This document shows, one piece after another, positions 1-64,000 of a stretch of 64,000 nucleotides of DNA. The stretch lies in the NCBI GenBank assembly GCA_964577315.1, contig CAZNYT010000004.1, forward strand, positions 2,482-66,481, in the 5' to 3' direction. Position numbers and translations under genes: made by a program. Below the pieces are notes generated by a model, which was given only the letters and a program-made list of their open reading frames with translations, was not told the origin of the DNA and searched no databases. Every line of letters begins with the position of its first letter. Positions within the stretch are counted from its first letter, which is position 1. This stretch comes from an uncultured Desulfovibrionales bacterium (GTDB lineage Bacteria; Desulfobacterota; Desulfovibrionia; Desulfovibrionales; Desulfonatronovibrionaceae).

Positions 1-1358
1 GGAACCGGTCCTAACCATTCCCTGGTTACCCGCTTGAATTCTTCCCGGAAATTTTCCAGTTTTTCCGGGGACATGCTCAGCCCGGCAGCCAGTTTGTGCC
101 CTCCGAAACCGGACAGCTCGGATTGCAGGCTGCAAAGGCCTTGATAAAGATTAAAACCGGATATGCTGCGTCCGGAACCCTTGATCAATCCATCTTCCTG
201 GGTCAATACGAAACAGGGGCGATAAAACTCTTCAGCCAGGCGCGAGGCCACAATCCCCAATACCCCAGGATGCCAGTCCGGATCGAAAAGGACAAGTCCG
301 CTGTCCTCCGTAAACCTGGTTACCTGTTCCCTGGCTTGTTCTAGGATGTGATCTTCGGTTTTTTTCCTTTGTTGGTTCAGCCTGTTAAGTTTTCCGGCTA
401 TTTGGCGTGCTTTTTCCAGGTCTTGGCACAAGAGGAGCTCCAGTGCCATGCTGGGATCATCCAGCCTGCCTGCGGCATTGATCCTGGGAGCAAGCCCAAA
501 TCCCACCTCTCCGGCACCCAGCAGATCGCTTCCCCCGAATCCGGCAGCCTCTTTCAAAGCATAAATCCCAGGTCTTTGGGCCTGGTTCAGGAGGAGAAGG
601 CCATTTTTTACCAGGATGCGGTTGGTGGAATCCAGGGGGACTACATCTGCCAAGGTGCCCAGGGCCACTAGGTCCAAAAGCTCCCGGATATCCATGCTGG
701 GTCCGGGCAAGGTACGGTTTAGGGCGGCCGCCAAAAAAAAGACCGTGCCCACCCCGGATAGCTCGTTGTGTTGATCCCCGGAGCTCTTGGGATTGATAAT
801 AACGTGTGCATCGGGCAGATCCTTGCCGGGCAAGTGATGGTCGGTCAAGACTACCCGCATGCCGAGCTCCTTGGCTCTGGAAATCTCGCAGTGGTCGGAG
901 ACTCCGCAGTCCACGGTTATCAAGGTTTGTACCCCCTCCCGGGCCAGGGTTTCGATGCCGGCAGTATTTAGTCCGTAACCGTCCTGAACCCGGTGGGGAA
1001 GATAGCAACGCGGTTCAATACCCCTGTGGGCAAAGAATTCCCTGAGCAGGGCAGTAGAGGTTATCCCGTCCACGTCGTAGTCGCCCCAAATGGCGATTTT
1101 TTGCCCGGAGGCAACCGAGGAGGCTATGACATCCGCTCCTTCCTGCAGCCTGGGCCAGGTCTCCAGGGCGGGCAGGTAGCGCAAGCCCGGACTGAGAAAG
1201 AAGTGCATGTCCTGGTAAGTGGTCATGCCCCTTTGATACAGCAGCCTGCACAGGGTGGCAGAGATGTTTAGCTCTTGTGCCCTGCGGGCCAAAAAATCTT
1301 CAGAGACCGGCACCTCTTGGAGTTGCCAGCTAAGCCGGGAAAGGGATTCCTTTTTCAT
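1..1358 (-). CDS. recJ: Single-stranded-DNA-specific exonuclease RecJ, N-terminal ~452 codons (3' end runs off the window)
   Basis: Absent from the ORF track because the frame reaches no stop inside the window. Hand translation of the minus strand from the ATG at 1358-1356 gives MKKESLSRLSWQLQEVPVSEDFLARRAQELNISATLCRLLYQRGM. DHH-family motifs follow: IAIWGDYDVDGITS, LITVDCG, VLTDHH, and later GFGGHKLAAG (DHHA1 GGH). The short ORFs listed at 96-1271 on both strands are out-of-frame shadows of it. Confidence 0.9.
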   Translation of the reverse strand, partial: MKKESLSRLSWQLQEVPVSEDFLARRAQELNISATLCRLLYQRGMTTYQDMHFFLSPGLRYLPALETWPRLQEGADVIASSVASGQKIAIWGDYDVDGITSTALLREFFAHRGIEPRCYLPHRVQDGYGLNTAGIETLAREGVQTLITVDCGVSDHCEISRAKELGMRVVLTDHHLPGKDLPDAHVIINPKSSGDQHNELSGVGTVFFLAAALNRTLPGPSMDIRELLDLVALGTLADVVPLDSTNRILVKNGLLLLNQAQRPGIYALKEAAGFGGSDLLGAGEVGFGLAPRINAAGRLDDPSMALELLLCQDLEKARQIAGKLNRLNQQRKKTEDHILEQAREQVTRFTEDSGLVLFDPDWHPGVLGIVASRLAEEFYRPCFVLTQEDGLIKGSGRSISGFNLYQGLCSLQSELSGFGGHKLAAGLSMSPEKLENFREEFKRVTREWLGPV

Positions 1359-1364
1359 GGTATG

Positions 1365-2225
1365 TTACTGGGAGAGCATATTTTCCAGTTCCTGCAAGGC
1401 GGATCCGGTCCATATCTCATGTGCTTTTTTCTGGGTAAACTCCGGGCTTAATTCCAGCTCCCGATGGGATGAAGTATCTGTTCCAGGGCCAAGACTTTGC
1501 TGCATTTGGCGTGCGGTGTGATTGGCAATAGCAAGTATCCTGGCCTTTTTTTGGTGTTTTTCTCCAGCAAGTTCAGGGGTGTGATGCCAGTTGATGGTTT
1601 CGGTGAGCTCCTGTGGGAAATACCACAGCCGTAAGGTCATGGCCCCGATCAAGGCGTGATCTATACCCCAGAACTCGGTCTCGGCCTGAAAATCCGAGAT
1701 ACCTTTTTTTTCTGCCATATTCTGGATCTCTGTCCAGGACCCTGGTACATAAATCGCTGTTATCAGCTTGCCCACATCATGCAAAAGGCCCATGGTAAAA
1801 AGGTCCTCTGGGTCATTGAGCTTTAAAAAGCTCGCCAATTCTCGGGCCATGATGGCAGTAAAGCTGTGGTGTCTCCAGTAGTCTTGCAGATCAAAACGGG
1901 TTTTTTGGGGAAGCATTCGGGCAAGAGCGCTGAGATTGATACCCAATATGATCTTGCGCAGTTCAGACAAACCTAAAAGAGTGGTGGCGCGAGATAAACT
2001 GCTGATCCGGGATTCAAATCCGTAATAGGCGGAATTGGCCCGGGTGAGAACCTTGGTGGCCAGGGCCTGATCCTGGCCCAGGGTCTCGCTGATTTTATGC
2101 AGGGAAGACCTGGAATCCGTCTGGGTCTGCTGGAACAGCTCCGCCAGCACTGCAGGGGAAATGGGGAGCTCTTTTTGAACCTGGGGCAATGTCTGTAAGA
2201 ATTGTCTGCCTTGTTCCTGGCTCAT
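1365..2225 (-). CDS. HDOD-domain signalling protein
   Basis: 286-aa ORF. It has an HD-like motif (LLHDVGKL), and the helical layout and size are typical of stand-alone HDOD proteins. It abuts the next gene. Confidence 0.75.
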   Translation of the reverse strand: MSQEQGRQFLQTLPQVQKELPISPAVLAELFQQTQTDSRSSLHKISETLGQDQALATKVLTRANSAYYGFESRISSLSRATTLLGLSELRKIILGINLSALARMLPQKTRFDLQDYWRHHSFTAIMARELASFLKLNDPEDLFTMGLLHDVGKLITAIYVPGSWTEIQNMAEKKGISDFQAETEFWGIDHALIGAMTLRLWYFPQELTETINWHHTPELAGEKHQKKARILAIANHTARQMQQSLGPGTDTSSHRELELSPEFTQKKAHEIWTGSALQELENMLSQ

Positions 2226-3107
2226 TTAACTTTCTTTTTCGCCGGCTTCATCCGGGGAATCTTTTTGCTGTCCGGGTTGTTTCTGCTCCGTTTTCTTGTC
2301 TGCTAGCTGGGAGGCATTTTTGGGGAGCAGGTTGTACTTTTTCATGTAATACAAGAATTTCTTGGCTTCCTGGAAATCCGAGTTGAGTTGCAAGGCTTTT
2401 TTTAGGTGCTCGAATGTTTTGTCGTACTTTTTAAAGGCAAAGTAGGCCCTGGCTACGTTGTAATGCAGGTTCTCATCGTTTTCTACCAGTTCCAGGGCCC
2501 GGGTGTAATATTCCAGGGCCTGATCGTACATCTTCTGTTTGCGGAGCTTGATTCCGAATTCATTGAACAAGTGCTTGTGCTCGTCTTCAAAAGCGGCATC
2601 CAGTTTTACCAGGCGATCAAATATGTTTTTGGCCTTGTCCTCGTCCCCACGATCCAGATAGGTCAGGCCCAGCCCGAAATTGGCCCGGATGTTTTCCTCG
2701 TCCACTTTTAGGGCGTTGTTGTATTCGTATTCTGCGCTATAGGTCTCACCCCGCTTGCGGTGGCGATCCCCTCGGGCAACGGTTTTGTTCAGCTCCCGCA
2801 TCTTGGGCTGTACAGTGTAAGTATAGAATTCTGGTTCCGGAGAGAATTTCTCTAAGAATTCGTCTTTGGAAAGGGTTTTTTTGGGACCGGATGGAACGTA
2901 GTTAACATTCAGGGGCTGTAGCTGAACCTTGTCCTCATCCAGTTCCTCGGCGTACCAATACATTTTTTGGATGGATTTTTTCTGAGTACTGCCAGTGCCT
3001 ACCTTGGTTATTTCTTGAGAAGAAAAAACCCCTTGAATTTTGGCTTGTTTTTCCTTGATTTGTTCTAATATGCCCTGTTGTTCAGGGCTTTGTTTTTTCT
3101 CACTCAT
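2226..3107 (-). CDS. TPR-repeat protein
   Basis: 293-aa ORF. The C-terminal half has repeated TPR-like A/Y/L patterns (GLGLTYLDRGDEDKAKNIFDRLVKLD, ALEYYTRALEL, NVARAYFAFKKYDKTFEHLKKALQLN). Confidence 0.7.
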   Translation of the reverse strand: MSEKKQSPEQQGILEQIKEKQAKIQGVFSSQEITKVGTGSTQKKSIQKMYWYAEELDEDKVQLQPLNVNYVPSGPKKTLSKDEFLEKFSPEPEFYTYTVQPKMRELNKTVARGDRHRKRGETYSAEYEYNNALKVDEENIRANFGLGLTYLDRGDEDKAKNIFDRLVKLDAAFEDEHKHLFNEFGIKLRKQKMYDQALEYYTRALELVENDENLHYNVARAYFAFKKYDKTFEHLKKALQLNSDFQEAKKFLYYMKKYNLLPKNASQLADKKTEQKQPGQQKDSPDEAGEKES

Positions 3108-3832
3108 ACATTGGCACCTCTAGGGGGTGATGATAACTCATTTTTTATATCCATAACTGCTTGGCAGGGATTTTCAGCTTGGGTAACAGCTCGTCCCAGG
3201 ACTAGATGAGTTGCTCCGGCATCCCAGGCTTGCTTAGGAGTGACAGTCCTCTTTTGATCCTGTTGTTCTGTATTGGTTCTAATGCCAGGAGTTACCAGGC
3301 AAAAATCCGGGTCTACAAGCTTTCTTATTCCGGATGCTTCCAGGCCGGAACATACAACTCCGTCAGTCCCCCAATTCCTAGCCTTGGCTGCCAGATCCAA
3401 GACTATTTGGCTCAGGTCTTTAGGCTCATCCCAGGGAAGATCCTCCTGGTTCAAACTGGTAAGCAGGGTTACACCCACTAGCAAGGGTTTGTGTTCTTGG
3501 GAACCCTTGTTTTTATCTCGGGATTCCCGAGCGGATTCTATCATTTTCTTGCCTCCCAGGAGGTGCAGGGTAAGCATGTCCGCCCCTAAATCCAGGCAAT
3601 TCAAAAGAGCCCTGTTTACAGTGTTGGGTATATCCATCAGCTTAAGATCTAAAAATACTTTGTAATCCATTATTTTAAGATCCCGGACAATGTCTGGACC
3701 GCAGGCAGTGAAAAGCTCCAGGCCGATTTTAACCCAAGTTGTGGCTGGCCTTATCTCTTGCGCCAACTTCAGCGCTTTTTCCCGGCTGCTGGTGTCCAGG
3801 GCAATAATAATTTCCGGGGCAGATTTATTCAT
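3104..3832 (-). CDS. pyrF: Orotidine 5'-phosphate decarboxylase
   Basis: 242 aa with IIALDT, VKIGLELF and FLDLKLMDIPNTV motifs characteristic of PyrF. Confidence 0.9.
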   Translation of the reverse strand: MNKSAPEIIIALDTSSREKALKLAQEIRPATTWVKIGLELFTACGPDIVRDLKIMDYKVFLDLKLMDIPNTVNRALLNCLDLGADMLTLHLLGGKKMIESARESRDKNKGSQEHKPLLVGVTLLTSLNQEDLPWDEPKDLSQIVLDLAAKARNWGTDGVVCSGLEASGIRKLVDPDFCLVTPGIRTNTEQQDQKRTVTPKQAWDAGATHLVLGRAVTQAENPCQAVMDIKNELSSPPRGANV

Positions 3833-4445
3833 ACCAGTGTCCTGCAGCGATTTTTTGAGCCAGTCCAGGGTTGTGGGCAGGTCTTAACATTTCTGTCTTT
3901 ACCAGGGCCTTGAAACGAGCATAAGCGGTTTGTATTTCGTTATTCACAAGCCAGTAATCGAAGAATTCGCTTTGCAGCATTTCATGGGCTGCGTTTCGGA
4001 TGCGTTTTTCGATTGTTTCCTGGCTGTCGCTGCCCCTTTGGACTAACCTGGATCTTAAAACCTCTAGGGAGGGCGGAAAAATGAAGAGATAAACCCCTTG
4101 ATTTAAATTGTCCTTTATTTGCCTAGCTCCTTGGACATCTATATCCATTATCAGATTGCCTCCTTTTTGGAGGGTGCTTAGTATCTGCTCCTTGGGAGTG
4201 CCGTAAAAATTGTCATGTACCTGGGCCCATTCCGCAAAGAAGCCCTGGTCTTTTAGTTCCATGAACTCTGACTGGGCGAGGAAAAAATAGTCTTTGCCAT
4301 GCACTTCCCCGGGGCGGGGTGTCCTAGTGGTGTAGGAAACCGAAAAACCGAACTCCGGAAAATCCCTGCACAGCATATTGATCAAGGTGCTCTTGCCTGT
4401 CCCGGAAGGAGCGCTCAGCACCAGCAAAATCCCCTTAGGTTTCAT
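3825..4445 (-). CDS. gmk: Guanylate kinase
   Basis: 206 aa with P-loop [11 protein letters not shown] and [18 protein letters not shown]. It sits in the conserved yicC-remA-gmk order. Confidence 0.92.
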
Positions 4446-4716
4446 CCTTTTTCTCCAGGTGTTTTAGCCTCTGGGCCACGGTTTCAGTTTGGATGGCGGA
4501 TAGGATCACGTGCCTGGAGTCCATGATCAGGATGGAGCGGGTTTTTCTGCCCTGAGTGGCGTCGATGAGCATGTTCTGTTCCTTGGCTTCCTCTCGGAGA
4601 CGGCGCATGGGAGAGGACCCGGGATTGACAATGGCTACCACCCTGGAGCTGATCACGGAATTACCAAATCCGATATTGAGCAGCTTGAGTTTTTGTCCGG
4701 GGGAATCCTTTACCAT
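4435..4716 (-). CDS. remA: DUF370 / RemA-family small DNA-binding protein
   Basis: Sequence [34 protein letters not shown]...[11 protein letters not shown] is typical RemA/YlzA. The start is trimmed from the track ORF (4806) to the internal ATG at 4716, which sits directly after the yicC stop at 4719. Confidence 0.85.
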
Positions 4717-4718
4717 TG

Positions 4719-5606
4719 TTATTCCAGGTTTTGGGCCTGCTCTCGGCATTTCTCCAGTTGGGCCTTGAACTCCACGGCGAATCTGCTCATATCCGTGTTT
4801 TGGCACTTATTGGCGCAAGTATTTATTTCCCTGAAGGCCTCCTGGAGCAAGAAGTCCAATTTGCGCCCCACTTCCCGGGATTCCTTCAGGAGATTGCGCA
4901 TGGCCTCCAGGTGGCTCCCCATCCTGGTAAGCTCCTCGGTTACATCCAGTTTTTCGGACAAGAGCCCCAGTTCCTGCAAGAGCCTGTTTTCATCCGGTTC
5001 CCAGTCCATTTCAGACAGGATCTTGTCCACTCTTTGCTTGAGTTCCTGAAAGCGTTGCCCGGCGTTGTCCTTTGCTAGGCCCTTGAGTTCCGTGAGCAGG
5101 TTCTCCATTTCCCCCAAGCGATTCTGCAAATCCTGTACAAGCACATCTCCTTCGGCTTCTCTGGATCTGTTCCAGTTCCTAAGCGCTTCGTTCAGGGTTC
5201 CCTCCAGGTCATCCAAGAATTCCTGCCTGGGCCTGGTATTTTGTTCTTTCCATAGACTTGGGATTTTCAGGAATATGTTTAGATCCGGGGTAAAATCCGC
5301 CCCTATCTCCCGGGAAAATCCCCTTATGTCTTCCAGCATGGCCTGGGCCATGGTTCGGTCCAGTTCCATGTTAAGTATGCCCGGATCCAAGATGCGCATG
5401 TCCAAGTAAATCTCCACTCGACCCCGGGAGGCATAGTGACGGACCAACTTTTCCCACTCGCCTTGAATAAAGTTGAGGGAAGGGGGTGTTTTCCATTTCA
5501 GGTCCAGGTGGCGGCTGTTGACGCTTTTTATCTCCCAGGTAAGGCTCCAGCTGTCCTTGTTCAGCGCGGCTGAGCCGTAACCGGTCATGCTAAAGGCCAT
5601 TTGCAC
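4719..5606 (-). CDS. yicC: YicC/YloC-family protein
   Basis: 295 aa with N-terminal MTGYG and a coiled-coil C-terminal half. It lies in the conserved yicC-remA-gmk neighbourhood. Confidence 0.85.
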
Positions 5607-5690
5607 TCCTTGGCGGGTTTAAAACGAGTTAGCAGCTTCAGTTATGTGTTGTTGTTCCATTGGTTGTTGCGGGTACTGCCTTGCCTGGAG

Positions 5691-6260
5691 CTAAGTCCGG
5701 GTTTTATTTTTTAGTTGCCTGCGGTAAATTTCCCGGATGGCCCGCAGATGGGTCTTGGTCTTTTCAGCGGCGTAATCCGGAAAGGTCCAGGGCAAATCCA
5801 TCCAGTCCCCCCGGGCATAGATCAGGGTGAGATCCGCCCAGATCCCCTGGCCCAGGTAAACTCGGTGAGAAAAGTTTTTTCCGGTGGCTAAAACCAGGCG
5901 CTCCAGGGTTAACAGTCCTGGATCCAGGTTAAAGATGCGACAGCCATCCCTAGAGTAATCCTTTTCCCATTGGTTGGTCAAAAGCTTGATTTCCGGGAGT
6001 CCATTCTGCTCCACCAGGGGCTCGAAAGCAAGTATTTGCCTGGAGATAGGTTTGCCCAACTCCCGGTCGTAATAAGTGGTTTCGGTGAAAGGGATGAAAG
6101 GGCTCTGGTAATCTATTGCGCCAAATTCCCTTGCCAAGGTATTTTGTAGCCTATCGCAAAAAAATTCCCATTTGGAGCTGAGCACGGATAGCACTAGCTT
6201 GCCGGGGTTAGGTATCTCAGGTTTACTCATATGCTCTATAATATCTTTAGTTTTTAACAC
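5691..6260 (-). CDS. Conserved hypothetical protein, probably DUF4416 family
   Basis: 189-aa ORF overlapping the mtaB stop by 7 nt, so in the same operon. The family name is recalled from similar ~190-aa proteins that follow MiaB-like genes in deltaproteobacteria and is not verifiable here. Confidence 0.6.
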   Translation of the reverse strand: MLKTKDIIEHMSKPEIPNPGKLVLSVLSSKWEFFCDRLQNTLAREFGAIDYQSPFIPFTETTYYDRELGKPISRQILAFEPLVEQNGLPEIKLLTNQWEKDYSRDGCRIFNLDPGLLTLERLVLATGKNFSHRVYLGQGIWADLTLIYARGDWMDLPWTFPDYAAEKTKTHLRAIREIYRRQLKNKTRT

Positions 6261-7546
6261 CCTGACCCGATTACTTCAACCCAAAGCTTGGAGCCTTCAA
6301 GCTTTAACGGCCTGGACTTGACCATTGAAGCGGGTAAAGATTCCTGAATACCTTCCTGGATGTGGCATTCAAAAAAGTATTCGCTCATTCCGCGGCCTGG
6401 TTTCTCCATGACCAGGTCAAGTTCCTTTTGTTGCTGCAGCCGCGAGGCAAAAGCTCTTGTTTTGGCCTGTACTAGTTCCTTGATTTCAGCGGAGCGCCTT
6501 TTTTTCTCTTTTTCCGGGACCTTTTGCGGGTACTTGGCTGCCGGGGTGCCGGGACGAGGGGAGTAAGTAAATACATGGGCGTAGCTGAGAGGTAGGGCCT
6601 GCACTAGTTCCCGGGTTGCCAAGAACTCCTCCGGGCCTTCCCCGGGAAAGCCCACCAGAAAGTCCGCGCCCAGGGCGAAAAGGGAATAAATTTTTTGAAG
6701 TTCGTGGACGAACCAGGTTATGTCCCCGGGATGGTAGTAGCCCCGGTGCATTTGTTTCAAAATCTTGGGGCTGCCGCTTTGTACCGCTAGATGAAAATGG
6801 GGGCAAAGCATTCGGGAATCAGCAATGGTATTTAGTGCCTTGGAATCTAGTTGAGCCGGATCCAGGGAGCTCAGCCGGATCCGGGCCTTGCCTGCCCAGG
6901 CCGGGGCCAGGTTGTGTTCCAGGTACCGGATCAAATCCCAGAAATCGGGGTTTGTTTCCCATTCCCGGCCATATAAACCCAGATTGATTCCGCTAAGGAC
7001 AACCTCGGCAAATCCCTTGGCTAAAAGCCCCTGGATTTCCTCCAGGATCTCGTCAGGGGAGCGGCTTTTGGATGCGCCCCGGGTTCTGGGGACAATACAG
7101 TACGAGCATCCCCGTATGCAGCCGTCCTGGACCTTTATTACCGGTCTGGACCGGAAGTAGTCAGTTATGCGGTAATCCTGATCCCCGAAAGAGTCCTGGT
7201 CCAGGTTTCGGGGTAGTATATTAGCAAGGAGGTGTTTTTTCTGGGCTTGGGGGAGAATGAAATCCACTTCTTTCGGACGGTCAAGTTCTCGGCCCAGGAA
7301 CTGGGCAGCGCACCCGGTGACAATAATCCAGGCGCGAGGGGATTTAGCCCGTACGGACCGGATAAGCCTGTTTAGATCCCGGATAGCCCTGGCTGTAACC
7401 GCACAGCTGTTGATGTATATGTAATTGGCTTGGCCGGGGTCCTGGACCGGGAGTAGCCCCTGTTTTTGCAGAGATTCAGTCAAGGCCTGGGATTCGTACT
7501 GGTTAACCCGGCATCCCAGCGTGTTCAGATAAAAGGTTTCTTGCAT
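6254..7546 (-). CDS. mtaB: Radical SAM methylthiotransferase, MiaB/MtaB family
   Basis: 430 aa. The N-terminal UPF0004 part has LGCRVNQYES, the radical SAM motif is GCSYCIVP, and a TRAM-like C-terminus follows. Confidence 0.85.
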   Translation of the reverse strand: MQETFYLNTLGCRVNQYESQALTESLQKQGLLPVQDPGQANYIYINSCAVTARAIRDLNRLIRSVRAKSPRAWIIVTGCAAQFLGRELDRPKEVDFILPQAQKKHLLANILPRNLDQDSFGDQDYRITDYFRSRPVIKVQDGCIRGCSYCIVPRTRGASKSRSPDEILEEIQGLLAKGFAEVVLSGINLGLYGREWETNPDFWDLIRYLEHNLAPAWAGKARIRLSSLDPAQLDSKALNTIADSRMLCPHFHLAVQSGSPKILKQMHRGYYHPGDITWFVHELQKIYSLFALGADFLVGFPGEGPEEFLATRELVQALPLSYAHVFTYSPRPGTPAAKYPQKVPEKEKKRRSAEIKELVQAKTRAFASRLQQQKELDLVMEKPGRGMSEYFFECHIQEGIQESLPASMVKSRPLKLEGSKLWVEVIGSGC

Positions 7547-7552
7547 GGGAAT

Positions 7553-8599
7553 TCAACTTGGTTTCTGTTCGATGATACCTCCGGCCAAAACCCGTCCCTG
7601 GGAGGAATAGATCGCGGCAACCTGACCCGGCGCTGGGATCTGGGGATGATCTCGGAAATGGATCCGCATGCGGGTGCCTTGTATTTCCACATTTGCGGGC
7701 TGAGGATTTTGACGGTATCTGGTTTGCACCCACAGTTCCGGGGGCCAGTACTTAAACGGAACCAGGAAGTTGACTTCCCGGGCAGAGCACTCCCAGGAAC
7801 CCAGTTCATCCTTGGAGCCCACGATCAGGGTGTTGGCGGAATGGTCCTTGCCCAGGACATATAAGGGGTGGTTGTGGGCAATTCCCAGGCCGCGCCTTTG
7901 TCCCGGAGTGTAGCGCCATAGCCCCAAGTGATACCCCAGAATCTGGCCCCGGGTATCCTTTATGGGGCCGGAACCAGGCAGATTTTTGTCCCCCACCTGC
8001 TGGGCAATAAAATCCCGGTAGTCTCCCGGAATGAAACATATCTCATTGCTTTCCTCCCGGGCTGGGGTAGGGATGTTTTTTTGACTCAAAAAGTCCGCGG
8101 TCCAAGATTTGTGCTTGTCCTGCAGGGGGAAGACCGCGCGGCGCAGACTGGTTTCAGGCACCAGGGACAAGAAGTAGCTTTGTTCCTTGTGGGGATCTTT
8201 GCCCCGCCATAACCCTGTGCCGGATGAGTCGGGCTTCACTGCAGCATAATGCCCGGTGGCCAGGTAGTCGGCACCCCATTCCCTGGCCTTTTCCAAAAGC
8301 GCTCCGAATTTGATGTTTTTATTGCACCCGGCGCATGGGTTGGGGGTTAGTCCCTGCAAATAATCCCGGATAAATGGATGAATTACGTAACTGCCAAAGG
8401 TTTGGCCCAGATCCAGCAGCAAAAGTTTCAGGCCAAGCTGGTTGCAGATCCTTTCCAGGTCATTGGAGAGTTCCCGGCTCGATTCCCTTTTCGGGAAAAA
8501 ACGGGCGTGTATGGGCAATATTTCATGTCCGGCCTCTCGGAGCAGGATCATGCTGGCGAGGCTGTCCATGCCTCCGCTTACGGCTACAGCGATTTTCAT
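7553..8599 (-). CDS. mnmA: tRNA 2-thiouridine(34) synthase
   Basis: 348 aa with PP-loop VAVSGGMDS and a conserved CAGCN segment. Confidence 0.9.
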   Translation of the reverse strand: MKIAVAVSGGMDSLASMILLREAGHEILPIHARFFPKRESSRELSNDLERICNQLGLKLLLLDLGQTFGSYVIHPFIRDYLQGLTPNPCAGCNKNIKFGALLEKAREWGADYLATGHYAAVKPDSSGTGLWRGKDPHKEQSYFLSLVPETSLRRAVFPLQDKHKSWTADFLSQKNIPTPAREESNEICFIPGDYRDFIAQQVGDKNLPGSGPIKDTRGQILGYHLGLWRYTPGQRRGLGIAHNHPLYVLGKDHSANTLIVGSKDELGSWECSAREVNFLVPFKYWPPELWVQTRYRQNPQPANVEIQGTRMRIHFRDHPQIPAPGQVAAIYSSQGRVLAGGIIEQKPS

Positions 8600-8609
8600 G
8601 CCTTAAGCT

Positions 8610-10082
8610 TTAGTTATGGTTCAGAGCACTGGGCCGGGGCAAGCTGGGCAGGGATTTCTCCAATATGTACGCGGACTGCAAAACAAGATCCTCACTGAAT
8701 TCCGGTCCCATGAGCTGAATTCCCACCGGCATTCCGGTATCTTCTCCCAGTCCGGCAGGCAAAGTCACACCCGGCAGTCCAGCCAAATTCAAGGAAGCGG
8801 TAAAGATGTCCAATAAATACATTTGCAGGGGATCATCCACGTTCTCTCCCAAGTGCAGGGCAGTAAAGGGAACCACAGGGGCACAGATGAGATCGCACTG
8901 GCCGAAGGCCCGGGCGAAATCCTGAGTAATTAGCCTGCGGACCTGGGCCGCTTTCTTGAAGTAGGCATCGTAATACCCGGCTGAAAGCACGTAGGTCCCG
9001 ATCATTATCCGGCGCTGGACTTCTTCACCCAATGCCCGGGACCGGCTTTTGTGATAAATATCCAAAAGCTGCTGGGCCTCCGGGTCCCGGTAACCGTATC
9101 TTACCCCGTCGAATCTGGCCAGGTTGGAGGAAGCCTCGGCCATGGCGATGATGTAGTAGGTAGCTACTGCATGCCGGACGTGAGGCAGATCTATCTCCAC
9201 GATCTCTGCCCCGGCCTGATCAGCCTTGTCTAGGGCCTGCCTGCAAACGCTGTTCACTTCCGGGCTCAGTTCCTGGGTCCAGTATTGTTGGGGCAGGCCC
9301 AAGCGCAAGCCCTTTAAATCGCTTCTTTGGCTCAGGGCTTGCAAATAATCTGGAACGGGCTGATCTGCGGATGTGGAATCCAGGGGATCCTGGCCAGCGA
9401 TAACATTGAGCATGGCTGCGCAATCTGCCACGTCCCGGGTTACAGGACCGGCCTGATCCAGGGAGGAACCAAAGGCTACCAGGCCGTATCTTGATACCCG
9501 GCCGTAGGTGGGCTTCATCCCGGTAACCCCGCAAAAGGAAGCCGGCTGTCTAATGGAACCCCCGGTGTCCGTGCCCACGGATCCCAAGGCCTGGCCAGCC
9601 GCCATGGAGGCTGCCGAGCCGCCGCTGGATCCCCCGGGGACCCTGGACAAGTCCCAGGGATTCCGGGTTTGCTTCAGGGCGGAATACTCTGTGGAGGATC
9701 CCATGGCGAATTCGTCCATGTTGGTTTTGCCCAATATGATGGCTCCGGCCTCCCGGAGCTTTTGGACCAGGGTGGCCTGGTAAAAGGGGGTAAAGTTCTC
9801 CAGCATTCTGGAGCCGCACGTAGTGGGAATGTCCCGGGTACAGATAACATCCTTGATGGTTATGGGAATGCCCCATAAGGGTCTGTTGGGGTCCGGGCCC
9901 TCCTGATCCATGGCTTTGGCCTGATCCACGGCCTTTTCTTCCTGGATATTCAGCAGGGCCTGGATCTTGGGCTCGGTTTCCCGGATGTTGCTAAGGCATT
10001 TTTCTACTACCTCGGCGACCTTGATCTGCCTAGTCTGAAGCATTTCCCTACAGGCGCAAATAGAGTTCATGGGCTCCTTCAC
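8610..10082 (-). CDS. gatA: Glutamyl/aspartyl-tRNA amidotransferase subunit A
   Basis: 490 aa with the amidase signature GGSSGGSAA...[12 protein letters not shown]. It follows gatC. Confidence 0.93.
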
Positions 10083-10139
10083 CTACACCACCTTTGTAAG
10101 TTCGATCTGTTGTAAAATATGACGAATAGTTGCGGTCTG

Positions 10140-10424
10140 TTAAATAATTCTGGGAACAATGAAGTATTCCCCGTCGTGCCGGGGGGCATTTGTTAGTATT
10201 TCCCTGCGCTGATAATCCTTTTGGGGTTCGTCCTCGCGCAAGACCGACTTGTTGCGAGAAGGGGAGTACAAGGGCTCCACTCCGGAAGTATCCACCTGGT
10301 TCAAACTATCCATATATCCGATAATGTCCTGGAACTGCCCAGCGAACTTGTCCGCTTGGGTAGAATCTAGCTCCAGCCTGGCCAAACCGGCGATCTTGAT
10401 TACCCATTCCTGATCAATTTGCAT
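10140..10424 (-). CDS. gatC: Glutamyl/aspartyl-tRNA amidotransferase subunit C
   Basis: 94 aa with typical GatC sequence (IAGLARLEL...VDTSGVEP) immediately upstream of gatA. Confidence 0.9.
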   Translation of the reverse strand: MQIDQEWVIKIAGLARLELDSTQADKFAGQFQDIIGYMDSLNQVDTSGVEPLYSPSRNKSVLREDEPQKDYQRREILTNAPRHDGEYFIVPRII

Positions 10425-10446
10425 GGTCTAAGCTCCGTGTCCGGGG

Positions 10447-12408
10447 TTATTGCTCCTGCTTTTCTTCTTCTTGTTCCTGAAGCTTTTTTATCCACATATC
10501 CCTTTGATGTTTCCTGAATTCCATAGCCCACTTTACACGATCGCTGTCCGCGGGTCGAAGTTGGTCCCGGTCCATATGAAAGACGTAAAGATCCTGAAAT
10601 GCCCGGCCGCTTTCGTCCCAACGTATAGGAGCCATACTCCAGGCATCAAAATTGTTTTCTGCCAAGATTTGATTGATTTCTTCATGCTCCTGTGGAGCAG
10701 GCATGTCTCCCAGCCGTGCAGAAAAGCGGACAAAATCGTACCCTAAAGCCGTCCAGAAATTTGCCTCGCCTTGGGCGGTTTCCTCCAGTTTTTGGGCTAG
10801 TTGCCTGGACCGGGGATCCGGGTTGTAATTATTCCATCCCCCACTACTGAGTGCCAGGGAAAAGAATTGCTGTTCCAGGTTGTTCGGGGAGTGTGCCTGA
10901 TACCAGAGCATGGGGCCCAAAAATACCAGGTGATCATGGTTGAAGTAGAAAAACTCCGGGATCAGGCCTTGGGCTCTAGACAAGGAGTCTGGAATAAAAA
11001 CCGCCTGAAATTCCGAATCCACATTGAGCCAAGGATCCTGCAAATCAGAGGTTCCCAGGAATGAAGATACTATGTGATTCCATTGGGAGGGTTGATCCGG
11101 GGGGTAGTTTTGTACCCCCTTGATATCAACTTCCCGGTCCTGGGCTTTGTTCCAGAAGATTTCGGCATAAGTCCTTCCGAAATCCTCTTCCGGATACATT
11201 ATGGCGAAATTGGTGATTTCCAGCTCCTGAATGGTTAGATCCAGCAAGGCACGGATCTGGTCCTGGGGGCTGGAAAAAAAGCGCCATCCCTCTTTGCCTT
11301 CCTCTTCCAAGGAGGGCATAAAGGTCAAAAAGGGGACTTCTTTATGCAAGCCGTGTTCGCGAATCTCTCCCCATTTGTGTAGGGAAAGCGGGCCACCCAC
11401 AAAAGAAAGGTTTTCCATTTGGCTCAACTTGTCCAGCCATCCCGGTTGATTTGTATTGATGGTTTTGACCTGGATCCGGGTATCTTGTTTTAACATTTCC
11501 CAATGGGCTTGGCCGGCACCGCGCAGCACATCCCAGCCCACCGAGGAATGGTGGCCGCTTAGAGGCAGGGCAAGGGCTATCTTGGGAACGGGTTTTCCAA
11601 GATCGGACTCCCACTTCTCGAGCTGGGAAAGCATGGGCTCGCGATGCACCAATTCGCTTTGCCCTGCGATTTCGCGAAGTTGGGGGTGAAGGGATGTCCA
11701 CAAAGAATCATCCTCTTCCAGACGTGCCTGGTAATAAGCCCACCAAAAGATATTGTGAGGGAAAACAAGCTTTTTTTCCTCCTCCATAAAGGGAACGGCT
11801 TTTTCCAATTCCTTTAGGTCCAGTTCTAAGAAACGGTTAAGGACAAATTCTTCCAGTTCCCTTTTTTGGGACTCTGTCCTGGCCTGACCATAGATTTCTT
11901 GTAGTACGGACGTGGCTTCCGGATATCTGTTGTGTTTCAGGTGGATCTCTGCCAGTTCCCGGGCTGCTGGATGGGTTAAAGCAAAGGGCTTGTCCGGGTC
12001 TGAGTACAATTCCTCCAAGTAACGGATGTAAGTGTGTTCAGGCTGGGTTTCCTTGAGGGCCCAGGAATAAACTTCATGCCATTTTTGTTTCTCCTGGATC
12101 TTAGGGTCTGCTTTTGCCCATCTTTCCGAGGCCTGTAAGGCCATTTCAGGATCACGGTTCTCGTAGGCGCTAACTGCCAGTCTCCGTAGGGCTAGCTTTT
12201 TCTTGTCCGGCTCGAGCTCATAATCTTCTAAAATCTGGGAATAAAGCTCCTGGCTGCGCTGGAAATCCTGGCTTTCCCAGGCGTGGGCAGCTTCTTGTTC
12301 CAATGCAGGTCTGGGTGGGTCTTCCGGGACCACTTTTTTTTCAGCGCAGGCTGAAAGAAAAACCAGGAAAAGGGCCAAAAGCAGTATGATAGGAGTATAG
12401 CGCATCAT
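10447..12408 (-). CDS. Lipoprotein with N-terminal TPR-like helices and a type-1 periplasmic-binding-protein-like C-terminal domain (LpoA-like)
   Basis: Signal peptide with a lipobox (MMRYTPIILLLALFLVFLSAC). The track ORF start at 12462 is discarded because codons 1-18 (VNSYIPFN...) are the reverse complement of repeat family 1. The functional call is by architecture only. Confidence 0.6.
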   Translation of the reverse strand: MMRYTPIILLLALFLVFLSACAEKKVVPEDPPRPALEQEAAHAWESQDFQRSQELYSQILEDYELEPDKKKLALRRLAVSAYENRDPEMALQASERWAKADPKIQEKQKWHEVYSWALKETQPEHTYIRYLEELYSDPDKPFALTHPAARELAEIHLKHNRYPEATSVLQEIYGQARTESQKRELEEFVLNRFLELDLKELEKAVPFMEEEKKLVFPHNIFWWAYYQARLEEDDSLWTSLHPQLREIAGQSELVHREPMLSQLEKWESDLGKPVPKIALALPLSGHHSSVGWDVLRGAGQAHWEMLKQDTRIQVKTINTNQPGWLDKLSQMENLSFVGGPLSLHKWGEIREHGLHKEVPFLTFMPSLEEEGKEGWRFFSSPQDQIRALLDLTIQELEITNFAIMYPEEDFGRTYAEIFWNKAQDREVDIKGVQNYPPDQPSQWNHIVSSFLGTSDLQDPWLNVDSEFQAVFIPDSLSRAQGLIPEFFYFNHDHLVFLGPMLWYQAHSPNNLEQQFFSLALSSGGWNNYNPDPRSRQLAQKLEETAQGEANFWTALGYDFVRFSARLGDMPAPQEHEEINQILAENNFDAWSMAPIRWDESGRAFQDLYVFHMDRDQLRPADSDRVKWAMEFRKHQRDMWIKKLQEQEEEKQEQ

Positions 12409-12440
12409 AAAATCAAGGTTTAGACAGATTAGAATGTTAA

Positions 12441-12780
12441 ATGGGATGTAACTATTCACCAAATTTTTTTTGGCTCTCGCCCCTGCGGAGGAGCTTGCTA
12501 TTCATATACACCGGCTCGGTGGATATGAATATTTGCTTCTCTTCTCCCAAGCTCTGCTTGCCCAGCCTGCCCCGTGTATCTTCTTCTAATACACTGGGGT
12601 GAAACCGGGTTCCCTTTCAAGGGTGCTTGCCTGGTGAAATAGACGGAGTCTCAGCGCAGCTGATTTCACCGGGTTTCACCGGGGCGCCTCTAGGGCTGAC
12701 AGGCCCGGGCGTGAGATATTCTCTTCTTTACGTAACCGGTGAATATTTTGGTAAAATATGTGGTGAATAATTGCAATGGG
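12441..12780. repeat. Repeat family 1 (MITE-like), copy A, ~340 bp
   Basis: The ends are GTAACTATTCACCAAAT (12448-) and GGTGAATATTTTGG...GGTGAATAATTGCAATGGG (to 12780). The same termini recur at 17882, 25087-25186, 34430, 40002 and partially at 22299. Confidence 0.8.
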
Positions 12781-12784
12781 ATTT

Positions 12785-12815
12785 AAAAAACCCGGGCCGT
12801 CAGCACGACCCGGGT
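12785..12815 (-). terminator. Intrinsic terminator after dnaK
   Basis: On the minus strand a CCCGGG...CCCGGG hairpin is followed by TTTTTT, 40 nt after the dnaK stop. Confidence 0.7.
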
Positions 12816-12852
12816 TATGATAAGAACGTGTTTAACTCGCTGTCAAGCTAAT

Positions 12853-14775
12853 TTATTTCTTGTCGTTTACCTCGGTGTAGTCTGCATCCACTACCTCTTC
12901 ATCCGCACTCTGACCGGTTTGCTGCCCGGCATCTCCCTGCGGCTGCTCTTGCCCAGCGGCCTGGCCGCTTTCGCTCTTCTGGGCGTACAGCTTTTCAGCC
13001 AGCTGGTGAGAGGCCTGGGACAGCTCATCCGTTGCCTTGCGAATAGCTTCTTCGTCTTCGCCTTCCATGACGTCTTTGAGGGCTTGGATCTTGTTCTCTA
13101 TATCCGCCTTGAGCTCCGCATCCAGGCTGTCTCCCAGGTCCCGGATGGATTTTTCCGTGGTATAGATCAGGCTGTCCGCGTTGTTGCGGGCCTCGATAAG
13201 CCTTTGTTTCTTCTTGTCCTCTTCCGCATGGGATTCGGCTTCCTTGATGAGCCTGTTAATCTCTTCCTCGGACAAGCCGCTGGAGGAAGTGATCTGTATG
13301 GATTGCTCCTTGCCGGTGCCCAGATCCTTGGCTGATACGTTCACAAGGCCGTTGGCGTCTATATCGAAAGTGACTTCGATCTGGGGCACGCCTCTAGGCG
13401 CCGCAGGAATCCCGGTCAGCTCGAAGCGCCCCAGGGTCATGTTGTCCTGAGCCATGGGCCGTTCGCCCTGCAAGACATGGATGGACACCGAGGGCTGATT
13501 GTCCGCGGCAGTGGTAAAGATCTGGCTCTTGCGGGTAGGTATGGTGGTGTTACGTTCGATGAGCTTGGTGAATACCCCGCCCATAGTCTCTATTCCCAGG
13601 GACAAGGGAGTTACGTCCAGAAGCAGAACGTCCTTGACATCCCCGGCAAAAATACCGCCTTGGATTGCGGCTCCCATGGCAACCACTTCGTCCGGGTTGA
13701 CGCTCTTGTTGGGTTCCTTGCCGAAGAAGTCCGTGACCTTCTTCTGGACCAGGGGCATCCTGGTCATGCCGCCTACCAGAAGAACCTGATTAATATCGGA
13801 TGCCTTAAGCTCAGCATCAGCCAAAGCGTCCTCGCAAGGCTTCATGGTTCTTTGTACCAGATCTTCCACCAGGCTTTCCAGCTTGCTCCTGGTGAGCTTC
13901 ATCAGCATGTGTTTGGGACCGTTTTGGTCAGCAGTGATAAAGGGGAGGTTGATCTCAGTCTCCATGGTTGTGGAGAGTTCCTTTTTGGCTTTTTCAGCTG
14001 CCTCACGCAGTCTTTGCAGAGCCATGCGGTCCGCTGAAAGGTCGATGCCGTTTTCCTTTTTGAATTCATCCACTAGGTGATTAACTATTCTCTGGTCAAA
14101 GTCCTCTCCGCCCAAAAAGGTATCTCCGTGAGTGGAGCGGACTTCCACTAGATTGTCCCCCACTTCCAGGATGGAGATGTCAAAGGTGCCTCCGCCCAGG
14201 TCGAATACAGCAATCTTTTCGTTTACATTCTTGTCCGCGCCGTAAGCCAAGGATGCGGCAGTGGGTTCGTTGATGATCCTCTTGACTTCCAGCCCGGCTA
14301 TCCGGCCGGCGTCCTTGGTGGCCTGCCTCTGGCTGTCGTTAAAGTAGGCCGGAACCGTTATTACGGCTTCCTCTACTGTTTCCCCCAAGTAGGATTCAGC
14401 GTCGCTCTTTAGCTTTTGCAGGATCATGGCTGAAATTTCCGGGGGACTGTAGCTTCTGTCCCCTACCTTGACAAACGCGTCATTGTTCTTTCCGGGGACG
14501 ATGTGGTAGGAGCATCGCTCCAGCCAGTTCTTGATTTCGGGATCATCGTACTGACGCCCCATGAGACGCTTTACGGAATAAACGGTGTTCTCGGGATTTG
14601 TTACCGCCTGTCTCTTGGCGATCTCACCCACCAACCGTTCCTTATCGGTAAAAGCAACAATGGACGGGGTGGTTCTGCCCCCTTCCGGGTTGCTTATACA
14701 TTGGGGATCCTTCCCTTCCATGACATAAACGCAGCAGTTAGTAGTTCCCAGGTCGATACCTATTATCTTACCCAT
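12853..14775 (-). CDS. dnaK: Molecular chaperone DnaK (Hsp70)
   Basis: 640 aa with GIDLGTTNC and DLGGGTFD. Confidence 0.97.
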
Positions 14776-14849
14776 ATAACTCAGCCTCCTTAAATAAATC
14801 TTTATTGTTTGTTTTTCATAAGTCTTCTAAGCGGGTTGTAAAGACGGTT

Positions 14850-15485
14850 TTAGTTGTTTTTTTCAGAAGGGGGTTTGCTGACCAATACCTTGGCCGGTCG
14901 AACTAAACGATCCTGAAGCAGATAACCCTTCTGCATTACTTGGCACACTGTGTCCGGATCCAGGTCTGCCCGCTCTTGCTGGGCCATGGCTTCGTGGTAG
15001 TTGGGGTCAAAGGGCTGGCCTACCTCACCCACTTGCTGCAGATTATTCTTGGCAAGAACCTGGTGCAGAATGTCCATGGTCATTTCCACTCCCTGAACTA
15101 GATCCTTGCAGGCTTCGTTTTTCTTGCCATGTTCCAGGGCTAGTTCCAGGTTGTCTATGACCGGGATTAGTTCCTCGATAAAGGAAGAGATGGCGTATTT
15201 GCAGTATTCTTCTTTTTCCCGTGTAATGCGTTTTTTATAGTTTTCAGAATCAGCTATGGCTTTCAAGGCCCTGCTTTTTTGTTCCTGCAACAGCTCGCAA
15301 TCCGGACAAATATTTTCCTGGCAAAGGCTTTTAATGTCCTCGTCTGTCAGGGCTTGATATGCGTCCAGATCTTCAGGTGCCGTTTCATCTTGGCTTTCCT
15401 GAAAGTGTTTATCGTTGAGTTCTTGCTCCTCCCGGGAGAAGGATGTATCTTGATTCTCCTGGTGTTTTTCCTTGTTGTTGGACAT
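14850..15485 (-). CDS. grpE: Nucleotide exchange factor GrpE
   Basis: 211 aa with an acidic N-terminus and a GrpE C-terminal core (FDPNYHEAM...GYLLQDRLVRPAKV), located between hrcA and dnaK. Confidence 0.9.
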   Translation of the reverse strand: MSNNKEKHQENQDTSFSREEQELNDKHFQESQDETAPEDLDAYQALTDEDIKSLCQENICPDCELLQEQKSRALKAIADSENYKKRITREKEEYCKYAISSFIEELIPVIDNLELALEHGKKNEACKDLVQGVEMTMDILHQVLAKNNLQQVGEVGQPFDPNYHEAMAQQERADLDPDTVCQVMQKGYLLQDRLVRPAKVLVSKPPSEKNN

Positions 15486-15539
15486 AGAAACCCTCCATTG
15501 ATTATGTTTAGCAGCAGCTGCTGCAGCGCTCGGGCTAAG

Positions 15540-16598
15540 CTAATTTCTGCCCGGTTCGTTTTTTTCTTCGTACAACTCACAAAATATTTGACTAAGAATC
15601 CTGGCTGTCAAGTCCACAGCAGGAACTATCCGGGAATAATTCATTCGAGTGGGTCCTATAATGCTTACCAAGCCGGTATTGTTGCCCTGCAAGCTGTAAG
15701 GGGAGGAAATTACAGTGTAATCGCTTAGCTCGTCCCAGTCCTGCTCACTTCCCATTATGATGCTTACATTTTTGCTTTCCAGAGTGTTATCCAGGATTTT
15801 GAGCAGTTTGGATCTTTCCTCCAGGAGCTTGAATACTTCGCGCATTTTATTGATGTCCGCAAAATCCCTGTCCTGAAAAAGGTGATAAGTTCCCTCCACG
15901 TATACCTGGCGGTTGTTGTCCGGCTCAAAGGATTCTTTGGCTAATCTCAAGGCGTTTTGGTAGAGTTGATCGAATTGTTGCCTGGCCTTTTTCATCTGGG
16001 AATAAATCTCTGAGCGTACCTGGAGGAGTGTCTTGCCCTGGTAGTGTTCGTTCAAATAGTTGCTGAACTTGGTTAGATCATCCGGCTTGATATCCTTGTC
16101 TACATTTATAACCTTATTCTGGACCATGCCGCCTTCCATAACCAGAATGGACATGACCAGACCCGGACGAAGCAGGATGAAATCGATATGTTGCCAGCGT
16201 ATGTTGTGCTGGCTAGGGGTGATTACCAGGCTTATCTGATTGGAAATAGAAGACAGCACCTTGGAGGCCTGGCTCAAGGTTTGGGGCAAATCCGGCCCAA
16301 CTCTGGCCAGGGAGGATTTGATCCTTTCTTCCACTTCACTGGATAAAGGTTCCATATCCAGATTGTAGTCCAAATAAAATCGGAATCCTTTAGTGGAAGG
16401 AACCCTTCCAGCAGATGTATGGGGTTGTTCCAGATAGGACTCTTCGGCTAGATCCGCCATGATATTGCGGATGGAAGCAGGACTGAGGTTTAACCGGGAC
16501 TGTCTGGCCACGGTTCTGGAGCCTACGGGCTGCCCGGTATGGATATAGCTTTTGACTATGGTTAGCAAGACATCGATTTGTCTTTGATCAAGTTTCAT
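15540..16598 (-). CDS. hrcA: Heat-inducible transcription repressor HrcA
   Basis: 352 aa with an N-terminal winged-helix (QPVGSRTVA). It is the first gene of hrcA-grpE-dnaK and has CIRCE directly upstream. Confidence 0.92.
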   Translation of the reverse strand: MKLDQRQIDVLLTIVKSYIHTGQPVGSRTVARQSRLNLSPASIRNIMADLAEESYLEQPHTSAGRVPSTKGFRFYLDYNLDMEPLSSEVEERIKSSLARVGPDLPQTLSQASKVLSSISNQISLVITPSQHNIRWQHIDFILLRPGLVMSILVMEGGMVQNKVINVDKDIKPDDLTKFSNYLNEHYQGKTLLQVRSEIYSQMKKARQQFDQLYQNALRLAKESFEPDNNRQVYVEGTYHLFQDRDFADINKMREVFKLLEERSKLLKILDNTLESKNVSIIMGSEQDWDELSDYTVISSPYSLQGNNTGLVSIIGPTRMNYSRIVPAVDLTARILSQIFCELYEEKNEPGRN

Positions 16599-16608
16599 GA
16601 TGTTCCTC

Positions 16609-16635
16609 TTAGCACTCTTTTATTAAGAGTGCTAA
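16609..16635. promoter_or_regulatory. CIRCE operator (HrcA binding site)
   Basis: TTAGCACTC-ttttattaa-GAGTGCTAA is a perfect match to the CIRCE consensus TTAGCACTC-N9-GAGTGCTAA. It lies 11 nt upstream of the hrcA ATG. Confidence 0.95.
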
Positions 16636-16769
16636 ACATTTAACAACGCAAGGCATGACTGTCAAGGAAGGGGCCTGGAAAATGCAGGGGTTGTTAGTTC
16701 AAGTGCTCCAAAATCGGGACCTTGGATGCAGCAATGTTAATAGGGTGCCGGTTTTTTGAGACGATAAGA

Positions 16770-17636
16770 TCAGCAGGGTTCTTGGTAAGAAAAGATGTAA
16801 TCCCGCAAGGCCTGAACCCAGGGACGTATCGACTTGCCTGAAACCATGCAGAACTTGGAGCTGTCCAGAACGGAGTACTGGGGTCGTTTTGCTTTTTGAG
16901 GATATTCCTGCGTGGATATGGGGTTTACCTGGCAGTGAAGTCCTGCGCACCTGATGGATTCCGAGGCAAGTTCGCACCAGGAAGCCTCACCCTTATTGGT
17001 TATATGAAACAATCCCCGGGTTTGTTTTTTAATCAGTTCCAGGGAGTGCTTGGCCAAATCCATGGTATAAGTGGGAGAGCCTACCTGATCGTGAATCACG
17101 TTAAGGTGTTTTTTCTCCTGGGCCAGTTGCAAGACACGGTGCACAAAGTTGGTCTTGAAGGGCCCGAACAGCCAGGAGGTGCGGACGATTAGCAGCTTGT
17201 CCCAGGCAATATCCCAAAGTGCCTGTTCCCCCTTGAGTTTGCTTTGACCGTAAACGGATTTCGGTTGAGGTGTATCTTCAGTGCTATAAGGGGTGGTCTT
17301 CTTACCGTCAAAAACGTAATCCGTGCTGTAATGGAGGAGATAGATATCCTCTTTCCGACATACAGCTCCCAGTATCTTGGGCAGGTCCCTATTGAGCCGG
17401 AAGGCTTGATCCTGTTCCTCTTCCGCAGTGTCCACCCGGGTGTACCCAATGCCATTGAGCACAATGTCCACCTGGTAGTTTTGAATATAGTTTTGCACTT
17501 GGTCTGGCTCAAAAAAATCCAGTTCAGTTCTGTCCGGGGTGAGCACAGCCCAACCTTCCCGTTTTAAAATATGAGCCAGGGACTGCCCCAGCAAACCGTT
17601 GTTGCCGCCCAGGATTAAAGCAGTCTCTAGATGCAT
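16770..17636 (-). CDS. rfbD: dTDP-4-dehydrorhamnose reductase-like NAD(P)-dependent epimerase/reductase
   Basis: RmlD-like sequence (ILGGNNGLLGQSL, YSTDYVFDG, YGQSKL). The start is trimmed to the ATG at 17636, which is preceded by AAGGAGAG. Confidence 0.8.
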   Translation of the reverse strand: MHLETALILGGNNGLLGQSLAHILKREGWAVLTPDRTELDFFEPDQVQNYIQNYQVDIVLNGIGYTRVDTAEEEQDQAFRLNRDLPKILGAVCRKEDIYLLHYSTDYVFDGKKTTPYSTEDTPQPKSVYGQSKLKGEQALWDIAWDKLLIVRTSWLFGPFKTNFVHRVLQLAQEKKHLNVIHDQVGSPTYTMDLAKHSLELIKKQTRGLFHITNKGEASWCELASESIRCAGLHCQVNPISTQEYPQKAKRPQYSVLDSSKFCMVSGKSIRPWVQALRDYIFSYQEPC

Positions 17637-17764
17637 GTCCTCTCCTTGTGTTCTTATCTGGATAGAAGGGGTATAATCTTCTCCTTGAACGGCGTCCACC
17701 CATTTTCTATTTTTTTATAAAAGCTCTTGCATATCAGGCTTTTCTGTTCTACAAGATATAAATC

Positions 17765-17840
17765 GGGAGGTTAACTCAGTGGTGAGAGTGCCATCCTCAC
17801 ACGGTGGAAGTCCGGGGTTCAAATCCCCGACCTCCCACCA
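17765..17840 (+). tRNA. tRNA-Val (anticodon CAC)
   Basis: A 76-nt cloverleaf folded by hand. Acceptor stem GGGAGGT/ACCTCCC, D stem ACTC/GAGT. Anticodon stem CCATC/GGTGG with loop CTCACAC (anticodon CAC). T arm CGGGG-TTCAAAT-CCCCG, and an encoded CCA. Confidence 0.92.
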
Positions 17841-17881
17841 CCCACCCATAGACTACAATACCTGCAAATATTAAGAAAATC

Positions 17882-18146
17882 GTAACTATTCACCAAATCT
17901 TTTTGCGTGCCGTGCCTCCCGGCTCGCGCTTTTCTAGGCTCGACTTACGGGGGCATTCCTGCCCCCACCGGACTTTTGACTCTGTGCATCTTCTCAAGTT
18001 TGGTGCAATATCACGGCTTTTGCTTCTATCTCATTCTGCGTTTTTAATGCGGTCCGGTTTCCCCCATAAGCCTCGCCAAGAAAACCGGTGAGCCTTCCGG
18101 CGAATGCACGCAAAAAGATCTGGTGAATATTTTGGTGAATGGTTGC
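17882..18146. repeat. Repeat family 1 (MITE-like), copy B, ~265 bp
   Basis: Left end GTAACTATTCACCAAATCTTTTTGCGTGCCGTGCC. Right end GCACGCAAAAAGATCTGGTGAATATTTTGGTGAATGGTTGC, so the termini are inverted repeats. Internal blocks (TTTTCTAGGCTCG, AGCCTCGCCAAGAAAACCGGTG) are shared with copy D. Confidence 0.85.
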
Positions 18147-18198
18147 TGAAAATCCCAAGTTCCAAGCACCAAATTCCATACTTCAGCAGCATCCAGCA

Positions 18199-18233
18199 CT
18201 GACCCCTGACTCCTGACCCCTGACTCCTGACCA
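18199..18233. repeat. Five tandem heptamers CTGAC[CT]C
   Basis: ctgaccc ctgactc ctgaccc ctgactc ctgacca, read directly, just 3' of the trmL stop. Confidence 0.9.
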
Positions 18234-18241
18234 TACCCCAA

Positions 18242-18694
18242 TCATTCTAGATCCCTGGTCTGGCGTAGGGCCTCATACAGGATCACTGCTGCAGCGGAAG
18301 AGAGATTTAGGCTTCTAACAGGCCCCCAAATGGGAATGCGTACCAGGACTTGACACTGGGAGAGAATATTTTGGGGGAGCCCGTCTGATTCCGGGCCCAG
18401 GACCAGGTAGTCGTTTTCCCTGAATGATAGCTTTACATGGCTAATACCTCGCCTGGCCGTAGTCATAATCAGGCGGCTGTTCCGGGGCAGCTCATCCAGA
18501 AAATTTTCCCAGTTCTCCCAATTTTTGAGGTCCACATAAGGCCAGTAATCTAAACCGGCCCTTTTTAGATACTTATCCTCTAGGCTGAATCCTATGGGGT
18601 GAATAAGGTGCAAGGTGGTTTGCGTGGCTGCGCAAAGCCGGGCTACTGCTCCTGTGTTGGGAGGAATTTGGGGCTGGTAGAGAACGATTTGCAT
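18242..18694 (-). CDS. trmL: tRNA (cytidine/uridine-2'-O)-methyltransferase, SpoU/TrmL family
   Basis: 150 aa with PQIPPNTGAVARLC and LNLSSAAAVILYEA, typical of TrmL. Confidence 0.88.
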   Translation of the reverse strand: MQIVLYQPQIPPNTGAVARLCAATQTTLHLIHPIGFSLEDKYLKRAGLDYWPYVDLKNWENWENFLDELPRNSRLIMTTARRGISHVKLSFRENDYLVLGPESDGLPQNILSQCQVLVRIPIWGPVRSLNLSSAAAVILYEALRQTRDLE

Positions 18695-18739
18695 GGTTGT
18701 TAAGTGCCGGCTGCAATAAATCCTTGCAGCCGGCAGTAT

Positions 18740-21700
18740 TTATACCTCAAAGAGCATCTCCAGGTCGTCCCGGGTGAGGGTTTTCCAGGCGTTTTGTCCA
18801 GGAATAACCGCTTCAGCCACTCCTTTCTTTTGTTCCTGCAGGTTGAGAATCTTTTCCTCTACAGTGTTTTCGCATATCATCTTATAGGAAAATACTTGCT
18901 TGGTCTGTCCAATGCGGTGGGTGCGGTCCGTGGCCTGGTTCTCCACAGCCGGGTTCCACCAGGGATCGTAATGTATAACGTAATCCGCAGCAGTCAGATT
19001 GACCCCGGTACCTCCTGCTTTCAAAGAAATCAGAAAGATGGGGACATTGGGATCATTGTTGAACATATCCACCTGTTCCGGGCGGTCCTTGCTGGAGCCG
19101 TCCAAATAGGCATGGGGAATCTTTTTCATGTTGAGCCAGGATCTTATAATCTTCAGCATCTGCACAAACTGGGAAAAGACTAGTACTTTGTGTCCGTCCT
19201 CGATAATATTGGTGGCCAGATCCTTGAAGGCTTCGAATTTCCCCGAGGGCAGATTGTTGTTCACACCGGGCATGTTCAGCTTGAGCAGCCGGGGGTGGCA
19301 ACAGATTTGGCGCAACTTGAGCAAAGCGTCCAAGATGGACATCTGGCTGGCTGCAATACCTTTTTCATCAACTGTTTGCAGGACCTGTTCCTTGAGTTTT
19401 TTGGCCAGGGCGGAATAAAGCTCCATTTGCTCGCCTACCAGGGAACTGTAATAAACGTTTTCCACCTTGGGAGGCAGTTCGCTCATGACCTCTGTCTTGG
19501 TTCGGCGCAGAATGAAGGGTTTTACCCGGGAGCGCAGATATTCCAGGCTTTCTTCATCCCCGTCCTTGATGGGCTTTACAAAACCTTTCTGGAAACTGTG
19601 CTGAGAACCCAGAAAGCCTGGCATAAGGAATTCGAAAAGGGACCATAGCTCCAACAAATTGTTTTCTATGGGTGTTCCGGAAAGGCAGAGCTTGAAATCT
19701 GCCCTGAGTTTCCGGACGGAACGGGCTGTTATGGTGTTGGGATTTTTTATGTTTTGGGCTTCATCCAGGATGATGGCGCTGTAGTCGTGCTTCTTCAATT
19801 CATCCAGGTCCCGGCGCAGCAAGGCGTAAGTGGTGATAATGAGATCCGAATTCTTGATCTTTTTGAACATGCCCGAACGTCTAGCCCCGTAAATAACCAG
19901 TCTGCGCAAGTCAGGGACAAATTTTTGGGCTTCCCGTTCCCAGTTGGTCAAGACCGAGGTGGGTACTACGATCATGGAAGGGCCTTTTTTGCCCCTTTCC
20001 TTGAGGAGTTGCAAGAAGGCCAGGGTCTGAACGGTTTTGCCCAGTCCCATTTCATCTGCCAGGATTCCCCCGAAGCGGTATTCGTGAAGGAAGTTAAGAT
20101 AGCTAAGCCCCTGTTTTTGATAGGGCCTTAAATCTGCATTCAGGTTTTGAGGCGGCTCTACCTGCTGAATTTCTTGAAAAGAATGGATCTTTTCCCGCAG
20201 GGTGTTCCAAAAGGAATCCGCCTGGACATCGTCAATATCCTCCAAGATGTTTTCCAGGGCAGGTACTTCGTGGGTATGGAACTTCTTTTTGGGGGCCTTT
20301 TCGGTGTCCAGGCCCATGGTGTGCAGCTTGTGCTCCAACTTTTTGATCCAGGATTCCGGAAGGCTGGTATAGGATCCATCCTTTAGCTGAATGTAGCGTT
20401 TGCCCTGTAGCCAGGCCTTCCAGATCTTGTCTATGGGCACGCTTATATCATCGTATTCTACTTGGATGTCCAGGTTGAACCACTTTTCATCCTTGGATTC
20501 CACCTTGGCCACAACATTGGGAGGGCTTAGCCTAACCCGGTATCGGTTCAGGTTTTTCTCCCCAAAGACTCGGTATTTCTCCACCAGTTGGGGGTAAGCG
20601 TCCAACAGGAAAGTGATGGCCTCTTCTGGTTCCAGAAACCACATGTTGTTGTTTCTGGATTGAAATCCCAGGCTTTGCAGGCTGGAAAGCAGTTCTTCCT
20701 CCTTTTCCTGTTCCCGTTGGACTAGAAAGGATTTACCCTCAAACTGGTAGCATCCGGTCTGCAGGTCTTGATCCGGGCCGGGTAGAGGGATCTCACCGTG
20801 TTCGGTCTCGTAGATGTTTTCAACCTGCAGGGTTAACAGGCTGCCTTCCTCGTCCAGGTAAAGCTTGGGGTTGAACCGGGCGGGAACAAATATGGGAGAC
20901 ATGTGATCCAGGAATTCCTCGTGTCCGTAAAGGTCCGAGGTATGGATCTTGGTCCAGACCCGGTCCAGGAATTCGGAGATTTCGTTGTGCGGAATGAGGG
21001 GAGAGTCCTTGACCAGTTCCTGGACCAGGGAAGGGTTCAGCCCGGTCTGGACAGGGTAGAAGCTGTTTTTCCAGCATACCCATAATGGCATTTGGCCGTA
21101 GAAATATACTTTCTCTCCGGCAATGGAAAAGGGCAGTTTGCCCTCTCTGCCCAGCATGATGTCGAAGCTCAGGCCTTCTTCCGAGAGTTGGGGACGCAGT
21201 TGTAGCCGCATGGGTGTGGTTTCCACCCGAACGGGTTGCTCGGTATCCTCCCAGAAAAGGTAATATTCGTTTCTTATGGTCCAGAAAAACCAGGTCATCA
21301 ACCCGAAGGGAATCTCTACCCGGTGTCCGAAGTAATCCAGGGAATAACCGATCTGGGTGACTACATCCGGAAGCTGAGGGGATATTTCGCACCAATTGGG
21401 ATTGCGGATGATCTGTTCTAGGGTGATTGGGTTGTGAACCGTGGACAAACCGTTTTTATTCTGTCTGGCGCGGTAAAACTGTACCTGAAGTCTGTCCGGT
21501 TCCGGGAAGAAGCGGTAAACAAGATAATGCTGCCCGGGTTCTGGCTCCATTTCCGTGGCAAAATACACTCGGAAAGTATGGTGCCAGTCGGTCTTGGGCA
21601 GGGATACTTCCTGGCTGGAATCCTCTTTAAGCCTGGCTAGGAATTTTAAGGCGGTGGCTCCGACATGTTTGCAGATGCCGGTAAAGGATTCCGGGCAATT

Positions 21701-21943
21701 GCAATGAAAATTTATGGTTTCATTGTCCAGGTTAAGACCGATTTCAGAGTGGTATACCTGTAGGTCTTCGCCTTGAATCCTGCCTTCCAAATCCCAATAC
21801 TGTTCTGTTTGATGGATGTTTACCTTGTGTATGCCGTTTTCGGAATACAGTTCTTGAGCGTTTTCCAGGATATACTCGGGTATATTTTCAGCTATAAAGT
21901 TTTGTACTATCTCCTTGGCCTTGTGTTCTTCAGAGCTTAACAT
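18740..21943 (-). CDS. SNF2-family helicase/ATPase with N-terminal SWIM zinc finger
   Basis: 1067 aa. SWIM motif CNCPESFTGICKHVGA near the N-terminus, then SNF2 motifs ILADEMGLGKT, DEAQNIKN, and helicase-C QATDRTHRIGQ. Confidence 0.9.
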   Translation of the reverse strand: MLSSEEHKAKEIVQNFIAENIPEYILENAQELYSENGIHKVNIHQTEQYWDLEGRIQGEDLQVYHSEIGLNLDNETINFHCNCPESFTGICKHVGATALKFLARLKEDSSQEVSLPKTDWHHTFRVYFATEMEPEPGQHYLVYRFFPEPDRLQVQFYRARQNKNGLSTVHNPITLEQIIRNPNWCEISPQLPDVVTQIGYSLDYFGHRVEIPFGLMTWFFWTIRNEYYLFWEDTEQPVRVETTPMRLQLRPQLSEEGLSFDIMLGREGKLPFSIAGEKVYFYGQMPLWVCWKNSFYPVQTGLNPSLVQELVKDSPLIPHNEISEFLDRVWTKIHTSDLYGHEEFLDHMSPIFVPARFNPKLYLDEEGSLLTLQVENIYETEHGEIPLPGPDQDLQTGCYQFEGKSFLVQREQEKEEELLSSLQSLGFQSRNNNMWFLEPEEAITFLLDAYPQLVEKYRVFGEKNLNRYRVRLSPPNVVAKVESKDEKWFNLDIQVEYDDISVPIDKIWKAWLQGKRYIQLKDGSYTSLPESWIKKLEHKLHTMGLDTEKAPKKKFHTHEVPALENILEDIDDVQADSFWNTLREKIHSFQEIQQVEPPQNLNADLRPYQKQGLSYLNFLHEYRFGGILADEMGLGKTVQTLAFLQLLKERGKKGPSMIVVPTSVLTNWEREAQKFVPDLRRLVIYGARRSGMFKKIKNSDLIITTYALLRRDLDELKKHDYSAIILDEAQNIKNPNTITARSVRKLRADFKLCLSGTPIENNLLELWSLFEFLMPGFLGSQHSFQKGFVKPIKDGDEESLEYLRSRVKPFILRRTKTEVMSELPPKVENVYYSSLVGEQMELYSALAKKLKEQVLQTVDEKGIAASQMSILDALLKLRQICCHPRLLKLNMPGVNNNLPSGKFEAFKDLATNIIEDGHKVLVFSQFVQMLKIIRSWLNMKKIPHAYLDGSSKDRPEQVDMFNNDPNVPIFLISLKAGGTGVNLTAADYVIHYDPWWNPAVENQATDRTHRIGQTKQVFSYKMICENTVEEKILNLQEQKKGVAEAVIPGQNAWKTLTRDDLEMLFEV

Positions 21944-22435
21944 GAGCGATACTTCTCCTCCCGGATCCGGTTTTTAAAACCATGAGCCTGTTCACAATAA
22001 GACCGATATATTTAATTAAAGTTTTCTTTTTTTTCAAGGGTAAAAAACATTTTGTGTATCAAACCGGCATTTTTATTTAGCAAACTGTTTTTATTTAGAA
22101 AATTTTTTGGGAGTCCAAGGGTTTTTTTCTCGTTGTAAAAAAGGTATTTAAGGGTTAAAAATTGTTTTTATGAAATCAGTTAGTTATAAATGTGAGTAAA
22201 TGCCTGGACCGGGGTGAAAGTATTGTTCAGTCATTAATCCCAAAAAGAGTTTAGCAGTTAACTAGGGTTGTGACAATAGGCACAACGTAAAAGTCTAGGT
22301 AACCATTCACCATATTTTGCAAGTCTTTAAAATATTTAGGGTTCAGTTAAGTTCTTGTTCTGGATTGCTATCAAAATGATTTTGTTTTGTTCCGCTGATA
22401 TTTATTCCTCAAACAGATAATCGAGGGTTGCGAAA

Positions 22436-23452
22436 GTGGACTTGGATAAGCTTCAGGATCTACCCCCCAAGTGGGCGAAATTCTGCCTAAGTATTCAATC
22501 CTTTTTGGAAAGGGAAATAAATGTTTCTTTAAGGGACAAGAAACTTTTGGTGGCTTTTTCTGCCGGCCCGGACTCTACAGCCTTGTTGAGGCTGTTTTGT
22601 TTTCTGTCCAGGCGGTTGAATCTTAAGGTTGCAGCAGCATACTTGAATCACTGCATGCGCCTGGAAGCGGATCAGGAACAGGAATGGGCCAGGACACTGG
22701 GCAGCAGTCTGAAAATTCCCGTGTTTTGCGGTCAAAGCAGTGTACCGGGATTTGCCAGCAGTCAGAGAATAGGCACTGAAGAGGCAGCCCGTATCCTGCG
22801 CTACAGGTTTCTGCGGGGAACGGCGCATAAGATCGGTGCCGATTATATCCTTACCGGGCATCATTTGAACGATCTGGCAGAGGATGTGCTCATGCGCCTG
22901 CAGAGGGGAGCTGGCTGGCCGGCCTTGAGCGGGATGCAGGCTTTTGTTCCGGAGCAGAAAGTGTTAAGGCCTTTCTTGTTAACTCCCAAGGCAGAGATAT
23001 TGAAGTTCCTGGAAGCCATAGACCAGGGATTTGCCTCAGATAAATCCAATCAAGACCCATCTTACCTGCGTAACCGGATAAGGTTAGAACTTTTGCCTGT
23101 CCTGACAGATATGAATCCTGGTTTTTTGCGGGCAGTAGCCGATTTGTGGAGGTTGGGCCGTGTGGATGAAGAGTATTGGCAAGGCATATGGGAGGAAGTA
23201 AAGGATAGAAGAGAAGTGGATGAGAACTTTTTGTCCCGCGAGGTGCTAAAGTCTCATCGCCAGGCAAGCAGGTTGCGCTTGTACAAAAACATGCTGGATC
23301 AACTTGGTCCAGGCCAGGTTCTGGTGACAAATATACTGCAGCTGGATGCCGCATGGCAAGGGAAAAGAACCGGGACCAGGGTGCAGTTCCCTGGAAACAA
23401 AACAGCCCTGCTAACCAAAAGGGGGATCGAGTTCAGCAGGGGTGATGCTTAA
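22436..23452 (+). CDS. tilS: tRNA(Ile)-lysidine synthetase
   Basis: 338 aa with PP-loop FSAGPDS and HHLNDLAED. The start codon is GTG. Confidence 0.88.
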   Translation: MDLDKLQDLPPKWAKFCLSIQSFLEREINVSLRDKKLLVAFSAGPDSTALLRLFCFLSRRLNLKVAAAYLNHCMRLEADQEQEWARTLGSSLKIPVFCGQSSVPGFASSQRIGTEEAARILRYRFLRGTAHKIGADYILTGHHLNDLAEDVLMRLQRGAGWPALSGMQAFVPEQKVLRPFLLTPKAEILKFLEAIDQGFASDKSNQDPSYLRNRIRLELLPVLTDMNPGFLRAVADLWRLGRVDEEYWQGIWEEVKDRREVDENFLSREVLKSHRQASRLRLYKNMLDQLGPGQVLVTNILQLDAAWQGKRTGTRVQFPGNKTALLTKRGIEFSRGDA

Positions 23453-23588
23453 TGGCAATCTCAAATCTCCCGGTGTTCCGGAAGTTCGGATCAATAACAG
23501 GGAAATCCGGTGTTAAAAGGTAGGGGTGATGGTTAAGCATCCAGTTCGGTTGTGATAAATGATAAACGGCTTGAAGCGAGGCTTGAGT

Positions 23589-24113
23589 ATGGATTTACAA
23601 CTTGCACAGGAAAAAGATGTGGTGCTGGGCAGGGATTTTTTGACTTGGCTGTGGTTTAAAAGCGAAGAACAAAATAATCTGTTCAAGACTCCGGAAGGGG
23701 AGGATTTCGCCCTGTATTTCGGTCAGAAGATCGTGGTGGAGGGCGGAGAAGGGGAGAGTCTGGAAAAGGCAGTGTGCACAGGTGCCATGTCCAGGCTGCA
23801 GGAGGCCAAGCTTGGTCTTCGCACAGGGAAAAAGGTGGTTCAGGCCAGGGTGGCCCTGGAGCAGGACAATAACAAATGGAGCATGCAGTTGGATGCCTCC
23901 AGGTTTGTGTGGTCCGGGTTCAAGACACCCAAGGTGGAGGTGGGAAACCGGGAGGATGAGGATCCGGATGGAGCGTTCCTGGAAAAGATGTATCTTTTGG
24001 AGCGGGCCATACATTTTCTGGACGTGGTATATGCCAATTATTTGCAATTGCGTTTATCCCCGGATTGGCCCCGGGAAGTGGAGCGCTTTCGCGATTGGTT
24101 GTATCAGGATTAG
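23589..24113 (+). CDS. Conserved hypothetical protein
   Basis: 174-aa ORF from the internal ATG (the track ORF starts at 23559). It looks coding with no recognisable motif. The FLTWLWFKSE start faintly recalls RdgC-like proteins, which is not enough for a call. Confidence 0.55.
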   Translation: MDLQLAQEKDVVLGRDFLTWLWFKSEEQNNLFKTPEGEDFALYFGQKIVVEGGEGESLEKAVCTGAMSRLQEAKLGLRTGKKVVQARVALEQDNNKWSMQLDASRFVWSGFKTPKVEVGNREDEDPDGAFLEKMYLLERAIHFLDVVYANYLQLRLSPDWPREVERFRDWLYQD

Positions 24114-24155
24114 GGATGCCAAGAACACATCTGTTTATTCCAAGGCGGGTTACCC

Positions 24156-25076
24156 ATGCAGGCTAATGCTAATGTTTTTGATCGGATTACTGTCCTGGGA
24201 GAGGTGCTTTTTGACATTTTTCCCGATGGCTCCCGAGTGATAGGGGGAGCGCCTTTCAACGTTTCTTGTCATCTACAGGGTCTGGGTTTGGACCCGGTTT
24301 TTGTCACCCGGATTGGTGCTGACGATTTAGGCCGGGAAGTCCTGGAACAAATGGCCCAGTGGTCCATGTCCCTGTCCGGAGTGCAAATGGATGAGCAAAA
24401 ACCCACCGGCGTGGTCCAGGTACGCTTCCAGAACGGAGAGCCCTATTATGAGATCCAGGAAGACGCAGCTTTTGACCATATCCAGCCGTGGGATTGGCAG
24501 GTGGAGTCCACCGGCAAGAAGGGTCTGCTATATCACGGCACCCTTGCTGCCAGGGGTGAGACAACCGCCCAGACCATCTATTCCATGGCCTCTAAGAGCA
24601 ATCAAGAGGTTTTTTGTGACATCAATCTGCGAGATCCCTGGTGGAGCCAGGAATTGATTCAGGATGTTTTAACCTGGTGCAGGTATTTGAAGGTTAACCT
24701 TCAGGAGCTGCACCAGGTGGCTGAGATTCTGGGTCTGCAGGGCAGCGAAACCGTAGAGGTGGCCAGAATGGTGCAGGAGGAGGCTGACCTGGAATGTTTG
24801 GTTCTGACCCTGGGAGCGGATGGGGCCATGCTCTTTCCCCGGGACAGGGAATATCTGTTTTCCCCTGCACCCCAAGTAAGGGATTTTAAGGACGCAGTGG
24901 GTGCAGGGGATGCTTTCAGTGCGGTTATTCTGCTGGGTCTTTCCCGGAATTGGTCCTGGGAGAGGGTGATACAGCGGGCCGTATTTGCTGCTGCCCAGGT
25001 GTGCGCCATTCAGGGGGCTGTTCCTATCAGCCATGAATTTTACCAGGCCATGAGGCAGGCCTGGATAAATATGTAA
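24156..25076 (+). CDS. PfkB-family sugar kinase, probable fructokinase
   Basis: 306 aa with an N-terminal GE.L.D motif and the C-terminal signature DAVGAGDAF. It is adjacent to the sucrose genes. Confidence 0.8.
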   Translation: MQANANVFDRITVLGEVLFDIFPDGSRVIGGAPFNVSCHLQGLGLDPVFVTRIGADDLGREVLEQMAQWSMSLSGVQMDEQKPTGVVQVRFQNGEPYYEIQEDAAFDHIQPWDWQVESTGKKGLLYHGTLAARGETTAQTIYSMASKSNQEVFCDINLRDPWWSQELIQDVLTWCRYLKVNLQELHQVAEILGLQGSETVEVARMVQEEADLECLVLTLGADGAMLFPRDREYLFSPAPQVRDFKDAVGAGDAFSAVILLGLSRNWSWERVIQRAVFAAAQVCAIQGAVPISHEFYQAMRQAWINM

Positions 25077-25086
25077 ATAGGCGGCA

Positions 25087-25186
25087 AGTATTCACCATTT
25101 TGACCTAAACCATTCACCGGATCTTTTTGAGTGTTTTCTTGGGGAAGCACGGCACGCAAAAAGATTTGGTGAATAGTTACAATGGG
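25087..25186. repeat. Repeat family 1 (MITE-like), copy C, short (~100 bp), inverted orientation
   Basis: ATTCACCGGATCTTTTTGAGTG ... GGCACGCAAAAAGATTTGGTGAATAGTTACAATGGG. Its reverse complement aligns end to end with the termini of copy B. Confidence 0.85.
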
Positions 25187-25282
25187 CGGGGCTGTTTTGT
25201 CCGCAGGTCAGGCAGATTTATCAAGAACCCAAGTTTGAGGATCCAGATCTCAAGATTTGGAGATTCCCCAGGGGAGGTTTCA

Positions 25283-27442
25283 ATGTCCAGTAGCCAGCAT
25301 GGTAACAAAGGCTTGTACCTGGTACATTTAAGTATTCACGGATTGGTCCGGGGTTTTGACATGGAGCTTGGCCGGGATGCTGATACCGGGGGGCAGGTCA
25401 AGTACGTGGTGGAACTCGCCCGGGCCCTGGGCAAACATCCGGATGTGGACCGGGTGGACCTTATTACCAGAAGAGTTGTAGATCCCAAGGTGGAGGAAAG
25501 CTACTCCAAGAGCATAGAGAAATTGGGGGATAAGGCCAATATAGTGCGCATTGATTTCGGCCCCAAAAGATATCTGCGCAAGGAAGTGCTTTGGCCGTAT
25601 CTGGACGAATTGACTGACAGGACCTTGCAGTACTTCAGGAGGTTGGGCAGGGTTCCGGACGTGATCCACGGGCATTATGCGGATGCCGGTTTGGCGGGAT
25701 CCAAGTTGGCTCAACTTTTGGGTGTGCCTTTTATTTTTACCGGCCATTCCTTGGGACGGATCAAAAAGCAAAGATTCCTGGCTCACGGACGTTCCGAAGA
25801 ATTTATTGAATCCAGGTTCAACATGTCCACCCGGATCGAAGCAGAGGAAGAGGCCTTGGGCAATGCCTCCCTGGTTATAACCAGCACCTCGCAAGAGCGC
25901 GATGAACAGTACCGGGAATACGAAAACTTTCATCCCAAAAGGATGCGGATAATACCTCCAGGAATCGACTTGGAACGGTTTTACCCTTACAAAAAAAATC
26001 AGAAACGTCCCGAGTTCGCCCAGGAATTGGACCGCTTCCTGCAAAAGACCAACAAGCCCATGATCCTAGCCCTGTCTCGCCCTGATGAACGCAAAAACAT
26101 TACTACCCTGGTGGAGGCTTTCGGCGAGAGCGAGGAGTTGCGTCAAATGGCTAATTTGGTAGTCATTGCCGGAAACAGGGAGGACATCGAGGCTATGGAA
26201 TCCGGACCTAAGAAGGTCTTGTCCAAGATCTTGCTGCTTGTGGACAAATACGATTTGTATGGTCAAGCTGCCTATCCCAAGAAACATACTGCCCAGGATG
26301 TGCCAGAACTATATCGTTTTGCGGCCCGCAACAGAGGAGTTTTTGTTAACCCCGCCATGACCGAACCCTTCGGGTTGACCTTGATAGAAGCGGCTGCTAC
26401 CGGGCTGCCTTTGGTTGCCACTGATGACGGAGGGCCCAGAGAAATAATCGGCAACTGCAAAAACGGTGTCTGGATAGATCCTCTGGATAAAGAGGGCATG
26501 GTCCGGTCCATACTATCCCTGATCCGGGACAGGGAGGTATGGAAGCAACACTCCCGGGCCGGGATCAAGGGAGTAAAGAAATACTATTCCTGGAACGCTC
26601 ATACCAGAACCTATCTGAAAGAGGTGCGCAAGTTGATAAGACCCGCTAAAACAAAGCGCACCACTCTCAGACTCCCTATTATCAAAAGCAAGCTGCCGGT
26701 GGCGGACAAGATACTGATCACGGATATAGATAATACCCTGCTAGGGGACAACGAGGATCTCCAGAATCTTATCCGGATCATGGGCGAAATGGAGGAGAGA
26801 CTGGTTTTTGGAGTGGCTACCGGACGCAGCTTGGAAGGTGCTCTGCACGCTCTGGCCGAGGCAAATGTGCCTGTGCCGGATTTGATGATTACTTCCGTGG
26901 GCAGCGAAATATATTACGGCCCCAAGATCCTGAAGGATCATAGCTGGAGTAGACACATAGCCTACCGCTGGAATCCCGAGGCCATAGCCCAGCTCATGGA
27001 GGAAGTACCTGGAGTGGAACTGCAAACCCCGGAGAATCAAAGGGAATTCAAGCTAAGCTATAATTTCATGCCCGGCATGTTTCCTGGTGTGCGCTACGTG
27101 AGCAAGCTTTTGCGCCGCAAAGATGTCCACGCCAAGATTATCCATTCCCACGGTAAGTATCTGGACTTCTTGCCGGTCAGGGCATCCAAGGGCCTAGCCA
27201 TCAGGTACTTGTGCGTGAGGTGGGGGGTGGATCTGCAACGGATTCTAGTGGCAGGAGATTCTGGAAATGACCGGGAAATGCTCTGCGGCAGTACCCTGGG
27301 AGTGGTAGTGGGCAATTACAGCCCGGAACTCAAGAACTTACCCGCGACAAGCAATATCTATTTTGCCACGGAAAAGTATGCCGGCGGGATAATTGAAGGT
27401 TTACAACATTTCGGTTTTCTGGAGGAGATGGAGTATGATTGA
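25283..27442 (+). CDS. sps: Sucrose-phosphate synthase fused to a C-terminal HAD (sucrose-phosphate phosphatase-like) domain
   Basis: GT-B glycosyltransferase with [16 protein letters not shown] and [16 protein letters not shown]. The C-terminal domain carries an intact DxDxT motif ([10 protein letters not shown]). The start is trimmed to the ATG at 25283 after GGGGAGG, because the upstream part of the track ORF is repeat copy C. Confidence 0.88.
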
Positions 27443-29816
27443 TATCGAGGAAATTGGCGCCCTATCTCCGGAGCTTAGAAAAACAGTCTATCTTTTTCTG
27501 CGGGAGATAGTCAAAACCGGGAAAACCTATTTGCTTCGATCCGATCTCCAGGATATGCTTGCCGGTTTTTTTGCCCAGGAGGAATATGAACAACATGAAT
27601 CCGCCCTGGTGTTCGATATCTTTAAATACACCCAAGTAGCCATTATTCGAAATCCCTGGATTTATATGGCAGTTCGCCCGGAAAAGGCCAAGTGGCAGTA
27701 TTTCCGATTTCACGTGGAAGATGTGCTCTTTGATGAGATCCAGGTTAAAGACTACTTGAGATTCGAAGAGGCCCAGGTCAACAATATTTCCGGTGTGGAC
27801 GAGTTCCTTCTGGAGATCGATCTTGAGCCTTTTAACCGGGAATTTCCTAGGCTCAGGGATTCTTCCTACATCGGTAACGGGGTGGAGTTCTTGAACCGCT
27901 ATCTTGCGGGGCAATTCTTTCAGGAAAAGAGAAGGGGAGACGAAAAGCTTTTTAATTTCCTGCAGCTGCATCACTGCGGCGGAAAACATCTGATGCTCAA
28001 CAACCGTATTGAGGATTTGTCCGATCTGCGCTCCGCACTGCGTAAGGCGCTAAATTTCCTGAACAAGCAAAGCGCTTCCCTGGAGTGGTCGGATGTAGCC
28101 AGGGAGATGCGGGAGCTGGGGTTTGAGCCCGGGTGGGGCCGGGCGCTAGGCCGGGTCCGCGAGAATCTCAAACTTCTTCAGGAAATCCTGGAAGCTCCCA
28201 CACCTAGTATCCTGGCCTCTTTTTTGGGTAGAATGCCCATGATTTTCAAACTGGTTATCGTTTCTCCGCACGGATACTTTGGACAATCCAATGTTCTGGG
28301 ACGCCCGGACACCGGCGGCCAGGTGGTGTACATACTGGATCAGGTCCATGCCCTGGAAAAGGAGATGCGACAACAAATATGGGATCAGGGCCTGGATATC
28401 GAGCCGGAAATCATTGTTCTTACCAGGTTGATCCCGGAAGCCGAAGATACCACCTGCAATCAGCGGTTGGAAAATATAGTGGGCACCCGTAATGCCAAAA
28501 TCCTGCGGGTACCTTTCCGGTATTCCAGCGGGGAAGTGGTTCCCCATTGGATTTCCAGGTTTCACGTGTGGCCCTTCCTGGAAAGGTTCGCCCTGGATTC
28601 GGTACAGGAGATCCGGGGCGAGCTCGGAGGCAATCCGGACCTGATAATAGGGAATTACTCGGACGGCAATCTGGTGGCCACCTTGATGTCCAAAAAGCTT
28701 AGGATAACCCAGTGCAACATTGCCCATGCCCTGGAAAAGACCAAGTACCTGTTCTCCTCCCAGTACTGGAAATCCCTGGAGGATCAGTACCGATTTTCCA
28801 GTCAGTTTACAGCGGATCTTATCTCCATGAATGCAGCGGACTTCATTATAACCAGTACTTATCAGGAGATTGCCGGAACCGAGGAGAGCGTGGGGCAGTA
28901 TGAGAGCTACAGTTCCTTCAGCATGCCGGATCTGTACCGGGTGATTAACGGCATAGACGTGTTTGATCCCAAGTTCAACGTAGTATCCCCGGGAGCGGAT
29001 GAGAACGTATACTTTCCTTACTACCAAAAGGACAGGAGGTTGTTGGAGCTGCACAGTGAGTTGGAGAATTTCATATATGGTCCCGAATCCGAATGGGCCA
29101 AAGGGGTTTTTCAGGACCAGGACAAGCCCATTATATTCACCATGGCCCGTTTGGACCGGATCAAGAACTTGACCAGCCTGGTTCGCTGGTATGCTGAAAA
29201 CGAGGCTCTTAAACAGCAAGCCAATCTTCTCCTGGTGGCAGGCAGCCTTAGAGCCGAGGATTCTTCCGATGCGGAAGAAAAGGCTTGCATCGAGGAAATG
29301 CACGGCTTGTTCCAGGATTACGAGCTACATGATAGCGTGCGTTGGCTGGGATGCAGGCTGGACAAGAATTTGAGCGGGGAATTGTACAGGTGCGTGGCAG
29401 ATTCCCGGGGGATATTCGTTCAGCCGGCCCTGTTCGAGGCATTCGGGCTGACCGTGGTTGAGGCCATGACTTCGGGCTTGCCCACTTTTGGAACCATATA
29501 CGGCGGGCCCCTGGAAATTATTGAAGACGGGTTGAGCGGTTTCCATATAGACCCCACCCACGGACAGGAATCGGCTCAGAAGATGGCTGATTTCTTTGAT
29601 CGGTGCAACCAGGAGCCGGAATACTGGGAAAGGATCTCGGAAAACGCCATAAACAGAGTGGAAGAGAAATACAATTGGCGTCTCTATGCCCAGAAACTCC
29701 TCTCTTTCTCCCGGATTTACGGATTCTGGAAATTTGTTTCCAACCTGGAGAGGGAGGAAACCAGGAGATACCTGGACATGTTTTATTCCCTGAAGATGAG
29801 ACGCCTTTCCAGGTAA
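27435..29816 (+). CDS. Sucrose synthase
   Basis: ~793 aa with [14 protein letters not shown] and [18 protein letters not shown], and a long N-terminal regulatory region typical of SuSy. The ATG at 27435 overlaps the sps stop. Confidence 0.88.
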
Positions 29817-29819
29817 TAT

Positions 29820-30812
29820 ATGAAGAGCGAATACAGGCAGAATCGTTTGACAGGGGAATGGGTCATTTTTGCTCCTTCCCGGCGAAAGCGCCCCAAGGAT
29901 TTTGTGGGAGAGAGCCAGGAGCGTCATCAGCCTGAATACGATCCCGGATGTCCGTTCTGCCCGGGTAACGAGGATCAATTGACTGAGGTGGTGTTCGAGT
30001 CCAGGGGACAAAGTGCTCCAGGCTGGTCCTGTAGGGCGGTTTATAATAAATATCCGGCGCTTAGTCCCGAGGGGGAAACCACAAGATCCTGGAACGGGAT
30101 GTACTTGTGTGCAGATGGCTTCGGTTACCACATGGTGCTGGTGGAAACCCCCAGGCATGATCTGCAAATGGATAAAATGAGCCCGGAACAGGTGGAAAAC
30201 GTCCTGAAAATTTACCGTTATTGCTATGGCTTGCTGGCAGAAGATCCCAGGGTCATGCTGATCATGATCTTCAAGAACTACGGCTTGGGTGCTGGGGCTT
30301 CTCTGGTTCATCCCCACTCCCAGGTGGTGGGATCAGGTATTGTCCCCAAGTATGTTCGGGACCGGGAAAACGAAGCCCAGAAGTATTTTGACGAGATGGG
30401 CAGATGTCTCTTGTGTGATGTGGTGGAATTTGAGCTGAGCCAAAAGGAAAGAGTGATATTTACCAATCCCAGCTTTACGTGCTTTGTTCCTTACGCTGCG
30501 GAAGCCCCCTTCGAGATGTGGCTTGTCCCCCGTAGGCACATGGCGGACTTCCAGGCAATAAATGACCTGGAAATGGGGGATTTGGCCTTGGGTTTGCAGT
30601 GGGCCCTGCATACCATGGCTTACAAGTTGAATTCACCGGATTACAACATGGCCATTTATTCCTGCACCAGGTTCAAGGACAACGAACCTCATCTGCACTG
30701 GTATATCAGGATCGTGCCCAGGCTTACCACCAGGGCGGGCTTTGAGATCGGCTCCGGCATGTGCATCAATCCTTCCTTGCCCGAGGCGGATGCCGAGTTT
30801 TTGCGCAGTTGA
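29820..30812 (+). CDS. GalT-family (HIT superfamily) hexose-1-phosphate nucleotidyltransferase or NDP-glucose phosphorylase
   Basis: 330 aa with the zinc site CPFCPGNE and the active-site motif HPHSQ. It starts 4 nt after the sucrose synthase stop. Confidence 0.8.
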   Translation: MKSEYRQNRLTGEWVIFAPSRRKRPKDFVGESQERHQPEYDPGCPFCPGNEDQLTEVVFESRGQSAPGWSCRAVYNKYPALSPEGETTRSWNGMYLCADGFGYHMVLVETPRHDLQMDKMSPEQVENVLKIYRYCYGLLAEDPRVMLIMIFKNYGLGAGASLVHPHSQVVGSGIVPKYVRDRENEAQKYFDEMGRCLLCDVVEFELSQKERVIFTNPSFTCFVPYAAEAPFEMWLVPRRHMADFQAINDLEMGDLALGLQWALHTMAYKLNSPDYNMAIYSCTRFKDNEPHLHWYIRIVPRLTTRAGFEIGSGMCINPSLPEADAEFLRS

Positions 30813-30822
30813 GCCGGTATGG

Positions 30823-31614
30823 CTATAACGTCCGGGGCCTGATTTTGTAGGCATAGACAAGCAGACCCGCTCCCAGAAGGATCATGGGCAGGGAAAGTAT
30901 TTGTCCCATGGTCATCCAGTCCATGAAGATGAATCCCAAATGGGGATCAGGTTCCCGGAAAAATTCCACGAAGAAACGAAATGTACCGTATCCCAGGCAG
31001 AACAGCCCGGATACCGCCATTTGGGGCCTGGGCCGAGCGGAAAAGATCCAGAGGATGATGAACAAAAGCAAGCCTTCCAGAAGGGCCTGGTAGATCTGGG
31101 AAGGATGTCTGGGGATCATATCCGTTCCGGGAAAAACCATGGCCCAGGGCAAGTCCGTGGGGCGGCCCCACAGTTCAGCGTTTATAAAATTGCCTATCCG
31201 GCCGCACATGACTCCCAGGGCTCCCATGGGAGCCACGAAATCCGTGACCTGGAAGAACGTCCTCCCGGTTTTGCGGGCATACCAGAACATGGCTATCACC
31301 GCTCCGATGAGACCGCCGTGAAAGGACATTCCTCCTTCCCAGATCATGAGGACCGTCCAGGGCTGGGATATGAATCCCATGAGATCGTAGAAAACCATGT
31401 ATCCCAGCCTGGCCCCGACAATAATCCCCAGGGCACCGAATAACACCAGATCCGGGAGCTCTTTCACGTCCCAGCCCGAGCCGGGCTGTTTCGCCCGGTA
31501 ACGGGCCAGGATCCAGGCCAGGGTGAAGCCGGCTAGGTACATGAGGCCGTACCAGCGGATTTCCAAGGGGCCTAAAGCTATGGCTACCGGGTCGAAACTA
31601 GGGTGTTCGAGCAT
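30823..31614 (-). CDS. lgt: Prolipoprotein diacylglyceryl transferase
   Basis: 263-aa polytopic membrane protein with IRWYGLMYLAGF and GRIGNFINAELWGRPT. Confidence 0.92.
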   Translation of the reverse strand: MLEHPSFDPVAIALGPLEIRWYGLMYLAGFTLAWILARYRAKQPGSGWDVKELPDLVLFGALGIIVGARLGYMVFYDLMGFISQPWTVLMIWEGGMSFHGGLIGAVIAMFWYARKTGRTFFQVTDFVAPMGALGVMCGRIGNFINAELWGRPTDLPWAMVFPGTDMIPRHPSQIYQALLEGLLLFIILWIFSARPRPQMAVSGLFCLGYGTFRFFVEFFREPDPHLGFIFMDWMTMGQILSLPMILLGAGLLVYAYKIRPRTL

Positions 31615-31641
31615 ATTTGCTTTCCGTTGTAGTTGAAACTA

Positions 31642-32448
31642 TCAGGCCTTGGCCCTGGCCGGGAGCAGGCTGGACAGGGCAAACGCAGCTGCGGCCACAA
31701 GGACAATGGTGGCGCCTGTGGTCAAATCCAGATAATAAGCTACCCAGATACCGGACTGGGTGAAAACTATGCTTATGAGTATGGCCAGAAGCATCATTTG
31801 CTTCAGGGAACGGGAGTATTTCTCAGCAATATAGGACGGAATGGTTAAAAGGGCAATAACCAGTATCAGGCCCACCACCTGGATGGTCATGACCACCGTC
31901 ATGGCAACCATGACCAGGAGCAGAAAATAAAGCGCGGTAACCGGGACTCCCACTGCTCTGGCGAATTCCTCGTCGTGGGACATGGCCAGGAAGTCCTTGT
32001 AAAATATTAGCACCAGGACTGTGATGGCCAGGCTTAGCCCTGCCATGGTCCATAGGGCGCTAGAGGGGACCATGAGGATGCTGCCGAACAGATAGCTCAT
32101 GAGGTCTACCCTGTATCCCGGGGTCAGGTCCAGAAGGATTATGCCCGTGGACATGCCTACGGCCCAGATGACGCCTATGAAAGTATCCGCCCGGTGTTTG
32201 CGGCTGTGGCTGACCAGGCCCATGGTCAAAGCGGAGATAAGCGCAGCCATTCCTGCGCCCAGGGAAGGGGGAAAGCCGACAAAGAAGGCCAGGCCGATGC
32301 CGCCGTAAGAGGCGTGGGCAATGCCCCCGGAAATGAACACCAGCCTGTTGACCACTACCATGGCCCCGATGATGCCACAGGCGATGCTTACCAAAAAGCC
32401 CGCTGTCAGGGCATTGCGCATGAAATCGTACTGCAGGATCTCTAGCAT
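31642..32448 (-). CDS. znuB: Metal (Zn/Mn) ABC transporter permease
   Basis: 268-aa ABC-3 family membrane protein, last gene of the znuA-znuC-znuB order. Confidence 0.85.
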   Translation of the reverse strand: MLEILQYDFMRNALTAGFLVSIACGIIGAMVVVNRLVFISGGIAHASYGGIGLAFFVGFPPSLGAGMAALISALTMGLVSHSRKHRADTFIGVIWAVGMSTGIILLDLTPGYRVDLMSYLFGSILMVPSSALWTMAGLSLAITVLVLIFYKDFLAMSHDEEFARAVGVPVTALYFLLLVMVAMTVVMTIQVVGLILVIALLTIPSYIAEKYSRSLKQMMLLAILISIVFTQSGIWVAYYLDLTTGATIVLVAAAAFALSSLLPARAKA

Positions 32449-32452
32449 GATC

Positions 32453-33211
32453 TCAATGGTGCCTCAGTACCCTATGGGGAACATCGCCGTGAGTGATAAG
32501 CTCCACCGGGCAGTGGTATACCTTTTCCAGCATTTCTTGGCTGATTTCTGCTGCATCGTGGTAGTGGAGATTCCGGTTTACACAGGCCACAGCCTTGACG
32601 TGGCTGTAGAGTACCGATAGGTCATGGCTGATGACGATAACAGTGGTTCCCCAGTCGTTTAATTCCTTGAGAAGATCATACAACCTGGTGTGAAAGGCCT
32701 GGTCCACTGCAGCGGTGGGTTCGTCCAGAAAAAGTATCTGGGGTTGAGCCACCAGGGCCCGGGCAATAAGCACCCTTTGTTTCTGTCCGCCAGAGAGGCT
32801 GCCTATATTTCGCCTGGCATAGTCCTGCATCCCGACCTGCTCCAGGGCCTGATGGGCCAGATTTGAATCCCTGTCAGTGAAGCGTCTCCAGCGACCCAGG
32901 TGTCCCAGACGCCCCACAAGGACAGTTTCGTGCACGGTAATGGGAAATTTGTCTGTTCCGCTCTGGCTCTGAGGAACGTAACCCACTAAATGGGGCAGGG
33001 CTCCGGGAGGTTTTCCCAATACCCGGATCCGACCCTGGGAGGGCTGAAGGATCCCCAATAAAATCCGCATCAGGGTGGTCTTGCCTCCTCCGTTGGGTCC
33101 GAGAACAGCCAGGAATTCTCCCTGCGTTACCTGCATGTTCACGTCTTCCAGAACCGGGTGGTGGTTGTAGGCAAAGCTTAAGCCCTGAATTTCTATGGCG
33201 TATTCATTCAT
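32453..33211 (-). CDS. znuC: Metal (Zn/Mn) ABC transporter ATP-binding protein
   Basis: 252 aa with Walker A GPNGGGKTT, signature LSGGQKQR and Walker B ILFLDEP. Confidence 0.9.
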   Translation of the reverse strand: MNEYAIEIQGLSFAYNHHPVLEDVNMQVTQGEFLAVLGPNGGGKTTLMRILLGILQPSQGRIRVLGKPPGALPHLVGYVPQSQSGTDKFPITVHETVLVGRLGHLGRWRRFTDRDSNLAHQALEQVGMQDYARRNIGSLSGGQKQRVLIARALVAQPQILFLDEPTAAVDQAFHTRLYDLLKELNDWGTTVIVISHDLSVLYSHVKAVACVNRNLHYHDAAEISQEMLEKVYHCPVELITHGDVPHRVLRHH

Positions 33212-33364
33212 CTTATGCCTAGGCCGGATTGAACGACCAGAGTGTTTTATATGCCCTTGTACCTGGCTTGTCCGGGAGGCAACCGTTCAGGGGACATGAG
33301 TGGTGATTCTTGCTGGATTCCTCTAGGCAGCCTCCCGGAGAGGGGACATTTAGTTAGCCGATTA

Positions 33365-34378
33365 TCAGTGCTCCATGGCTTTTCTGAATTTTTCAGCCAC
33401 GGTAAGCATGTTTTCTTTCCAGTTCTCTGCCAAGGGGTCAATGGAGACAGTTTCTCCGTCAATGGAGTCGGCTATGGTTTCAGCGCTTCGCTTGGAAAAC
33501 TGCGGGGATACAAACACGACTTTTATGTTTTCCTCCCTAGCTGTGTCAATAAGCTCCTTGAGGTCAGCAGATCTGGGCTCCCGTCCTTCCACTTCTACAG
33601 GGACCTGGACAAGACCGTAGGCCCGAGCAAAGTATCCCCAGGCAGGATGAAAGACCATGAACTTGTTGCCGGGTGGGACATCGTTGAAAATAGACTTAAT
33701 TTCCTGGTCAAGCTCAAGCAGCTCGCGGATAAAGGAAAGGTAGTTCTCCTTGAACTCTGTCTCTGCCTGCGGCATGGCCTCAGACAGGGCCCTGTATACG
33801 TTGTCCGCGATTATCATTGCCAGGTCCGGAGACAGCCATACGTGTGGGTCTAGGCCTTCGTGGCCGTGGTCATGACCGTTGTGGTGATCATGCTCGTGGT
33901 TATGACCATTGTGGTGATTGTTTTCGTGATCATGCCCATGGTTGTGTTCACTGTGGTGGTCATGGTCGTGATCATGGCCATGGCCGCAGTCCTGCAGCAT
34001 GGATATTTTCTGAATGCCCCGGTCCAGGTGGACTATGTCCAGGTCCGGGTGTGTGGACTTTATCCTGGGCAGGAGTGCATTTTCGTATTCAACCCCGATG
34101 GCCATGTATAGGTCAGCCTGGCCCATCTTTCTAATCTGTGAGGGCTTGGGCTCGAAGGTGTGGGGGTTGGCCCCTGGCGGCAAAAGCACAGTGGTATCGA
34201 TCATTTCTCCCCCGATTCTTTCTGCAAAATATTTTTGCGGGGCTATGCTCACCATGGCTTGGATCCTGTCCTGGTCAGCAGAGGCTTGGCCTGGGGAAAA
34301 CGTGGCGAACAAGATGGCTAGACCCAAAAATAAAGATATAAAATAATGTGGGAACAAGCTTGCTTTGTTTTGGATCAT
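33365..34378 (-). CDS. znuA: Metal ABC transporter substrate-binding protein with a long His/Asp-rich loop
   Basis: 337 aa with a signal peptide and ZnuA/TroA cluster-9 fold motifs. A ~45-residue loop reads GHGHDHDHDHHSEHNHGHDHENNHHNGHNHEHDHHNGHDHGHEG, typical of zinc-specific ZnuA. Confidence 0.88.
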   Translation of the reverse strand: MIQNKASLFPHYFISLFLGLAILFATFSPGQASADQDRIQAMVSIAPQKYFAERIGGEMIDTTVLLPPGANPHTFEPKPSQIRKMGQADLYMAIGVEYENALLPRIKSTHPDLDIVHLDRGIQKISMLQDCGHGHDHDHDHHSEHNHGHDHENNHHNGHNHEHDHHNGHDHGHEGLDPHVWLSPDLAMIIADNVYRALSEAMPQAETEFKENYLSFIRELLELDQEIKSIFNDVPPGNKFMVFHPAWGYFARAYGLVQVPVEVEGREPRSADLKELIDTAREENIKVVFVSPQFSKRSAETIADSIDGETVSIDPLAENWKENMLTVAEKFRKAMEH

Positions 34379-34429
34379 TTACTCCTCCTTTAGTCTGCAG
34401 GTTGGGCACCGTTTTATGGTAAATACATA

Positions 34430-34677
34430 GTAACTTATTCACCCAATCTTTTTGCGTGCTGCGTACCTGGCTCACCGCTTTTCTAGGCTCGGCTTGCTGA
34501 AGCAAGTATTGAAGGAAATTTCAAATTCCAAGCACTAAATTTCAAAACAAGATCCGGGTATTTACTCAGGTGAACCTTTAACCTTTTTTTAAACTCTCAA
34601 GTACCGTAGCCTCGCCAAGAAAATCGGTGGAACCTCCGGCGAAAGCACGTAAAAAGAGCCTGTGAACAGTTGATAAA
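34430..34677. repeat. Repeat family 1 (MITE-like), copy D, ~250 bp
   Basis: Left end GTAACTTATTCACCCAATCTTTTTGCGTGC. Internal blocks TTTTCTAGGCTCGGCTT and AGCCTCGCCAAGAAAATCGGTG. The right end is degenerate (GCACGTAAAAAGAGCCTGTGAACAGTTGAT). Confidence 0.8.
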
Positions 34678-34728
34678 CAGTCTACTTCATGTGTAATTGA
34701 AATTTATTAGCAGATGCGATATAAAATT

Positions 34729-34744
34729 TGATAATATTTTATCA
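34729..34744. promoter_or_regulatory. Fur-family box-like palindrome, candidate Zur operator
   Basis: TGATAATATTTTATCA is a 6-4-6 palindrome 90 nt upstream of the zur-like gene, in the divergent znuA/zur region. Confidence 0.5.
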
Positions 34745-34833
34745 TTTTAGTGCTGTCAACTCCAGGTTGCAAAAAAGGTCAAAACCTGCAAGAATCTATT
34801 ATGCTATTTTCTTGAATTATTTCGAGGGTTTTT

Positions 34834-35208
34834 ATGAAGCATAGTACCCGGCAACGTTACGCCATTCTGGAAAGCTTGCGAGCAGCTCCAGGGCCGATGA
34901 GTCCCAAGGAGATTCTGGAAGCCTCCCGCAAACAGGTTCCTGGCTTGGGAATAGCCACGGTTTACCGCAATCTCAAATTATTGGTGCAAGAAGGGGTGGT
35001 TCGGGAGTTGGTTCTGCCTGAACCCGGCACACGCTACGAGCTGTCCGGATTAAAGCACCACCATCATTTCCAGTGCCGGGGATGCGATCGAGTGTTTTGC
35101 CTGGATGGATGTCCCGGAGAAATCGAAGCCTTAACTCCCGAGGGGTTTGATCTGGAAGAGCACGAAATAGTCTTGTACGGTAGGTGTTCCGGGTGTATTC
35201 GGGGCTAG
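34834..35208 (+). CDS. zur: Fur-family metalloregulator, probably Zur
   Basis: 124 aa with a winged-helix N-terminus and metal-site motifs HHHHFQCRGC and RCSGC. It is divergent from znuABC. Confidence 0.8.
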   Translation: MKHSTRQRYAILESLRAAPGPMSPKEILEASRKQVPGLGIATVYRNLKLLVQEGVVRELVLPEPGTRYELSGLKHHHHFQCRGCDRVFCLDGCPGEIEALTPEGFDLEEHEIVLYGRCSGCIRG

Positions 35209-35256
35209 ATCCGGAATAGGGCTGGCATATGTGATGGTGCTAATACTCAGCCGTAA

Positions 35257-36564
35257 TCACCCCTGATATAGATCGGGCAAAAACAGGGCCAGTTGAGGGA
35301 AGGCAGTCAGAATGGCGATACACAGGATTATGCTGAGCAGATAGGGCCATACTCCCCTAAAAATGGTTACTACAGGCGTGTCCTTGACTATACCCGCCAC
35401 CACGTACACGTTGGCCCCCACAGGGGGAGTGATCACCCCCATGCCCACCACCAAGACAATAACCACCCCGAACCAGATAGGGTCAAATCCCAATTGTACT
35501 GCTACGGGATAGAAAATGGGTATGGTTAATAGTATCAAGGCCAGGGCGTCAATAAAGCAACCTAGTATCAGATAAACCACAAGGATTACCGCTAGCACGG
35601 CTATGGGATGTATGGGCAAATCTCCGGCCCACATGGCAAGATTGGTGGGGATTTGGGTTACCGCCAAGAAACGCCCGAAAATGGTGGCTGCCGCCACCAG
35701 GAACATGATCATGGCAGATATCCGAATAGAGTCTTTTAGGGAGTTCAAAAAACCCTGCCAATTGATCTGCCTTCTTAAAAGGGCAACTGCCAAAGTAGCA
35801 GCTGCACCTACAGCCCCAGCCTCGGTGGGGGTGAAGTACCCCATGAAGAGCCCACCTATAACTACCAGAAATATGATTACTACTTCGATACCCCCATAAA
35901 GCACAGCCTTGACCTTGCTCTTAACATCTATTTCCGGCCCGGGTGGTGCCAGCTCCGGTCTGCGTTTGGCCCGGAGATAGGTGACCAGCATGAACAGGGA
36001 CATGAGAAGTACTCCCGGTATAATGCCTGCAAGGAAGAGCAGGGCTATGGACTCTCCCGTTGCTATGCCGTACAGGATAAATATTACGCTAGGCGGAATC
36101 ATGACTCCCAGGATGGCTGATGAAGCTACCACCGAGGTAGCCAGGGAGCGTTGATAATTGTATCTTTTCATTTCAGGTACCGCTACCGCGCTCATGGTGG
36201 CGGCCGTGGCGGTTGTGGATCCGCAGATGGCCCCGAATACCGTGCTTGCACCTACAGTGGCCAGGGCTAATCCTGCGGGCAGCTTCCCCATGACCTTGTA
36301 GGTGGCGTCGAATATTCTGCGGCTTATGCCGGCATGATAGGCCAGGTATCCCATCCAGACGAACAAGGGTACCACTATCAGGGAATAGGAAGCGAAGGTG
36401 TTGTAAAGGGTGGAAGCGGCAATGGACAGGGCTGCGTTCCAGGATATGAGATGGGCGTATCCGGCCACGCCCACAATTACCATGACATAAGCCACTGGCA
36501 TCCTGGCCGCGATCAAAACAAACACCAGCAGGACGCCCGCGATTCCGACCTCTACTGGGCTCAC
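35257..36564 (-). CDS. dctM: TRAP transporter large permease subunit
   Basis: 435-aa polytopic DctM-family protein overlapping dctQ by 4 nt. Confidence 0.9.
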   Translation of the reverse strand: MSPVEVGIAGVLLVFVLIAARMPVAYVMVIVGVAGYAHLISWNAALSIAASTLYNTFASYSLIVVPLFVWMGYLAYHAGISRRIFDATYKVMGKLPAGLALATVGASTVFGAICGSTTATAATMSAVAVPEMKRYNYQRSLATSVVASSAILGVMIPPSVIFILYGIATGESIALLFLAGIIPGVLLMSLFMLVTYLRAKRRPELAPPGPEIDVKSKVKAVLYGGIEVVIIFLVVIGGLFMGYFTPTEAGAVGAAATLAVALLRRQINWQGFLNSLKDSIRISAMIMFLVAAATIFGRFLAVTQIPTNLAMWAGDLPIHPIAVLAVILVVYLILGCFIDALALILLTIPIFYPVAVQLGFDPIWFGVVIVLVVGMGVITPPVGANVYVVAGIVKDTPVVTIFRGVWPYLLSIILCIAILTAFPQLALFLPDLYQG

Positions 36565-37061
36565 TCCGGTTTTCTCCCGTGAATTGCTGTTTTTATGGAT
36601 CTGGCGAGCTCAATAACCGTGGTTAGGGCCAACATGATCATGCCCAGGGCCACCAGGTAATAGACCGGGAAAACAGGTATATCCAGGGAGGAAGTGGAAA
36701 GATTTCTTCTGTGTACAGTTTCCGCGTACTGAATTAGCCCCCAGCTTATAAGGGAAATAAAGACCAAGGAGATGGTATTGGTCAAGGTATCTACGATGCC
36801 TTGCCATCTGTTAGGCAAACTATCCACCAAGAGGGTGACAGTGACATGTCCTCTATGTACCGCACAATAGGCCAGGCCCAAGGACAACAGGAGCGCACCC
36901 ATAATCTCCACCAATTCGTAGCTTCCTGTCAAGGGTTTCCAAAGAGCGCGCATGACAATATTGGCCACAATAACGAGCATGACCGCTGCTAACGCAGCCT
37001 GAGCCACTTGGGAAGTTCGCAGTGCCAAATAGTTAACAATTTTTTCCAGATGAGACAGCAT
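36561..37061 (-). CDS. dctQ: TRAP transporter small permease subunit
   Basis: 166 aa with 4 predicted TM helices, immediately upstream of dctM. Confidence 0.85.
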   Translation of the reverse strand: MLSHLEKIVNYLALRTSQVAQAALAAVMLVIVANIVMRALWKPLTGSYELVEIMGALLLSLGLAYCAVHRGHVTVTLLVDSLPNRWQGIVDTLTNTISLVFISLISWGLIQYAETVHRRNLSTSSLDIPVFPVYYLVALGMIMLALTTVIELARSIKTAIHGRKPE

Positions 37062-37127
37062 AGCTACATTTTTGGGGACTGAATTCTTGTATCCGCGAAA
37101 ACGCGCCTCGGCCTATTAAGGACAAAA

Positions 37128-37160
37128 GGGCTTTCCTGGATATGGAATCCAGAAAAGCCC
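37128..37160 (-). terminator. Intercistronic hairpin or attenuator between dctP and dctQ
   Basis: GGGCTTTCCTGGAT-atgg-AATCCAGAAAAGCCC. On the minus strand it is followed by TTTTGT. It lies in the 264-nt dctP-dctQ spacer. Confidence 0.55.
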
Positions 37161-37325
37161 ATGATGTTTACATTCAGATCTCGAGAGTTAAAGTTAAAAG
37201 TAAAGGCGAAGAAATCAGTAGGTTAAATCAGTTATCGCTACGTACAGGTGGAACTGTATATAAATGGTCAATAAAAACAAGGTGTTGCCAGGGAACTTTG
37301 GACTGGCAAGGTTCAGATTAAGCTG

Positions 37326-38390
37326 TTAGAAATCTGAGTATTTTTCCGAGTATTTTTTGTCCAATTCCCGAACGATATCCACGGCTTCCCTGCCGGGCAA
37401 TCCGCGTTCATTCTGCCTCTGGATCCAATTTTCAGTCACAGGCTCCACGGTTTCACGCCATTCTTCCTCCTGTCCCGGATCCAACTCCAGGGTTTCAATG
37501 CCGTGTTCCTGGATTCCGTATTCCAGGCCTTTTCTGGTGTACTCGGTCCTTATTTTCCCGTATTCTTCCACAAATTCCTGGTTCAATTCTTCAAAAACCT
37601 CTTGTATATCCGGGGGCAGAGCGTTCCAGGTATCCTTGTTCATGACCTTCATAAAAACCACATTGTACAGGAATGGAGTGTGTGTGACATAATCCACTAC
37701 TTCCGCCAGCCTGAATCCCTCAAGGGTGTCAGTGGGGGCAAGTATGCCGTCCACAATCCCCTGGTCCAGGGCCAGGTAAGACTCGGACATGGGCATGGAA
37801 TGGGTGGTAGCGCCCAGTTCTTCCAGGGGGGAAATAGTACCGCCTACTGCTCTTATTTCCAAGCCGGACATATCGTCCAAGGTTTGTACCGGTTGTTTGC
37901 TCATAATGTTGCCCGGGCCGGTGGCCCAAAACATAAGGACCTTGACGTCTTCGAACTCATCCACCCCTAGGTCCTGTTTGATCCTTTTATAGCCTTCGTG
38001 GACTGTCCAGGAAGCGGCCAGCGCGTTTTTGTTTTCATATCCGGGCAGCTCGAAGGCTTCGGTTAGGGGGAAAACTCCCGGGGTATACGAGGGACAGGTG
38101 GTGCCGATATCTGCTACTCCTTCAGCTACCCCGTGATAGATTTCCTTGGCCCCTAGGAGGGCCTCTCCGGCATGAAGATTAATGTTTACCCGTCCATCGG
38201 TTCTTTCCTGGACCTCTTGAATCCAGCGTTCATGTCCCTGGGTCACCATGAAATCCGTAGCTGGCCAAAAAGTGGCCATGGACAGATCATAGGTTCTGAC
38301 GGCTTCCTCCTCTTCTTCTGCACAGCCCCAAAGAGAGGCAAGGGCAAGAACCAGGACAAGCCCCGCACAAAAGCAAAATTTGCTTTTCAT
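37326..38390 (-). CDS. dctP: TRAP transporter substrate-binding protein (DctP family)
   Basis: Lipoprotein-type signal peptide MKSKFCFCAGLVLVLALASLWGC. The start is trimmed to the ATG at 38390, which is preceded by GGAGGGA. Confidence 0.88.
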   Translation of the reverse strand: MKSKFCFCAGLVLVLALASLWGCAEEEEEAVRTYDLSMATFWPATDFMVTQGHERWIQEVQERTDGRVNINLHAGEALLGAKEIYHGVAEGVADIGTTCPSYTPGVFPLTEAFELPGYENKNALAASWTVHEGYKRIKQDLGVDEFEDVKVLMFWATGPGNIMSKQPVQTLDDMSGLEIRAVGGTISPLEELGATTHSMPMSESYLALDQGIVDGILAPTDTLEGFRLAEVVDYVTHTPFLYNVVFMKVMNKDTWNALPPDIQEVFEELNQEFVEEYGKIRTEYTRKGLEYGIQEHGIETLELDPGQEEEWRETVEPVTENWIQRQNERGLPGREAVDIVRELDKKYSEKYSDF

Positions 38391-38549
38391 GTTTTCCCTC
38401 CGTTGCGATAAAGTATCCAGGATGGTAACTAATGTGTGACTTCGACTAGAGTGTATATATACCAAGCAAGCGGCTTTGTAAAACATGTTTTCACAGGCGC
38501 TTGAAAGCCTCATGATGGCAAATCACGATTTATGATCCCGGCTTAAGCT

Positions 38550-39899
38550 TCAGAATCTCTTGAGCTCGAAGAGTTTCTTGGATTGGGTGGATACGATATG
38601 GAAATATCTGTCCTGGGGAGTGTAGATGTACGGTACGTCTTCCTTGCGCCGGTATAAGAAGTGGGCTAGAATCATACGATTTACAGCTTGATGTCCAATA
38701 ATCATGATATATGTGGGATTGCCGCTTAAGTAGATAGCCTTTTTTAAACCCCGGTCTACTCGTTCCTTCAAGGTGACGTAACCTTCCCCCTGAGGATAGA
38801 TATAGTTGTACTTGTCCTGGATCCTGGCATAAAAAACTTCAGGTTTTTCCCGGCGAATCTCTTCATAGCTCATCCCTTCACATATCCCGGAATCGATTTC
38901 GTTGAATTCCTGCAAGTGGATCACGCGGCTATTTTTCTGCTGCTGTCTTATGGGCTCAGAGGTTTCTATGGTGCGTTTTTTGGCGCTGGTGTAGATATAG
39001 GGTATATTGGTGTTCTGGAAATGCTTGGCCAGTGCTTCGGCCTGTTTCCAACCATTGGGAGTGAGTTTGGAGTCGCCGCCGATCCTGTTCTCCAGGTTAA
39101 AGTAGCTTTCACCGTGCCGAACCAGGAACAGGTTCTTGACCCAGTCCGATACCAATAGATCCCGGATCTGGACGTTACAAAAAATATTGTCCGTGATTTT
39201 TTGGGCCAGGATCTGATTGTTTAGGGAATCCAGAATGTAGTAGTTAGGCTCTTGATCCAGGGGGTCAGCAATATGCTCATAATAGGAGATCCTTTTTTGA
39301 AAGCCATCAAAGGCCTCTTGAAAGCTGTAATTGGCAAACTCGTTTTGCTGGGTTTTCTTGGTAATGCTGGCCTTTAAGATTTCCTCGTCCGTGTTTATGC
39401 ATTCCACAAAAAGAATAGGGTGATCTCCGAGCATTTCCTGGATGGTTCTGCGCCTTTTATGGCTAACATTAGTAGCGTCCAGGATGGCCACCTGCCCATT
39501 TCCAGCCAAGTATTTCCTGGCATTGTTTATGTTGGTCAGGGCTATCTGTTCCCTGAGTTCAACGTTTGTCTTGTTGTCAGGGTTGTAGAAGTCTGGCTTG
39601 GTTGAGCTCTCGCTGAGAAGTTTGCGGCGCAGATCGCCGTTGTTGAATATGCGGACCTTGATATTTTCCTTTTGGAGGCCTTCCTTGAGCTTGGCAGCCA
39701 CAGTGGACTTTCCTCTTGCCGGCAAACCCACCATGACGATATATAGTTTGTTCAAATAATCTTGCATTTTTTCAATCTTACTTCTCAGGTTATTGCTGTC
39801 AAGTGAATCTCGGGGATTCAAAAGAGATATATCCTTAGGGATAGCTTCAGAATGGAATTGTCCTTGATTCCGTGATCTCTTCTGCATATAACCTTGCAC
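38550..39899 (-). CDS. Bifunctional 6-phosphofructo-2-kinase / fructose-2,6-bisphosphatase-like protein (PFKFB type)
   Basis: The kinase half has IVMVGLPARGKST (animal PFKFB has VMVGLPARGKTY). The phosphatase half has LVRHGESYFNLENRIGGDSKLTPNG (PFKFB has CRHGESE.N..GRIGGDS.L...G). The start is uncertain: GTG at 39899, or ATG at 39887 or 39767. Confidence 0.8.
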   Translation of the reverse strand: MQGYMQKRSRNQGQFHSEAIPKDISLLNPRDSLDSNNLRSKIEKMQDYLNKLYIVMVGLPARGKSTVAAKLKEGLQKENIKVRIFNNGDLRRKLLSESSTKPDFYNPDNKTNVELREQIALTNINNARKYLAGNGQVAILDATNVSHKRRRTIQEMLGDHPILFVECINTDEEILKASITKKTQQNEFANYSFQEAFDGFQKRISYYEHIADPLDQEPNYYILDSLNNQILAQKITDNIFCNVQIRDLLVSDWVKNLFLVRHGESYFNLENRIGGDSKLTPNGWKQAEALAKHFQNTNIPYIYTSAKKRTIETSEPIRQQQKNSRVIHLQEFNEIDSGICEGMSYEEIRREKPEVFYARIQDKYNYIYPQGEGYVTLKERVDRGLKKAIYLSGNPTYIMIIGHQAVNRMILAHFLYRRKEDVPYIYTPQDRYFHIVSTQSKKLFELKRF

Positions 39900-40001
39900 T
39901 AGGTGGAGGCATGATTGCAGGTTTGTCTAGTCCTGACCGCATTTATGCCAGATGTGATCAGGATATCAATTGTTCAGAATCCAAGATAGGTAAAAGGATA
40001 T

Positions 40002-40044
40002 GTAACTATTCACGGGATTTTTTGCGTACATGGTGAATATTTAC
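40002..40044. repeat. Repeat family 1, minimal copy E (termini only)
   Basis: GTAACTATTCACGGGATTTTTTGCGTAC-ATGGTGAATATTTAC. Both terminal motifs are present with almost no internal sequence. Confidence 0.7.
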
Positions 40045-40082
40045 AAGGAGATACAAAAAATCAAGCCCTTTAGCACAGTTCA

Positions 40083-41531
40083 ATGCAAGTATTAGATTGG
40101 TTAATCCTGGCGGTTATTCTTTTCATTAATTTGTTTGCTGCAGGTCACGCTTTGCTGTTCAAGCGTGATCCCAGAGGGGCCTGGGCCTGGATTGTTACTT
40201 GTCTGTTGGTGCCCACATTGGGCCCAATACTCTACTTCCTGCTGGGGATCAATCGCGTTAAAACCCGGGCTAGGAAATTGAGGTGGTACTGGCCGCATTG
40301 GGACATGGATCTGGCTTTTTCCGGACCGGAATCGAAAACCAGCCAGGAAACAGTGCGGGATTTCAGGATTGCTCCAGATTTTCACCAACTGGCCCTGCTT
40401 TCCAAGGCTATTTCCAAGCGTCCCCTTTTGCAGGGCAATAGCGTTCAGCCTCTTTTTAACGGGGAAGGGGCTTACCCGGAAATGTTAAATACCATTGATC
40501 AAGCCCAGGAAAGCGTATATCTCATGACTTTTATCTTTGACAGCAACCAAACTGGGGAGAGCTTTGTACAAGCTCTATCTAGGGCTAAAAACAGAGGGGT
40601 GGATGTGCGGGTTATAATTGATGGTATCGGGGAGTATTATTCCTGGCCCCGGGCCAAAAAAAAATTGAAAAGGGCCAAGATACCATTTGCCAGGTTTCTG
40701 CCACCCAAACTGTATCCACCTTCCCCGTTTTTTCTTAATCTGCGCAATCACAGGAAGCTACTTATAGTAGATAGCGAGTACGGATTTGCTGGGGGAATGA
40801 ATATAGGAGACAGACATTTGGCTGAGCAGTTGGATAATCCCAAACGTCAGCAAGACATACATTTCAAGTTTACTGGACCCATAGTAAACCAGATGGAGGA
40901 AGTTTTTCTGGAGGATTGGGGTTTTTGCACCGGGGATTACAGCAGACGCCCTAGGGAGAGAGTAGTGGGTGGCTACCAGGGGGAGGCGGTATGCAGGACC
41001 ATAACCGTGGGACCCAACCAGGACATGGACAAATTGCGGATACTCTTGACCGGCGTAGTTTCCCAGGCCAAAAGAAGGGTTTTGATAATGACGCCTTATT
41101 TTCTGCCTTCCCAGGAACTGATAGGGGCCTTGCAGACCGCGGCCCTGAAAGGCCTAGAGGTAAGTGTGGTTCTGCCGTCCCAGAACAATCATCCTATTGT
41201 GCACTGGGCTACTCAGAACATGCTCTGGGAATTACTCCAATGGGGGGTGAGGGTGTTTTATCAGCCTCCTCCATTTGCTCATTCCAAGCTTTTCTTGGCG
41301 GACGACACCTATGCTTTAGTGGGCTCAGCCAATATAGATCCCCGGAGCCTCCGACTCAATTTCGAACTGGTGGTGGAAGTTTATGAGAAAAAGATGGTGC
41401 AGAGATTAGGCGGGTTTATCCAGGACAAGATCCGGGAGTCCCACGAGGTAACCCTAGCGGAAGTGGATAGCCGCCCTATTCACATACGTACCCGGGATTC
41501 GTTGTGCTGGCTTTTCAGCCCTTATCTTTAG
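40083..41531 (+). CDS. cls: Cardiolipin synthase (phospholipase D superfamily)
   Basis: 482 aa with two N-terminal TM helices and two HKD motifs (HRKLLIVDSEYGFAGGMN and HSKLFLADDTYALVGSAN). Confidence 0.9.
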   Translation: MQVLDWLILAVILFINLFAAGHALLFKRDPRGAWAWIVTCLLVPTLGPILYFLLGINRVKTRARKLRWYWPHWDMDLAFSGPESKTSQETVRDFRIAPDFHQLALLSKAISKRPLLQGNSVQPLFNGEGAYPEMLNTIDQAQESVYLMTFIFDSNQTGESFVQALSRAKNRGVDVRVIIDGIGEYYSWPRAKKKLKRAKIPFARFLPPKLYPPSPFFLNLRNHRKLLIVDSEYGFAGGMNIGDRHLAEQLDNPKRQQDIHFKFTGPIVNQMEEVFLEDWGFCTGDYSRRPRERVVGGYQGEAVCRTITVGPNQDMDKLRILLTGVVSQAKRRVLIMTPYFLPSQELIGALQTAALKGLEVSVVLPSQNNHPIVHWATQNMLWELLQWGVRVFYQPPPFAHSKLFLADDTYALVGSANIDPRSLRLNFELVVEVYEKKMVQRLGGFIQDKIRESHEVTLAEVDSRPIHIRTRDSLCWLFSPYL

Positions 41532-41621
41532 CTGCTGCACAATTGCTTTGGTCGCTTGAGAATTCCGAGCGTCCCGTTTTGTTGGTTAGTAGATGCAAAA
41601 AACAAGGAAAGGAGAAATTGT

Positions 41622-41912
41622 ATGGAAGGCTGCTATCAGATGGAAATTAACGGAAAGCCCTGTTCCTGCGTGGAGTTTCCCACCACCAAGACCAAGATCT
41701 TGTTGATTTGTGGGGAAAAGGGTTTGGTGAGTTGCGGATACTTGAACATGAATGTGGCTTCCAAGATCCAGGAGGCCGTGGCCATGGTGCGTGGAGCGCA
41801 GTCCTTGGAAGAACTGCTTTCCGCGGAGGTTCGCTCCGTGAGCCCGGTTGCAGAAGAAATGGGGGTGAAACCGGGCATGACCGGGAAAGAAGCCATGGAG
41901 ATACTGGCGTGA
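41622..41912 (+). CDS. DUF1805 (YunC-like) small protein
   Basis: 96 aa from the ATG at 41622, preceded by AAGGAAAGGAG. LLICGEKGLVSCGYLN is typical of DUF1805. The family name is from memory. Confidence 0.65.
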   Translation: MEGCYQMEINGKPCSCVEFPTTKTKILLICGEKGLVSCGYLNMNVASKIQEAVAMVRGAQSLEELLSAEVRSVSPVAEEMGVKPGMTGKEAMEILA

Positions 41913-41973
41913 TTTTGCCAACGCAGCTTCATACAACGTAACTAAAGGAAGGCTGGTTACCGAAACAGGTTAC

Positions 41974-42008
41974 AAAAAAAGGGGCGTTTATGAAGACGCC
42001 CCTTTTTT
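41974..42008. terminator. Bidirectional intrinsic terminator
   Basis: AAAAAAA-GGGGCGT-ttatgaag-ACGCCCC-TTTTTT, between the convergent DUF1805 and radical SAM genes. Confidence 0.85.
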
Positions 42009-42033
42009 GTGATTTCAGTGTATTGAAGCCTTG

Positions 42034-43638
42034 TTAGGCGGTTTCATGTTCTGAAGTTTTTTGTTTGATCTTGGAGTTGGAGTACATTTCCTCTACGTTG
42101 AAGCGGTGGCAGGGGCCACTGTTCCAGGTGCAGAATGGATAGAGGTTGCCCTGGGGGTCAGCGTAATGTACTATGCAATGGCGCACTCGATCTATTTCAT
42201 AATTGTAGTGGTCCTGAAAGTGCATGGCAGCCGAGAGAATGATTCCATAACGGCTCTTTTGAATTTTTTCTTTCAGGGCTTTCTTGTCCATTTCGTGCCC
42301 TTCCCGCAAATGTATAAGATCGTCTATGAATTCCTGCATCTTTTCAAAGTCCCAGCCTTCGGGGGCTTTGTCCTCGTGAAAGTGCTTTCTTAGTTCTCTC
42401 TTTAGCTGCAAGGCCAAAGCCTTTTTCAGCCAGGGATAGTTTTCTATGCGCTTGGCTTTCTTGTTCAGGCTTTCAGCTGCGGATTCAACATCCCAAAAGG
42501 CAGGGAAAGGAACAGCTTTGCCGGTTTCCTTGTCCACGAGTATGTAAGTCACGCATCCGCAATGGGGATGGCAGTTGGTATGTGCCATCTTCTCCCCGCC
42601 GGTAGCAGCCTCCAAAAACCTGGATACCGGGGAGACAATGGAGAAGGGATACCAATCCCGGTGCATATCCATGAAATCGGTTTGTTCCTGGAGCTCCCTG
42701 GCTAGGTCTGCAGTGGTAAAACGCATTTCCCTGCGCTGGGATTCATCGATTCTGCCGGTAAAGGACACTGGCTGCCAGCTTATGGCGGTGATCACGTCCA
42801 CGTTCTCCACGGCAAAGCGCAGGATGTCTCCTACCTGATGGTCATTGAATCCTTTGACAATAGTAGGAACCAGGGCCACTCGAACCCCGGCCTGGCGCAG
42901 ATTCTCAATTGCCTTCATCTTGGTGTCGTACAAGGGTCGGCCGCGAGTTTGACGGTAAATGTCATCACTTACACCGTCGAATTGCAAATATACCACGTCC
43001 AGGCCGGCTTCAGCTACTTGTTCTGCAAACTCCGGTTTTTGGGCGAAACGAACCCCGTTGCTCGCCACCTGAATTTGGGCAAATCCCTTGGATTTGGCTT
43101 TGCGCACAGCATCCAGAAAATGGGGGTGAATGGTGGGTTCACCTCCGGCAAACTGTACGCAAATAACCGGATGCGGCCCCAATGAGGCGATGGATTCGAT
43201 TACGTGGTCAATCTGCTCCCAGGTTAGTTCGTATACCCGGCCCACGGCATTGGAATTGGCAAAGCAGATAGGACAGTTCAGGTTGCATCGATTAGTCAAG
43301 TCAATATTGATCATGGAAGGAAAGGATTTATGATTGCTGCATACCCCGCAATCATATGGACAACCTTGCTCCGGCTTTTTGTGAGGTTTGTCCACTTTGG
43401 CCGGCTTATCGTAATGGGTATGCCGCATCTTGAGGAAAAAATCCTTGTCCGCACTAATGAGTTCCTTGAATTCGCCGTGCTCCTGACAGGATTTATTCAT
43501 AAAAACCTGGTTGTCTTCCTCTACCAGGTCGGCCTCGATTATTTTGTTACACTCGGGACAAAGGCTGCGAGTGGAAATAGGCAGGTCGTAGGTAGTGGTT
43601 TGTTCTTTGGATTTGCTCCACCAATTGTGTAAGAACAT
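42034..43638 (-). CDS. Radical SAM enzyme with N-terminal zinc-ribbon, MJ0619 / tetraether-lipid-synthase (Tes)-like architecture
   Basis: 534 aa. Zinc-ribbon CPECNK...CQEHG, auxiliary cluster motif GCPYDCGVCSNH, radical SAM motif NRCNLNCPICF, and C-terminal Cys/His clusters (NCHPHCGC, HCIVHY...FCTW). The family assignment is by recalled architecture, not by search. Confidence 0.65.
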   Translation of the reverse strand: MFLHNWWSKSKEQTTTYDLPISTRSLCPECNKIIEADLVEEDNQVFMNKSCQEHGEFKELISADKDFFLKMRHTHYDKPAKVDKPHKKPEQGCPYDCGVCSNHKSFPSMINIDLTNRCNLNCPICFANSNAVGRVYELTWEQIDHVIESIASLGPHPVICVQFAGGEPTIHPHFLDAVRKAKSKGFAQIQVASNGVRFAQKPEFAEQVAEAGLDVVYLQFDGVSDDIYRQTRGRPLYDTKMKAIENLRQAGVRVALVPTIVKGFNDHQVGDILRFAVENVDVITAISWQPVSFTGRIDESQRREMRFTTADLARELQEQTDFMDMHRDWYPFSIVSPVSRFLEAATGGEKMAHTNCHPHCGCVTYILVDKETGKAVPFPAFWDVESAAESLNKKAKRIENYPWLKKALALQLKRELRKHFHEDKAPEGWDFEKMQEFIDDLIHLREGHEMDKKALKEKIQKSRYGIILSAAMHFQDHYNYEIDRVRHCIVHYADPQGNLYPFCTWNSGPCHRFNVEEMYSNSKIKQKTSEHETA

Positions 43639-44044
43639 ATATAATCACCTCCTGACATTTATGCTCAAAGATCCTGCCTTGAGCATAGTTTAAATAGATA
43701 TGTCCGGAAAGAATGATTACTTGTTTAAAGAAGTTAAAAACTGTTTTTATTTCTCCCTTCGATATTATCGGTTCAAACTTGAAAATAGTTATTCTTTCTA
43801 AAAAATAAGGCCAGGGTTTTTTGACTGTTTTGTTGGTTTTGCTGTAGGTTTCTCGTGTATATTTTATAAATATATCTTTTTATATATCAAAATATTTTAA
43901 CTCTTACAATATTTCTGAATATATTTTTTAATCTGTAATGCACGGATTTTATCTGTCAACCTTTAAAAGCATAAAAGGGTTATGTCTTTTAAATTCCTTG
44001 TTACAATGCAACTATTCTTCATGTTTTAAGTTGCTATTTAATTC

Positions 44045-47000
44045 CTACTCTGCAGACTTGACCCACAGGGGTTTGGGTACAATAGCCACAAAGCGAGAGC
44101 CTGCCTGTCCCAGAAGCTCCCTGACCGCATTTGCTTCCTCGGTTTGCAAACTTTTTTCCAGTTCCTGGATATAAGGGTTAAGCAGATCCTGGATATCTTG
44201 GATGCCCTCCTGGGAAACAGGCGTGATCATCACGTTGGCTCCCCGGGCCAAGCGGATCTTAACGGATTCTTGCCCGAAATCGTATTCCGGGTACAGGCAT
44301 TGATATACCACTCCTCCGGTCATCCCTGCACATATCCACGGTCCGGGATCTCCCAGGACCACTGCGCGGCCACCGGTCATATATTCAAATGCGAATCCCT
44401 TGAGATGAGAACGGACTGCAATGTTGCCCAAATAGTCTCGCACCTGGGAGGTGATGCGGCCTCCGAACACTACATCCGCTCCGGAAAGCCGGACGCAAGC
44501 CCGGGAGTCGGCCATGTTCTGGATCATGAACAATCCTTGGATAGCCCCGTAAGCAAAGCTTTTCCCAGTGGATCCGTCAATATACAGACCTTGGTAATTA
44601 CCGCCCCTGAGCACACCCAGGGACCCTCCGTAGCTTCCCTTGGCTGCACCGTCCTGGGAGCCGCCTTCCACCATGACTTCCAGATGCGAAGTGCCAAAGG
44701 CACTCAGTCCGTTGCCTGGTACAGAGGATCCAAGGCGCAGCGAAGCTAGCAATTTTTTATGGTCCTGGTATTTTCGTTCCATGGCACCAGCGAGGTAAGT
44801 GCCTATGGCTCGGTCCGAGCTGCGCACCTCGTCCTCGGCAAAACTGACCCGGGTATCGCCGGCTTCAAAGCGTTCCATGGCCAGGTCCGAGATCAACTTG
44901 GTCAAATAATTCAATGGCTTGCGCAGCACCTGGTTGCGGCTCTCTTTTTGTTGATCTTTCACAGGTTGTGCAGGCGGTTGGAGCAAACCAGCAAGGTCAA
45001 CTTTGTCCCCGGCTATATCCTGGTACAAAAGATCCGAGCGTCCCACCAGGTCCTGGAGCCTGGAGATGCCCATGCGGGCCAGGCGCATGCGTAGTTCATC
45101 TCCCAGGGCTCCCAAGAGCCGGGACAGGTTTTCTGCTTCCATCTCGGTTTCCCGGGGCCAAAAACCCTTGACTCCTTTTTCTTCCGCCTGCTCCTTGGTT
45201 CTTAATTGGGTGGAAATGCCCATGGGACAGCGATCCAGATGGCAGCGGCGGCAACTTACGCAGCCAATGCCCATCAGGGCCAGGGTCCCCAGCCCCACAC
45301 GGTTGGCCCCGAGCAGAACCAGCTTGAGCACTTCGTGGCCGTTGCGCACTCCCCCGTCGCACCAGATTTCCACTTGTTCCCGGATACCGGATTCGCTCAG
45401 GGCGCGGTGAGCCTCCTTTACACCGATCTCTACCGGCAGGCCCACGTATCTTTTGGCGTGCTCCCGTGCCGCGCCGGTACCGCCCTCAAAACCGCTGATA
45501 TTGATTACGTCCGCTCCTGCCTTGGCTATTCCCACGGCTATAGTTCCAACCCCGCTGGTAACAGGGATCTTTACGGATACCTTGGCCCCGGGATGGGCGG
45601 TTTTTAATTCGGTTATGGTCTGGGCCAGATCCTCAATGGAGTAGATATCATGCTGGTTGGAGGGAGATATCAGGGTGATGCCGGGCTTGCACTTCCTGGC
45701 CTCGGCCACTATGGAAGAAACCTTGGTTCCAGGGAGGTGTCCCCCCTCTCCGGGCTTGGCTCCCTGGCCGATCTTGATCTCCAGGTAATCCGTGGAGTTA
45801 AGTAGGCCCATAAACACCCCGAAGCGCCCGGATGCTATTTGCTGGCCCCGATTGTGCCTGAATTTGCCGAGCATGTCCGGTATTTCGCCGCCTTCGCCGT
45901 TCAGGCAAACGATATTGGCTTTCCTGGCTGCCAAGGCATAGGCCCGAAAGGAGTTTTCACCTTGGGATCCAAAGGACATGGCCGCTATAACCAGGGGTAG
46001 ATCGTGTCCCCCTACGGATAAATCCACGTTGTCCTGGGTTAGCCTGTTGGTTTCTTCTTCCTCCCTGGTGCTGAGAAGGTGGCGCAGACCGGTAGGCAAT
46101 TCCCGATCGATTTCCTCCATGGACCTGGCCATTTCCGCGTAACCGGTCTTGCCCAGGGCTACCTTGCGCAGCAAACGTCCTACCTTGGGGTTGCGGGAAG
46201 GCTCGGAGTAAAGGTCCTGTTCCGTGTCGGATGCAGCCCGGTTTAGTCTTTCCCGGGCCTGGTTTTGCATAAATTCCAATCCCAATCCGGCATCTTCAGA
46301 AGCGCAGAAGTTTGATACCTGCAGCTTTTGGGCCAGATCTGTGGTGAGTCCGATGGAGGAGAATATTCGGCCATATCCGCAGATTTCATGGATGCCCATT
46401 GTGGACATGACCTTCTCCATTCCGGCCTGGAGTACCTTAATGGTATTTTGAACCGCCTCGAAAGGGGACAGCTCCTCATGGGCGTAGCTTGCAGAAATTC
46501 TCCACAGTAGATAGGGGTTTACTGCTTCCGCTCCCAAACCCACCAGGAACATGATATCGTGCAGGTTGCGCACCGCTCCGGAGCGCACTACTAAAGAAGC
46601 CTGGCGGCGCAAACCGGATTTGACCAGTTCTTCGATCACCCAGGCTGTAGCCAGGCCGGGATCGATATATACCTGTCCCTCTCTGAATGAAGAGGAATCA
46701 TCCAAAAGGAGCAGCATGCTCCCGGCTCGGACTTGTTCCCGGGCTTGATCCGCTAGGTCTTTCAGTGCTTTTTCCAGTCCTTCTTCCGGGTCAAAGGTGG
46801 TGTCCAGGACCGCGATCCTATGCGGATCATGGCCCTGCCCGGAAAAGAAGGATGTGACCTCCTCCAGTAAGGCCCCGTTAAATTTTCTGGCCAACTCCTG
46901 TTCCCGGTCCAGGCTCAAAATGCCTTCCAGGCCGCGGCCTCCCAATAACAGCGGGGTTTCTACCTCAAAACCCAAGGGAGGAACCGGGTTTCTTTGGCAG

Positions 47001-48664
47001 ATATCCGGTCTGGACCCCAGGGTCATACGGGTGGAGAAATGCTCCGCTTCGCGCTGGCGGTCTATGGCCGGATTGGTGACCACTGCTACATTCTCCTTGA
47101 AAAAGTCTGCCAGATTGGGAAGGGATTCCGGGTTGAAGCAGGCTAGGGGGGCGGTATGGCCCATGGAACCAATGGCCTCCCTGCCGCCTTGGGCCACTCT
47201 TTTACGGATATTCAGGTCGTATTTCTGCCAGCCGTAGGCGGCAAGAATATTGCTGGTTGTAAGATTTTCCCCGGATACAAGGTTCAATTCCTGGCCGGTG
47301 AGCACTTCTTGGTCCGCATAAAAGGCGTTTTTAGGAATAGATCCCTTGGCTCCCGAAAGAGGTTGGGAGCATAGAAAAGAGGTTATTTTGTCGCTATCCA
47401 AGCGGTTTTGCATGATGCCCAGGAGTTGTTCCTGGTACATGCTGTAATCCAGGACCTGGGCCCTGCATTCCCTGCCGGTGCGAATGGCTATTTTTTCTCC
47501 GGGAGCCAAGGGCCTAGGATCGCGCATGTTATTTTTAAGGTCCACAACGCCTTTTTCAGAGGACAAGAAGTAGTGGGTATCGCTTTCCCCGAACCATAAG
47601 GGACGCAGGCCCAGGGCGTCCACGCTGCCCAGGCAGAGATCACCGTATCTGGCCACAATAGCTGCCGGTCCCTGGGCAGAAGAGGGGAAAAACCAGCGGT
47701 ACAGGGAATAAAGCCTTTTAAGCTCTTGGCGGTAGGAATCTGCCAGGCTGTTAATCGGAGGGAAAACCATTTCCAAAGCTTCCATCACGTCCAGGCCATG
47801 CTGGTGTATAAGCCCCTCCAGGATGCGGTTTAGGTTCTGGGAATCGCTGCCGCCGGGCACGAGCTTGATTCCCAGCATCCTGGCCGTGGTTTCCAGGCGT
47901 TCTATAGTATTGATTTCCCCGTTATGTCCCAGCAGGGAAAAGGGTTGGGAGCGCAGGACCGTGGGCAGGGTGTTTGTGGAATAGCGGCTGTGCCCCAGGG
48001 TCATGATGGAGAGCATGTCCGGGTCCCTTAGTTCCGGATAGACCTTGGGAAGCATGTCCGGATCTCCCTGGAGCTTATAAATAGCGCGGTCCAAGCTCAA
48101 GGATGCGGTTTCCAGCTCAGGTACTTTTTCTTCTAGCTTGGTCTGGGCAGTAAAGAGGTGTTTTGCTGCTGTGGGACGGGAGATTTCAGGGGCTATTCCT
48201 GCTACCTGCCAAAATAAAGGGGCTTCGGTAGAGGCTTTGGGACCAAGTTCCTGGTTGCGGGTATTACCTTCCAATTCCGTCAATAAATCAAAACCTTCAT
48301 CTTCAAGAATACGGCGGGTGTCATTTTGGATTTCCCCCCCCTGACTCTGGTGGCTTAGGGGCAGCAGGAAATGGCCCACGAAAAACCCACGGCTTTCCGA
48401 GAGATAGGGGTTCAGTCCGTCTGCTGCTAGACGCTTGCTCCAGATGGCCCTGGGCAAATCTGTGGAAATGCCGCAGCCGTCCCCTTCCCCTTGAATATCA
48501 CCGGAGCGGTGCCCCATTTTACGTAAACAATCTATGGTTTGAACAATATTGGCATGTGAAGGGTTGCCCTGTTTCTCTATCAAGGCTATAAGTGCGCATG
48601 CGTCCCGTTCTAAATTGTTGAATTCATGAAGCATAATGGATTCCCAATCGATGTTTGGCTCCAA
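44045..48664 (-). CDS. gltB: Glutamate synthase large chain (GltB-type, all four domains)
   Basis: 1539 aa. Ntn amidotransferase start LERDAC, an FMN/FeS domain, and a C-terminal GXGXG beta-helix domain. The true start is probably the ATG at 48634 (MLHEFNNLERDAC) rather than the TTG at 48664. Confidence 0.93.
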   Translation of the reverse strand: MEPNIDWESIMLHEFNNLERDACALIALIEKQGNPSHANIVQTIDCLRKMGHRSGDIQGEGDGCGISTDLPRAIWSKRLAADGLNPYLSESRGFFVGHFLLPLSHQSQGGEIQNDTRRILEDEGFDLLTELEGNTRNQELGPKASTEAPLFWQVAGIAPEISRPTAAKHLFTAQTKLEEKVPELETASLSLDRAIYKLQGDPDMLPKVYPELRDPDMLSIMTLGHSRYSTNTLPTVLRSQPFSLLGHNGEINTIERLETTARMLGIKLVPGGSDSQNLNRILEGLIHQHGLDVMEALEMVFPPINSLADSYRQELKRLYSLYRWFFPSSAQGPAAIVARYGDLCLGSVDALGLRPLWFGESDTHYFLSSEKGVVDLKNNMRDPRPLAPGEKIAIRTGRECRAQVLDYSMYQEQLLGIMQNRLDSDKITSFLCSQPLSGAKGSIPKNAFYADQEVLTGQELNLVSGENLTTSNILAAYGWQKYDLNIRKRVAQGGREAIGSMGHTAPLACFNPESLPNLADFFKENVAVVTNPAIDRQREAEHFSTRMTLGSRPDICQRNPVPPLGFEVETPLLLGGRGLEGILSLDREQELARKFNGALLEEVTSFFSGQGHDPHRIAVLDTTFDPEEGLEKALKDLADQAREQVRAGSMLLLLDDSSSFREGQVYIDPGLATAWVIEELVKSGLRRQASLVVRSGAVRNLHDIMFLVGLGAEAVNPYLLWRISASYAHEELSPFEAVQNTIKVLQAGMEKVMSTMGIHEICGYGRIFSSIGLTTDLAQKLQVSNFCASEDAGLGLEFMQNQARERLNRAASDTEQDLYSEPSRNPKVGRLLRKVALGKTGYAEMARSMEEIDRELPTGLRHLLSTREEEETNRLTQDNVDLSVGGHDLPLVIAAMSFGSQGENSFRAYALAARKANIVCLNGEGGEIPDMLGKFRHNRGQQIASGRFGVFMGLLNSTDYLEIKIGQGAKPGEGGHLPGTKVSSIVAEARKCKPGITLISPSNQHDIYSIEDLAQTITELKTAHPGAKVSVKIPVTSGVGTIAVGIAKAGADVINISGFEGGTGAAREHAKRYVGLPVEIGVKEAHRALSESGIREQVEIWCDGGVRNGHEVLKLVLLGANRVGLGTLALMGIGCVSCRRCHLDRCPMGISTQLRTKEQAEEKGVKGFWPRETEMEAENLSRLLGALGDELRMRLARMGISRLQDLVGRSDLLYQDIAGDKVDLAGLLQPPAQPVKDQQKESRNQVLRKPLNYLTKLISDLAMERFEAGDTRVSFAEDEVRSSDRAIGTYLAGAMERKYQDHKKLLASLRLGSSVPGNGLSAFGTSHLEVMVEGGSQDGAAKGSYGGSLGVLRGGNYQGLYIDGSTGKSFAYGAIQGLFMIQNMADSRACVRLSGADVVFGGRITSQVRDYLGNIAVRSHLKGFAFEYMTGGRAVVLGDPGPWICAGMTGGVVYQCLYPEYDFGQESVKIRLARGANVMITPVSQEGIQDIQDLLNPYIQELEKSLQTEEANAVRELLGQAGSRFVAIVPKPLWVKSAE

Positions 48665-48894
48665 GGTTCATGCCTTGAATAGCGCGTTAGAATCAAAATA
48701 AGCCCTGTAAACAATATTTCATATTTTAGTTAAAGCCTTTTGGCAACATTTTTGGATGGCTTTACTTGTATTGACAAAATTGTAAAAAATTTTGGGATGC
48801 AAAAAATAGCCAGATAAAGTATAAGATCAGCGTTTTTGGTTCAGGATCTATGTCCGCGAATTGGACCTGGGAGTATTATATCCTGGAGTGTAAT

Positions 48895-49185
48895 ACTACA
48901 ACGAAACTTATTATCCAGAGGTCCGAGGATTCTGCAAACAGGCCGTAAAAACTCGCTCCAAGGCAGCGTATATCAAAATCTATATTTCTGGTGACCCGAT
49001 TTCAGGAGGTGCTTGAATAGGGACCGTGAGCTTTTTATAGGCCTACGATTTTGATGAACGCTGCCTAAGTCGCTCACACAGTTTACGCCCAGTTTGCAGA
49101 ACCCTCGGACCTCGAGTACGAGTTGCTGCCATAATAGTAAGGCGGTTTATAAAGCCATGGTTATAGAACTAAGTTTCGTTGTAGT
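48895..49185. repeat. Repeat family 2, long copy: ~290-bp imperfect palindrome
   Basis: Termini are ACTACAACGAAACTTA ... TAAGTTTCGTTGTAGT. The arms also pair internally (GGTCCGAGGATTCTGCAAAC / GTTTGCAGAACCCTCGGACC, and CAAGGCAGCGTATATCAAAATC / GATTTTGATGAACGCTGCCTAAG). It is related to 56638-56741. Confidence 0.8.
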
Positions 49186-49274
49186 GGTAAGGGATGATTA
49201 TTTAGGATCAGCATAAGGTAAAGGAAATGTTTGGTGCTTAAGGAGCCTGGAGTAAAAAACAAAGTGAGGTAGCC

Positions 49275-50636
49275 ATGCTGTATCAATTGGGTAGGGAAAG
49301 CTGGGCAACGCGAGCAGGTTTTATCTTGGCTGCTGCCGGATCAGCAGTGGGACTGGGCAATATCTGGCGTTTTCCGTACATGGTCGGGGAGCACGGCGGT
49401 GCTGCTTTTTTGATTATTTATCTCGTAGCCATTGTTCTCATCGGTTATCCAGTGATGATCAATGAGATTGTCTTGGGCCGCAAGACCCATCGCAATCCGG
49501 TTGGTGCATTCAAGGCCCTGGCTCCGGGATCCCCTTGGTGGCTGGTAGGCGCGTTAGGGGTTCTCACTGGATTTGTGATTCTTTCCTACTATTCCGTAGT
49601 AGCAGGCTGGTCCCTGGCATATATTTACAAAGTTGTCATTTCCACTGCTGGAGACGTGGATCATGCTCAAGTGTTCATGGGGCATATCAGCAGCGTCTGG
49701 GAGCCCATAATCTGGCAGGGGATATTCATGGTCTTGACCGTAAGCATCATCTCTGCAGGGGTAGTGCGGGGCATTCAGAGATGGGTGACCATTCTTATGC
49801 CTGTGATCTTGATTCTGTTGGGCATCTTGATTCTTCGCGCCGTGACCTTGCCCGGAGCCGGGGAAGGTCTTGCCTACTACATGCAACCCAATTTCGAGGA
49901 TATAACATCCAGGACCTTCCTGGCAGCCATAGCCCAGGCCTTTTTTACCCTGAGCCTAGGCATGGGGGCCATTATTACCTACGGCAGCTACCTCCGGGAC
50001 AAGGATGAGATTCCGGCAAACTCCGGGTATATAGTGGGTTTGGATACCGGGGTGGCTCTGCTGGCTGGCTTGGCCATCTTTCCAGCGGTTTTTGCACTGG
50101 GTTTTTCTCCAGAGGAAGGGCCGGGACTGGTTTTCATTACCCTGCCCGGGGTGTTCGCAGAGATGCCCATGGGGGTGGTTTTCGGGGTTTTGTTTTTTGT
50201 TCTGCTTAGTATAGCAGCCTTAACCTCGGCGATCTCTCTATTGGAAGTAGTAACTGCCTGGCTTATAGATGAAAAGGGCTGGACCCGGAAAGGAGCCGCA
50301 GTTGTTATGGGCTTGCTCATTTTTGTGGTGGGTTTGCCTTCCACTTTGGGCTACAGCGTGTGGAGCGGGGTTTCCTTTCCTGGGCTGGGCACCGATATAC
50401 TGGATACTTATGACTGGTTTGCCAACAGCATTCTGCTGCCCCTGGGCGGTTTGCTCACAGCCATATTTGTGGGGTATATCTGGGGAGCCAGGGCGGCGGT
50501 GCACGAGGCGAACAAGAGCAAGTCCAGGATCGCACTGGGTACCTGGTGGGTGGTGCTCATCCGCTACGTGGTCCCGGTCTTGATCGTGGTGATCATGATC
50601 ATGGGGATATACGATTCCCTGGCTGGAAATGGTTGA
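49275..50636 (+). CDS. Sodium-dependent transporter, NSS (SNF) family
   Basis: 453 aa with the N-terminal NSS signature AAGSAVGLGNIWRFPY and ~11-12 TM segments. Confidence 0.9.
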   Translation: MLYQLGRESWATRAGFILAAAGSAVGLGNIWRFPYMVGEHGGAAFLIIYLVAIVLIGYPVMINEIVLGRKTHRNPVGAFKALAPGSPWWLVGALGVLTGFVILSYYSVVAGWSLAYIYKVVISTAGDVDHAQVFMGHISSVWEPIIWQGIFMVLTVSIISAGVVRGIQRWVTILMPVILILLGILILRAVTLPGAGEGLAYYMQPNFEDITSRTFLAAIAQAFFTLSLGMGAIITYGSYLRDKDEIPANSGYIVGLDTGVALLAGLAIFPAVFALGFSPEEGPGLVFITLPGVFAEMPMGVVFGVLFFVLLSIAALTSAISLLEVVTAWLIDEKGWTRKGAAVVMGLLIFVVGLPSTLGYSVWSGVSFPGLGTDILDTYDWFANSILLPLGGLLTAIFVGYIWGARAAVHEANKSKSRIALGTWWVVLIRYVVPVLIVVIMIMGIYDSLAGNG

Positions 50637-50678
50637 TGCTTGGTGTGACTGTAGTAATAAGCATCTAGTCTTTCTTAT

Positions 50679-50781
50679 TGTTCCCACGCTCTGCGTGGGA
50701 ACATTCCCCTCCCCGGACGCTCCGCGTCCATAATGACCGCAGGAGCGGTCAGGATACGTTCCCACTCAGAGCGTGGGAACG
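50679..50781. repeat. REP-like cluster of four consecutive GC-rich hairpins
   Basis: TGTTCCCACGCTCTGCGTGGGAACA (50679-50703), GGACGCtccGCGTCC (50715-50729), GACCGCaggaGCGGTC (50735-50750), CGTTCCCACTCAGAGCGTGGGAACG (50757-50781). It probably also terminates the NSS gene. Confidence 0.8.
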
Positions 50782-50819
50782 ATAACAGGTCTGTCACGCA
50801 TCACAGTACAGGTGAATTT

Positions 50820-51230
50820 ATGTCCGGTAAAGATGTTCAAGAGTTCCTGGAAGAGTGGACCCATGACCCGCGTGGGGTTCGGCCTGTATTCCAGGCCCTT
50901 GCCGAGTATTTGAAGGAGAGGGGCGCGGTCACGGAGCTCAAAGTCCGCCCCGAAGTGAGCATCAGCCTGCGGGCGGGATTGGCAGAGCAGAAGGTGCGCC
51001 CCCTTTTTTGTCTCGTGGACGTAGTGGAGGACGCTGAGGGGCGCTGGCTTTCGGTGTGTTTTTATGCCCAGGCGGTGACCGATCCTGAGGAACGCGGGGA
51101 TGTCGTGCCCCAAGGGCTTTTGGGGGAGGACGGCTATTGTTTTGACGTGGACTCCCCGGATCCGGAGTTGGAAAGGTACTTAAAGCCCAGGATAGAGGAG
51201 TCCGTAAGATTTGCCAGGAACCAGGGCTGA
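50820..51230 (+). CDS. Hypothetical protein (136 aa)
   Basis: ORF from the ATG at 50820. The upstream part of the track ORF is the REP cluster. No recognisable motif. Confidence 0.5.
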   Translation: MSGKDVQEFLEEWTHDPRGVRPVFQALAEYLKERGAVTELKVRPEVSISLRAGLAEQKVRPLFCLVDVVEDAEGRWLSVCFYAQAVTDPEERGDVVPQGLLGEDGYCFDVDSPDPELERYLKPRIEESVRFARNQG

Positions 51231-51242
51231 TGCAGGCGCACT

Positions 51243-52136
51243 CTAACTGTTTAGCCCCTTCAGGTAATTAATAGCGGATTTGGCTGCTATAGCTCCTTCA
51301 CCCACGGCCACGCTTATCTGCAAAAAGCGTCCCACGCAGTCCCCGGCGGCAAACACCCCGGGCACGTTTGTTTTTTGGGCGTGATCTGCCTCGATAAATA
51401 CCCCTTGAGTGATAATGCCCAGGGAATAGGCAAAGTCCAAAGAGGAGGCCTCGCCCATGGCTACAAACAATCCATCTATCTCCATCTTGGAGCCATCCTC
51501 CAGAATGGCTTTTTCCAGTACCTGTTCCCCTTCCAAGTGAGTGATCTTGTGAGTCAATACAGGGATCTCGGCCTTGTTCAGCCTCTCCAGATAATGTTCC
51601 GGGATAGTAGGCTGCTTCCCCTGGCTGCATATGCTTACGTCAGGGGTGTATTCCTTGAGCTCCAGGGCCTGGTTGGCTGCGAACACCCCTTCGCCTACCA
51701 CCACTACCTTTTTGTTCCGGAAAAAGAAGGCGTCGCAGCTTACGCAATAAGAAACGCCCTTGCCCTCGTATTGGGAAAGATTCTTGATTCCGGGCCGGAT
51801 CCTGCTCACCCCAGTGGAAAGGATTACGGATCTGCCAAGGTATTCGTTCTGATCGGTCTTGATCTTGAAGGTCTGCTCCGGATCCTGGTGTATGGCCAGC
51901 ACTTTTTCACAGCTTAGTTCAGCCCCGAATTTGGCGGCATGCTTGCACCCCAGCTCGATAAGCTCGTTGCCCTTAATTCCCTCCGGGAACCCGAAATAAT
52001 TATCTATGTCGTAGTTGCCTGCCACCTTAGGCTCGCATCCCAAGATCAGGGTATCCAGTCCCGCCCTGGCAGTATATATGGCTGCGGAAAGACCTGCCGG
52101 CCCCTGCCCAATGATCACCACGTCCCTGGTACGCAT
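51243..52136 (-). CDS. trxB: Thioredoxin-disulfide reductase-like flavoprotein
   Basis: 297 aa with FAD motif IIGQGPAGLSAAIY, redox CxxC (CVSC), an NAD(P) motif VVVGEG and a C-terminal GDC motif. Confidence 0.8.
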   Translation of the reverse strand: MRTRDVVIIGQGPAGLSAAIYTARAGLDTLILGCEPKVAGNYDIDNYFGFPEGIKGNELIELGCKHAAKFGAELSCEKVLAIHQDPEQTFKIKTDQNEYLGRSVILSTGVSRIRPGIKNLSQYEGKGVSYCVSCDAFFFRNKKVVVVGEGVFAANQALELKEYTPDVSICSQGKQPTIPEHYLERLNKAEIPVLTHKITHLEGEQVLEKAILEDGSKMEIDGLFVAMGEASSLDFAYSLGIITQGVFIEADHAQKTNVPGVFAAGDCVGRFLQISVAVGEGAIAAKSAINYLKGLNS

Positions 52137-52623
52137 AATATTCTCCTTTAAATTTTGGGTTAAAAATGGGGGACAGTTGCTAAAGTTTTACGATTCCTCG
52201 ACATAATAAGTGGATTAGAACAAATAGTTCAGCAGTTTTTTTCTTGCGTTAAACGAATCTTAAAGCGGACGGGAGACATCCTCATAGCTGCTGCCCTACA
52301 GCAGATAAGGGGATTAATCCATCTGCGTAGATCTGTTTACCCCTTGAAATTTCTTCCATTTCACTGAGGCGAGATCTGCGGTTAAGTTCTTCTGGCTTCA
52401 TTCTTCAAGCATCAGGGCAAAGATAAAGATTTTTTAGCCGCCCCAGATAAATCCTCTTCGAGGGCTTACGCATTTAACGGGATAAACTGATCACGCTGAT
52501 TTACGCTGATAAGAGAGCTTTATTTCTGGTTCATGGACATTAATGAGTGGATTTGTACAAAATCCACGGCTAACCGAAGAGCCAGTTTTATGAGGTCAGA
52601 TAAGTTTAGTGTTTATCCTGGAG

Positions 52624-52965
52624 TTAACAAGGCCATATGGAGCGGTTCTCCATATCGTAGAACCTGGTCTTGAGCCATTCACCGTAACTGAGAACTTCTC
52701 CCTCCTGCACTGGACAATCCATAAACTCTGAAACCAGCCTGGAGTCCTGAAGCAGAGTAGGTCGAATGTCTTTTCCCAGAAGCATGTCCTTAGCCTCGTT
52801 TATAAGGGCTGCGAAACTGTCCGCCCAGGCATTATCCGGATTCTTGTCCGGATGATGCAGGGTGATCATTCGGTAATAGGAATACAGTATTTCGGATCTG
52901 GAAGCACAAATGTCCACTCCCAAAATTTCCGAGGCCATTTGCATGTGATTCTTTAAAAGAGTCAT
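52624..52965 (-). CDS. J-domain (DnaJ-like) protein
   Basis: 113 aa with YYRMITLHHPDKNPD (HPD motif) and no further DnaJ domains. Confidence 0.7.
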   Translation of the reverse strand: MTLLKNHMQMASEILGVDICASRSEILYSYYRMITLHHPDKNPDNAWADSFAALINEAKDMLLGKDIRPTLLQDSRLVSEFMDCPVQEGEVLSYGEWLKTRFYDMENRSIWPC

Positions 52966-53133
52966 AATACGTTCCTGGTAGCAATGACTAATGTGAAGAT
53001 CAATGTTGTAGTTATTTCAGTGATAGTGAGTTCCCAACAATGTACAAGCTATTTGTACCTCCTGTTTTGATATTCTCCCTTGATACCAGGAGGTGAAAAG
53101 CCCTGCCTTGACCTAGGTCAATTCCGTGCAAAA

Positions 53134-53883
53134 TCATGCAGCGGTGTCTGGCTCAGGGCTTTCTGCAGGTTGTTTTGCGCTCTGGGCACCGTATTGCAGG
53201 GCATTGGTGGGACATGCTCCCACACACCGCATACAGCGCATGCACCGAGTGGAGAGACGGGCCGGCTCCTTGGTCTGCTTCACTTGTTCAATAGCGGGCT
53301 CCAGGATGCCGCCCAAGGGACAAGCCTGGGTACAGGTCTTACAGCTCTTGCATTCCGGGCCTATGCTCATCTGATACCTGGCGGTGCGTCCGAGCTGGGC
53401 CCCCAAAACCCCCCAGGGACAGATATGGGAGCAGAATCCCCTGGGATAGTACAGTCCTCCCAGAATGGTGGCCAAGGTGACCTGAACCCCCATCATGCCT
53501 AGGGGAACCAGCCAGACCCATTGGGATCCGGTTACGTTCCAGTGCAAAAAGGCAAATGCGCTCAGGAATACCAAAGTGAAACCGTATCCGAACCATGGAT
53601 GTGCTAAAATCCGGGGCAGTTTCTTGTTTCTGGAAAAACGGCTCACACCATGATCTATCCAGGCCCCGTTGGGGCAGATCCAACCGCAGAAGACCCGCCC
53701 TGCGAACAAGGCGGCCAATAAGGCCCCGATCACGAACAGGATGTTGAAATAAAAGATGCTCAGGCCCAGCAGCAATGCGGACAGAAGTATGGCGAAGAGC
53801 TGGGTGGTGTTGCGGATATTCTGGAACATGGACTTGGCTTGAGTACAGCTTGATCCGTTGTTCCTGGATTTGGTTCTGGCCAT
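53134..53883 (-). CDS. Membrane-bound 4Fe-4S protein, NapH/MauN-like
   Basis: 249 aa with TM helices, two CxxCP motifs (FCGWICPNG, FCSHICPWG) and two ferredoxin motifs (CKSCKTCTQACP, CMRCMRCVGACP). Confidence 0.8.
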   Translation of the reverse strand: MARTKSRNNGSSCTQAKSMFQNIRNTTQLFAILLSALLLGLSIFYFNILFVIGALLAALFAGRVFCGWICPNGAWIDHGVSRFSRNKKLPRILAHPWFGYGFTLVFLSAFAFLHWNVTGSQWVWLVPLGMMGVQVTLATILGGLYYPRGFCSHICPWGVLGAQLGRTARYQMSIGPECKSCKTCTQACPLGGILEPAIEQVKQTKEPARLSTRCMRCMRCVGACPTNALQYGAQSAKQPAESPEPDTAA

Positions 53884-53922
53884 GCTCTCCTCCTGGATGA
53901 ATTTTCGGTGTTAAAGTTTTTT

Positions 53923-54591
53923 TCAGTAACTGGTTTCTATGGTTAAACCAGCTGCCTGCCACTCATGCACTCCCTCCGGAATGCGCACGGCATCAAATCC
54001 CTGGGAGCGCAAAACCTCCACTGCTTCACTGGCCAGAAGACAGTACGGTCCACGGCAGTAGGCCACAATCTTGCGCTCCTTGGGTAGCTCGGACAAGCGC
54101 GTATCCAACTCCTGCAGGGGGACGGATATTGCGCCAGGAATGTGCCCAGCCCGGTATTCTTCAGCAGGGCGGACATCCAGCACAGTGATCTCGTCCTCCT
54201 GCACCCGCTGCTTAAGACCTTGACGGTCCAGCCTTTCCAAATACGGGTCGTTGTTGATGACTTCCCGGACTATGTTTTGAAATTCGGCCAAGCGTTTTTC
54301 AGCCAGGGTGCACAAGGAGCGGAAAAATTCACATACTGACTGGTCTGCGATATGGTAAGTCACGTGCTGGGCCTGCTTATTTGCATCTATGAGTCTGGAT
54401 TCGCGCAATATCTGCAGGTGCCTGGAGGTATTGGCCAAGCTCAGTCCGGCTTCCCGGGCTAGGTTGTCCACGGTGCGCGGTCCGTGGCGCAAAAGATCCA
54501 CGAGCTCCAGTCTCTTGGGGCTGGACAGGGCTTTTCCCACCCGGGCTAATTGTTCGTATATGCTGTTCTTGATTTCGGTTCGGTGTTTCAT
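53923..54591 (-). CDS. ArsR/SmtB-family regulator fused to a rhodanese domain
   Basis: 222 aa. The N-terminal wHTH has LSSPKRLELVDLL...ANTSRHLQIL. The C-terminal rhodanese has the active-site loop AYCRGPYC. Confidence 0.85.
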   Translation of the reverse strand: MKHRTEIKNSIYEQLARVGKALSSPKRLELVDLLRHGPRTVDNLAREAGLSLANTSRHLQILRESRLIDANKQAQHVTYHIADQSVCEFFRSLCTLAEKRLAEFQNIVREVINNDPYLERLDRQGLKQRVQEDEITVLDVRPAEEYRAGHIPGAISVPLQELDTRLSELPKERKIVAYCRGPYCLLASEAVEVLRSQGFDAVRIPEGVHEWQAAGLTIETSY

Positions 54592-54618
54592 TTTTGACTC
54601 CAGCTAACGCTACATAGC

Positions 54619-54654
54619 TATTCATTATTCAATTGATCAATTGAATAATGAATA
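54619..54654. promoter_or_regulatory. Perfect 36-bp palindrome, candidate operator of the ArsR-rhodanese regulator
   Basis: TATTCATTATTCAATTGA|TCAATTGAATAATGAATA lies 28 nt upstream of the regulator ATG. On the minus strand it overlaps a candidate promoter (TTGACA-17-TATTCA). Confidence 0.7.
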
Positions 54655-54713
54655 AAAAAAAGTCTGTCAAGCAAATTTTCTCAAAAAAGAGTTGCTCGCG
54701 GGTTCAAGAGAAA

Positions 54714-54750
54714 CCGCCCCTGGCTTTGTCCTGAATCAGGGCAGGGGCGG
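54714..54750 (-). terminator. Intrinsic terminator after the radical SAM/SPASM gene
   Basis: Minus strand: CCGCCCCTG-ccctgattcaggacaaagc-CAGGGGCGG followed by TTTCTCTT, 34 nt after the stop at 54784. Confidence 0.7.
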
Positions 54751-54783
54751 TGTGCTGTAGGAAGGTGCCTGACGAATTTGTGG

Positions 54784-56175
54784 CTATTTCCAGGAGTGAA
54801 ACACCTCGGTCTCATCCTCCCAAGTGTCCCATAGAAAAGCCTCTTCTCTACCTTCGGATATCAGGCGGAAGGCATAGCGCACCTGTTCCTCGAAAAAGGA
54901 ACAGTAAGGGCTGGGGGTATTCAGTCCCCCGCAGGACATGTAGGTTTCAGCTGGACAGGGAGAGCCACAGAAGTGGCGGATGGCGCATGTATAGCAGGGT
55001 GTGATATTCTCCACTTTCCTCTCGGTTACCGCAGTGAAGGGTTCTGAGGCCAGTATGGTTTCCGGGTCCCGCTCAAATATGTTGCCCCCAAAGAATCGAT
55101 CCAAGCCGATGAATTCGCTGCACGGAACCGCTTGTCCGTCCGAGGCCACTGCAAAAAAGCAGCGTCCTCCCCCGCAGGGAGAGATGTCACACATGAGCCT
55201 GCGCCCGGTGGGGCCGATGATTCCGGCCAGGGCATTTGCGAAGTTGGCTATCACGAGCTTGCGCCCGGTCTTTTGATAAAGCTGGTAGCTGCGCTCCAGG
55301 GCACGAATGAATTCTCGGGCCAAAACCTGATTGTCCGGCTTGAGATCCGTGCCTCCCTGGCGGGTGCAGCGCACTGGATTCATCATGACCACGCCCACTC
55401 CAAGCTCATGGTAGAAATCCACCATGTCCTCAAGGTCGTACACGTTCTCCCTGGTCACAGTGGTGATCACGTTCAGGGCCGGGTAATCCTTGAGCTTGTA
55501 AAGAACCTCGTGAACCCGGTCAAATACACCCTGGTTGCCCCAATTTTTTCGGATTCTGTCCGATACCAGGGCCCTGGGACCGTCCAGGGATAGCCCCACC
55601 CCAACTTCATGGCGTTTCAAGAACGCAATGGACTCATCGTCCAGCAAAGTCCCGTTGGTCTGGATTCCGAAGTGAAAGTCCCCGGAATAACGCTCTATGG
55701 CGTCGAACACGGCCTCCTTGGCCAGCAAGGGCTCACTGCCGTGAAAGATGAGTTGGGGGGTAGCTTCCGGGGGCAATGATCGGTTGAAGTAGGCCTTGAG
55801 TTTTTCCAGGGCACGCAAGAGATCCCGGGATTGCATATCGCGGCCGTTTCGGCGCATCTCCTCCGGGAGGTAGCAGTAGCTGCAATTCAGGTTACATCGC
55901 TCGGTGGGATTCAAATAAACTGCCGAGGGTTTAAGCCCGCTGCGCAAGTGCTCCATGTCCTGGGCGAAATCCCGGGATTTGGCTTCAAATTGCCTGATTA
56001 TATCCCCGCTCAGGGCCTGATCCAGGCTGCTGCGCTCCACTAGGGCCCAAAAAGCGGTCTCTGGTTCCACCACTGCCACTCGATCCGGGCTGCCGAACTC
56101 CAGAACAGCAAAACCGGGGCCGTACCCGGTGTTGGCGTAAAGGCCCCGGTTGGGTGATGTGTCTCCCTGGTACAT
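54784..56175 (-). CDS. Radical SAM enzyme with C-terminal SPASM-type auxiliary cluster domain (peptide-maturase type)
   Basis: 463 aa. Radical SAM motif ERCNLNCSYCY at about residue 95. The C-terminal Cys-rich region has CDISPCGGGRC, VPCSEF, PCYTCAIRHFCGSPCPAE and CGG...SPYC. Its ATG overlaps the stop of a 42-codon ORF. Confidence 0.88.
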   Translation of the reverse strand: MYQGDTSPNRGLYANTGYGPGFAVLEFGSPDRVAVVEPETAFWALVERSSLDQALSGDIIRQFEAKSRDFAQDMEHLRSGLKPSAVYLNPTERCNLNCSYCYLPEEMRRNGRDMQSRDLLRALEKLKAYFNRSLPPEATPQLIFHGSEPLLAKEAVFDAIERYSGDFHFGIQTNGTLLDDESIAFLKRHEVGVGLSLDGPRALVSDRIRKNWGNQGVFDRVHEVLYKLKDYPALNVITTVTRENVYDLEDMVDFYHELGVGVVMMNPVRCTRQGGTDLKPDNQVLAREFIRALERSYQLYQKTGRKLVIANFANALAGIIGPTGRRLMCDISPCGGGRCFFAVASDGQAVPCSEFIGLDRFFGGNIFERDPETILASEPFTAVTERKVENITPCYTCAIRHFCGSPCPAETYMSCGGLNTPSPYCSFFEEQVRYAFRLISEGREEAFLWDTWEDETEVFHSWK

Positions 56176-56303
56176 TATTGCTTCCCGGCCTCTTTTTTAG
56201 CGGTTTTTTTCTTAGGGGTAAGCATGATGTAATGAGAGAGACCGGTTCCCTGACCATTGGAGCTGCACCTGCGCCGGTAGGAAATAACGTTTTCCTGTTT
56301 CAT
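56175..56303 (-). CDS. 42-aa peptide, candidate precursor or substrate of the adjacent radical SAM/SPASM enzyme
   Basis: Hand translation: MKQENVISYRRRCSSNGQGTGLSHYIMLTPKKKTAKKEAGKQ. AGGAGG lies 7 nt upstream of the ATG at 56303, and the stop/start overlap with the rSAM gene is TAATG. The 70-codon version in the track would begin inside the riboswitch terminator and is rejected. Confidence 0.65.
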   Translation of the reverse strand: MKQENVISYRRRCSSNGQGTGLSHYIMLTPKKKTAKKEAGKQ

Positions 56304-56336
56304 GTTGTTCCTCCTTTCAGGTTTTTTGGTGTGCAC

Positions 56337-56374
56337 AAAAAAACCCGGAGCAACCCACGAAAGGCTACTCCGGG
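56337..56374 (-). terminator. Riboswitch expression platform: intrinsic terminator
   Basis: Minus strand: CCCGGAG-tagcctttcgtgggttg-CTCCGGG followed by TTTTTTT. It sits between the aptamer and the peptide RBS. Confidence 0.8.
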
Positions 56375-56409
56375 TTCCCGTTGCCATAAGAAATCCCGGC
56401 AGGCATTTT

Positions 56410-56564
56410 TCATTAGGTCTTCTGGCTCTCGGATCCTCTGTCTACCTGCGGCCTTCCCTCCAGGGTAGGCCCTGAAAGTGGCCCGGCTTGAACCGATGCA
56501 GGCAGGCATCCCCGATCACAGCGGCGGGACCGCCACGGATTTGCACCGTGTTCCGGGTTAATGA
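56410..56564 (-). promoter_or_regulatory. Cobalamin (B12) riboswitch aptamer
   Basis: The minus strand reads UCAUUAACCCGGAACACGGUGCAAAUCCGUGGCGGUCCCGCCGCUGUGA ... GGGCCACUUUCAGGGCCUACCCUGGAGGGAAGGCCGC ... GAGCCAGAAGACCUAAUGA. It contains the conserved GGUG.AAAUCC...CCCGCC.CUGU core, the GCCACU/GGGAAGGC elements, a B12 box (AGCCAGAAGACCU) and a closing helix UCAUUA/UAAUGA. Confidence 0.85.
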
Positions 56565-56637
56565 AAAATACATGCTTTTTTTCTTGAAACCATTTCCAAG
56601 CCTTGTTGTCAAGTTTAAATTCAGGTTGGTGAGTATT

Positions 56638-56741
56638 ACTATAACGAGACTTGGCTCTGTAACTACGGCTCTATAAACCGCCTTACTATTATGACAGCAA
56701 CTCTTTCCCTCTGGCCTCTGGATAATAAGTTTCGTTGTAGT
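56638..56741. repeat. Repeat family 2, short copy (~104 bp)
   Basis: The reverse complement reads ACTACAACGAAACTTATTATCCAGAGG...AGTTGCTGTCATAATAGTAAGGCGGTTTATAGAGCC...AAGTCTCGTTATAGT. It shares both arms with the element at 48895-49185. Confidence 0.8.
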
Positions 56742-56752
56742 ATGTGGCACAG

Positions 56753-56790
56753 AAAAAACCCCAGCCCTCTGTTTCAAGGAGCCGGGGTTT
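56753..56790 (-). terminator. Intrinsic terminator ending the yeeE-tusA-orf162 unit
   Basis: Minus strand: AAAACCCCGGC-tccttgaaacagag-GGCTGGGG followed by TTTTTT, about 50 nt after the stop at 56839. Confidence 0.7.
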
Positions 56791-56838
56791 TGCTTATCCA
56801 GACATTTGCGTGGGTATCAGGGTGAGATTTGTTTGTTT

Positions 56839-57327
56839 TCAGCCAGTTTGGCTGGAAAACAGTTTTTCTGCTTTACTTAGAACCTTTTCCCGGATGTTCT
56901 CATCCAGGGAGTGCTTGAGGATGAGTAGGGTGATTGCCTCTCTCAAAAGCTCGGCTTCATCCTTGTTCTCGTTTTCCGGAACCTGGGTGAGTGTGCTGAA
57001 TATCTCGTATACATCCGGGGTGAGCGTGGTGCAAACCTCCTGGGAGGGCTGCTCCTTGGCTTCGGTTTTTTCATCAATGGTTTTTTGGTCCTCGCCCTCT
57101 TCAACCTCTGGAAGCCGCTGCAAAAGATTGTAGCACTCCATGATTTTGTCCATGCACTGCTGGCGGAAATACCATGCCCCCAAGGTCCTGATTACATTCC
57201 TGGTTGCCTGTATTTGGTCCGGGGGCAGATCCTTGCCCATCACCTTTTTGGCGGACTCCAGAGCGCTGTCGTAGCAATCACAGCGGGTTGAAACTATGGC
57301 TGAGGCCAAGTCCTTATCCATGCCCAT
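56839..57327 (-). CDS. Hypothetical acidic protein (162 aa) co-oriented with tusA and yeeE
   Basis: ORF with Cys pairs (TRCDCYDS, QQCMDKIMEC) and an acidic low-complexity centre. No family recognised. Confidence 0.55.
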   Translation of the reverse strand: MGMDKDLASAIVSTRCDCYDSALESAKKVMGKDLPPDQIQATRNVIRTLGAWYFRQQCMDKIMECYNLLQRLPEVEEGEDQKTIDEKTEAKEQPSQEVCTTLTPDVYEIFSTLTQVPENENKDEAELLREAITLLILKHSLDENIREKVLSKAEKLFSSQTG

Positions 57328-57374
57328 GGCTTACTCCTTGAATATTGGATGGTGCATGTGCTTGTTTTGTATCA

Positions 57375-57620
57375 CTATCCCTTTTTGATGAAGTACACGG
57401 TTTTGCCGTCTTCAGTATCGTACATGCCCAAGAATTCGTTCCCGTCCTTGTTCCCGTAGTCCGGGAGATCGTTCTTGGAGCCGGGATCAGTGCCGATGAT
57501 CTGCAGGACCTGCCCGCTCTCCAATTCCTTCATGGCTTTCTTGGTTCTTAGCAGGGGCATGGGGCAGCTCAGCCCGCTGGCATCCAAAACCTGATCCGGG
57601 TTGATGGTGGAAACGTCCAT
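57375..57620 (-). CDS. tusA: TusA/SirA-like sulfurtransferase
   Basis: 81 aa with the conserved DASGLSCPMPLL (CPxP) motif. Confidence 0.88.
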   Translation of the reverse strand: MDVSTINPDQVLDASGLSCPMPLLRTKKAMKELESGQVLQIIGTDPGSKNDLPDYGNKDGNEFLGMYDTEDGKTVYFIKKG

Positions 57621-57648
57621 AATGAACCTCCTTTATTGTTTTTAATGG

Positions 57649-58851
57649 TTAGAAAGCTACAAATTTTTCGGTTTTCTCGTTCCAGATGGCCCAGAGAGCC
57701 CAGAGCAAGGGAATGAGAATAAAGATCACCATGGAAAGGGGCCAGCCAAAGACATCAGGCATGAAAGTGCCCGAGCCCAGCCTGTCCGCTATTTCAAAAT
57801 GGTGCAGGGCAGTGTAGGTAAGGGAATTGGACAGGGCCATGAAGATCACTGCGATGATGATCTTGATGTGGCCCTCGCCTAGTCTCCACAAAGTACCCGA
57901 GCCGCATCCACCAGCAAGCAGCATTCCCACACCGAAGATAATACCTCCTATGAGGCTGCCCAGCCAGAAGGGATGAAATACCCCCACCTCGGGCGGCACA
58001 AGCCAGTTGTATTTGATAATCGCTGAAGCCATGCCGTAGACAATCAGGCTGAGTGCCACCGCTCGAACCATGGTGGCGTCCCCGGTCATGAAGGGCTCCC
58101 GGAAGGCTCGGGCCATACAGAAACGGGAGCGGTGCATGGTTAATCCGATTAGAGCGCCCAGGAACAAAAGCCCACCTTCAGTAGTTTGTCCCTGCACTGC
58201 ATACAAGTAAAATGCCAACACCAAGAGCACAGCCAGAATGCCTCCGGCATAAGGAGAAACCTTGGACCAGTTGATCAGCGGCTCTCGGGGCATTTCCCGG
58301 GAAGAAGGCGGGGCAGAGGCCTGTTGGGGAATGTTCATCATCTCCCATATCAAATAGCGCAGTCCCAGGTAAGCCCCGATACCCAGACCGATCATCATGG
58401 CGTAGCCTCCCATGGAGAACATGCCCACAGGGCTGTAGAATCCGCCTATGTTGCATCCAAAGGCAAATCCGGCGCCTATGCCCATTAATGCACCGCCTAC
58501 TGCGCCTTTGGCGTATTCGTACCAGGACGAGGATCTTATCTTGAATTGACCAGCCAAGAGGGCAGAGCTCAAGGCTCCCAAAACCAGCCCGATATTGGTC
58601 AGGGAAAGGTGGCTCATCCAAGGGGAGAGTTCCGGGGATTGGTTATAGATGCCCACGGAGTACAAGATCCAGTCACCCCAGTTGCGCATGCCTCCGATGA
58701 TTCCCCACATGGCTTCACCCCATAGCAAGATCATCACGGCCAGGAAGGCCAGAAAAATGCCTGCCAGCCACATGGGCCAGTTTTGCTGGAATACCAGAAT
58801 GAAATTTTTTCGGGCTTCCTCGCGGATGTTGCTCCAAAAAGTAGTTGCCAC
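57649..58851 (-). CDS. yeeE: YeeE/YedE-family sulfur-compound (thiosulfate) transporter
   Basis: 400-aa polytopic protein with duplicated sulphur-transport repeats containing conserved Cys (FGCNIGG, GGCGSG). GTG start after AGGAG. It is paired with tusA as in the known YeeE-YeeD/TsuA-TsuB systems. Confidence 0.85.
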   Translation of the reverse strand: MATTFWSNIREEARKNFILVFQQNWPMWLAGIFLAFLAVMILLWGEAMWGIIGGMRNWGDWILYSVGIYNQSPELSPWMSHLSLTNIGLVLGALSSALLAGQFKIRSSSWYEYAKGAVGGALMGIGAGFAFGCNIGGFYSPVGMFSMGGYAMMIGLGIGAYLGLRYLIWEMMNIPQQASAPPSSREMPREPLINWSKVSPYAGGILAVLLVLAFYLYAVQGQTTEGGLLFLGALIGLTMHRSRFCMARAFREPFMTGDATMVRAVALSLIVYGMASAIIKYNWLVPPEVGVFHPFWLGSLIGGIIFGVGMLLAGGCGSGTLWRLGEGHIKIIIAVIFMALSNSLTYTALHHFEIADRLGSGTFMPDVFGWPLSMVIFILIPLLWALWAIWNEKTEKFVAF

Positions 58852-58947
58852 GGCCGGACTCCTTTGGTTTTCTTGGTTCCATTGGCCAGTTCGTGAATCA
58901 ACAACAGGTGTCTATCGTGGTGACCTCCTGAATTGGTATGTTATTAA

Positions 58948-58962
58948 GCAACCTTTGTGCCA
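58948..58962 (-). promoter_or_regulatory. Sigma-54 promoter (-24/-12) for yeeE-tusA
   Basis: The minus strand reads TTGGCACAAAGGTTGCTT, that is TGGCAC-N5-TTGC, matching the RpoN consensus. It lies about 95 nt upstream of the yeeE start. Confidence 0.75.
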
Positions 58963-59247
58963 AGTTTTTTTGGGGATCAGGTTCCGGTGTTGAAAGGGTG
59001 TGAGCCTTGGAAGGCGTAGAAAAGTTTATGGATTTGTTGTTGATTATTTAATCGGGTGCTTAAACAACTGTCAACAACAGAAAAGAGCTATGTGTTTTTT
59101 GGCTGCAGCAAAACTATTATATCCGTGCGAGGACACGTATTGTGAGCATGAAGATGTTTACCCCGCACCTGGTAATTGATTTAAGGCCAAGGATGGCAAG
59201 GATTGTTATCTGGGCAGTGTGATTGTCAAAACTGCAGATTTTCCATA

Positions 59248-60459
59248 CTATACCATTCCCACCATATCCCACATGGGAAGGAAAATGGCCATGGCAAAAA
59301 AGCCCACCATCCCGGCCAGACACAGAACCAGGACTGGACCTATAAGTTCGGACATTCGGCTGACAGCGAATTCTACTTCGTCATCGAAATGATTGGAAAC
59401 ATCCCTGAGCATTTCATCCAAGTTGCCGGATTCCTCTCCTATGGCCACCATGTTCACCACCAAGGGGGGAAAAAGTTTGGATTGACCCAAGGGTCCTGAT
59501 ATTCCACGGCCTTGGCGCAATTCTTCTTGGACTCGCTCGAATTCCCTGGAGATCACCTTATTTCCAATGGTTCCGGAGAGAACGTTTAGGGATTGCAGAA
59601 CTGAAACCCCGCTGGCATGCAGAATAGCAAAGATGGAAGCGAATCTGGACATGGCAGCTTTTTGTAACACCACTCCCAAGAGCGGCAGCTTGAGCAGGAA
59701 GTAATCCTTGTTGTATTGTCCGACTTCGGTTTTGGTGTAAAAATAAATCCCAGCTATAACAGCAGCTAGCAAGCTTAAGGTTACAGGCCAGTATATCACT
59801 ATCCACTCGTATAGCACAATGCTGATCCTGGTAGGCAAGGGCAGGTCCAGTCCAGCTCCTTCAAAAATATTTATGAATTGGGGAATGACAAAGGTTAAAA
59901 GGAACAAAAAGGCCCCGGCCAGAACCACCAGGACTATAATGGGATAGGTGAGGGCGCTCTTAATATCGGATTTAACCTTGTGCTCGTGTTGCATGAGATA
60001 GATGAGGCGGTCCATAACATCCACCATCCTGCCGCTATCCTCGCCGGCCCGAATCATGCTGCAGAACAGTGAGGGAAAAATCCTGGGGTTGTTTTCAAAA
60101 GCCTCTGCCAAAGATTTGCCTGCCTGTACGTCCTCGCGCATGCGGGCAGCTGCTTTTTTCAAACGTGGGTTTTCGGTTTGATCCTGCAGGATTTCCAATA
60201 TACTGGTTATGGGCAGACCTGCTTTCAAAAGAGTTTTCATTTGTTTGGAAAAGATGAGCAGTTCCGGCAGCTTGACGCGGGTTAGGAATTGGGTGATGCT
60301 TTTTGTCCAATCTTCGCCCAAAACACTCCCGGCTTTTACGTTCTGGGGTATGAGCCCTTGACTGGCTAGTTTTTCTTGAGCTTCCTCAGGGGTTCCTGCT
60401 TCAATGGCTCCGGAAACCGTGTTCCCTGCCGAATCTATGGCTTTATAGTTGTATTGCAT
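59248..60459 (-). CDS. Type II secretion / type IV pilus platform protein (GspF/PilC family)
   Basis: 403 aa with two T2SSF repeats and 3 TM segments. It overlaps the upstream ATPase gene by 1 nt. Confidence 0.88.
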   Translation of the reverse strand: MQYNYKAIDSAGNTVSGAIEAGTPEEAQEKLASQGLIPQNVKAGSVLGEDWTKSITQFLTRVKLPELLIFSKQMKTLLKAGLPITSILEILQDQTENPRLKKAAARMREDVQAGKSLAEAFENNPRIFPSLFCSMIRAGEDSGRMVDVMDRLIYLMQHEHKVKSDIKSALTYPIIVLVVLAGAFLFLLTFVIPQFINIFEGAGLDLPLPTRISIVLYEWIVIYWPVTLSLLAAVIAGIYFYTKTEVGQYNKDYFLLKLPLLGVVLQKAAMSRFASIFAILHASGVSVLQSLNVLSGTIGNKVISREFERVQEELRQGRGISGPLGQSKLFPPLVVNMVAIGEESGNLDEMLRDVSNHFDDEVEFAVSRMSELIGPVLVLCLAGMVGFFAMAIFLPMWDMVGMV

Positions 60460-62162
60460 TAAACCATCACCACGGACAGCGCTTCCTCAGCCGTAGTCAA
60501 CCCTTGGCAGACCTTGCGGGCAGCGTCTTGGCGCAAAGTATTCATTTTTCCGGATTGGGTTAGGTGTTTGCTTATTTCCCGAGCGGAAAATTGGCGCATT
60601 ATCATATCTTGGACCTCGTCATCTACCCTAAATACTTCAAAGACTGCTACACGACCCTTGTAACCGGTGTCCAGACATTTTTGGCAGCCCTTGCCCTGGA
60701 GGAAGTTGCATCCTGAGTTGTTGTCCAGGCCCAGGGCCTGCATTCCTTGTTGGGACGGCTCATAAGGACGGGCGCAGTTGGAACATACCCGGCGCATAAG
60801 GCGCTGTGAGAATGAGACCAAGAGCCCCGAGGAAATCAGAAAAGGTTCTATTCCCATTTCCATGAGTCTGGTCACAGTACCAGTGGCATCGTTAGTATGT
60901 AGTGTGGATAATACTCTGTGACCGGTCATGGCGGCTTGGATGCCTATACTGGCGGTTTCAGCGTCCCGCATTTCACCCACCAAGATTACATCCGGGTCTT
61001 GTCGGAGTATGGAACGTATTCCTGAGGCAAATGTCATGCCGGCCCTGGTGTTGAGCTGAATTTGTCTTATCCCTTCCACCCGGTACTCCACTGGATCTTC
61101 AAGGGTGATGATGTTGATATCCGGCTGGTTTATACGTTGCAGTATTGCATACTGGCTAGTGGTTTTGCCACTTCCTGTAGGCCCTGTGGAAAGGATCATG
61201 CCGTGGGGCTTGTTGATGGCGTCCTTGATTTTCTCCAGATCATCATCGTACATTCCTAGCTCTTCCAAGGCAAAGGTGCGTGCGCTCATATCCAGGAGCC
61301 TAAGCACCATGTTCTCACCGTAAATTGTAGGTATGCACGAGGCCCGGATATTGATTTCCCGGTGTCCCATTCTGACAGTGAATCTTCCCTCTTGCGGCAC
61401 CCGGGTTATAGAAATATCCATATTAGCCAGGACTTTTATCCTGGAAATCAAGGCAAAAATCATTTCCTTTGGGGGTGAAGGTACCTCTCTCAATCTGCCG
61501 TCTATTCTAAACCTGGTCTGGACCCTGTTTTTTTCCGGGCTAATGTGTACATCGCTAGCTCCTTGTTTTACTGCCTGCACCAGGATGGAATTGACCAGCT
61601 TGATTGCCGGGGCCTGGTTCCCTTCTTCTTCCAGGGAGCTTACATCGTAGCTTCTTTGCAATTCTTCTTCATGACTGTGATAAGCGGTAAATTCCTGGTC
61701 CAGGCTCTCCATTATCTCGTCCATGGCCCAATATGGACCGTATAGAGCGCTAAAAGCATGCTCAAAATCTGCTTCTGTGCATACGACGGGCTCGATTTCC
61801 TTGCCAGAAGAAATTTCCAAAGCATCCAAGGCGTCTATGTCCAAGGGATCCGGAGTAGCTACTCTGAGAAGATTTCCGGTCTTGGCTACGGGTAGGGCTT
61901 TGTATTGCTTTGCGGTTTCAGGAGAAATGATTTCGGATAAGCTCATATCCACTGGGTACCTGGAGGGGTCGTAGCGATCGATGCGCAGTTGGCGACACAA
62001 CATGTCCACAATATCTTCTTCTCTACAGATATTCTTTTGGACCAGATATTCTCCCAACTTGAGATTAGAGCCTTGCTTTTCTCGCATGGCTTTTTGAATT
62101 TGATCCTCATTCAATAAGCCTTCCTGAATAAGCATTTCACCCAATCGTAGTTTTTTGCGCAT
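60459..62162 (-). CDS. Type II secretion / type IV pilus assembly ATPase (GspE/PilB family)
   Basis: N-terminal T2SSE_N/MshEN-like domain (LGEMLIQEGLLNEDQI), Walker A GPTGSGKTT, Asp and His boxes, and tetracysteine CSNC...CQKC. The start is trimmed to the ATG at 62162 after AGGGG. Confidence 0.9.
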   Translation of the reverse strand: MRKKLRLGEMLIQEGLLNEDQIQKAMREKQGSNLKLGEYLVQKNICREEDIVDMLCRQLRIDRYDPSRYPVDMSLSEIISPETAKQYKALPVAKTGNLLRVATPDPLDIDALDALEISSGKEIEPVVCTEADFEHAFSALYGPYWAMDEIMESLDQEFTAYHSHEEELQRSYDVSSLEEEGNQAPAIKLVNSILVQAVKQGASDVHISPEKNRVQTRFRIDGRLREVPSPPKEMIFALISRIKVLANMDISITRVPQEGRFTVRMGHREINIRASCIPTIYGENMVLRLLDMSARTFALEELGMYDDDLEKIKDAINKPHGMILSTGPTGSGKTTSQYAILQRINQPDINIITLEDPVEYRVEGIRQIQLNTRAGMTFASGIRSILRQDPDVILVGEMRDAETASIGIQAAMTGHRVLSTLHTNDATGTVTRLMEMGIEPFLISSGLLVSFSQRLMRRVCSNCARPYEPSQQGMQALGLDNNSGCNFLQGKGCQKCLDTGYKGRVAVFEVFRVDDEVQDMIMRQFSAREISKHLTQSGKMNTLRQDAARKVCQGLTTAEEALSVVMV

Positions 62163-62663
62163 GATGAGCCCCTGATTACAGTTTCTTGGCACCCAAATTG
62201 AGCTGTTCTAAGCAGCAACCATTGTTATGAGGTGTTTTTTGTTGAGGTTGCGCTTAGCTTGCATTATTTGAAAAAATCGATTCACCCCAGATTGGCATGG
62301 AAAATTAGCATAGCGCACATGTCAAGTAAACTGCCGGGTATAAGAACAGATAAACCGCCGGGTACGTCTATTTCCTGGAAGCCACGAGCGAGGGGTGCCT
62401 ACTTTTTTCATGATTTTCCGGTGGCAAACACTGTGGTTGGTAAAACTTGCTTATATAAGCTATCAAATCAATATCCTGATCCTTCTAGTCAAATTCTAGA
62501 CTCAACATCCCAAAACGAAAAACTCTTGCAGAAACCATTTCGTTTTCATGTCTGGCAAGCATAGAATTGGCAGGATATTTTTCCTCATGATGTGGCAGAA
62601 TTTTTCAGAATGCATGCTTTCAAAAGTTGACTTCACTTCAGTACTCCCGCATATTTAGTTTGT

Positions 62664-63155
62664 ATGAATGCCTTAAGCCTATTTATGCCTACTGCAACTT
62701 CCCGGGGAGGGGCATCTGGGCTCACTATGTTGGAGCTGATAGCTGTCCTGGTCATCCTGGGAGTATTGTCCGCTGTGGCAGTAACCCGCATGGGTGGGGT
62801 GGGTTTTTCTGTTCTTGGGGATGCGGACTGCCTGGTTGCCGACCTGCGCTATGCTCAGTCTTTGGCCATGACCCAGGCCCAGCACTTGGAGGAGGACAAG
62901 ACCGTGGAGATCGAGATCAACAGTGATGGTTGGCGCTTCAATAATAGTAATAACCATACTTGGCGGTTTGCGGACGGGGATACTGACAGGGATGTCCGCT
63001 GGGGAGTGACAGTGGTGGACGCCCCCCATACTATCAGATTTGAGTATCCCAGCGGTGATCCGGTAAGTGGCAAAGATATTGAACTCAGCAGAGGAGGCAA
63101 CTCGATAACAATCAGGGTGCACGAGGAAACCGGGTACGTGGAGATGGTGCAGTGA
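62664..63155 (+). CDS. Prepilin-type N-terminal cleavage/methylation-domain protein (pseudopilin/minor pilin)
   Basis: Class III signal GASG|LTMLELIAVLVILGVLSAVAV with Glu at +5. The start codon is uncertain. Confidence 0.75.
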   Translation: MNALSLFMPTATSRGGASGLTMLELIAVLVILGVLSAVAVTRMGGVGFSVLGDADCLVADLRYAQSLAMTQAQHLEEDKTVEIEINSDGWRFNNSNNHTWRFADGDTDRDVRWGVTVVDAPHTIRFEYPSGDPVSGKDIELSRGGNSITIRVHEETGYVEMVQ

Positions 63156-63613
63156 AGCTGGTAGATTTTTCATCCAGTCGGCAAAGCCAGGGAGGGGTGA
63201 CCCTGATCGAGCTTATAGCGGTTATCGTTGTGCTGGGTTTTGCCGCCAGCATTGCGGTAGCTGCCATGAGCGCCCTGGGCGGCATGGGCAGGGAGACTCA
63301 AACCACGGAATACGCTCAATTGGCCCAGCAACGTCTAGAGTTGATCCTGAACGAGAAGCGAAAGGGACAAGGCTTTACTGGTCTTGGTGATTGTGAAGGC
63401 CCCGATCCGTGTTGTCTATATAGTGATCTGCATGATTTGGACATGTGTAATAAAAGATTGGAAGTAACATTTAACCCTAAAAATGGAGTTAATAATTCAT
63501 TGAGATACTGTCAGGGAAAGGGTTTTGATTATTGTAAAGTTACTGTAAATGTCTTTGAAAACGATCAGGATCAAGCACAATCCTTTACCATGAGGCTGTA
63601 TAATTATGATTAG
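63152..63613 (+). CDS. Prepilin-type N-terminal cleavage/methylation-domain protein (pseudopilin/minor pilin)
   Basis: QGG|VTLIELIAVIVVLGFAASIAV with Glu at +5. The GTG start overlaps the preceding stop (GTGA). The C-terminal third is Cys-containing and AT-rich. Confidence 0.75.
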   Translation: MKLVDFSSSRQSQGGVTLIELIAVIVVLGFAASIAVAAMSALGGMGRETQTTEYAQLAQQRLELILNEKRKGQGFTGLGDCEGPDPCCLYSDLHDLDMCNKRLEVTFNPKNGVNNSLRYCQGKGFDYCKVTVNVFENDQDQAQSFTMRLYNYD

Positions 63614-63810
63614 CCGGATTGTGCCGAGGTGGATTTTGTCAGGTGCAGCGGAAGATGCAGTGCCGGGCATGGTTGTGGTTTTGGTTTTAGCCGCTGATTA
63701 TGCAGATTCACGCTGATTCGGTATTGTGCGATTCCTGAATGGTGCGGTTCGGGTTAAAGACAAAGTTTGTCCGGTGTTTGTTTCCTGCTGATAAAAAGTC
63801 ACGAATTTTG

Positions 63811-63968
63811 GGAACTGGACAGTCAAAAGTTTTCACACAACTCTCTGGAATAATTGCTTTTTTTTCAATTTCAGCTGTCCAGAAGTATTTATGCTATAAC
63901 TAGCTGAAATCATAAATCTTTTTTCTTCAACTATTAACAATTAACTGATAACTTTTAACTGTCCAGTT
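63811..63968. repeat. ~158-bp AT-rich segment bounded by 19-nt inverted repeats
   Basis: Left GGAACTGGACAGTCAAAAGTT (63811-63831), right AACTTTTAACTGTCCAGTT (63950-63968). These match 18/19 as reverse complements. A third CTGTCCAG lies inside. Confidence 0.6.
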
Positions 63969-64000
63969 GGGAAGGACAATGTCTTATCTGGGAAATGTCC

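Follow-up and report, generated by a model that had tools for sequence, protein, structure and literature searches.

A CbpA/CbpB peptide-maturase pair behind a predicted OFF-type cobalamin riboswitch and its probable role in cobamide supply

Results

A riboswitch-led cbpA-cbpB unit

The minus strand of the window, i.e., the whole analyzed stretch of 64,000 nucleotides from an uncultured Desulfovibrionales bacterium, carries a cobalamin riboswitch followed by the two genes cbpA and cbpB (Table 1). On balance, we think it probable that cbpA and cbpB form a real unit controlled by an OFF-type riboswitch, in which CbpB modifies the CbpA peptide and the product serves the cell's own cobamide supply. 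The original prediction, made from the nucleotide sequence alone, had described a self-contained pair of a peptide and a radical SAM/SPASM maturase, predicted to be repressed by corrinoids. The RF00174 and TIGR04163 matches and the conservation of CbpA support this description. It had also named the CbpA/CbpB family as a possible identity, in agreement with the family model matches of both proteins given below. This family is already curated and named, and NCBI and JGI annotate orthologues with its names. Full-text searching of the accessible literature found nothing on the CbpA/CbpB system; the matches to "CbpA" were other proteins or DOI strings.

Table 1. Features of the cbpAB unit, in window coordinates.
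Feature	Position	Strand	Basis or detail
Cobalamin riboswitch aptamer with extended P1	56405..56569	-	RF00174 match, leader MFE fold
B12 box AGCCAGAAGACCU	56427-56415	-	part of aptamer
Switching segment CCGGGAUUUC, L13-type	56390..56399	-	CGGGA complementary to L5 loop UCCCG
Intrinsic terminator	56337..56374	-	stem 56374-56362 / 56356-56344, loop 56361-56357, U7 56343-56337
Shine-Dalgarno AGGAGG	56310..56315	-	read in sequence; 6 nt 5' of cbpA ATG
cbpA, 42-aa precursor MKQENVISYRRRCSSNGQGTGLSHYIMLTPKKKTAKKEAGKQ	56175..56303 including stop	-	ATG at 56303; TIGR04164
cbpB, 463-aa radical SAM/SPASM peptide maturase	54784..56175	-	TIGR04163, Pfam
3' hairpin after cbpB	54714..54750	-	stem ACCGCCCCUG.../...CAGGGGCGGU, tail UUUCUCUU

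The leader and its predicted switching mechanism

The RF00174 covariance model matched the leader at 56554-56417 (-) with 72 bits, well over the gathering score of 31.5 (E 8.4e-16), covering model positions 47-167 with the B12 box AGCCAGAAGACC aligned. The aptamer core, the GCCACU...GGGAAGGC segment and the B12 box described beforehand were all found in the sequence. The proposed closing helix UCAUUA/UAAUGA is present but belongs to a longer P1, in which the 5' strand AUUUUUCAUUA (56569-56559) pairs with the 3' strand UAAUGAAAAAU (56415-56405) in the leader MFE fold. The L5 loop UCCCG lies inside GGCGGUCCCGCCGC. A cobalamin riboswitch upstream of cbpA was kept in 57 of the 63 evaluable related loci, and of the six loci that lack a riboswitch of their own, five have same-strand cobamide genes next to cbpAB.

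Downstream of the aptamer we found the predicted terminator with its U7 tract. Its G+C-rich stem has 13 bp, or 17 bp if the flanking A/U tracts are included, and closes a loop of 5 nt; it folds at -32.5 kcal/mol (z = -5.3), a value matched by none of 200 shuffled sequences. A simple terminator scan did not pick up this hairpin. Among related leaders, 34/36 have a hairpin and U-run, and two Actinomycete leaders are without a terminator. In the alignment of these leaders, 9 of the 18 stem pairs stay paired via changes on both sides.

The L13-type switching segment between aptamer and terminator has an alternative partner, GGGAACCCGG (56379-56370), at the start of the terminator 5' arm, with which it would form an antiterminator. 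When the nascent transcript was folded minus the terminator 3' arm, the segment paired with this start of the 5' arm. Because MAFFT shifts the register in this segment, an alignment-based count of antiterminator covariation was dropped, and support was counted by per-sequence MFE folding instead of alignment columns, giving comparable pairing in 17/29 distinct related platforms. The L5 loop is nearly invariant among these platforms. From the general mechanism of cobalamin riboswitches, we assign the segment a putative kissing-loop role of the L5/L13 type.

The expression platform hence combines a covariation-supported terminator with a competing antiterminator pairing, and from this architecture we infer an OFF-type cobalamin riboswitch. 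With abundant corrinoid, the L5 loop of the ligand-bound aptamer would capture the L13-type segment with its GGG; the terminator of 13-17 bp would then form and transcription end at the U7 tract, upstream of cbpA. With scarce corrinoid, the segment would pair with the terminator 5' arm, RNA polymerase would read through, and CbpA (42 aa) would be produced together with translationally coupled CbpB.

Two observations here count against our preferred explanation: only the above share of platforms agrees by MFE with the antiterminator and kissing-loop model, and a terminator is missing from the two Actinomycete leaders.

The CbpA precursor peptide

The Shine-Dalgarno sequence and the 42-codon ORF lie where they had been predicted. 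TIGR04164, a model of 25 columns, was the sole NCBIfam match of the peptide (E 1.4e-7, 30.8 bits vs. a cutoff of 35), and the model in turn hit this peptide alone. The score falls about 4 bits short of the curated threshold, which counts against our preferred explanation. All residues that are invariant in a 20-sequence family alignment occur in the window peptide, i.e., R10, C13, G21, L22, S23 and H24. The conserved core reads R-x-x-C, a short spacer and G-x-G-L-S-H-Y-[IV]-[LM] within a peptide of 30-50 aa, contains the single Cys of CbpA and also holds in more divergent loci. A conserved Cys and a Lys-rich tail had been expected as family marks. The Cys is indeed invariant, but the tail, like the first Tyr, is not conserved: it is Lys-rich in the window copy and acidic in Desulfurivibrionaceae, and the central core is conserved instead.

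The short ORF is retained with a clear coding signature upstream of CbpB orthologues wherever related loci offer upstream DNA. Third-position changes predominate in the conserved blocks, with a synonymous to nonsynonymous ratio of about 3:1. cbpA lies directly upstream of cbpB in all 39 evaluable genome loci, and a GGAG or GGAGG motif stands 5' of cbpA in 39/39 related genome loci with cbpA located. Conservation of CbpA extends over Thermodesulfobacteriota, Actinomycetes and Gammaproteobacteria, with about 1,700 related peptide clusters, many of which already carry the name CbpA. Cultured strains that carry cbpAB include Desulfacinum infernum DSM 9756, Hydrosulfovibrio ferrireducens CB1MN, Desulfosoma caldarium and Thiovibrio frasassiensis. 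The Sedimenticola precursor, with a tandemly duplicated core, is the only one with two cores; longer database "CbpA" entries (61-77 aa) were considered as multi-core precursors and discarded as over-extended ORF calls through the terminator.

The spacer between Cys and GLSHY differs in length by 2-3 residues between family members. This is unusual for a fixed macrocycle and counts against our preferred explanation.

The CbpB maturase

As predicted, a TAATG overlap leads from cbpA into the 463-aa ORF, which contains CNLNCSYC and a Cys-rich C-terminus. CbpB matched the equivalog model TIGR04163 with 649.5 bits (cutoff 375), with residues 23-448 covering positions 2-428 of its 428, and the Pfam families Radical_SAM (69.9 bits) and SPASM (25.3 bits), each above its cutoff. 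In contrast, its scores on the models of anSME and of other named families were far under cutoff. The closest CbpB found has at most 68% identity to the window copy. Twelve Cys are invariant among 37 orthologues, namely the radical SAM motif C94-x3-C98-x2-C101 and nine others (C329, C334, C339, C352, C394, C397, C403, C407 and C425).

An AF2 model of CbpB (pLDDT 85.6) gave its best fold match with CteB (5WHY/5WGG, E 2.5e-20), then with anSME, TigE and ChlB; the top relatives by fold and sequence are CteB, anSME, TigE, ChlB and SuiB. The N-terminal domain consists of three strands plus helices and aligns inside the full-length CteB match. Pfam found no PqqD/RRE domain in CbpB, and we regard an RRE label for the N-terminal domain as unproven. 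The best fold and sequence matches together with the nine extra invariant Cys support an assignment of CbpB as a peptide maturase. In this reading, CbpB is a radical SAM enzyme of CteB-like fold that would hold two auxiliary Fe-S clusters and modify the conserved CbpA core. Its chemistry would most likely be an intramolecular cross-link via the invariant Cys of CbpA, a proposal made by analogy with the nearest relatives only.

The 3' end and the window surroundings

A second terminator had been proposed after cbpB. A hairpin is present there, but it is weaker than described: z is -1.8, 11 of 200 shuffles fold equally well, and the tail is UUUCUCUU. It is possibly a weak terminator. The gene that follows carries a TTGACA box (54670-54665) of its own as well as a 37-nt palindrome (54655-54619), as would be expected if it were transcribed separately from cbpAB.

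Genes in the surrounding region of about ±15 kb include ArsR-rhodanese, NapH-like ferredoxin, TusA/YedE-like, PilB/PilC, GOGAT and Tes-like radical SAM genes, among others. They comprise no corrinoid gene, exporter or protease and offer no functional clue. A tblastn panel found no cobamide genes in the 64-kb window, and NCBIfam identified none in the 15 neighbouring ORFs. At this locus, cbpAB is linked to cobamides by regulation only, through the riboswitch.

Genomic context across relatives

What is new here is that in 8/32 independent CbpB lineages cbpAB has core cobamide genes around it on its own strand, compared with 0/51 control SPASM loci (Fisher p = 2.7e-4). These neighbours are mostly the nucleotide-loop genes cobT, cobS, cobU and cbiB, often plus btu/TonB uptake genes; in Sedimenticola, corrin-ring and cobalt genes neighbour cbpAB. 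Gene orders seen include riboswitch-cbpAB-cobT-cobS-cobD-cbiB-cobU, cbpB-cobC-cobU-cobT-cobS and cobT-cobS-cbiB-cobD-cbpAB. In the remaining 24 evaluable lineages we found no cobamide gene near cbpAB, so that there, as in the window, the functional link comes from the riboswitch alone, which counts against our preferred explanation.

A modified peptide had been described as no obvious fit to any class of known B12 regulons. Given the eight other lineages with the pair in or beside cobamide operons, this was too strong, and cbpAB probably belongs to the category of corrinoid synthesis and uptake.

Adjacency of riboswitch-controlled units could also mean regulon clustering instead of common function, a possibility that counts against our preferred explanation. 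In 17-21 loci cbpB is followed by an FMN-reductase-like gene; we rejected this gene as a family feature, as tblastn traced it to essentially one syntenic Desulfurivibrionaceae lineage.

Discussion

Comparison with known systems

The window unit shares enzyme score, peptide core, gene overlap and riboswitch with the CbpA/CbpB family (TIGR04164 'cobo_pep', TIGR04163 'rSAM_cobopep') and differs from it in nothing essential. Among other systems, CteB/SCIFF comes closest to CbpB in structure and sequence, and the match spans the whole length with the N-terminal beta-strand/helix domain. CteB/SCIFF, PapB and QhpD are thioether-forming radical SAM/SPASM maturases that form Cys-dependent cross-links, likewise in a two-gene layout of peptide and maturase without exporter or protease. 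However, identity between CbpB and CteB-type maturases is only about 20%, and CbpB stays under the family cutoffs (PapB 139 vs. 340, SCIFF 107 vs. 425) and is similar to these enzymes in fold only. Moreover, CbpA has one Cys where CteB/PapB-type precursors have many, and the CteB/SCIFF, PapB and QhpD systems, unlike CbpAB, show neither a riboswitch nor a cobamide context.

anSME has the radical SAM/SPASM fold in common with CbpB (TM-score about 0.8 on target), and C329, C339 and C352 of CbpB align with Cys of its first auxiliary-cluster segment. On the other hand, CbpB reaches 120 bits against the anSME cutoff of 349, has an additional N-terminal domain of about 80 residues, and is predicted to act on a dedicated small peptide, whereas anSME substrates carry the sulfatase motif C/S-x-P-x-R, which is absent from CbpA.

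Lower-ligand synthesis genes typically sit upstream of or among cobT-type genes, as in the layout of the bza operon. Behind a cobalamin riboswitch, the cbpAB pairs of relatives take a similar place, immediately upstream of or among cobT, cobS, cobU, cbiB and cobD, comparable to lower-ligand and nucleotide-loop operons (bza with cobT; cobUST). CbpB is nevertheless unrelated to the ThiC-like BzaA/B/F or to BluB, and it appears to act on a ribosomal peptide. Cobamide operons are repressed by riboswitches (PMC6461909); unlike these, the window cbpAB has no adjacent cobamide gene.

Alternative functions

The contrast of 8/32 lineages with 0/51 control loci speaks for a part in cobamide supply rather than for a B12-independent backup or an antibiotic. 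A backup had been one of two working hypotheses in the original prediction. In such a scheme the peptide, once modified, or a small molecule excised from it would replace or support a cobamide-needing process, in parallel to the OFF logic of the riboswitch-repressed isozymes metE and nrdDG. Its models would be the peptide cofactors PQQ and mycofactocin, whose PqqA/PqqE and MftA/MftC pairs also combine a short precursor with a radical SAM/SPASM enzyme and whose products serve metabolism, not warfare. Radical SAM/SPASM enzymes are indeed known to produce cofactors from peptides, PqqE and MftC are among the weaker model matches of CbpB, and cbpAB stands by itself, with differing gene surroundings, both in the window and in 24/32 lineages. 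But CbpB scores far under the PqqE and MftC cutoffs, and those systems have several more processing genes and conserved partners, whereas CbpAB is a bare pair with no partner enzyme or processing peptidase conserved nearby. Nor does a backup give a reason for the placement in nucleotide-loop and uptake operons in eight lineages. With the cobamide-operon context against it, we consider this explanation improbable.

The other working hypothesis, a secreted or periplasmic peptide that scavenges cobalt or corrinoids, fared better in part; such a peptide would be analogous to a metallophore. Corrinoid or cobalt supply is favoured, and cbpAB expression is predicted to go up under corrinoid scarcity; the invariant Cys and His of CbpA could ligate cobalt, and in two loci (L040 and L059) BtuB-type receptor, BtuFCD and TonB-ExbBD genes flank the pair. 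Secretion, however, finds no support: neither an exporter nor a leader peptidase nor a signal or leader-cleavage motif is conserved across about 60 loci. The precursor is a short peptide of strongly basic character, and its commonest cobamide neighbours are the cytoplasmic assembly enzymes CobT, CobU, CobS and CbiB. A secreted or periplasmic scavenger thus has a small chance of being the right reading. We rate as highly improbable that CbpA gives rise to an unrelated antimicrobial or signal peptide that uses the corrinoid level merely as an environmental cue. The closest characterised relatives of CbpB yield natural products of the sactipeptide or ranthipeptide type, yet bacteriocins evolve fast and the CbpA core is nearly identical across phyla; immunity and export genes are absent, and the linkage to riboswitches in 57/63 loci and the embedding in cob operons would be hard to account for. 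Hardly credible is a short ORF that acts only as a regulatory leader or uORF, with a non-peptide substrate for CbpB. uORFs downstream of B12 riboswitches are reported in other organisms (PMC11260477), but a mere leader would explain neither the strong amino-acid conservation with synonymous drift across about 18 codons nor the core duplication in Sedimenticola; moreover, cbpA is kept mid-operon without a riboswitch at one locus (L070), and the CbpB fold is that of peptide-modifying enzymes.

A role in cobamide supply

We therefore prefer the reading in which the CbpB-modified peptide would aid the cobamide supply of the cell itself, either in late assembly steps at the nucleotide loop or lower ligand, or in corrinoid salvage, based on the cbpAB pairs co-operonic with cobT, cobS, cobU, cbiB, cobD and btu/TonB genes in other lineages. 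A more specific version, in which the radical SAM-modified ribosomal peptide directly takes part in building the B12-type cofactor, is tentative and on the whole unlikely. CbpA/CbpB might then supply or scaffold a lower ligand or nucleotide-loop component, e.g., via the invariant His or the Tyr of GLSHY, or might pass incomplete corrinoids to CobT, CobS and CobU in salvage. A phenolic lower ligand from a conserved Tyr was judged unlikely, as the loci have a single cobT, not tandem arsAB (PMC6461909), and the first Tyr of CbpA is not conserved. If true, such a direct role would be a new enzymatic input to cobamide biosynthesis in anaerobes without known lower-ligand genes.

B12-type cofactors are synthesised by a minority of microbes and shared in communities; how their assembly is completed and where the lower ligand comes from is only partly mapped. 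Among predicted cobamide producers, 42% are without any known lower-ligand genes (PMC6461909). The window locus is an ordinary member of a curated family, and its value is as a lead at the family level: a peptide-maturase pair that is almost always predicted to be B12-repressed and that in several lineages occurs among cobT, cobS, cobU, cbiB and btu genes is a concrete candidate for a missing accessory step.

Identity and fold of the maturase

The enzyme of the two-gene unit matched TIGR04163, the NCBIfam equivalog model 'peptide-modifying radical SAM enzyme CbpB', with 649.5 bits (cutoff 375). The sole match of the preceding peptide was TIGR04164 'modified peptide precursor CbpA' (E 1.4e-7; 30.8 bits, 4 bits below cutoff). 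The original prediction, which had suggested both names, was therefore correct, and orthologues are already named CbpB and CbpA in public sources. Pfam searches returned the anticipated Radical_SAM and SPASM domains. The other best families (PapB, DynA, QhpD, anSME, YhhB, SCIFF) reached only 100–140 bits against cutoffs of 340–450, and we rejected an assignment of CbpB to anSME or another named family. In a collection of 5.8 billion proteins, the nearest CbpB outside its own contig was 68% identical.

Twelve Cys were invariant in 37 orthologues: the triad of CX3CX2C plus nine others, among them CX2CX5CX3C, a set sufficient to ligate two auxiliary clusters fully. The best fold match of an AlphaFold model (pLDDT 85.6, pTM 0.87) was the thioether-forming SCIFF maturase CteB (5WHY/5WGG, E 2.5e-20), over essentially the whole chain, followed by anSME, TigE, ChlB, SkfB and SuiB; a PDB sequence search agreed. 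By analogy with its closest relatives, CbpB may form a cross-link via the single invariant Cys of CbpA. The modeled N-terminal 80 residues, three strands and then helices, are compatible with a peptide-recognition domain; no RRE family matched this region.

The precursor peptide

We compared 40 orthologous genome loci, four loci found via specific proteins and 25 orthologous metagenome loci. As anticipated for a conserved precursor, cbpA immediately preceded cbpB and had a Shine-Dalgarno sequence in 39 of 39 evaluable genome loci, and it was also located in the divergent metagenome loci having upstream DNA. In the window, AGGAGG and the TAATG that joins both genes are as first read; AGGAGG stands 6 nt ahead of the cbpA ATG. 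In two conserved blocks, codon position 3 carried 1870 and 3031 pairwise nucleotide differences, positions 1 and 2 carried 312–903, and synonymous exceeded nonsynonymous codon differences about 3:1. As position-3 and synonymous differences dominate, the substitution pattern marks cbpA as a translated gene under purifying selection.

R10, C13, G21, L22, S23 and H24 were invariant in a 20-sequence alignment. In a wider set, the first Tyr was replaceable (Y/F/S/C/I/V/R) and the Cys-to-GLSHY spacer differed by 2–3 residues. Of the conserved Cys and Lys-rich tail initially proposed, the Cys held; the C-terminal tail varies freely, being Lys-rich in the window peptide and acidic in Desulfurivibrionaceae. 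A profile search gave roughly 1,700 clusters of such peptides, and among the matches listed all were short; longer CbpA database entries are over-extended ORF calls. The only multi-core precursor seen, from Sedimenticola, has two tandem core copies, VIAYRKRCDADGVGLSHYILMDK and VIARRKRCSADGVGLSHYILMDK. This duplication shows the roughly 22-residue core to be the functional module.

Riboswitch and leader

The predicted cobalamin riboswitch was recovered with RF00174 (72 bits, gathering score 31.5, E 8.4e-16) and is the sole riboswitch in the 64-kb window. Its closing helix was present, though longer than first described. The leader terminator with its U7 tract was likewise found (−32.5 kcal/mol, z = −5.3); flanking A/U tracts can extend its G+C-rich 13-bp stem to 17 bp. 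A simple consensus terminator scan overlooked it. The aptamer–cbpA interval held a hairpin and U-run in 34 of 36 related leaders; of 18 stem pairs aligned across 21 of these leaders, 9 stayed paired through two-sided changes.

When the platform was folded without the terminator 3′ arm, CCGGGAUUUC paired with GGGAACCCGG, the beginning of the terminator 5′ arm. CGGGA within CCGGGAUUUC also complements the aptamer L5 loop UCCCG, which is almost invariant, and cobalamin riboswitches form a ligand-stabilized L5–L13 kissing loop at such a position. Since CCGGGAUUUC can pair with either partner, bound ligand would capture this segment and let the terminator form; without ligand, the antiterminator would form and transcription would read through. 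Comparable alternative pairings (MFE) in 17 of 29 distinct platforms lend moderate support, and the leader probably works as a terminator/antiterminator switch. Both Actinomycete leaders lack the terminator and presumably use another mechanism.

A same-strand riboswitch preceded cbpA in 57 of 63 evaluable loci. In five of the remaining six (L030/L053, L059, L069, L070), cobamide genes lie next to cbpAB on its strand; L060, the other one, is a short contig. The second terminator, predicted downstream of cbpB, proved to be a real but weak hairpin (z = −1.8). As the next downstream gene, for the ArsR-rhodanese protein, has its own TTGACA box and 37-nt perfect palindrome, probably its own promoter and operator, cbpAB looks self-contained, in line with the original prediction.

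Features in the window and in related loci (L numbers); each gene order listed is on one strand
Locus	Position	Feature
Window	57375-58851 (-)	YedE/TsuA-like membrane protein (400 aa), then TusA-like sulfurtransferase (81 aa), directly upstream of riboswitch
Window	56839-57327 (-)	162-aa acidic ORF between TusA-like gene and riboswitch; no NCBIfam or Pfam match
Window	56569-56559/56415-56405	Closing helix, AUUUUUCAUUA/UAAUGAAAAAU
Window	56554-56417 (-)	RF00174 match
Window	56399-56390/56379-56370	Alternative pairing, CCGGGAUUUC/GGGAACCCGG
Window	56374-56337 (-)	Leader terminator
Window	56303-56175 (-)	cbpA, 42 codons
Window	56175-54784 (-)	cbpB, 463 aa
Window	54750-54714 (-)	Downstream hairpin, tail UUUCUCUU
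Window	54670-54665	TTGACA box
Window	54619-54655	Palindrome TTATTCATTATTCAATTGATCAATTGAATAATGAATA
Window	53923-54591 (-)	ArsR/SmtB-type regulator fused to rhodanese domain
Window	42034-43638 (-)	534-aa radical SAM protein, NF045702 'tetraether lipid synthase Tes' (514 bits, cutoff 450)
Window	38550-39899 (-)	449-aa protein, C-terminal half like alpha-ribazole phosphatase/other histidine phosphatases (95 bits vs cutoff 163)
L040		btuC-ABC ATPase-exbB-exbD-tonB-RS (riboswitch)-cbpA-cbpB-cobT-cobS-cobD-cbiB-cobU-RS
L030/L053		TIGR04076 gene-cbpA-cbpB-cobT; L030 continues -cobS-cobD-cbiB, L053 contig ends in cobT
L030; L053	5449-5796; 4381-4725	Cys-rich TIGR04076-family gene immediately upstream of cbpA, same strand
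L058		RS-cbpAB-cobU-cobT
L063		cbpB-cobC-cobU-cobT-cobS
L070		cobT-cobS-cbiB-cobD-cbpA-cbpB
L059		btuB-cbiB-cobD-Asn-synthase-like-cbpAB-PP-loop ATPase-small rSAM-btuF-btuC-btuD-...-cobU-cobS-PP-loop ATPase-cobT
L059	4347-5282, 6889-8350, 11290-12084, 13369-14034	Extra genes
L043 (Sedimenticola)		RS-cbpA-cbpB-RS-cbiA-cobO-cbiM-precorrin methylase
L043	4701-4883, 6730-6906	Two cobalamin riboswitches within 2 kb
L043	5001-5231	Two-core CbpA
L001	7557-8135	FMN-reductase-like gene; equivalent position in L002-L013, L029, L032, L036, L048
L034 (Actinomycete)	8197-9468	Second rSAM/SPASM protein, C-terminal SEC-C motif, about 850 nt downstream of cbpB, same strand

Genomic neighborhood

In more divergent CbpB branches, cbpAB lies among cobamide and uptake genes, each layout on one strand. 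Grouping loci whose CbpB proteins were at least 80% identical left 37 lineages, of which 32 had 2.5 kb or more of flanking sequence. Core cobamide genes were near cbpAB in 8 of these 32, always on the cbpB strand, versus 0 of 51 control loci, which encode other SPASM maturases, come from the same metagenome scan and provide 595 kb of flanking sequence (p = 2.7e-4 by Fisher's exact test). L030/L053 is the one lineage with cbpAB-cobT but no riboswitch. The L059 extras, none a standard cobamide gene, comprise an Asn-synthase-like protein, two Diphthami_syn_2-type PP-loop ATPases, a small 242-aa radical SAM protein and a xylose-isomerase-like TIM barrel.

The neighbors in the window (ArsR-rhodanese, NapH-like ferredoxin, TusA/YedE-like proteins, pilus genes and others) include no corrinoid gene, exporter or protease and give no functional clue. 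It is a sulfur-trafficking neighborhood, where cbpAB lies between YedE/TusA-like genes and the genes for ArsR-rhodanese and the NapH-like protein. In most close relatives cbpAB likewise stands alone with varied neighbors. Of the genes seen in the window, only that for the phosphatase-like protein bears even a remote resemblance to a cobamide gene; the bacterial Tes homologue suggests a capacity for membrane-spanning lipids.

In Desulfurivibrionaceae, to which tblastn confined it, an FMN-reductase/flavodoxin-like gene with CxxCxxC follows cbpB by about 165 nt on the same strand; its product is a possible electron donor. All loci of this family (L001–L013, L029, L032, L036) have an 81-nt tRNA about 250–440 nt upstream of the riboswitch on the opposite strand, with an identical Rfam score in all but L032. 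Beyond it lie ORFs resembling a tig-clpP-clpX-lon cluster, assigned by eye from translations. As far as can be seen, this arrangement is conserved synteny unrelated to function.

Function of the CbpA/CbpB system

cbpAB is a cobamide regulon member everywhere, and in a quarter of lineages it lies physically in operons that serve corrinoid uptake and cobamide biosynthesis, chiefly the assembly of the nucleotide loop. Regulon membership and operon embedding therefore favor a role in cobamide supply, and they count against both a B12-independent backup and an unrelated antibiotic. Secretion of the CbpA product is not supported, as no exporter, peptidase or leader feature is conserved. The position next to cobT is the usual place of lower-ligand genes. 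We consider it rather unlikely that the peptide acts directly in lower-ligand or nucleotide-loop chemistry. Shelton et al. (PMC6461909) report that riboswitches commonly repress cobamide operons and that none of the known lower-ligand genes occurs in 42% of predicted cobamide producers. Phenolic ligands require tandem cobT homologues, arsAB (PMC6461909); the single cobT in cbpAB loci hence argues against a Tyr-derived phenolic lower ligand.

The CbpA/CbpB family and its gene names were defined computationally years ago, as was, to judge by the model names 'cobopep' and 'cobo_pep', its cobalamin association; annotation pipelines give these names automatically. In the literature searched, experimental studies of the system were not found. 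Since the family was already defined and named, the window locus is a further, ordinary case of it. New here are the quantified riboswitch linkage, a more precise core motif, an explicit terminator/antiterminator model and the controlled demonstration that cbpAB recurs in cobamide late-assembly and uptake operons. The CbpA/CbpB family is a readily testable question in B12 biology.
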